Source of the DNA: a virus
Lineage: Duplodnaviria; Caudoviricetes
Virus record (IMG/VR): IMGVR_UViG_3300030095_002591
Coordinates: 1-25,325 of that record
Length of the DNA stretch: 25,325 bases
Strand: one strand, 5' to 3'
Both the position numbers and the translations under genes were made by a program. The notes under the pieces were generated by a model. The model did no database searches. It had not been told where the DNA came from and saw nothing but the letters and a program-made list of their open reading frames with translations. Positions 1 to 25,325 of this stretch are shown piece after piece. Position 1 is the stretch's first letter. Every line of letters starts with the position of its first letter.

Positions 1-2
1 CA

Positions 3-614
3 GTTTACGTTTCTCAATCAGTAATATTATGGCGACCTAGAAAAGATGGTGGCGGTATTTTAGCTCGTGCTGATGACGGAATTCACTGGGATCGACCAAG
101 CCAAGAATTTGAGGTAAAGCTAGACACTGGGCAAAAGGTTATTTGGAACACCGGAGCTACAGTGCAACAAGGTGGCTTAACTAATTTTGGTACTATGGAC
201 CCTAATGATAAAAATTCTTATCCAGCTGCTACTAGAATGATTAATATAATAGCGATGTTTCCAGAACACGTAGATCTTAGTCCAGCTGCTATTTCCTTAC
301 AAAGGTCATCTTTTAAGGTAGGTCAGCAATTTGTATCCAAATTAGCTATAAGTAAATTGCCTAGTTGGTCAAGGGTGTTTGATCTTACAAGTAGAAAAGA
401 CCGTAACTCTAATAATGATAGTTACTTTAATTGGCATTTTCAAGCTTCTAATGATACAAGTGGTACAATACCTAAAGCTAGGATTATATCAGAAGAAGAC
501 GTATCTACTTACAGAGGTATGTATGAGCATTTTTCTCAAAAAGGATTTGGCCTTTCTGGTGAAGATGAGCAGGATGATGCAGTTAGTGAAACTGATGATC
601 AGCCCAACTTCTAA
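3..614 (+). CDS. Putative single-stranded DNA-binding protein (5' end outside window)
   Basis: The frame of ORF 162..614 is open back to position 3 (VYVSQSVILWRPRKDGGGILARADDG...), so the gene starts upstream of the window. It has an acidic C-terminal tail ending in Phe (EDEQDDAVSETDDQPNF), as in T7 gp2.5-type SSBs, and lies directly upstream of the polymerase. Confidence 0.55.
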   Translation, partial: VYVSQSVILWRPRKDGGGILARADDGIHWDRPSQEFEVKLDTGQKVIWNTGATVQQGGLTNFGTMDPNDKNSYPAATRMINIIAMFPEHVDLSPAAISLQRSSFKVGQQFVSKLAISKLPSWSRVFDLTSRKDRNSNNDSYFNWHFQASNDTSGTIPKARIISEEDVSTYRGMYEHFSQKGFGLSGEDEQDDAVSETDDQPNF

Positions 615-619
615 TAACA

Positions 620-652
620 GGCCCCCTGCTTGTTGTGGGGGGCCATATTTCT
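620..652 (+). terminator. GC-rich hairpin, possible leaky intrinsic terminator or processing site
   Basis: GGCCCCCTGC-TTGTT-GTGGGGGGCC forms a 10-bp stem (2 G:U pairs) followed by a weak tail, ATATTTCT. It sits between the SSB-like stop (614) and the polymerase RBS (AGGTG, 653-657). Confidence 0.5.
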
Positions 653-661
653 AGGTGTACT

Positions 662-2467
662 ATGACTGATGAATTACTTCAAAGACTTTCTAACTGTAAA
701 AAGGTAGTATTAGATGTTGAAACCTCAGGGCTTGATTGGAAGCGTAATTATGCTGTTGGTTATGTGTTTACTTTTTCTACCAATCCTAATGATAGCTATT
801 ACATACCTGTTCGTCATAGGTATAACAACATTGATAACTTTGATGCCCCGAAAGAAGAAACCTGCCCACACCCCAAAAATCACCCATTTGAAATGGACAT
901 TCATTCTATTTTTAAGCATAGGTCTATACACATCATTGGTCACAATTTAGCATTTGATTTAAAATTCTTACATAGACACAATATAGACATATCTAAGTGT
1001 ACTTTTGAAGATACGATGATTAATGCAGGATTAATTAACGAGTATAGATCGTCCTATTCATTAGAAAATTGTTGTATAGATGCTGGTGTACAGCCTAAAA
1101 AAGGCGGTGACCTATATCAATATTTAAAAAGCAAATTTGGTGGGCCAGATACTAGTAAACAGATGGCTAATTATTGGAAATTAGATGGTCTTGATGAAAT
1201 GGGTACAGAGTATGCTAAAGGGGATGGTACATCAACATATCAATTATGGGAACAACAGCAAAAAGATTTAGACTCTCAAGATCTTAGAAAAATATGGAAT
1301 TTAGAAAATAAAGTAATTAGAGTACTACATAGAATGGTAGTAAGAGGTGTTAAGATTGATGAAGATAGATTAAATAGCGTTTCAAACGTAGTGGCTCAAC
1401 GACTAGAAGAAGCTAATACAAGTCTGCCTAAAGATTTAAATATTAGGTCAGGCGTACAAATGAAAATGCTATTTGACAAAGCTGGTATAACTGACTACCC
1501 TATTACTAGTAAAGGTAATCCATCTTTTACTGAAAACTATTTACTAACTAGTGATCTTGGTCGAAGGATAGTTGCTTCTAGAAAATATGGTAATCTACTT
1601 AATTCTTTTATATCACCTATGAACACACACATATTTAAAGGAAGAATACACACTGAATTTAATCAATCTAGATCAGATCAATTTGGCACTATAACAGGAC
1701 GACTTAGCTCTTCTAGACCCAATATGCAACAAGTACCTAAAAGAAATAAAGAATTAGGACAATTGTTTAGGTCAGTGTTTGTACCAGATAAGGGTATGAT
1801 ATGGGGTAGTGTAGACTATAGTCAATGTGAACCACGATTACTAGCGCATTATTCAAAATGCAAAGTGTTGTTAGCTGGATATTTGTCTGATCCACCTATA
1901 GACGCACACACGGCTGTTGCGAATGCTGCTAACATTGATAGAGATTCTGGTAAAAGACTTAACCAAGGTCTATTAACTGGTATGGGTAAAGCTAAATTAA
2001 TTGCTGAATTAGGGGTATCTGAGGTTGAAGGCGAAAAGATTTGGACTGACTATTTCACATCAATGCCTGAGATAAAAATACTTCAAAGGAAAGCTGCTGA
2101 TAGAATGAAATCTATTGGATTTGTAAAAAGCATAATGGGCAGAAAAGCACGTATGGATAGAAGGTCTGGTTATGACATGAGTTACAAAGCTATAAATAGG
2201 CTATTACAGTGTGGTAATGCTGATATTATTAAACAAGCTATGGTAAATATAGATAATTATTTAGAAGCTAATGGAGACAGAGTAAATATGTTATTAAGTA
2301 TACATGATTCAATTGATTTTCAATTTTGTGAAGAAGATAGACAACATTTTAACACAGCTTTAGAAATAATGCAGGACTTTGGTCCTAAAAAGACTATTGA
2401 GCTACAAGTTCCAATGGTAGTAGATGTCGGAGAAGGTAACAATTGGTCGGAGGCCAGCTATGGATGA
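662..2467 (+). CDS. polA: Family A DNA polymerase with 3'-5' exonuclease (putative Z-selective DpoZ-type)
   Basis: Exo I (LDVETSGL), Exo II (HNLAFDL), Exo III (YAKGD), TGRLSSSRPNMQQVP, motif A (DYSQCEPRLLAH), motif B (RDSGKRLNQGLLTGMG) and motif C (IHDSI) are present. Start placed at ATG 662 after RBS AGGTG, because GTG 635 lies inside the hairpin. The DpoZ label rests on gene context only. Confidence 0.95.
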   Translation: MTDELLQRLSNCKKVVLDVETSGLDWKRNYAVGYVFTFSTNPNDSYYIPVRHRYNNIDNFDAPKEETCPHPKNHPFEMDIHSIFKHRSIHIIGHNLAFDLKFLHRHNIDISKCTFEDTMINAGLINEYRSSYSLENCCIDAGVQPKKGGDLYQYLKSKFGGPDTSKQMANYWKLDGLDEMGTEYAKGDGTSTYQLWEQQQKDLDSQDLRKIWNLENKVIRVLHRMVVRGVKIDEDRLNSVSNVVAQRLEEANTSLPKDLNIRSGVQMKMLFDKAGITDYPITSKGNPSFTENYLLTSDLGRRIVASRKYGNLLNSFISPMNTHIFKGRIHTEFNQSRSDQFGTITGRLSSSRPNMQQVPKRNKELGQLFRSVFVPDKGMIWGSVDYSQCEPRLLAHYSKCKVLLAGYLSDPPIDAHTAVANAANIDRDSGKRLNQGLLTGMGKAKLIAELGVSEVEGEKIWTDYFTSMPEIKILQRKAADRMKSIGFVKSIMGRKARMDRRSGYDMSYKAINRLLQCGNADIIKQAMVNIDNYLEANGDRVNMLLSIHDSIDFQFCEEDRQHFNTALEIMQDFGPKKTIELQVPMVVDVGEGNNWSEASYG

Positions 2468-2864
2468 ATTAACTTTACAATCTCGTATAGTAAAAGAAGT
2501 AAAGAAGAAAAAAGGGTGGGCTATTAAAATGGCTAATAGACACCAAGGTGGAGTACCAGATTTATTTATAAAAATGTACACTTTACCAGCTGTATTTATT
2601 GAATGTAAAAAAGATAAACTAGCACTAACTAAACTACAGATTGAGACATTAAAAAGGCTTCACGTAGCTAATATGCCAGCTGGTTGGTTATTATATAAAC
2701 CAGAAGGTAGATTTCATGTAATGTACGTTGGTGCTGATCCAGAAGCGCAGGATTATACTAAAAATTCTCATTGTATTACTTTTGCAGGTAATGATTGGGA
2801 AATAGGGTCAATAATAACTAGTATTAACAGTTGGTCAAAAATTGAAATGGATAAATTAGGATGA
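2460..2864 (+). CDS. VRR-NUC family PD-(D/E)xK nuclease (resolvase-like)
   Basis: Motifs E-x-x-LQ, GVPDL, FIECK and LTKLQ. ATG 2460 overlaps the 3' end of the polymerase gene. Confidence 0.8.
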   Translation: MDELTLQSRIVKEVKKKKGWAIKMANRHQGGVPDLFIKMYTLPAVFIECKKDKLALTKLQIETLKRLHVANMPAGWLLYKPEGRFHVMYVGADPEAQDYTKNSHCITFAGNDWEIGSIITSINSWSKIEMDKLG

Positions 2865-3160
2865 CGAAGCACATAAAATATGATTCTATGAAAAGGAGAT
2901 GGAGATTGTTACCATACGAAGTATTACAGCAAGTAGTAGATATTTTTGATTTTGGTGCAGAAAAGTACGGAGTAAATAATTGGAAAGAGTGTGATGATTG
3001 GGATAGATATTTTGATGCAATGATGAGACACGTAATTGCTTGGCGCACAGGAGAGATAAATGATAAGGAAAGTGGTAAGCACCACTTGGCACACGTAATA
3101 TGTAATGCGTGGTTTTTAATATGGGCAGATAATAATAAGGTGAAAAATGAGCGTGTATAA
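2861..3160 (+). CDS. dATP/dGTP diphosphohydrolase (DUF5664-type), likely dGMP supplier for PurZ
   Basis: Family pattern KYD-x-x-K...LLP...FGAEKYG-x-x-NW...Y-x-DAMMRH...W-x-x-GE-x-x-D-x-ESG-x-x-HLAH-x-x-CN. ATGA overlap with the upstream gene; adjacent to purZ. Confidence 0.85.
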   Translation: MTKHIKYDSMKRRWRLLPYEVLQQVVDIFDFGAEKYGVNNWKECDDWDRYFDAMMRHVIAWRTGEINDKESGKHHLAHVICNAWFLIWADNNKVKNERV

Positions 3161-4253
3161 ACATGAGTATAAATATATAAGAAAAGGTACAGCTTCAGTA
3201 TTAGTAGATGGACAATTTGGGTCTACTGGTAAAGGATTATTGGCTGCATTTCTAGCTTTACAATCATGTAATGAAGTAGATATAGCTACAACAAATGCTA
3301 GTGCAAATGCAGGTCATTGGACTAAATTTATAGAAACACCAGATAAAAATTTTTGTTGTTTTCATTTGCCTACTTTTGGTGTTATACAAGAAGATGCACT
3401 TATATATATCAATTCAGGCGCAATAATTAATGTAGATTTATTAATGCAAGAAGTAGACGAAATTGGTATTAATAGTAGTAGGATTATTATCCATCCTAAT
3501 GCGACTATTATTGACCAGTTAGATATAGAAGAAGAAATGAGTCAATTTTCACCTGCAACTAAAATATCCTCTACTAGAAAAGGTGTTGGTGAAGCTTTAG
3601 CTAGAAAAATTAGAAGAGTAGCTGACATTGCTAAAGACAATAAGGTTTTAAAGTCTAGATTTAAGATTGATAGAATTGATCTTAATGACAGGTTAAATCG
3701 TGATGCAAAAGTGTCAGTAGAGGTTCCGCAAGGACACAGCCTATCAATTAATGGGCAATTTTACCCTTATTGCACTTCTAGAAATTGCAACGTAAGTCAA
3801 GGTGTAGCTGACGCTGAAATACACCCAGTTTTTGTAGAAAACGTAGCTATGTCTCTTAGAACATACCCAATTAGAGTAGGATCTATTCCAGGAGAAGGTT
3901 ACAGTGGCGATGTATACCCTGACCAAAAAGAAGTAACATTTAAGGATTTAGAAGTAGAAGAGGAGTATACTACTGTAACAAAACGTGTAAGAAGAATTTT
4001 TACATGGAGTCAATTGCAATTTGAAGAAGCAGTCTCACTTAACAGACCTACTACGATATTTTTAAATTTTTGCAATTACGCTACACCAGAATTGTTAGAT
4101 GATATTATAAAAAGAATGTCTAAATCTTGTAAGACAGCTTTATCTTACCACCCAGACCTATTACTAGGCTGGGGTGCAGAGGTAGAGCAGGTAAAACCCT
4201 CACACATTAACTTAGATGGAGTCAAACCAGATGCCTACTTATATTACGATTAA
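3147..4253 (+). CDS. purZ: PurZ, N6-succino-2-amino-2'-deoxyadenylate synthase (PurA paralogue)
   Basis: PurA-fold motifs DGQFGSTGKG, NAGH, STRKGVG, QG-x-SL, YPYCTSR, RTYPIRVG, TTVTKRVRR and LNFCNY. Ser replaces the catalytic Asp of PurA GDEGKG (codon 3222-3224). NFxN (from 4065) replaces the GTP-specifying TKxD. Both changes are PurZ signatures. Confidence 0.93.
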   Translation: MSVYKHEYKYIRKGTASVLVDGQFGSTGKGLLAAFLALQSCNEVDIATTNASANAGHWTKFIETPDKNFCCFHLPTFGVIQEDALIYINSGAIINVDLLMQEVDEIGINSSRIIIHPNATIIDQLDIEEEMSQFSPATKISSTRKGVGEALARKIRRVADIAKDNKVLKSRFKIDRIDLNDRLNRDAKVSVEVPQGHSLSINGQFYPYCTSRNCNVSQGVADAEIHPVFVENVAMSLRTYPIRVGSIPGEGYSGDVYPDQKEVTFKDLEVEEEYTTVTKRVRRIFTWSQLQFEEAVSLNRPTTIFLNFCNYATPELLDDIIKRMSKSCKTALSYHPDLLLGWGAEVEQVKPSHINLDGVKPDAYLYYD

Positions 4254-4440
4254 AGAGACTATAGAAAAAAAGATACCTGTTACCAAAAATCAATTTGAAG
4301 TACACGGAGTTTGGTCTGAAAATAATGTTCATATATCTATTATGTATAAGCATAAACCTACAGGTAAAATATTTTACGAAGATTGTGAGCAAGTAAGAGA
4401 TAGAAAATTTGACATTGTACCTTTTAATATGGAAAAATAA
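4231..4440 (+). CDS. Small hypothetical protein inside the Z cluster
   Basis: Fills the purZ-datZ gap, overlapping the purZ 3' end and stopping 2 nt before datZ. GGAG at 4218-4221 favours ATG 4231 over ATG 4216. No recognisable motif. Confidence 0.6.
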   Translation: MPTYITIKETIEKKIPVTKNQFEVHGVWSENNVHISIMYKHKPTGKIFYEDCEQVRDRKFDIVPFNMEK

Positions 4441-4442
4441 AT

Positions 4443-4991
4443 ATGCAAATGCTTAATCCAATACATAGAGTATTACAATACGTCCCTAGGTGGGTTATTA
4501 TTAGAACCATAAAGCAACAGTCCGTAGCTGAACATTCGTATTATGTGTCTTTATATGCTACGGTTATCGCTAAATACTTAAACATGAGACTACAAGATAT
4601 CAATTGGATAACACAATACGCTTTAACACATGATTTTAATGAAGCAGTAAGTGGTGACATACCTACTCCATATAAAAATGCATTAATAGTCATTAAAGAT
4701 GATAAATTATTAGCAGTATCTAACCAAGTTGTTGATGAAGTACAAAGCAATGAATCTACAGACCTTAAATATTGCAAAGAAGTAGTAAAAACGGCTGATT
4801 TACTTGAAGCTTGTATGTATCTTAGAGACGAAGAGCATTTAGGCAATACTACAGTAGGCCCTTTACTTGCATTAATAGAGCAGAAATTACTAGAAATAGC
4901 TAAAAGTCTAGACACAGACTTGCCTAGGCTATTGCACGAAAATATATATAAAACGCCTAGAACCCACTTATATAGCCAAGAGGCGTTTTAA
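4443..4991 (+). CDS. datZ: HD-domain (YfbR-like) phosphohydrolase, DatZ-type dATP triphosphohydrolase
   Basis: Motifs VPRWVI, QSVAEHSY, LTHDFNEAVSGDIPTPYK and VKTADLLEA. RW-x-I and GDIPTP match the adenine pocket described for DatZ; located next to purZ. Confidence 0.85.
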   Translation: MQMLNPIHRVLQYVPRWVIIRTIKQQSVAEHSYYVSLYATVIAKYLNMRLQDINWITQYALTHDFNEAVSGDIPTPYKNALIVIKDDKLLAVSNQVVDEVQSNESTDLKYCKEVVKTADLLEACMYLRDEEHLGNTTVGPLLALIEQKLLEIAKSLDTDLPRLLHENIYKTPRTHLYSQEAF

Positions 4992-4992
4992 T

Positions 4993-6360
4993 ATGTATCC
5001 TTGGCACTTAAAAGGCACTCCGTATGCCGTTCAAAATAAAGCTTTAATTAAAGCTAACGGACAAAGAGGCTTTGGATTTTTTATGGAGATGGGGCTAGGT
5101 AAAACGGCTACTGCTTACAACGAATTTGTTAACCTATATACTATGGATTTAGTATCACAGATGATAATTATATGCCCACAGTCGCTAAAACAAGTATGGG
5201 TAGCAGAGGCTAAAGAATGGGAAGTAAAATTAAATATAGAAGCGTGGCCTAAAATTACAGACACGTGGGATATATTAGCTATTAATTATGAAGCTATGAT
5301 CGGTAAAGGGGGCCAATACATAGAAGAACAATTGCAGTTAGGGGGTACTTATCTAGTCTTAGATGAATCAATTCACGTTAAAAATCCTAATGCTAAAAGA
5401 ACTAAAAGGATAATAGGGCTGGCTAGTTATGCTTCTTATGTTAGAATATTGTCTGGTGCACCTATAGTAAAATCACCATTAGATATTTGGGGTCAATTTA
5501 GGTGTATTGGTGAATTAAAAGGTAAAAATCAGTATGCTTTTAGAAATAGATACTGTAAAATGGGCGGGTATTTAGGTAAACAGATAGTAGGAGTAAGAAA
5601 TCATGATGAACTTACATCAATACTAGATCAATCGTCTTTTAGAGCCAAAAAAACGGAGTGGACGGACCTACCAGATACGTTATGCACTACAAGAAGATAT
5701 ACTTTATCTGGAGATCAATATAAACAGTATGAAACGATGCGTAAAGAATTAGTGCTACAAGTTGAAAATGAGACTATTACGGCTCCAATGGTTATAACAC
5801 AGATGATGAAATTACAACAAATCTCTTCTGGTTTTATAATTGATGAGCAAGGTGAAATAAATGAATTAGTATTAGTAGATCAAAATCCTAAACTAATGTT
5901 AGTTAAAGAAATACTAGAAGAAATTAATACTAAAATAATTATTTTTGCATTTTATAAACAGTCGATTAAGTATTTAAGTAATTTAATGAAGCAATTAAAA
6001 ATTACATACTCTACATTAAAAGGTAATCAATCTGAAGAGGACCAAGTGCACAATAAGCAACAATTTAATGAAGGTACAGCTACCGTAATGATAGCACAGC
6101 TTACAGCAGGAAAATATGGTCACACTTTATTAGGATCAAAAGAAAATCCTTGTCACACTACTATTTTTTATGAAAATAATTATGATTTAGATGCTCGTGT
6201 ACAAGCTGAAGCAAGAAATCATCGTCATGGTCAAAACTACCCAGTTACTTATGTAGATATTATAGGCACATCATTAGATGAAAAAATAATACAAGCTTTA
6301 CAAAAAAAGCAATCTATGGCTGAAGCTATTGTAGATTCTATTCAATTATCGGGTCATTAG
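4993..6360 (+). CDS. SNF2-family (SF2) helicase
   Basis: Motif I (MEMGLGKT), Ia (IICPQSL), II (LVLDESIHVKN), III (LSGAP) and VI (QAEARNHRHGQ). Confidence 0.92.
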   Translation: MYPWHLKGTPYAVQNKALIKANGQRGFGFFMEMGLGKTATAYNEFVNLYTMDLVSQMIIICPQSLKQVWVAEAKEWEVKLNIEAWPKITDTWDILAINYEAMIGKGGQYIEEQLQLGGTYLVLDESIHVKNPNAKRTKRIIGLASYASYVRILSGAPIVKSPLDIWGQFRCIGELKGKNQYAFRNRYCKMGGYLGKQIVGVRNHDELTSILDQSSFRAKKTEWTDLPDTLCTTRRYTLSGDQYKQYETMRKELVLQVENETITAPMVITQMMKLQQISSGFIIDEQGEINELVLVDQNPKLMLVKEILEEINTKIIIFAFYKQSIKYLSNLMKQLKITYSTLKGNQSEEDQVHNKQQFNEGTATVMIAQLTAGKYGHTLLGSKENPCHTTIFYENNYDLDARVQAEARNHRHGQNYPVTYVDIIGTSLDEKIIQALQKKQSMAEAIVDSIQLSGH

Positions 6361-6511
6361 GATTGTATTGGGCTACTTCCCCATCACAACAATCCAGGAC
6401 AGGACGTTTACAACGAACACATTCGTAATGCCCTTTCACAAAAACATAGCCTTCACTGCCAACTATTGCACCACACCAAGGACAAGTATCTTCTAAGAAA
6501 CTACTGCTCAC
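6338..6511 (-). CDS. Small Cys-rich putative zinc-ribbon protein
   Basis: CPWC...GHYECVRC...DCCDGE. Last gene of the minus-strand arm. Start uncertain: GTG 6511 after AAGGA, or TTG 6535. Confidence 0.65.
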   Translation of the reverse strand: MSSSFLEDTCPWCGAIVGSEGYVFVKGHYECVRCKRPVLDCCDGEVAQYNPNDPIIE

Positions 6512-6839
6512 ACTCAAACAATCCTTTTTCTTCAAACCACCAATTAGGCGGTTGTGGCTGTAAATCTGTTCCTACTGCTAAAACGCATATTTCATTTTCT
6601 TTTTGAAGCACAGCAGAAAAAGTCGGGTTATCTTTGTCTTTGTTTACATATAATTTAAATAGAATACTGCCGTCATGGGCGGGTCCATACATTAAAATTT
6701 GTTCACCTACTTCTTTATTGCCAGCAATGAAAGCTCCAACAGGCAAGCAAATAGTTGGAAGCATCATAGGTCTAAATTTAGATTGACCTTGAACTTTGAT
6801 AGGGTATAATAAAATAAATAGCACCAGTAATAATTTCAT
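6501..6839 (-). CDS. Hypothetical protein with N-terminal signal peptide
   Basis: MKLLLVLFILLYPIKVQG resembles a signal peptide; two Cys; 4-nt ATGA overlap with the endolysin stop. Confidence 0.7.
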   Translation of the reverse strand: MKLLLVLFILLYPIKVQGQSKFRPMMLPTICLPVGAFIAGNKEVGEQILMYGPAHDGSILFKLYVNKDKDNPTFSAVLQKENEICVLAVGTDLQPQPPNWWFEEKGLFECEQ

Positions 6840-7279
6840 GTTAAGAACAATTTCCTTTCAGCTGCTCTCCTCAATACCAGCCCCTTAAGGATTTTACCGC
6901 CAGCCCTACGCCATTTAGGGAACTCGTCCGCAGCTCCTTCAAAATCACCTCTATTAATCTTCCTTCTTAATGTACTACTTTGCAACCGCCCAGACCCTAA
7001 ATTATAAACAAAGCTCTGTAACGCTGAATGCTCATTTTCGTTTAATTCGACTTTGATAAGGCGATCCACCGCTTTTTCGCTCTTACGGATCTCTCGTAAT
7101 AGTAGCTCTTCGGCTTCATCTTTAGTAATCGAGCGGTGAGATAAGGTGACGCGACTGCCATCAAAGGACCAAGTAGAACCAAATCCAATGGTGGCAACCA
7201 TTGCCGAACAAAAATACGGTTTAGAACGAAATCCTTCAAATGTTTTAATTAAATCTAACCCTGTTTTGTTAATTCTCAT
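6836..7279 (-). CDS. Endolysin, GH24 (T4/P21-like) lysozyme
   Basis: GLDLIKTFEGFRSKPYFCSAMVATIGFG gives an E-x8-C-x5-T triad; also SFVYNLG, SSTL, W-x-x-AGGKILKGLVLRRAAE. Start ATG 7279 forms an ATGA overlap with the holin stop. Confidence 0.93.
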   Translation of the reverse strand: MRINKTGLDLIKTFEGFRSKPYFCSAMVATIGFGSTWSFDGSRVTLSHRSITKDEAEELLLREIRKSEKAVDRLIKVELNENEHSALQSFVYNLGSGRLQSSTLRRKINRGDFEGAADEFPKWRRAGGKILKGLVLRRAAERKLFLT

Positions 7280-7725
7280 TTCTTGGCTCTGTTGATTGCT
7301 CTTCCACCAAACCAAAATGCAATAACGGCTGCGAATAAGGCTTTTGTATCTTCATCCCAAACGGCATTGAGAGCCTCAAGACCACTGATCCCTGATGATG
7401 TGAGCGCAAGGTAAGCTGAGATTTCGACAAAACAAAAGAGCAAGAAGAAAGCGTAGGTAATAACAGGACGGACACTACCACGCAACCCATCCACCCATTT
7501 AACTCCAGTTGGTTGCATTGATTTTTGCAATGCTTCAACTTCACGGATATCTGCTTCAACATTAACCATCTCTAGCTTTTGTATCGCCAATTCTTTTTGT
7601 TGCTTTATCTGCACTTCCATTACAGCAAGCTCGTGCTTTTTGTCGCTTTTGTCTTGAAAATAGTCCATAACTTTGGGCAAAAAACTTGTTCCAAAACCAA
7701 GCAAAGAACCTAAAAGACTTAACAT
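7276..7725 (-). CDS. Holin (3-TM gene-transfer-agent holin family-like)
   Basis: Hydrophobic N-terminus, coiled coil, then SVRPVITY, two hydrophobic helices and FWFGGR. Strong RBS AAGGAG; directly upstream of the endolysin. Confidence 0.8.
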   Translation of the reverse strand: MLSLLGSLLGFGTSFLPKVMDYFQDKSDKKHELAVMEVQIKQQKELAIQKLEMVNVEADIREVEALQKSMQPTGVKWVDGLRGSVRPVITYAFFLLFCFVEISAYLALTSSGISGLEALNAVWDEDTKALFAAVIAFWFGGRAINRAKK

Positions 7726-7770
7726 GATCTACTCCTTTTATTTCTAAACATCTTACAACAGCCATACCTA

Positions 7771-8088
7771 TCATAATTTTTTAAGTTTTTCTATTTTAGC
7801 TTCAATATACTCTAATTTTACAGTATGCCTTTCAGACAATCTACTGTTTTTATCCATTACCTCTGGTGCCATCATTTTAGCAATTACATCTAACCTTTGT
7901 TTAATAGTTGAAAGGCTATTTTCTATTTTGTCAGTCCTGCTATCTGAATCACGCAACCTTTTTTCAACGTCCTTTAACATTTCAGTTAATCGAGCTATTT
8001 GTGCCTTTGCAACAGCTGCTGCTCCAGCCATTGATACAATAATTCCACCTATAGTAGCTAATAACTTTATATCTACAGATCCATCCAT
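7771..8088 (-). CDS. Hypothetical membrane-anchored coiled-coil protein
   Basis: N-terminal hydrophobic helix (LLATIGGIIVSMAGAAAVA) followed by a charged heptad-like region; 1-nt gap from the upstream gene. Confidence 0.7.
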   Translation of the reverse strand: MDGSVDIKLLATIGGIIVSMAGAAAVAKAQIARLTEMLKDVEKRLRDSDSRTDKIENSLSTIKQRLDVIAKMMAPEVMDKNSRLSERHTVKLEYIEAKIEKLKKL

Positions 8089-8089
8089 A

Positions 8090-8629
8090 CTAACAACTCT
8101 TACAGTTGGCAGCTATTACCCACCAAATGCCCCCAATAATAAAAATAATAAGAACTGTCTGCCACGATGCAGTCCAGACTTTATGCCAAAATATTTTGTC
8201 TTTAGCTTTTTTCTTAGCTAAATATGCTTTAGCTTTTTCCTGCTGTTCTCTATGAGCTTTTAATCTTTCTGCTCTTAATTTGAGAATCTCTTCCCAAGTC
8301 CCATCGCCAAATTTGTTGTTTATTTGTATAGAAAGGTTAAGGATAGCACGGTCTATTTTTTTCTGTTCTAGTACTTCTGATACCACAGCTGATATTGATG
8401 TGTCTGAATCATCACCCCCTGTCTTATTAGCAATAGCCTTTTGCATTGCACTTTGGGGTTTATTTTTAGCATCTTTAACGTGCTGTTCTGCTTTGTCTCT
8501 ATGATGAAACAGATTGTCTAAATGTCCTGCAATTCCTTGCACATCTTCAGCCGTTTCAAGAGCCGATTTACAGATCTCTATGCTTTTCTTTGCTAAGGCG
8601 AAACCAGCAGCAATTGTTACAGGATCCAT
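8090..8629 (-). CDS. Hypothetical helical protein with C-terminal TM segment
   Basis: Starts MDPVTIAAGFALAKK; C-terminal VLIIFIIGGIWWVIA; TAATG overlap with the upstream gene. Confidence 0.75.
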   Translation of the reverse strand: MDPVTIAAGFALAKKSIEICKSALETAEDVQGIAGHLDNLFHHRDKAEQHVKDAKNKPQSAMQKAIANKTGGDDSDTSISAVVSEVLEQKKIDRAILNLSIQINNKFGDGTWEEILKLRAERLKAHREQQEKAKAYLAKKKAKDKIFWHKVWTASWQTVLIIFIIGGIWWVIAANCKSC

Positions 8630-9075
8630 TATCTATTACCTTCGCTTATTAACCCACGTTGCTTGTCTTTTAACTTTTCAACATCCACCATAATTTTTTC
8701 TACATCTTTTTGAAGCCTAGATATATTTACTTTATTGTGCATCATGTCACCTAGCTCTGCTTGTATCTTTTCAACCTGAGTAGCCATATGCTCAAGTAAC
8801 ATAAACTGTTCACTATCAGCAGGAAGAGAACCCATATCACCTCTCGGCCATTTAATCCTAAATTCATTATTCTTTTCTATGTCACCTTTAAGCTCTTTTT
8901 CTAAAGCATCTACGTCTTTTCGTACAAGTTGTTCAAACAATTCTAGTTTATTAAGTCTTTCTTGTACTCCAAACCAAGCCCAAACTCCAACAGCCACTGC
9001 AAGTACGATGGATATTAAGTTACGAATAGGCATGGCAATAGCAGAAGCATCACTAACCTTTAAATCATCTGCCAT
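8629..9075 (-). CDS. Hypothetical TM plus coiled-coil protein
   Basis: TM segment LISIVLAVAVGVWAWFGV followed by a coiled coil; 1-nt stop/start overlaps on both sides. Confidence 0.75.
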   Translation of the reverse strand: MADDLKVSDASAIAMPIRNLISIVLAVAVGVWAWFGVQERLNKLELFEQLVRKDVDALEKELKGDIEKNNEFRIKWPRGDMGSLPADSEQFMLLEHMATQVEKIQAELGDMMHNKVNISRLQKDVEKIMVDVEKLKDKQRGLISEGNR

Positions 9076-9380
9076 TACTTGTTACCTAGATGTTCAATAG
9101 GAAGCCATTTTTCACCTATTGCACCACCATCGTATTTTCTTAGCTTTAATTTGCCCTGTTTACATTCCCATCTAGCTCCAACGTGCATTTTACCTTGAGA
9201 ACGCATTATTTTTCTTTTTACTTTAAGACATTCAGCCATACCACCTCTTGGCGTGTACTCCTTTAACTGCCCAGATATGAACATATGTAATATCCAACCG
9301 GCAAATACTTTTTCATCAGCTTTAATGCTGTTGAAAAAACATATGGTACACAAGCAAACCAATAATAATAACTTTGCCAT
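9075..9380 (-). CDS. Hypothetical protein with signal peptide
   Basis: MAKLLLLVCLCTICFFNSIKA-DEK resembles a signal peptide; a Cys pair (ECLKVKRKI...WECK) in the mature part; its stop overlaps the next start. Confidence 0.65.
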   Translation of the reverse strand: MAKLLLLVCLCTICFFNSIKADEKVFAGWILHMFISGQLKEYTPRGGMAECLKVKRKIMRSQGKMHVGARWECKQGKLKLRKYDGGAIGEKWLPIEHLGNK

Positions 9381-9447
9381 AGTCTATGTTCCAAATAGTG
9401 CTGTTACCACCGAAAGTATTTTCCCACCATCTAAGTATTTTATCCAT
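9322..9447 (-). CDS. 41-aa small membrane protein missing from the ORF track
   Basis: Translated by hand: MDKILRWWENTFGGNSTIWNIDYGKVIIIGLLVYHMFFQQH. RBS AAAGGA precedes ATG 9447, 4 nt after the upstream stop. Fills the 9381-9451 gap. Confidence 0.6.
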   Translation of the reverse strand: MDKILRWWENTFGGNSTIWNIDYGKVIIIGLLVYHMFFQQH

Positions 9448-9451
9448 GTTT

Positions 9452-9655
9452 TTATCCTTTAAAAACTAGTCCTATAAGCAATAGTATAATTGCACCAGCT
9501 GAACTCATCATTACGACTTCAAGTCTTTTTAATCGATCAGCAACCATACCATATCGTTCAGCGCAAACTGCTTCATGCGTCTTTAAATGAGCAGACAAAT
9601 CTGCTAAATCTTTTGCTATCTGTTGTCCGTACCCTTTGTTTAATTTCGTAGTCAT
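9452..9655 (-). CDS. Small coiled-coil plus C-terminal TM protein (XhlA/holin-like topology)
   Basis: HEAVCAERY...RLKRLE followed by hydrophobic VVMMSSAGAIILLLIGLVF. Confidence 0.65.
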   Translation of the reverse strand: MTTKLNKGYGQQIAKDLADLSAHLKTHEAVCAERYGMVADRLKRLEVVMMSSAGAIILLLIGLVFKG

Positions 9656-9661
9656 TTTTTA

Positions 9662-9952
9662 TCAATCAGGTTTCGTAGGCCACGTAACAGTAGCCGTTGG
9701 ATCAGAAATAGTCGAGGGTAAGTCTCTTAAATCGGTGCGGTATTTTTTTCTTGCATCTGTAAACGTACCAGAAATATCAGACGATGCCCACCAATCGGTA
9801 TCAGCTAGCAAAGAATTTCTTTTTCGTCTAATCTGTGCCATTTTTTTAGCTGAGTACCCATCTGAAAAAGCTTTTTCTTCCGCGTCTCTAGCCGTTTCTT
9901 CTTCGTCTGTTAGTTGAATACGCTGACCATTGACTTTTTTATACCTTGGCAT
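9662..9952 (-). CDS. Tail fibre assembly chaperone
   Basis: R-x-x-RN-x-LL-x-x-TDW...YR-x-x-LRDLP...WP-x-KP pattern; directly after the fibre gene. Confidence 0.8.
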   Translation of the reverse strand: MPRYKKVNGQRIQLTDEEETARDAEEKAFSDGYSAKKMAQIRRKRNSLLADTDWWASSDISGTFTDARKKYRTDLRDLPSTISDPTATVTWPTKPD

Positions 9953-9961
9953 TATTCTCTC

Positions 9962-10753
9962 CTACGCATGACTTATTCCAAAAGCAGTAATTCGGCCTGA
10001 TGTTAGATTTCCAGACTCAGCTAAAAATTGTGCTCTGTCACAAGTAATGACAGCATTTCTAACTCCGGACATTACAACAAATCCTAAGTGACCATCATTA
10101 TAAAGGTGTGCGGATTGGCTTGTTACAAGCGGTTTAATTGCACCATCGGATGGCTGATGTAAAAAAACAACGCCCCCGAATCCTTCACCTGTAGCATTAC
10201 CAACACCCCCATTACCTGCCCCAGCCCCAAGATTAATATTAATTTGTGCCTCTGCACTATCGCCTGCCCCAGTTAAATCTGGCGCGCCATCGGTGGCTCG
10301 AAATACGCCTACCCATCGGTAGTCTGATGCCCCCGAATCAAATCCACTGCTGTCACCTAATCGCATATAAATATCCGCATCGTCTGTAGCAATTTTTAAA
10401 TCTGAAATAACAAAAGCATATGTGTCGTAGGTTGCACTTAAACCGGTAAAATCAGCAGAAGCATCATCATCAATTGCAGCCGTTGAGATTAAAGTCCAAG
10501 CTCCTCCACTAGCAGCAGCAAACACTGGAACAGTACCAGCCCCTTGAGATTTTAAAAAATGTCCAGAAGTTCCTGCAGCCACAGTAGTAGGATTACCAGA
10601 AGCATCCCAAGTAATAAGTTCTCCATCAGTTCCATTTTTTAATTCTGTAAGACCAATAGCGTCATTAGCTACTTTAGCTTCGGTAATAGAATCATCAGAA
10701 ATAGCAGACGTACCTATCTGCCCCTTAATAGGCTGTGGACCAATTATTCTCAT
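9962..10753 (-). CDS. Tail fibre / receptor-binding-like protein
   Basis: Gly/Ala/Ser/Thr-rich. N-terminal short repeats (ISDDSITEAKVANDAIG), then GTSGHFLKSQGAG, then a beta-rich C-terminal domain from GGAWTLIST; followed by the chaperone gene. Confidence 0.7.
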   Translation of the reverse strand: MRIIGPQPIKGQIGTSAISDDSITEAKVANDAIGLTELKNGTDGELITWDASGNPTTVAAGTSGHFLKSQGAGTVPVFAAASGGAWTLISTAAIDDDASADFTGLSATYDTYAFVISDLKIATDDADIYMRLGDSSGFDSGASDYRWVGVFRATDGAPDLTGAGDSAEAQININLGAGAGNGGVGNATGEGFGGVVFLHQPSDGAIKPLVTSQSAHLYNDGHLGFVVMSGVRNAVITCDRAQFLAESGNLTSGRITAFGISHA

Positions 10754-10754
10754 C

Positions 10755-11102
10755 TTATGTAATCTCCATTACTGAAAGAACAACATCCAAAGCAGCACTT
10801 CCTGTTACAGAAAGCGTGTCTGTTGTTTCCATTACGACTTTATTGCCACTTAATATTTCAAGGGTAGTGTTTCCTGCAATTGCTGTTGTAGTTAAAAGCT
10901 CAACATCTTGGTTAGCTTCGTTGTTAGCACCTGCCCTGTTAGCTGTATCAGTACCTAATGTAACCGTTGCATTCGATGATCCGCTAGTAGTATTGCCTAG
11001 CATCAAACCTAAAATTATTGTAGTTGTTGAACTAGCTACAGTATAGATAACATCAGATGATGTTACCCCTGCCTTGGTAATTACCTTAAATGTATTCGCC
11101 AT
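10755..11102 (-). CDS. Small beta-rich structural protein (fibre-associated)
   Basis: Thr/Val-rich, MANTFK...LSVMEIT; RBS AAGGAG; lies between fibre genes. Confidence 0.65.
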   Translation of the reverse strand: MANTFKVITKAGVTSSDVIYTVASSTTTIILGLMLGNTTSGSSNATVTLGTDTANRAGANNEANQDVELLTTTAIAGNTTLEILSGNKVVMETTDTLSVTGSAALDVVLSVMEIT

Positions 11103-11136
11103 TTTTACTCCTTTGGGATACTATCCCTATTGTTAA

Positions 11137-11835
11137 TTAACCTAAAGCTATTGCCAAAGCTGTTGCTGTTGCTTCACTAACTTCACCATCTGCTCCAGAA
11201 CTACCAGTTGCACCAGTTGCACCAGTAGGAATTCCAAGCGCAAAAGCAAGTGCACCAGTACTTGCTGTAAACGAGACAGTAGCTGTAGCACTTGATCCAA
11301 CGCTTAATGTACTTGTTGAAACAGATGCGCTTAGAACTCTTCCTGATACGTTTTCTAGAGCATCGGCATCACTATTCCAAGATAACAGTTTAGATGCGCT
11401 TGGCTCTGGAACTAAATTACTTGCTCCTCCTGTGTAGGTATCTGGGTATTTAAAAGCAGAATCTATGTCAGTCTTTTGCTCTTGAGCTATCATAGTTAAT
11501 CGGTCAAGTGCCGTTTCATGACTATTAGCTGGGAATTCATCATTTTCAACATAATCAGTAGTTTGAGTTTGCGTAGTTTTGCGTCTTATATGCCATTGAA
11601 CTGTATCAGCTGGAGCACTACCAGCAGTAACTGTTCCTGTTGACCCCTCTCCTCCAGTAACGGTGTAGTGTGTTGAATACGTTTTAGTAGATTCTGCCCC
11701 AGTAGCAATAGTACGTTCAATTACTTCTAACTCTGCAGTAGAGCCAGTACCAAAAAATGGAAACGTTACAGCGAAGGCCGTAGTTGATCCATTTCCTGTG
11801 TAAGATACTGTATTTGTAACCCCAGATATTGTCAT
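11137..11835 (-). CDS. Tail fibre adaptor protein (T7 gp17 N-terminal-like)
   Basis: YTGNGSTTAFAVTFPF...I-x-R-x-T...HETALDRLTMIAQE; short G-x-x run (GATGATGSSGADG); ends ATALAIALG. Confidence 0.75.
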   Translation of the reverse strand: MTISGVTNTVSYTGNGSTTAFAVTFPFFGTGSTAELEVIERTIATGAESTKTYSTHYTVTGGEGSTGTVTAGSAPADTVQWHIRRKTTQTQTTDYVENDEFPANSHETALDRLTMIAQEQKTDIDSAFKYPDTYTGGASNLVPEPSASKLLSWNSDADALENVSGRVLSASVSTSTLSVGSSATATVSFTASTGALAFALGIPTGATGATGSSGADGEVSEATATALAIALG

Positions 11836-11851
11836 GTTCTACTCCATTGTC

Positions 11852-11880
11852 ATTTTAACACATTTTGAGCTTCAAATCAA
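11852..11880 (-). promoter_or_regulatory. Sigma70-like promoter for the tail-fibre and lysis genes
   Basis: Minus strand reads TTGATT-17 nt-TAAAAT with an extended -10 TG; RBS GGAG follows before ATG 11835. Confidence 0.6.
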
Positions 11881-14800
11881 TCTATTTTTGATTTGTCTAG
11901 CTCTTCAACTAATTGCAAACCCATCTTTGCTACATTATTCATGTCTATATATAATTTGTCTATGTTTTCTCTTTTCCAATTTGCCAATTGTTCATCAGAC
12001 ATTCCTTCCATTCTAGATAATCTATGTATATTTCTTACCATTAGACTAAGATTTGACATAGCTTTTTTAAACCCTGATAGCCTTATAATATTGTTTGTTT
12101 GTACAGACATTTCAGCTAATTGCATAGCTGACTCAACTCTACCTTCTTTAATCAACCCTTTTATAGATTTTAGATATTTTTCTCTTCTAGCGTATTCATT
12201 ATAAAATCTTTCTATAGATTTGGTATTTAAAGAAGGGTATCGTGATACAAATGCTTTTACAAGTGGAATGTTAGTTAATGATTGTGGTGTAGGGTCAATG
12301 TTTTCTGGAGTAAGCCCAACTGCTAACAACGCTTGATCAATAGCATCTAAAGCATACTTACCAAGGCCCCCTGTCCACCCTCTAACTATATGTTCTACCA
12401 CAGACGGTGATGCTAATTTAGATTCTCCAACTAATGGTAGTGCACCCACTACAGCTCCAATTATTTTTGCCGTTTCTGAAGTGTGTAAAGAATATTGATA
12501 CTCTGGTAACATACCTTCTCTATCTCTTGGTATTATAGGTCTATTTAAAAACATACTTTTATCTGCCCAAACTTCAATTGGGACACTTAATGCTTGAGGC
12601 ATCATATTAGGTACTATAGACTTTGATAAGGATTTTAAAAATTCAGTAGCAGACCTATTGTCTTGAGCTATCATATACTCTATAAAATTTTCTGTGCCAG
12701 TGCCAAATATTAGTCCTAATTCAAAAGGTTTAGGTATGCGATATATTATATCATTTACCTCTACCATCCAATATAAATCTCTTTCCCATTGCGGTTTTTC
12801 TTTGTACCACTCCTCATCCCTATTTACTAAATGCAGTAACGCAGAAGGCATTACTAGACCAGCAAATACTTTAGCCGTCATAGCTACTGGGTTCTCTTTA
12901 AACGAACTTGCTAATTTAGCTTGACTTTGTGCAAAAGCATTAAAAAATGCAGACATAGCATTAAGTGATCTTGTTTTAGCTCCAAATTTTTGAAAATCTA
13001 ATGTAATTTCTCTTGCTTTAAATGCTGCTTCCGTAACAGCTTCAATATTTGGCACACCTCTTTTGCGTGCTTTTCTAGCACTAATTTCAAATATTTTTAC
13101 TCGTGTAGATTGTTCAATTAATCCGGATAGCGCACGTAATTGTTCAATAGGATTTTTTAATACATTTCTTACTGGTATGCTTTGTAGCATTTCTTTCATA
13201 CCTTTTTGATGATAAGACCTATCAATAGATTGTAAATGAGCAAATTGACCACCACTAGCTACCCATTCTTGATAAGCCTTAGTTCTGCCTAAAACGTGAC
13301 CTAATCCACGCATAGTATCTATAACAGGTATAAACCCATCTTTAGAATATAAACTAGCTTGAATTGTATCTCTAACAGCATTTCTACCCATAAAGTCTGG
13401 CGATAATACTGCACCACTTCGTAATAAGGAAGCTGGTAGTGCAAGCACTTTTACAGTAGCATCTAAAGTAGCACGATCCATAGCTCCTAAAGCTTCAATT
13501 AGTAATGGGTCTACTTCGTATACTTCTGGTTTACCGTCTTTATATCTAACTATATTATTTTCATTAATAAATACTTTTTTACGAAAAATAGTTAAATCTT
13601 GCTCACCTAGATTTATAGACTCATCTTTTAAATAAGGCTCTAGTATTTTTTGTAATTCTTTATTTTTAATTGTAGTAGCAGTAGTAGCTGCTTTTTTTCT
13701 AGCTATATAATTTAATTCAGGCTTAGTTTCTGCTAATTCAACAACAGCGTCCATTACCCTATTTCTTTCAGCTAAAGTAGTAAGCACATAAGTATTTCTC
13801 ATAATAGACTCTATAGGGTCTATAATCATTCTTTCAGAACCACGCATTTTTTTAAGACTAGACGGTGTACCACCTCTTAGACCAGACCCCCCTGATTTTC
13901 CAGCGTCCATTACCCTATGAAAAGGTACGTAATCTTTATTTGCTTCTTTCATTGCTTCAAATTGGTCTTTGCTTAACATACCCGAATCATGCACATACTT
14001 TAATATACTTTCTTGATATACACGTAATCTTTGAAAATCTTTTTCAAATTTAGCTTTACCAGCTTTAACCACATTGTTAGCCATTACTGGATCAACGCTA
14101 GTTTCTATAGAATCTGGTCTTTTAGACAGTTCCATTACTCTTTTAGATATTGCATACTCTCTAAAAGCTTGTAAATCCCCCCTCTGATCAATAGGCCTTA
14201 CTATATCTCTAAACGATTCTCCAATTTGTGACTTAGTTACATAATCTAATGCACCAAATTCTAAAAATGAATCTCCAACACCAGACACTCCTTTTAAATT
14301 TCTAGCTAAAACATATGGATCTAAGTTAGCAGGTAGCTTTTTGCCACCAGTAATATCTTTAACTACTCTTGCTAAAGGATGTAGGTCATCAAAAATATCT
14401 CGATATAGTTCATGTAATCCATATGGGCGTTTAGTATTAGAAGGCTGGTCAACAGAAATTCTGTTACTAACTTCAGTAGTATCATCCCTTCTAACTACTT
14501 TAGCGTCACCAATGCGCTGTATGTTTAATTTAGGGGCCTCTAACGCAGGAGTTTTCGTAGGAACCTCTAACGCAGGGGTTTCCGTAGGGGCCTCTAATTG
14601 TACATCCTTAGAACCTGCCCCAGCTAAACGCCCCTCCCCATGTTTTAATATTGCTGCAGCTTCCACCTCTGCGTACAAAGACTCAACTATTATTTTGGTA
14701 GTATTAGGGTGCAATTCATTCAGCAAACTTGGTACATAATCATTATATATCTCCTCAATTGTCTCTTGTTTATTTTGAGTAGATCGTGCTTCTGCAAGCT

Positions 14801-16916
14801 CTTCAATACTATCTCGATCAAATTCTATGGTCTTTCTTAAACTTGTTCCGTGAAAAGCATCTGCTTGATCTATTACATCCCAACCTTTTTCTACATATTT
14901 TGGATGTATATAATCTGTCCACTCATCACCCTGCTCTATAGCCCTTTCAAACTCTTTGTTATTTTTAACTATGTCCACTAAAATTTCGTTTTTATCATTA
15001 ATAACTATAATGTCTCTCATGTCTCTCATACTAGTCTGGTCTAACGATTTACTAAATTCTTCCCATGTTTTAACAGCACTGTCTTTATGAAACGTAAGCA
15101 CTTCAAAATCTTTTTCATTTATTCCTAATTGCTTCATTTCTTTTATCGCAGCAGAACGAGGTAGAAAAAACGACATTGCATCACCACCCGATATTCCTTC
15201 TCTAGGTATTAAACTAATTATAGAAGTATCTGCAGCTACGACTTTTTTTGGTAATGGAACTAATTCACTAAAAGGCACTACTTTTTTCATAGCCACAGCA
15301 GCAGCAGTTCCTGCTGTCTGTTTTAAAAAAGTTCTTCTAGTAGGGTCCTCTACCGTTTCTATTTCTTGCTCAAACGTGGTTTGCGGTTCTTGTAAATCCC
15401 TATCTCTAGATATCTCAATTTTATTTTCTGGGTGTATAACTACTTCAAGTTCGTTTTGTAAGGCTTTAATATTAGTAGTTTTTGATGGAAATGCTACACG
15501 TGTCCCAGCTGGCACTACTATACGATGTAGTTCACCGTAATTTTTATCTGCACGTGTATACCCTACGTCAGGGGCTAAACTTCCTGATACTTGCTTATTA
15601 AGTCCTGTAGTAGATGACCCATGATATATTACTAATGGCTCTTTTAGTGGGACAAATAGATGATCTATTTTAGTAATATCTCCCATAGAATTTTCTACCC
15701 ACCTTTTTAATAATGTACGTTCTGAAGGGTGTAGTACGTCATACCCATGATCTTTAAGCAGTCTGCTATATGTATCACTTAAAAAGTCTAAATCTTTAGC
15801 TTCAGACATGATTTTTTCTAATGATAATTCACCAAAAGCATCAAGAGGAGTAGCGTTAACTTTTTCATTATTAGATTTTTGAAATTTTATTGTCTCTGGT
15901 GATAAGGGGTCAGCTTTATTATTTGTACTTTTTGCGTTTTGCTCAACAGTTTGATACACTCTAGGTACATCAATATTTACCGAATTCATATCTTCTTTAA
16001 TAGTAGGTTCAGTCTTTATATCCTCCATTACATCTAAAGGACGTTTGTTATTTTCAGCATACACTTTTTCAAATTTATTACGTACAGTCTTGGCTGATTG
16101 TACAGTACCCTCAGCAATTTTTTGAGCACCTTTAAGACCACCTACTGCAACAGCACCTACTAAAAATTCATCTGAATCAGGTATTCTGCCATCTAAAGTT
16201 GCACCTACTGTAGTAAATGTACCTATTTCAGCTGCTGTGGTAGCTGTGGTAGGCAAAAATGTTCCGGGAAGTACTTTTTTAGCCAATGGTCCTACAACAC
16301 TGCTAACTCCCCCAGTAGCAAATCCAGTAACGTACGATTTTAAACCTGCCATAGCGGTGCCTGATAAAGATTCCCAAAATCGTGAAAAACTATTAATATC
16401 CCCATTTTCATATGCATCAATCATTGCGTGACGCAATATTTCGGGCATTGCAAAGCCAGCTGCAAAAGAAAGAGGTACATTACCTGCTGAGCCAATACCT
16501 GTGGCTATCATTGCTGGAACAATAGCTGGCATATCACCTACTATAGTACCTATTGCTGAAGTGCCTTTTTGCAGCACCGTTTGATTAGGCATTTTTTCAA
16601 CTCGTTTAGAAAACTCAGATTGTTCACTAACAGCTAAACTACTTACACTTCTTCCAAAACCAGCTTCAAAAAAATCATCTAATGTAAACAGGTCACGTGT
16701 AAATTGACCCCCATCCTCACCAAATGTTGCTCTAGCTTTGTCTACCATGTACTCTTGCAATGTAGAAGTATCAAAAGGAGCTATACCTAATGCTTTGTCT
16801 ACATCATGATTAGACAACCCTTCAGCTGCTGCGTCTTTTCTAATTAAGCTTAAAGCTTCTTCGCTTGTATTAGAATCTAAACCGCTATTGTATATTTCTT
16901 TTAATATAGTAGTCAT
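11877..16916 (-). CDS. Large polyvalent internal virion (ejection) protein, T7 gp16-position analogue, with ART-like and LPD38-like domains
   Basis: Third and largest ejection-position gene. Contains a Gly/Ala hydrophobic segment, an ART-like YHG...SGS...ELE region, YVPFHR, and a C-terminal LPD38-like pattern (PQWERDLYW...RIPKPFELG...P-x-x-EVWADKS-x-F-x-x-RPIIP). Start probably ATG 16916. Confidence 0.8.
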   Translation of the reverse strand: MTTILKEIYNSGLDSNTSEEALSLIRKDAAAEGLSNHDVDKALGIAPFDTSTLQEYMVDKARATFGEDGGQFTRDLFTLDDFFEAGFGRSVSSLAVSEQSEFSKRVEKMPNQTVLQKGTSAIGTIVGDMPAIVPAMIATGIGSAGNVPLSFAAGFAMPEILRHAMIDAYENGDINSFSRFWESLSGTAMAGLKSYVTGFATGGVSSVVGPLAKKVLPGTFLPTTATTAAEIGTFTTVGATLDGRIPDSDEFLVGAVAVGGLKGAQKIAEGTVQSAKTVRNKFEKVYAENNKRPLDVMEDIKTEPTIKEDMNSVNIDVPRVYQTVEQNAKSTNNKADPLSPETIKFQKSNNEKVNATPLDAFGELSLEKIMSEAKDLDFLSDTYSRLLKDHGYDVLHPSERTLLKRWVENSMGDITKIDHLFVPLKEPLVIYHGSSTTGLNKQVSGSLAPDVGYTRADKNYGELHRIVVPAGTRVAFPSKTTNIKALQNELEVVIHPENKIEISRDRDLQEPQTTFEQEIETVEDPTRRTFLKQTAGTAAAVAMKKVVPFSELVPLPKKVVAADTSIISLIPREGISGGDAMSFFLPRSAAIKEMKQLGINEKDFEVLTFHKDSAVKTWEEFSKSLDQTSMRDMRDIIVINDKNEILVDIVKNNKEFERAIEQGDEWTDYIHPKYVEKGWDVIDQADAFHGTSLRKTIEFDRDSIEELAEARSTQNKQETIEEIYNDYVPSLLNELHPNTTKIIVESLYAEVEAAAILKHGEGRLAGAGSKDVQLEAPTETPALEVPTKTPALEAPKLNIQRIGDAKVVRRDDTTEVSNRISVDQPSNTKRPYGLHELYRDIFDDLHPLARVVKDITGGKKLPANLDPYVLARNLKGVSGVGDSFLEFGALDYVTKSQIGESFRDIVRPIDQRGDLQAFREYAISKRVMELSKRPDSIETSVDPVMANNVVKAGKAKFEKDFQRLRVYQESILKYVHDSGMLSKDQFEAMKEANKDYVPFHRVMDAGKSGGSGLRGGTPSSLKKMRGSERMIIDPIESIMRNTYVLTTLAERNRVMDAVVELAETKPELNYIARKKAATTATTIKNKELQKILEPYLKDESINLGEQDLTIFRKKVFINENNIVRYKDGKPEVYEVDPLLIEALGAMDRATLDATVKVLALPASLLRSGAVLSPDFMGRNAVRDTIQASLYSKDGFIPVIDTMRGLGHVLGRTKAYQEWVASGGQFAHLQSIDRSYHQKGMKEMLQSIPVRNVLKNPIEQLRALSGLIEQSTRVKIFEISARKARKRGVPNIEAVTEAAFKAREITLDFQKFGAKTRSLNAMSAFFNAFAQSQAKLASSFKENPVAMTAKVFAGLVMPSALLHLVNRDEEWYKEKPQWERDLYWMVEVNDIIYRIPKPFELGLIFGTGTENFIEYMIAQDNRSATEFLKSLSKSIVPNMMPQALSVPIEVWADKSMFLNRPIIPRDREGMLPEYQYSLHTSETAKIIGAVVGALPLVGESKLASPSVVEHIVRGWTGGLGKYALDAIDQALLAVGLTPENIDPTPQSLTNIPLVKAFVSRYPSLNTKSIERFYNEYARREKYLKSIKGLIKEGRVESAMQLAEMSVQTNNIIRLSGFKKAMSNLSLMVRNIHRLSRMEGMSDEQLANWKRENIDKLYIDMNNVAKMGLQLVEELDKSKID
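14531..14598. repeat. 27-bp in-frame tandem repeat, about 2.5 copies
   Basis: taggggcctctaacgcaggagttttcg / taggaacctctaacgcaggggtttccg / taggggcctctaa; encodes LEAPTETPA-LEVPTKTPA-LEAP on the minus strand. Confidence 0.85.
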
Positions 16917-16923
16917 ATATAAC

Positions 16924-18444
16924 CTATTGAATACCAAATAATCTTTTTATTCTAGTAACAGTATCATCAGTTGGTTGTGAACTTGGGGTAGTAGCATCTG
17001 TAGGACGCATACTTTGTACAGCATCTCGTATTATATCCTTCGCTGACCGATGATATTGTTTAAGCTTTTTACCAGCATACTTTTCGTGATCAGGATTAAA
17101 TAAATCCATAATATCTAAATTCTCATCTGCTTCAGCCTCTTCCATCAATCTTCTAAGATGTGCTTCAGCCTCCATATACAATTCTGCACCTTTAGGATCT
17201 TTAATACCTAACATTGGATTACCTTTTACTATAGCTTGTTTTTGAGCAGCTAGAAATAGCTTTTTTTGCATATTTAAAGGCTCTTTTAATTGTTTTAATA
17301 AGCTATTGTACATTGCTAAACTTATACCACCATCATTTAAACTATTTAATATGGATTCTTCTTGTAAAAATATATTTTCTCCATAAGTCTCTGGGTCACT
17401 TTTAATAAAGTCTATTTGCTCTTGTAGGTCTGTATACGCTACTAATTTTTCTTCCGTTGTAGTAGAAGTAGGCTTATTTAATGTATTTAAATGTTGCTTT
17501 AAAGTAGCTAACGTTCGTCCATCAGGTCTATTTCCATCACTATCTTCATATGTCCTCATTTCTTCAATAGTTACAGGTACCATAGGATCTAATATTCTAT
17601 CCACCCAATAACTAGTTATTTCTCGTTGCTTATCACTGTGAGCTAATCTAGCAGCAGCTTCATTAGACCTTCTTTCAGATTGATACTGACGTATAGTTGT
17701 ATTAGCGTATTTGGTTAAAGATTGTTTATTTTTAGCATCAATTATACCTTTAAAATACTCATCCCTAGTTGGATTATTCAATTCTTTAAGCATTTGTTGA
17801 GCTTGCACTTCACCAACATCTATTTGACCACGTATAGCATCATAACCTAATTCAAACAATTGTTTTTGCATCATCTCTTGTTTTAATATAGGGGGTAAAT
17901 TTAAAGCGTTTATACGAGCTTTTGCAGCTTGCATAGTTAATTCTAAATTATTATAGTTATTATATACTGTTGACTTGTCATTTTGGTGAGCCTCATCATT
18001 AGATAACAATAAGCGTTTATCTCTAAATACACTATCTTGGTTAATTTCTCTAGCTCTAAATGTACCCATCATAGTACGCAAACCCATACCAACTTTATCT
18101 GCAGCTAATTGACTAGGAGCATTAGTTTGCGCTAAGGCTATTTCATCTAACATTTCTTGGTGTATCACTGGAGCAATATCACCATCAGTAGTGCGTCTTA
18201 AAATATTAGCACGTTCAGTCATTTTAGCTCTAGTTGAAGATAATAATTTATTAGAATATATTTGAGCTTCTTGAGCTATTTTAGTTTTAGTCTCTTTTAT
18301 TGCCCAATCACTTATATTTAAACCACCTTGAGCCATTTGTCTAGCTTCTAAACTACCAAATGCTGCAGGTGTTGCACGAGGCATAGCCATGCCCTGAGGT
18401 CCTGGAATAGTAGCTACTCGTCTATATGTAGGTATTCTAGCCAT
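16924..18444 (-). CDS. Internal virion (ejection) protein, T7 gp15-position analogue
   Basis: MARIPTY start, helical-looking composition, located between the small and large ejection genes. Confidence 0.65.
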   Translation of the reverse strand: MARIPTYRRVATIPGPQGMAMPRATPAAFGSLEARQMAQGGLNISDWAIKETKTKIAQEAQIYSNKLLSSTRAKMTERANILRRTTDGDIAPVIHQEMLDEIALAQTNAPSQLAADKVGMGLRTMMGTFRAREINQDSVFRDKRLLLSNDEAHQNDKSTVYNNYNNLELTMQAAKARINALNLPPILKQEMMQKQLFELGYDAIRGQIDVGEVQAQQMLKELNNPTRDEYFKGIIDAKNKQSLTKYANTTIRQYQSERRSNEAAARLAHSDKQREITSYWVDRILDPMVPVTIEEMRTYEDSDGNRPDGRTLATLKQHLNTLNKPTSTTTEEKLVAYTDLQEQIDFIKSDPETYGENIFLQEESILNSLNDGGISLAMYNSLLKQLKEPLNMQKKLFLAAQKQAIVKGNPMLGIKDPKGAELYMEAEAHLRRLMEEAEADENLDIMDLFNPDHEKYAGKKLKQYHRSAKDIIRDAVQSMRPTDATTPSSQPTDDTVTRIKRLFGIQ

Positions 18445-18448
18445 TATA

Positions 18449-18934
18449 TCACCTTATTTTAATTCCTCTACTTGCTACATCATATGCGCTAGCTGTCTGA
18501 CCGACACCTGTTAATAAAGTAGTGCCTGCACCCATAGTTCCAGCTCTAGCTGCTGATGCACCTTCCATCTCAGATAACCCAGCTTGTGCCTCGAAACCTG
18601 TGGCTTGCGTATCCCCACCATATATTATAGCTTGCGCATCTAGTTCTGCTTGCTCAGCTGAAGACTCTAAAAATAATAATGGTGTGCCTTCTAAAGCTAC
18701 ACCCCCTTTAGCAAACCCTGTTCTAGCTGCAGCACGTTGAGCTGCACCTTGTTGTCTCTGTTTATCAGCATCAAATTCAGCTTTTTGCTTAGCAGCTATA
18801 GCCTGATTTCTTTGAACTGCAGCATTATAATTCGCGGAAGCTTGAGTTGCTTTGCCTTGTTGTCTCGTTCCTAATGCACTTAAAAGTGTACCACCTATTG
18901 AAAATGCTGCAGCTACCTCTGGTCCAAAACACAT
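18449..18934 (-). CDS. Internal virion (ejection) protein, T7 gp14-like
   Basis: MC start, Ala/Gly/Gln-rich, GGVALEGTPL motif, directly after tail tubular B. Confidence 0.75.
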   Translation of the reverse strand: MCFGPEVAAAFSIGGTLLSALGTRQQGKATQASANYNAAVQRNQAIAAKQKAEFDADKQRQQGAAQRAAARTGFAKGGVALEGTPLLFLESSAEQAELDAQAIIYGGDTQATGFEAQAGLSEMEGASAARAGTMGAGTTLLTGVGQTASAYDVASRGIKIR

Positions 18935-18942
18935 AATATCAC

Positions 18943-21675
18943 CTAATTGTTAGTGTTAATCCTAGTAATTAATGAAATAATATTTTGTGGTAATGGTTGT
19001 GTTTGTTGTATTTCAATATTACCACTAGTTTCATACCCATGCGGGTATGGTAATCTTTTATCGCCTGTAAATAACGTAGGTGAAGAATCCATTGGATCTG
19101 AACTATCTCTAAACGGCACTATGTCAAGTGTTTGTCCTTCTGAACCAGCCGTCATTCCTAATGACCTATATAGTCTTACTGTTAATTCATTAATACGTTT
19201 AGTTTTAGATTGTGCAGTACCATCAGCACTACCTGCTTCTAAATTTAAAGTAACTAATTTAGAAGTATATGGTAATCCTACATGTACTATACTAGCTTTA
19301 GTTGATAAAGTGATAGCTCCACTAGCTACCGTCTTATCTGGTTGTACAGCACCATCCCCTAATATACTTACTACTTGTCCTTCTAAATGATCTAGCCCAG
19401 TAATAGAAGTAGTTTCTAATCTAGCATTACCACCTGATATATATGCAGTATGACTAGTACCATCTTCTGCATGGCGTATGCTACCACCAGAAGTATATGT
19501 ACCATACCCACTACTATCAATTCCAGATAATTCAAAAGTATTAGTAGTTTTATTAGCTACGGTAAACACTAACCCATTTACTTGAGTCATTCCAGCAACA
19601 CCTGATATATATATTTTTTCACTATCAGTAAGACCATGAGATGTAGCAGTTACTACTGCCGGATTTGCTTTTGTAATTGCTGTAATACTAGCTGATATTG
19701 CATTTTGATCTGGAACTAAAGAAAAACTGTTAGTACCTTTACTTGCTACTATAAAACTACGATTATTAAGCTCAACCATGCCTTTTATATCACGAATTTT
19801 TACACTATCCTCATTACTTAGACCATGAGAGCTAGCCGTAACTACTACTGGATCAGCAGCTGTTGTTGCTGTAATAGTAATAGGGGTATTAAGTGATAAC
19901 CCACTATCTATAAAAAAAGCTTGTTCTCTAGTTTGAGTAAGTTCTAAACCGGTTGTAATTCTTTCAACATACCTTCTATCAGCCCCATTTACATATCGTT
20001 TTACAGCAATATACACTTCGTCAATACCTGCCCCATCGTCTGCAGTTGCTGGTATAATCGCTACTGATTCTACCATAGCTTGAGTGCTTGCCGTGTCTGA
20101 TGCTCCGCCTAAAATGTGCCGATGCCAAGCAATTACTTCTTGATCTCTTTGATATGTCATACCTAATAAAGTACCATCAGTAACTACGCACCAAAGTACT
20201 GAATCTGGCTCTTGTTGATAATCATACTCAACTATACCTGTTTTAGTAATATGCTCAGCTAAAAGCGTTAAATCTGGAGCAACGTAAGTATCTGACTCAA
20301 ATTTATACACAAATTCACGAATTTTACGTTTTGCTCTTTGTAAAAATAACACTACATTAGAAACTCGTAAAGCACCTACTAAAGCACCACCAAACGTAGT
20401 ATGTCTAACTACACGAACGTTAGAAGGTGTAAGAGCTTCATCTTCTGAAGAAGCTGAAACAATAAATTCACCGCCAGCAGTTCCTGCTATTAAAACAGGG
20501 CCAGAATTTAACCACTGAATAGCATTTACTTGGTCCGTAGCTATAGTATACACCATTGCATCATCAGCAGCAGTTCCTGCTAAATGATTAGTATAATCTC
20601 CAGAAACACTAAAAGCCATTAATTGAGGATACTCAGGCGGACCTGCCCATACTAAACGTTGTTCATAAAAAGCTACCGTTTGTGGGAAATTATCAGTATA
20701 AAAATACCCTAATGCCCAACTAGTTACAGATGAAGTATCAGCAAAATCCGTTTGTGTAGTACATGCGACTACAGTAGTACTAGTAATAGAGTTTATTTTA
20801 GCATGAGAAGTAGTAGATCCTTGTTTTATTTGAATAATTCTATCTACATCGCTTGCTATAAATCCAGACCCCCCATTAATACCGGTAGTAGCTGAAGCAG
20901 TAATATTTACTGAACCAGAAGTTCCAGAAGGTGTAAGTGTGGTAGCAGTGGTATTAGCCGTTAACATCGGACCAGCAAGCAATTCATACTCAGCAAGAGT
21001 CCAAGACGTATGACCTGTTCTTGATAAAGTTCTAGGCTCATGATTTTTATGAGCAATATACATAATATCTGCTGATTGAGTAAATTGTAATTCAAATAAC
21101 TCAGCTTCAAGATATGGAGATGTAATTGTATAAATTCTAGCAGCCGTTCCTCCTGATGAATATGCCGTAAATCCTGAGCTATTTACGTCTACACTTAACA
21201 TATCTTGTAATTCAAAAGTATTAGTGGTTTTATCAGCTACTTTATAATGTTTTCCATTTAATTCCGTCATACCTACAACAGAATCAATATATACTTCATC
21301 ACCATTGCTATACCCATGCGAACTAGCTGTTATAACACAAGGATTTGCAGCAGTAGCACCACTAATAGTTTTATTAGCCTCGTGTATTTGACCTTGATCT
21401 TTATAAAAACGTATATATTGATTACCAAATTCTAGTATATACGCTTGCGTTACTGAAAATTCAAAACTTATTAATCTTACTTTGGTTGTATTAGTTTTTA
21501 CTTCGGCTATAAACTTTGAGCCACCTCTTCTTACTACTCCACCCTGTGGATTTACAGTCATATTTTCTAAAGTTTTACACCCATTAGCATATTTACCTAC
21601 ATCGATTCTAGAATGTAACCTTGGAGATATTTCTCCAGCAGTGAAATTAGTTTGGATATATGTTGCCTTAGTCAT
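18943..21675 (-). CDS. Tail tubular protein B / nozzle (T7 gp12-like) with three inserted beta-domains
   Basis: QTNFTAGEISP...R-x-D...N...PQGG-x-x-RR-x-G N-terminus; FYEQRL; AWHRH; three copies of A-x-P-x-V-x-T-x-x-SHG...GM-x-(E/Q)-x-N. Confidence 0.88.
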   Translation of the reverse strand: MTKATYIQTNFTAGEISPRLHSRIDVGKYANGCKTLENMTVNPQGGVVRRGGSKFIAEVKTNTTKVRLISFEFSVTQAYILEFGNQYIRFYKDQGQIHEANKTISGATAANPCVITASSHGYSNGDEVYIDSVVGMTELNGKHYKVADKTTNTFELQDMLSVDVNSSGFTAYSSGGTAARIYTITSPYLEAELFELQFTQSADIMYIAHKNHEPRTLSRTGHTSWTLAEYELLAGPMLTANTTATTLTPSGTSGSVNITASATTGINGGSGFIASDVDRIIQIKQGSTTSHAKINSITSTTVVACTTQTDFADTSSVTSWALGYFYTDNFPQTVAFYEQRLVWAGPPEYPQLMAFSVSGDYTNHLAGTAADDAMVYTIATDQVNAIQWLNSGPVLIAGTAGGEFIVSASSEDEALTPSNVRVVRHTTFGGALVGALRVSNVVLFLQRAKRKIREFVYKFESDTYVAPDLTLLAEHITKTGIVEYDYQQEPDSVLWCVVTDGTLLGMTYQRDQEVIAWHRHILGGASDTASTQAMVESVAIIPATADDGAGIDEVYIAVKRYVNGADRRYVERITTGLELTQTREQAFFIDSGLSLNTPITITATTAADPVVVTASSHGLSNEDSVKIRDIKGMVELNNRSFIVASKGTNSFSLVPDQNAISASITAITKANPAVVTATSHGLTDSEKIYISGVAGMTQVNGLVFTVANKTTNTFELSGIDSSGYGTYTSGGSIRHAEDGTSHTAYISGGNARLETTSITGLDHLEGQVVSILGDGAVQPDKTVASGAITLSTKASIVHVGLPYTSKLVTLNLEAGSADGTAQSKTKRINELTVRLYRSLGMTAGSEGQTLDIVPFRDSSDPMDSSPTLFTGDKRLPYPHGYETSGNIEIQQTQPLPQNIISLITRINTNN

Positions 21676-22265
21676 GCCGTATTAGTCGCAGTTGCTGTTA
21701 TTAATCCTACTCTAGCATTTAACCATGAATCAGCCTCTATATTGTCTGGAGTACCTTCTACTGCATCCATAGATCGAGCTTCTGCAATTTTGCTAGCATA
21801 TAAATCAATCATAAGTTTGGACATATTAATACTATCAGCAAGTGGTATTGCTAATTCAGCAGCTAATCTAGATGCTAACGCTTCAGTAAACAAACTATCA
21901 AATAAAGTTGGGTCCGTTACTTGTGATAGATACCGTACTTTAACTGAATCACTATCAGCTAATAAAAAACCATTTTCAATTTTAAATTCAGCAGTGCTAG
22001 TTAAGTTAGTCTCTAAAATCCTTAAACTATCTGTAGGTATAGCAAATTGGTAAGCAAAATCATAAGAAGGCGTAACAGTGCTTAAAGCTAATTCTACTCT
22101 TTTAATAGCAAAATTCCAAATATGAGAACGTATTACAGCATCCCTAGTAGGTGCATAGTGTAAATTACATAACCTTGCAGCCTTACTATTTTCTGTAAGG
22201 CTGATAATTTGTTCTTCACCAATTTTTGTTAAAGCTAGGTTGCAAACTTGTACTTCTGAAGCCAT
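21672..22265 (-). CDS. Tail tubular protein A / adaptor (T7 gp11-like)
   Basis: VCNLALTKIGE, HIWNFAIKR, P-x-D-x-LR and F-x-EALASRLA; ATGA overlap with tubular B. Confidence 0.85.
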   Translation of the reverse strand: MASEVQVCNLALTKIGEEQIISLTENSKAARLCNLHYAPTRDAVIRSHIWNFAIKRVELALSTVTPSYDFAYQFAIPTDSLRILETNLTSTAEFKIENGFLLADSDSVKVRYLSQVTDPTLFDSLFTEALASRLAAELAIPLADSINMSKLMIDLYASKIAEARSMDAVEGTPDNIEADSWLNARVGLITATATNTA

Positions 22266-22276
22266 TATTAATCTCC

Positions 22277-22308
22277 AAATAAGAAATAGGGGGGTATTAT
22301 CCCCCCTA
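22277..22308 (-). terminator. Rho-independent terminator after the capsid and decoration genes
   Basis: Minus strand reads TAGGGGGG-ATAATA-CCCCCCTA followed by TTTCTTATTT; position equivalent to T7 T-phi. Confidence 0.85.
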
Positions 22309-22315
22309 AATCTAG

Positions 22316-22819
22316 TTAGTCAACAACGTAGGTAATTAACCAAGAAATATCTCCAGCCGTGTCACCAGCAGCTTGAGATTCAATTCCTATAAGGTAATGC
22401 CCTCCAGGATCAGTACTATCTCCTGCATCTTCATAGACCTTTTGGCCCATCAAGTTAATATTGCGAGCTTCAAAAGCTAGCTCTGTACCAGTAGTTACTG
22501 CAGCCCTCATGTCAGTTGTAGCACTTGCATAACAATCAACGTCTTTTGCAGTTACGTTGCCATCAGCAGTGTATAAACCTACATGAAGAGTATGCGTTGA
22601 GCCAGAATCAAGATCATCATTAAAAATCTTAATACTAACTACTGCAGCATTAGTAGGAACCATGCATAACATGATTGTATCACCTGCACTTAAATCTCCA
22701 GCAGCAGCAGCAATTGTGCCACATGCAACACGCATCCTACCGTGAACATTTTGAGCATCGTTCATAACAGGCGGTTCTGCTAGAAAATTAGTGACTTGGG
22801 TACTATTAACGTTCGCCAT
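22316..22819 (-). CDS. Putative capsid decoration/cement protein (Bbp16 position)
   Basis: Beta-rich 167-aa protein directly after the major capsid gene, with strong RBS GAGGAG, upstream of the terminator. Confidence 0.65.
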   Translation of the reverse strand: MANVNSTQVTNFLAEPPVMNDAQNVHGRMRVACGTIAAAAGDLSAGDTIMLCMVPTNAAVVSIKIFNDDLDSGSTHTLHVGLYTADGNVTAKDVDCYASATTDMRAAVTTGTELAFEARNINLMGQKVYEDAGDSTDPGGHYLIGIESQAAGDTAGDISWLITYVVD

Positions 22820-22832
22820 TATTTATCTCCTC

Positions 22833-23714
22833 TTAAGTTGGATCACATTCAATATAGCCCACTAACTCTTCTTGCATTCGGGTAGACCCAATTGCCATAG
22901 AGTAGAAGACTTGCGTAGCGTAGTTCTTATCGTCACGCTCTGAAATTTTAGCCATAGGATCTTGACCAACACCTAAAAGGATACCTTTCTTTTGAAAAAA
23001 TAGCACTTTATGATCAGAATTAGAATCTACACCTATTAACTCAGTACGGAGAAACCTAAATCCTAAAAAGGTGTCAACTTCACCGTTAACAAGAGCCTTA
23101 ATAGAATTAAAGTCGGATGATGTAACTTCAGTTTGACCTAACAAATTTTGAAGTTGCTTTGCATTTAAAACACAAAATCGCTCATCATCATCTGCTTCGT
23201 TAGCATCAAGAACTTGTTTTGCAGCTCTTAATTTGCCAACATTAAGGCCAGTGTCAGCAGCAGGTGAAATACCTACTTGAACATCAACCGTATTGCCAGC
23301 AGTGTACGAAGTACTAGTAGACCCATCTACTCCTGTAAAAGCTGTGCCATCAGCAGCAGCAATTATAGCTTCGTCCATAGCTCTACCCATAGCATTTGCT
23401 GCAGCTTGAGAATATGGAGAAGTTGGATCAATAAGCATCCGTACTCTATCTTCGTTATCAATTAAATCGGCCCAATCATAGTCCGTTAAAGAAACCCTAC
23501 GTCTTGCGTGTGGGGTATCCATTCTTGGAGTATCGGCATGTCTTGACGTTCTTTGTCTAGCAGCCGTTTTTCCGATTTGCTCAAAGAATGCATTTTTACC
23601 TACTACAGTTTCAACTGTAACCGCACTACGTAAACGTGACCCTTTTTGTTGTGCAAGATGTTGCACGTTTGCAGAATATTGCTCTACAAAAGCAGTAGTA
23701 ATTTGTGTGCTCAT
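22833..23714 (-). CDS. Major capsid protein
   Basis: FVEQYSANV-x-x-LAQQKGSRLR, D-x-x-RMLIDPTS-x-Y, AMGRAMD, ALVNGEVDTFLGFRF and GSTRMQEE, typical of this podovirus capsid family; follows the scaffold gene. Confidence 0.92.
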   Translation of the reverse strand: MSTQITTAFVEQYSANVQHLAQQKGSRLRSAVTVETVVGKNAFFEQIGKTAARQRTSRHADTPRMDTPHARRRVSLTDYDWADLIDNEDRVRMLIDPTSPYSQAAANAMGRAMDEAIIAAADGTAFTGVDGSTSTSYTAGNTVDVQVGISPAADTGLNVGKLRAAKQVLDANEADDDERFCVLNAKQLQNLLGQTEVTSSDFNSIKALVNGEVDTFLGFRFLRTELIGVDSNSDHKVLFFQKKGILLGVGQDPMAKISERDDKNYATQVFYSMAIGSTRMQEELVGYIECDPT

Positions 23715-23842
23715 TGCGCACCCCTTTCAAAAGTTAATTTCAAAAACCTATCTAAAGGGTATCGAAATAATCGGCCTTTTTGATTGGCGATACGCTACAT
23801 AGGCGTTTAAAAAAACGGTATCTACAGTAACGCCTTAATTAC

Positions 23843-23871
23843 ATTATACACTATGAAAGTCTATTTGTCAA
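23843..23871 (-). promoter_or_regulatory. Perfect-consensus sigma70 promoter upstream of the major capsid gene
   Basis: Minus strand reads TTGACA-AATAGACTTTCATAGTG (17 nt)-TATAAT. Confidence 0.9.
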
Positions 23872-24707
23872 GATAGTGGCTCTGGATGTTTACGAGACAT
23901 TAAATCTTGAACTTTTTTAACTAATGCAGGCCTTTCTAGACTATTTTCATTCCAATAGTCAGGATTAGCCATAATAGACTTTATTTCAGTATCTAATTGT
24001 TCTGGAGTAGAAGACCCATCATTACCAGCCTCTAATTTGCCCTCTCCAATCATACCTTCACTAATTTTATGAAATATTTTTATCATTGAAGGATGATCAC
24101 CTAAACCAGTAGACTCTAAATACTCTACAAATTCTTCATCAGCAAATTCAGATAAAGCAAATTGTGAAGATTGTAAATTTTTGTCATATGCTTCACCCCA
24201 ATCAGATTTTAAAGCATTAAATCCCTCTTTTTGATTTTGAGCTGTTATCTCTTCTGCTTGTTTAGCCGTATCTGCGTTACCTTGCATATACCATTCATGT
24301 AATTCAGACGCTTGAGTAGACGATAAACCAATCTTATGGGATACTTCTCGAAATGATTGTTCTCTATGAGACACATATTCTTGCAAATTATCGGGTACTT
24401 CAAATGACTTAAATTGATATTCTTCGTTAGTTGCAGGCCGACCTAATTTATTATAAAACTCAGCCCTTTCATCCTCGTTATCGGGTACTTTTAATTCAGG
24501 CTCTTTGCCCAACATTGACACAGCATTTAAATGTCCTTTTGCAAAACTTTCCATAGAAGTATACTTTGCAAAGTTAGGGTTAGACCTTAAATCCTCTGGT
24601 AAAGAAGACTTCCAATCACTTTCTGTGGGTGCTTCTTCAACTGTGGGTGTTGTTGTAGGTGGTGGTGTTGTAGGTGCTTCTTCAACTGCTTGAACTTCTT
24701 CACTCAT
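23868..24707 (-). CDS. Capsid scaffolding/assembly protein
   Basis: Acidic, Pro/Thr-rich N-terminus; W-x-x-SLPEDLR, KLGRP, LK-x-x-WG-x-x-YD and GLGDHP; directly upstream of the capsid gene. Confidence 0.8.
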   Translation of the reverse strand: MSEEVQAVEEAPTTPPPTTTPTVEEAPTESDWKSSLPEDLRSNPNFAKYTSMESFAKGHLNAVSMLGKEPELKVPDNEDERAEFYNKLGRPATNEEYQFKSFEVPDNLQEYVSHREQSFREVSHKIGLSSTQASELHEWYMQGNADTAKQAEEITAQNQKEGFNALKSDWGEAYDKNLQSSQFALSEFADEEFVEYLESTGLGDHPSMIKIFHKISEGMIGEGKLEAGNDGSSTPEQLDTEIKSIMANPDYWNENSLERPALVKKVQDLMSRKHPEPLS

Positions 24708-24951
24708 CTTGTATCTCCTGTGCTATTTGCACGAAATCTTCTGGTTTAAATTGTAAAATTGACAGGATGCGGAGTGCTTCATTTCGTGCTCCTTCATTAA
24801 ATGCCGTATAATACGGATCACCATTGAAAGTCGGCTCAAGAACATGAGTATTTTTAAGGATATCGTAAAGCACACGTTTTCCTTCGGGCGAGTTAAAAGC
24901 AATACTATAATCTGTTTTTAACTGCTTAACTTTATTGAGGGGTAAAGGCAC
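24700..24951 (-). CDS. Bbp19-like small protein between portal and scaffold
   Basis: DY-x-x-x-F-x-SPEGKRVL-x-D...DPY-x-TAFNEG-x-R pattern. Start placed at GTG 24951 after GGAG; the longer track ORF overlaps the portal gene extensively. Confidence 0.75.
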   Translation of the reverse strand: MPLPLNKVKQLKTDYSIAFNSPEGKRVLYDILKNTHVLEPTFNGDPYYTAFNEGARNEALRILSILQFKPEDFVQIAQEIQDE

Positions 24952-25324
24952 TAGAAGCTCCAGCCAGTTTTTGTATAGCCCCTGCCCCAGTATCAGCCAT
25001 ATCAGCCATTTCTGCCATCTGAGCCATCTGTTGTTGTTGTTGTTGCGCTTGAAGAATTGCTTGTACTTCTTCTTCAGATTTAAATAGCGAACTTGGTACT
25101 CCAAATAAATCTCCTAACCACCTCATAGTGTCTGGTCCATTTAATACATTAGCTGTAGAAGGATCAACTTGGAGTACTGGGCCACCAATTTCAAACACTC
25201 TCATTAAACCATTAGCCTCAACTTGCCTTTGTGCACGTGCTAAAGGTGATACGTACTCTACATTGTAATCAGCTTCTTGTAGCTCAGGTGGTGGAGTGGG
25301 CAGCTTACCTGACCTACCTAAAAT
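24932..25324 (-). CDS. Portal (head-tail connector), C-terminal part; 5' end outside window
   Basis: Frame is open to the window edge: LPTPPPELQ...VEYVSPLARAQ...GVPSSL, then a Gln/Met/Ala-rich tail. Confidence 0.88.
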   Translation of the reverse strand: MLGRSGKLPTPPPELQEADYNVEYVSPLARAQRQVEANGLMRVFEIGGPVLQVDPSTANVLNGPDTMRWLGDLFGVPSSLFKSEEEVQAILQAQQQQQQMAQMAEMADMADTGAGAIQKLAGASSAFTPQ

Positions 25325-25325
25325 A

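Follow-up and report, generated by a model that had tools for sequence, protein, structure and literature searches.

A purZ-linked lineage of phage family A DNA polymerases with glutamine and threonine at the aromatic positions of helix O

The phage DNA analysed here (the window; 25,325 nucleotides, IMG/VR record IMGVR_UViG_3300030095_002591) encoded a family A DNA polymerase in which both aromatic residues of helix O were replaced by polar ones, with Gln at E. coli position 762 and Thr at 766 (Q/T). The polymerase gene stood in one cluster with purZ, and its relatives formed a lineage of their own that was linked to purZ. The same phage carried genes that, in other phages, are known to put 2-aminoadenine (Z) in the place of adenine, and by this analogy it likely had a Z-genome. 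The polymerase represented a third purZ-linked lineage, marked by Gln762 and Thr766, and we considered it reasonably probable that it replicates such a Z-genome and prefers dZTP to dATP in doing so. The features of the window are collected in Table 1.

Table 1. Features of the window that bear on the polymerase and its gene cluster
Feature	Positions	Strand	Remarks
Pam3 gp34-like gene, 3' part	3..614	+	PF23977; usual upstream neighbour in the polymerase family (synteny)
Family A DNA polymerase, 601 aa, Klenow-like	662..2467	+	Pfam PF01612 (3'-5' exonuclease) and PF00476
Exonuclease motifs I-III (D18, E20, D99, Y184, D188)	713..1225	+	All intact, aligned with references
Motif A (D385 catalytic, E390 steric gate; E. 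coli D705, E710)	1814..1831	+	Canonical
Motif B / helix O (R427, K431, Q435, T439)	1940..1978	+	Without helix-O insertion
Motif 6	2195..2224	+	Canonical N512 and Q516 (N845 and Q849 in E. coli); QCGNAD at 2207-2224
Motif C HDS (H548, D549, S550)	2303..2311	+	Third residue varies, with no tie to purZ
Small endonuclease-like gene	2460..2864	+	phrog_93, E 1e-9; no Pfam match
DUF5664-type dATP/dGTP diphosphohydrolase	2861..3160	+	PF18909, E 6.9e-31; phrog_801
PurZ (2-amino-adenylosuccinate synthetase), putative	3147..4253	+	phiVC8 and S-2L PurZ are the best solved relatives
74-aa ORF between purZ and datZ	4216..4440	+	No Pfam or PHROG match
DatZ-type HD-domain dATP triphosphohydrolase	4443..4991	+	PF12917; phrog_7076
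SNF2-type helicase, end of the replication gene block	4993..6360	+	PF00176 and PF00271

The start of the polymerase was taken as the ATG at 662, with an in-frame GTG at 635 as the alternative. A GC-rich inverted repeat, noticed by eye between the gp34-like gene and this start (621-645), was possibly a terminator or a processing hairpin. The protein belonged to family A by its PF00476 match, its Klenow fold, the catalytic Asp of motifs A and C, and the Arg and Lys of motif B. Its AlphaFold model had a mean pLDDT of 90.1 (about 73-77 in the blocks covering 411-440) and superposed on Klenow 1D8Y with a TM of 0.83 and on phiVC8 DpoZ 7PBK with a TM of 0.80. Gln435 and Thr439 set it apart from the usual family A pattern, in which position 762 is aromatic or Leu and position 766 is Tyr; phage PolA has been typed as F, Y or L at position 762 (PMC6302109). 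An earlier note, made from the letters alone, had already described the loss of both aromatics. Its codon positions between 1940 and 2311 all proved correct on re-reading (Arg427 at 1940-1942, Lys431 at 1952-1954, Gln435 at 1964-1966 and Thr439 at 1976-1978), and the register was fixed in three ways. Namely, a phmmer alignment to Klenow placed Q435 and T439 at the motif B Phe762 and Tyr766, an alignment with 15 references placed Q435, T439 and S550 opposite phiVC8 L455, F459 and S583 (the residues named in PMC8599892), and the model helix 427-438 was unbroken. An alignment artefact was thus ruled out. The same was true of an assembly error, since contigs from other studies agreed letter for letter, X3 repeating motif B (1837-1998) and X5 repeating motifs 6 and C (2156-2374). 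In motif 6, N519 stood in place of the usual Ala (E. coli 852, counted along the phmmer alignment to Klenow); N512, Q516 and N519 were spaced i, i+4 and i+7 on the model helix 507-536, which by spacing put them on the same face.

Of 3935 homologs, the 120 best all had Gln762 and Asn519, and 119 of them had Thr766, the remaining one having Ser. The near-invariance of Q762 and T766 reached down to homologs at about 46% identity, suggesting strong selection on both positions. The earlier note had listed Q762, T766, QCGNAD and HDS as a single non-canonical set. The first two and the Asn of QCGNAD were indeed conserved, whereas its Cys was kept in 83 of 122 aligned rows and the Ser of HDS in 48; the other rows had Ala (58), Asp (15) or Glu (1) as the third residue of motif C. 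Because of this variation we left HDS out of the clade signature, which as judged from the alignments comprised Q762, T766 and N519. HDS could not be counted as a novelty either, as it is, by alignment, already known from the described phiVC8, Ghobes, Glenn and Spocter polymerases, and with 7 of 16 purZ-less relatives also carrying it, it was ruled out as a marker of Z. The intactness of the catalytic Asps, of the motif B Arg and Lys and of the exonuclease motifs, noted before for the window enzyme, held across the clade: D385 and E390 of motif A were canonical in 54/54 Q/T purZ clusters, and the exonuclease residues were invariant in every Q/T purZ cluster that covered them.

A strict co-variation of T766 with N519, seen at first in 67/68 cases, was broken by wider sampling. 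Gly occupied the 519 position in 18 Thr766 rows, and Asn519 was paired with Tyr766 in 9 of the top 85 representatives. These representatives (50% clustering, taken without gene context) included 18 Q/T, 18 L/Y, 14 M/T, 7 M/N and 7 F/Y polymerases, where the letters give positions 762 and 766. Several long members (P0125, P0127, P0132, P0135, P0151 and P0163) had an intein-like insert that ended directly ahead of the motif A Cys, at a site corresponding to that between Q388 and C389 of the window (1823-1828). In the L284 polymerase and in P0131, P0146, P0149, P0192, P0197, P0198 and P0207, Tyr replaced the His of motif C, a residue that has been described as conserved universally; one of these polymerases was encoded beside purZ.

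By trees and profiles, the polymerase was assigned to a third purZ-linked lineage, large and uncultured, that was neither phiVC8-like nor Wayne-like DpoZ. In an IQ-TREE phylogeny of 49 rows, a 32-row family (support 100/100) contained the Gln762 clade (Q clade; 100/94) together with Ochrobactrum phage OH. This family stood apart from phiVC8-like DpoZ (5 rows), Wayne-like DpoZ (3 rows) and phiJL001/HTVC023P, with the branching order among them unresolved. The window polymerase grouped neither with Ghobes and Glenn nor with phiVC8, ZP6 and SH-Ab 15497, and a union of the Q clade, as delimited from earlier trees, with phiVC8-like DpoZ was rejected by the AU test (p-AU 0.0014; 31 rows, LG+G4). Against NF038380 (DpoZ_1, cut-off 500 bits) it scored 325.4 bits, compared with 909 for phiVC8 and 939 for SH-Ab 15497; the polymerase of the purZ-less L141 scored 341, so the window enzyme did no better. 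It had no match to NF038381 (DpoZ_2, cut-off 350 bits) at E 0.001, where the Ghobes control gave 434 bits. Accordingly, a match to an already described DpoZ clade, which the earlier note had named as a possible objection, was not found.

The phiVC8-like enzymes (PolA cluster 18 of PMC10201439, NF038380, PDB 7PBK; including SH-Ab 15497 and ZP6) shared with the window polymerase a Klenow-type fold, active exonuclease motifs, PurZ, DatZ and dGTPase neighbours, the loss of Tyr766 and, in phiVC8 itself, HDS in motif C. However, the identity to phiVC8 DpoZ was 25%, its signature residues L455, F459 and G548 corresponded to Gln, Thr and Asn (N512) in the window, and its helix-O and fingertip insertions were missing here, as seen in the alignment and in the unbroken model helix. 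The Wayne-like enzymes (cluster 19, NF038381; represented by Ghobes, Glenn and Spocter) were similar in their Z-gene neighbourhood, HDS and a changed position 766, which is a property of both described DpoZ groups (PMC8599892, PMC10201439). In contrast, they aligned only partially with the window polymerase (22-26%), had Phe/Phe in Ghobes and Glenn, and accompanied PurZ0 and DutZ rather than PurZ and DatZ. The Leu762 virioplankton PolA (phiJL001, HTVC023P; cluster 11) were alike in a non-aromatic 762 and 29-33% identity, whereas they kept Tyr766 and HDE, formed a separate clade and had purZ in 0/22 informative clusters.

The only cultured relative that we found was the polymerase of Ochrobactrum phage vB_OspP_OH (QIG66084.1), the best cultured match at 34%, with its PurZ at 41.5%. 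Phage OH had a near-identical order of polymerase, nuclease, purZ, datZ and helicase genes, belonged to the 100/100 family clade and carried HDS; its polymerase was Met762/Ser766 and lay outside the Q clade. The accessible part of the phage OH genome paper treated its Z-type genes as nucleotide salvage (PMC7139368), and PMC10201439 listed the OH polymerase in its dataset, the accessible text not naming it. No Gln762/Thr766 polymerase or third DpoZ group was described in the literature searched, which included few subscription papers. Two new DpoZ homologs have been validated in bioRxiv 2025.10.22.683976 and might belong to the Q/T family, and the trees of PMC12884076 may contain the Q/T lineage.

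Our first set comprised 199 loci covering motif B, which formed 135 clusters at 95% identity. Among its 62 Q/T clusters purZ was present in all 54 informative ones, and the other 8 had less than 1 kb downstream. In every purZ-positive cluster of this set purZ lay 83-3518 bases 3' of the polymerase. The suggestion that the Q/T variant forms a clade co-occurring with purZ thus held. When IMG/VR was scanned with the motif alone, 52 matches were obtained; 43 were PolA, with purZ in 43/43 (repeat records included), and the remaining 9 were unrelated non-PolA sequences. In a GTDB scan none of 30 loci was a Q/T member, and the sole locus above 35% identity was Leu/Tyr.

The widened set had 314 clusters, and its tree was built from 150 (a near-complete core plus a high score or purZ) and 15 references. 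The family clade had 116 rows, 104 of them informative, where a row was called purZ-less if purZ was absent from 4 kb or more of downstream DNA or from the stretch up to SNF2, and short if there was too little downstream DNA. With purZ there were 54 Q/T, 25 M/T, 1 L/T, 2 M/N and 5 L/Y rows and the M/S row of phage OH; the purZ-less rows were 2 M/N, 2 L/N, 11 L/Y and 1 F/Y; and the short ones were 4 Q/T, 1 M/T, 1 L/T, 1 Q/L and 5 L/Y. Thr or Ser at 766 therefore occurred with purZ in 81/81 rows and in 0/16 purZ-less rows, while 7 rows had purZ with another residue. The worry that the Q/T set might be common in phages lacking purZ found no support in these counts. Outside the main groups, three Tyr766 polymerases (L314, L431 and L492) had a purZ-like match nearby (PurZ, PurZ0 or PurA). 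L228, whose polymerase resembled the phiVC8 group in its Leu/Phe pair, had no purZ match in 8 kb downstream, with 1.4 kb of upstream DNA covered.

Two purZ-less groups, L154/L146 and L452/L462, were nested inside Thr766 clades, and both had Asn766. The L452 and L462 records were 100% and 94% complete and lacked purZ; whole-record searches confirmed that purZ was absent from five records of 94% completeness or more and from two partial ones, with 3/3 positive controls recovered. Two IMG/VR scans gave no relatives of L154/L146. Fisher tests of the association (p about 1e-8) were set aside because the rows share ancestry. Of five independent contrasts between Thr/Ser766 and purZ, three agreed, none opposed and two tied (p=0.25), and under a Tyr versus non-Tyr coding 1.4 of 5 agreed. 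Thus the association was strong, with few events behind it and contrasts that were not significant. With purZ present in five Leu/Tyr clusters and in two Met/Asn ones, the Z genes can evidently do without Thr766, and since four purZ-less rows also lacked Tyr766, helix O was labile in this polymerase family. The Leu/Tyr clusters (L015, L128, L132, L368 and L465), with a canonical Tyr766 adjoining purZ, were natural controls for a non-selective state.

Z phages make dZTP from dGMP by a route that PurZ begins and dGTPases feed; DatZ removes dATP, and DpoZ prefers dZTP (PMC12884076, PMC8342488, PMC8599892). By this established biochemistry, PurZ would supply the dZTP of the window phage together with the hydrolases of MazZ-like and DUF5664 type, and dATP would be destroyed by DatZ. 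How the polymerase might contribute was suggested by Klenow, where Tyr766 and Glu710 account for a large part of the pocket that encloses the nascent pair (PMC3715850). According to Table 1 of that paper, the Y766A mutant had a Kd2 of 79 uM for A-dTTP versus 0.83 for the wild type (about 95-fold worse), 42 uM for T-dATP, for which the table gives no wild-type value, and 0.11 uM for G-dCTP versus 0.20; the table contains neither the C-dGTP pair nor Z. Y766A thus bound G-dCTP normally and A:T pairs poorly, suggesting that Thr766 could penalise two-hydrogen-bond pairs and so favour dZTP. Like Y766A, the window enzyme had a small residue at 766 with the equivalents of E710, R754 and K758 intact, whereas Y766A is an engineered single mutant with Phe762 and low fidelity. 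Y766A is a mutator. Y766F behaves as wild type (PMC3715850), so the Klenow analogy leaves the two described DpoZ groups unexplained. The F762A mutant of Klenow had nearly unchanged dATP kinetics (PMC13369328).

By analogy, the small Thr766 would withdraw support of the pocket from two-hydrogen-bond pairs. An incoming dATP opposite T would then stall in a partly closed state before the fingers close, and dZTP opposite T, with three bonds and its 2-amino group, would allow closure much as G:C does. Fidelity might be restored by Gln762, Asn519 and the intact exonuclease; a limit of this scheme is that Asn519 was not tied to Thr766. A preference for dZTP over dATP seemed rather probable, while the idea that Thr766 is its main cause was tentative. 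Equally tentative was the wider proposal of a third independent origin of a Z-selective polymerase, in widespread uncultured phages, that selects by removal of the helix O aromatics.

The polymerase could instead tolerate Z without selecting for it, as in S-2L, with DatZ and the DUF5664 hydrolase removing dATP; Q762 and T766 would then be a lineage trait tuned otherwise, for example to speed or to strand handling on the more stable Z-DNA. S-2L makes Z-DNA with a non-selective polymerase and DatZ (PMC10201439, PMC8342488), and DpoZ has been described as dispensable for full substitution (PMC10201439). The window had both hydrolases. In addition, a second assembly (L082) with an identical polymerase, which reached further upstream than the window, encoded a 770-aa primase-helicase-like protein (DUF5906, PrimPol-like; 509-2821) and a MazZ-like gene apart from purZ (3730-4218), so that the genome combined DatZ with a PrimPol-like gene. 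The presence of datZ in 40 of the 45 Q/T loci that were followed as far as SNF2, the five purZ clusters with Leu/Tyr polymerases and the non-significant phylogenetic contrasts pointed the same way. On the other hand, the near-invariance of Q762/T766 described above argued for strong selection, Thr766 was missing from both nested purZ-less groups, and some near-complete Q/T genomes lacked datZ. We regarded mere tolerance as possible and somewhat doubtful.

A possible sign of selection by the polymerase was the absence of datZ from 5 of the 45 Q/T loci mentioned and from 10 of the 20 M/T loci that were followed equally far. Three near-complete Q/T genomes gave no datZ with the Pfam model, which found the positive control, and two of the three gave none with a profile built from the clade either. 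The purZ clusters without datZ were L005, L007, L008, L104, L144, G001-G003 and ten M/T loci. In the datZ-less G001 a dUTPase-like gene was present, which might act as a dATPase in place of datZ. Such datZ-less loci also occurred among the closest relatives of L154/L146 and of L452/L462, the two nested groups without purZ, in which datZ may have been lost first.

It was also conceivable that helix O is relaxed across the family and that Q/T goes with purZ through common descent within one successful clade, without a functional connection. The spread of position 766 over eight residue types (Thr, Tyr, Asn, Met, Ser, Leu, Phe and Gly) in the top 85 representatives fitted this explanation, as did the tree, on which only 4 changes accounted for Thr/Ser766. 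However, the site was fixed within the Q clade without drift, and Thr/Ser766 was absent from the 16 purZ-less rows. We therefore judged this explanation quite improbable.

The adjoining synthetase kept the equivalents of phiVC8 S14, T262, F295, N297 and Y298, residues whose roles are described in bioRxiv 2025.10.22.683976. The defining Ser, which replaces the Asp of PurA, was present here and in 65/65 environmental homologs, and stood together with the T262, F295 and Y298 equivalents. Its score against NF038379 was 237.8 bits, below the cut-off of 300, yet this was its top NCBIfam match; Phe and Glu occupied the positions of phiVC8 W252 and G256. We thus classified it as a divergent PurZ, by its residues and not by the NCBIfam cut-off. 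The idea raised in the earlier note, of a polymerase tuned to another modified purine that the phage would produce in place of Z, could draw on this sub-threshold score and the Phe/Glu substitutions, but it was highly improbable given the PurZ signature residues, the helper enzymes of standard DatZ, MazZ-like and DUF5664 types, and the replication block, in which Pfam and PHROG recognised no further base-modifying gene.

As to the phage itself, its capsid protein (22833-23714) had 57-59% identity to those of the Pelagibacter phages EXVC032P and HTVC010P. Sequence reads do not tell A from Z. Restriction-site (palindrome) avoidance, taken as a possible trace of Z-DNA, showed no contrast in the Q/T loci (0.95 vs 0.99), in their purZ-less relatives or in known Z phages, and no RNA holder was among the matches listed.

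On the alignments and trees, this was a real and conserved purZ-linked Gln762/Thr766 polymerase variant outside both described DpoZ groups. The accessible part of the phiVC8 structure paper reported no single determinant of Z versus A discrimination (PMC8599892), and a 2026 paper counted two origins of the Z-polymerase trait (PMC12884076). The typing of position 762 as F, Y or L misses a sizeable phage group. The present family offers a natural series at position 766 (Tyr, Thr, Ser and Asn), with purZ present or absent, and the Klenow mutant predicts the direction of the effect; therefore the question can be put directly to a few purified enzymes. If selection by removal of the helix O aromatics is true, no DpoZ before this one would have had its selectivity traced to a defined residue, and the Tyr766 purZ-positive and Asn766 purZ-less relatives would serve as ready controls. 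The Q/T lineage may also supply a polymerase for making Z-DNA.
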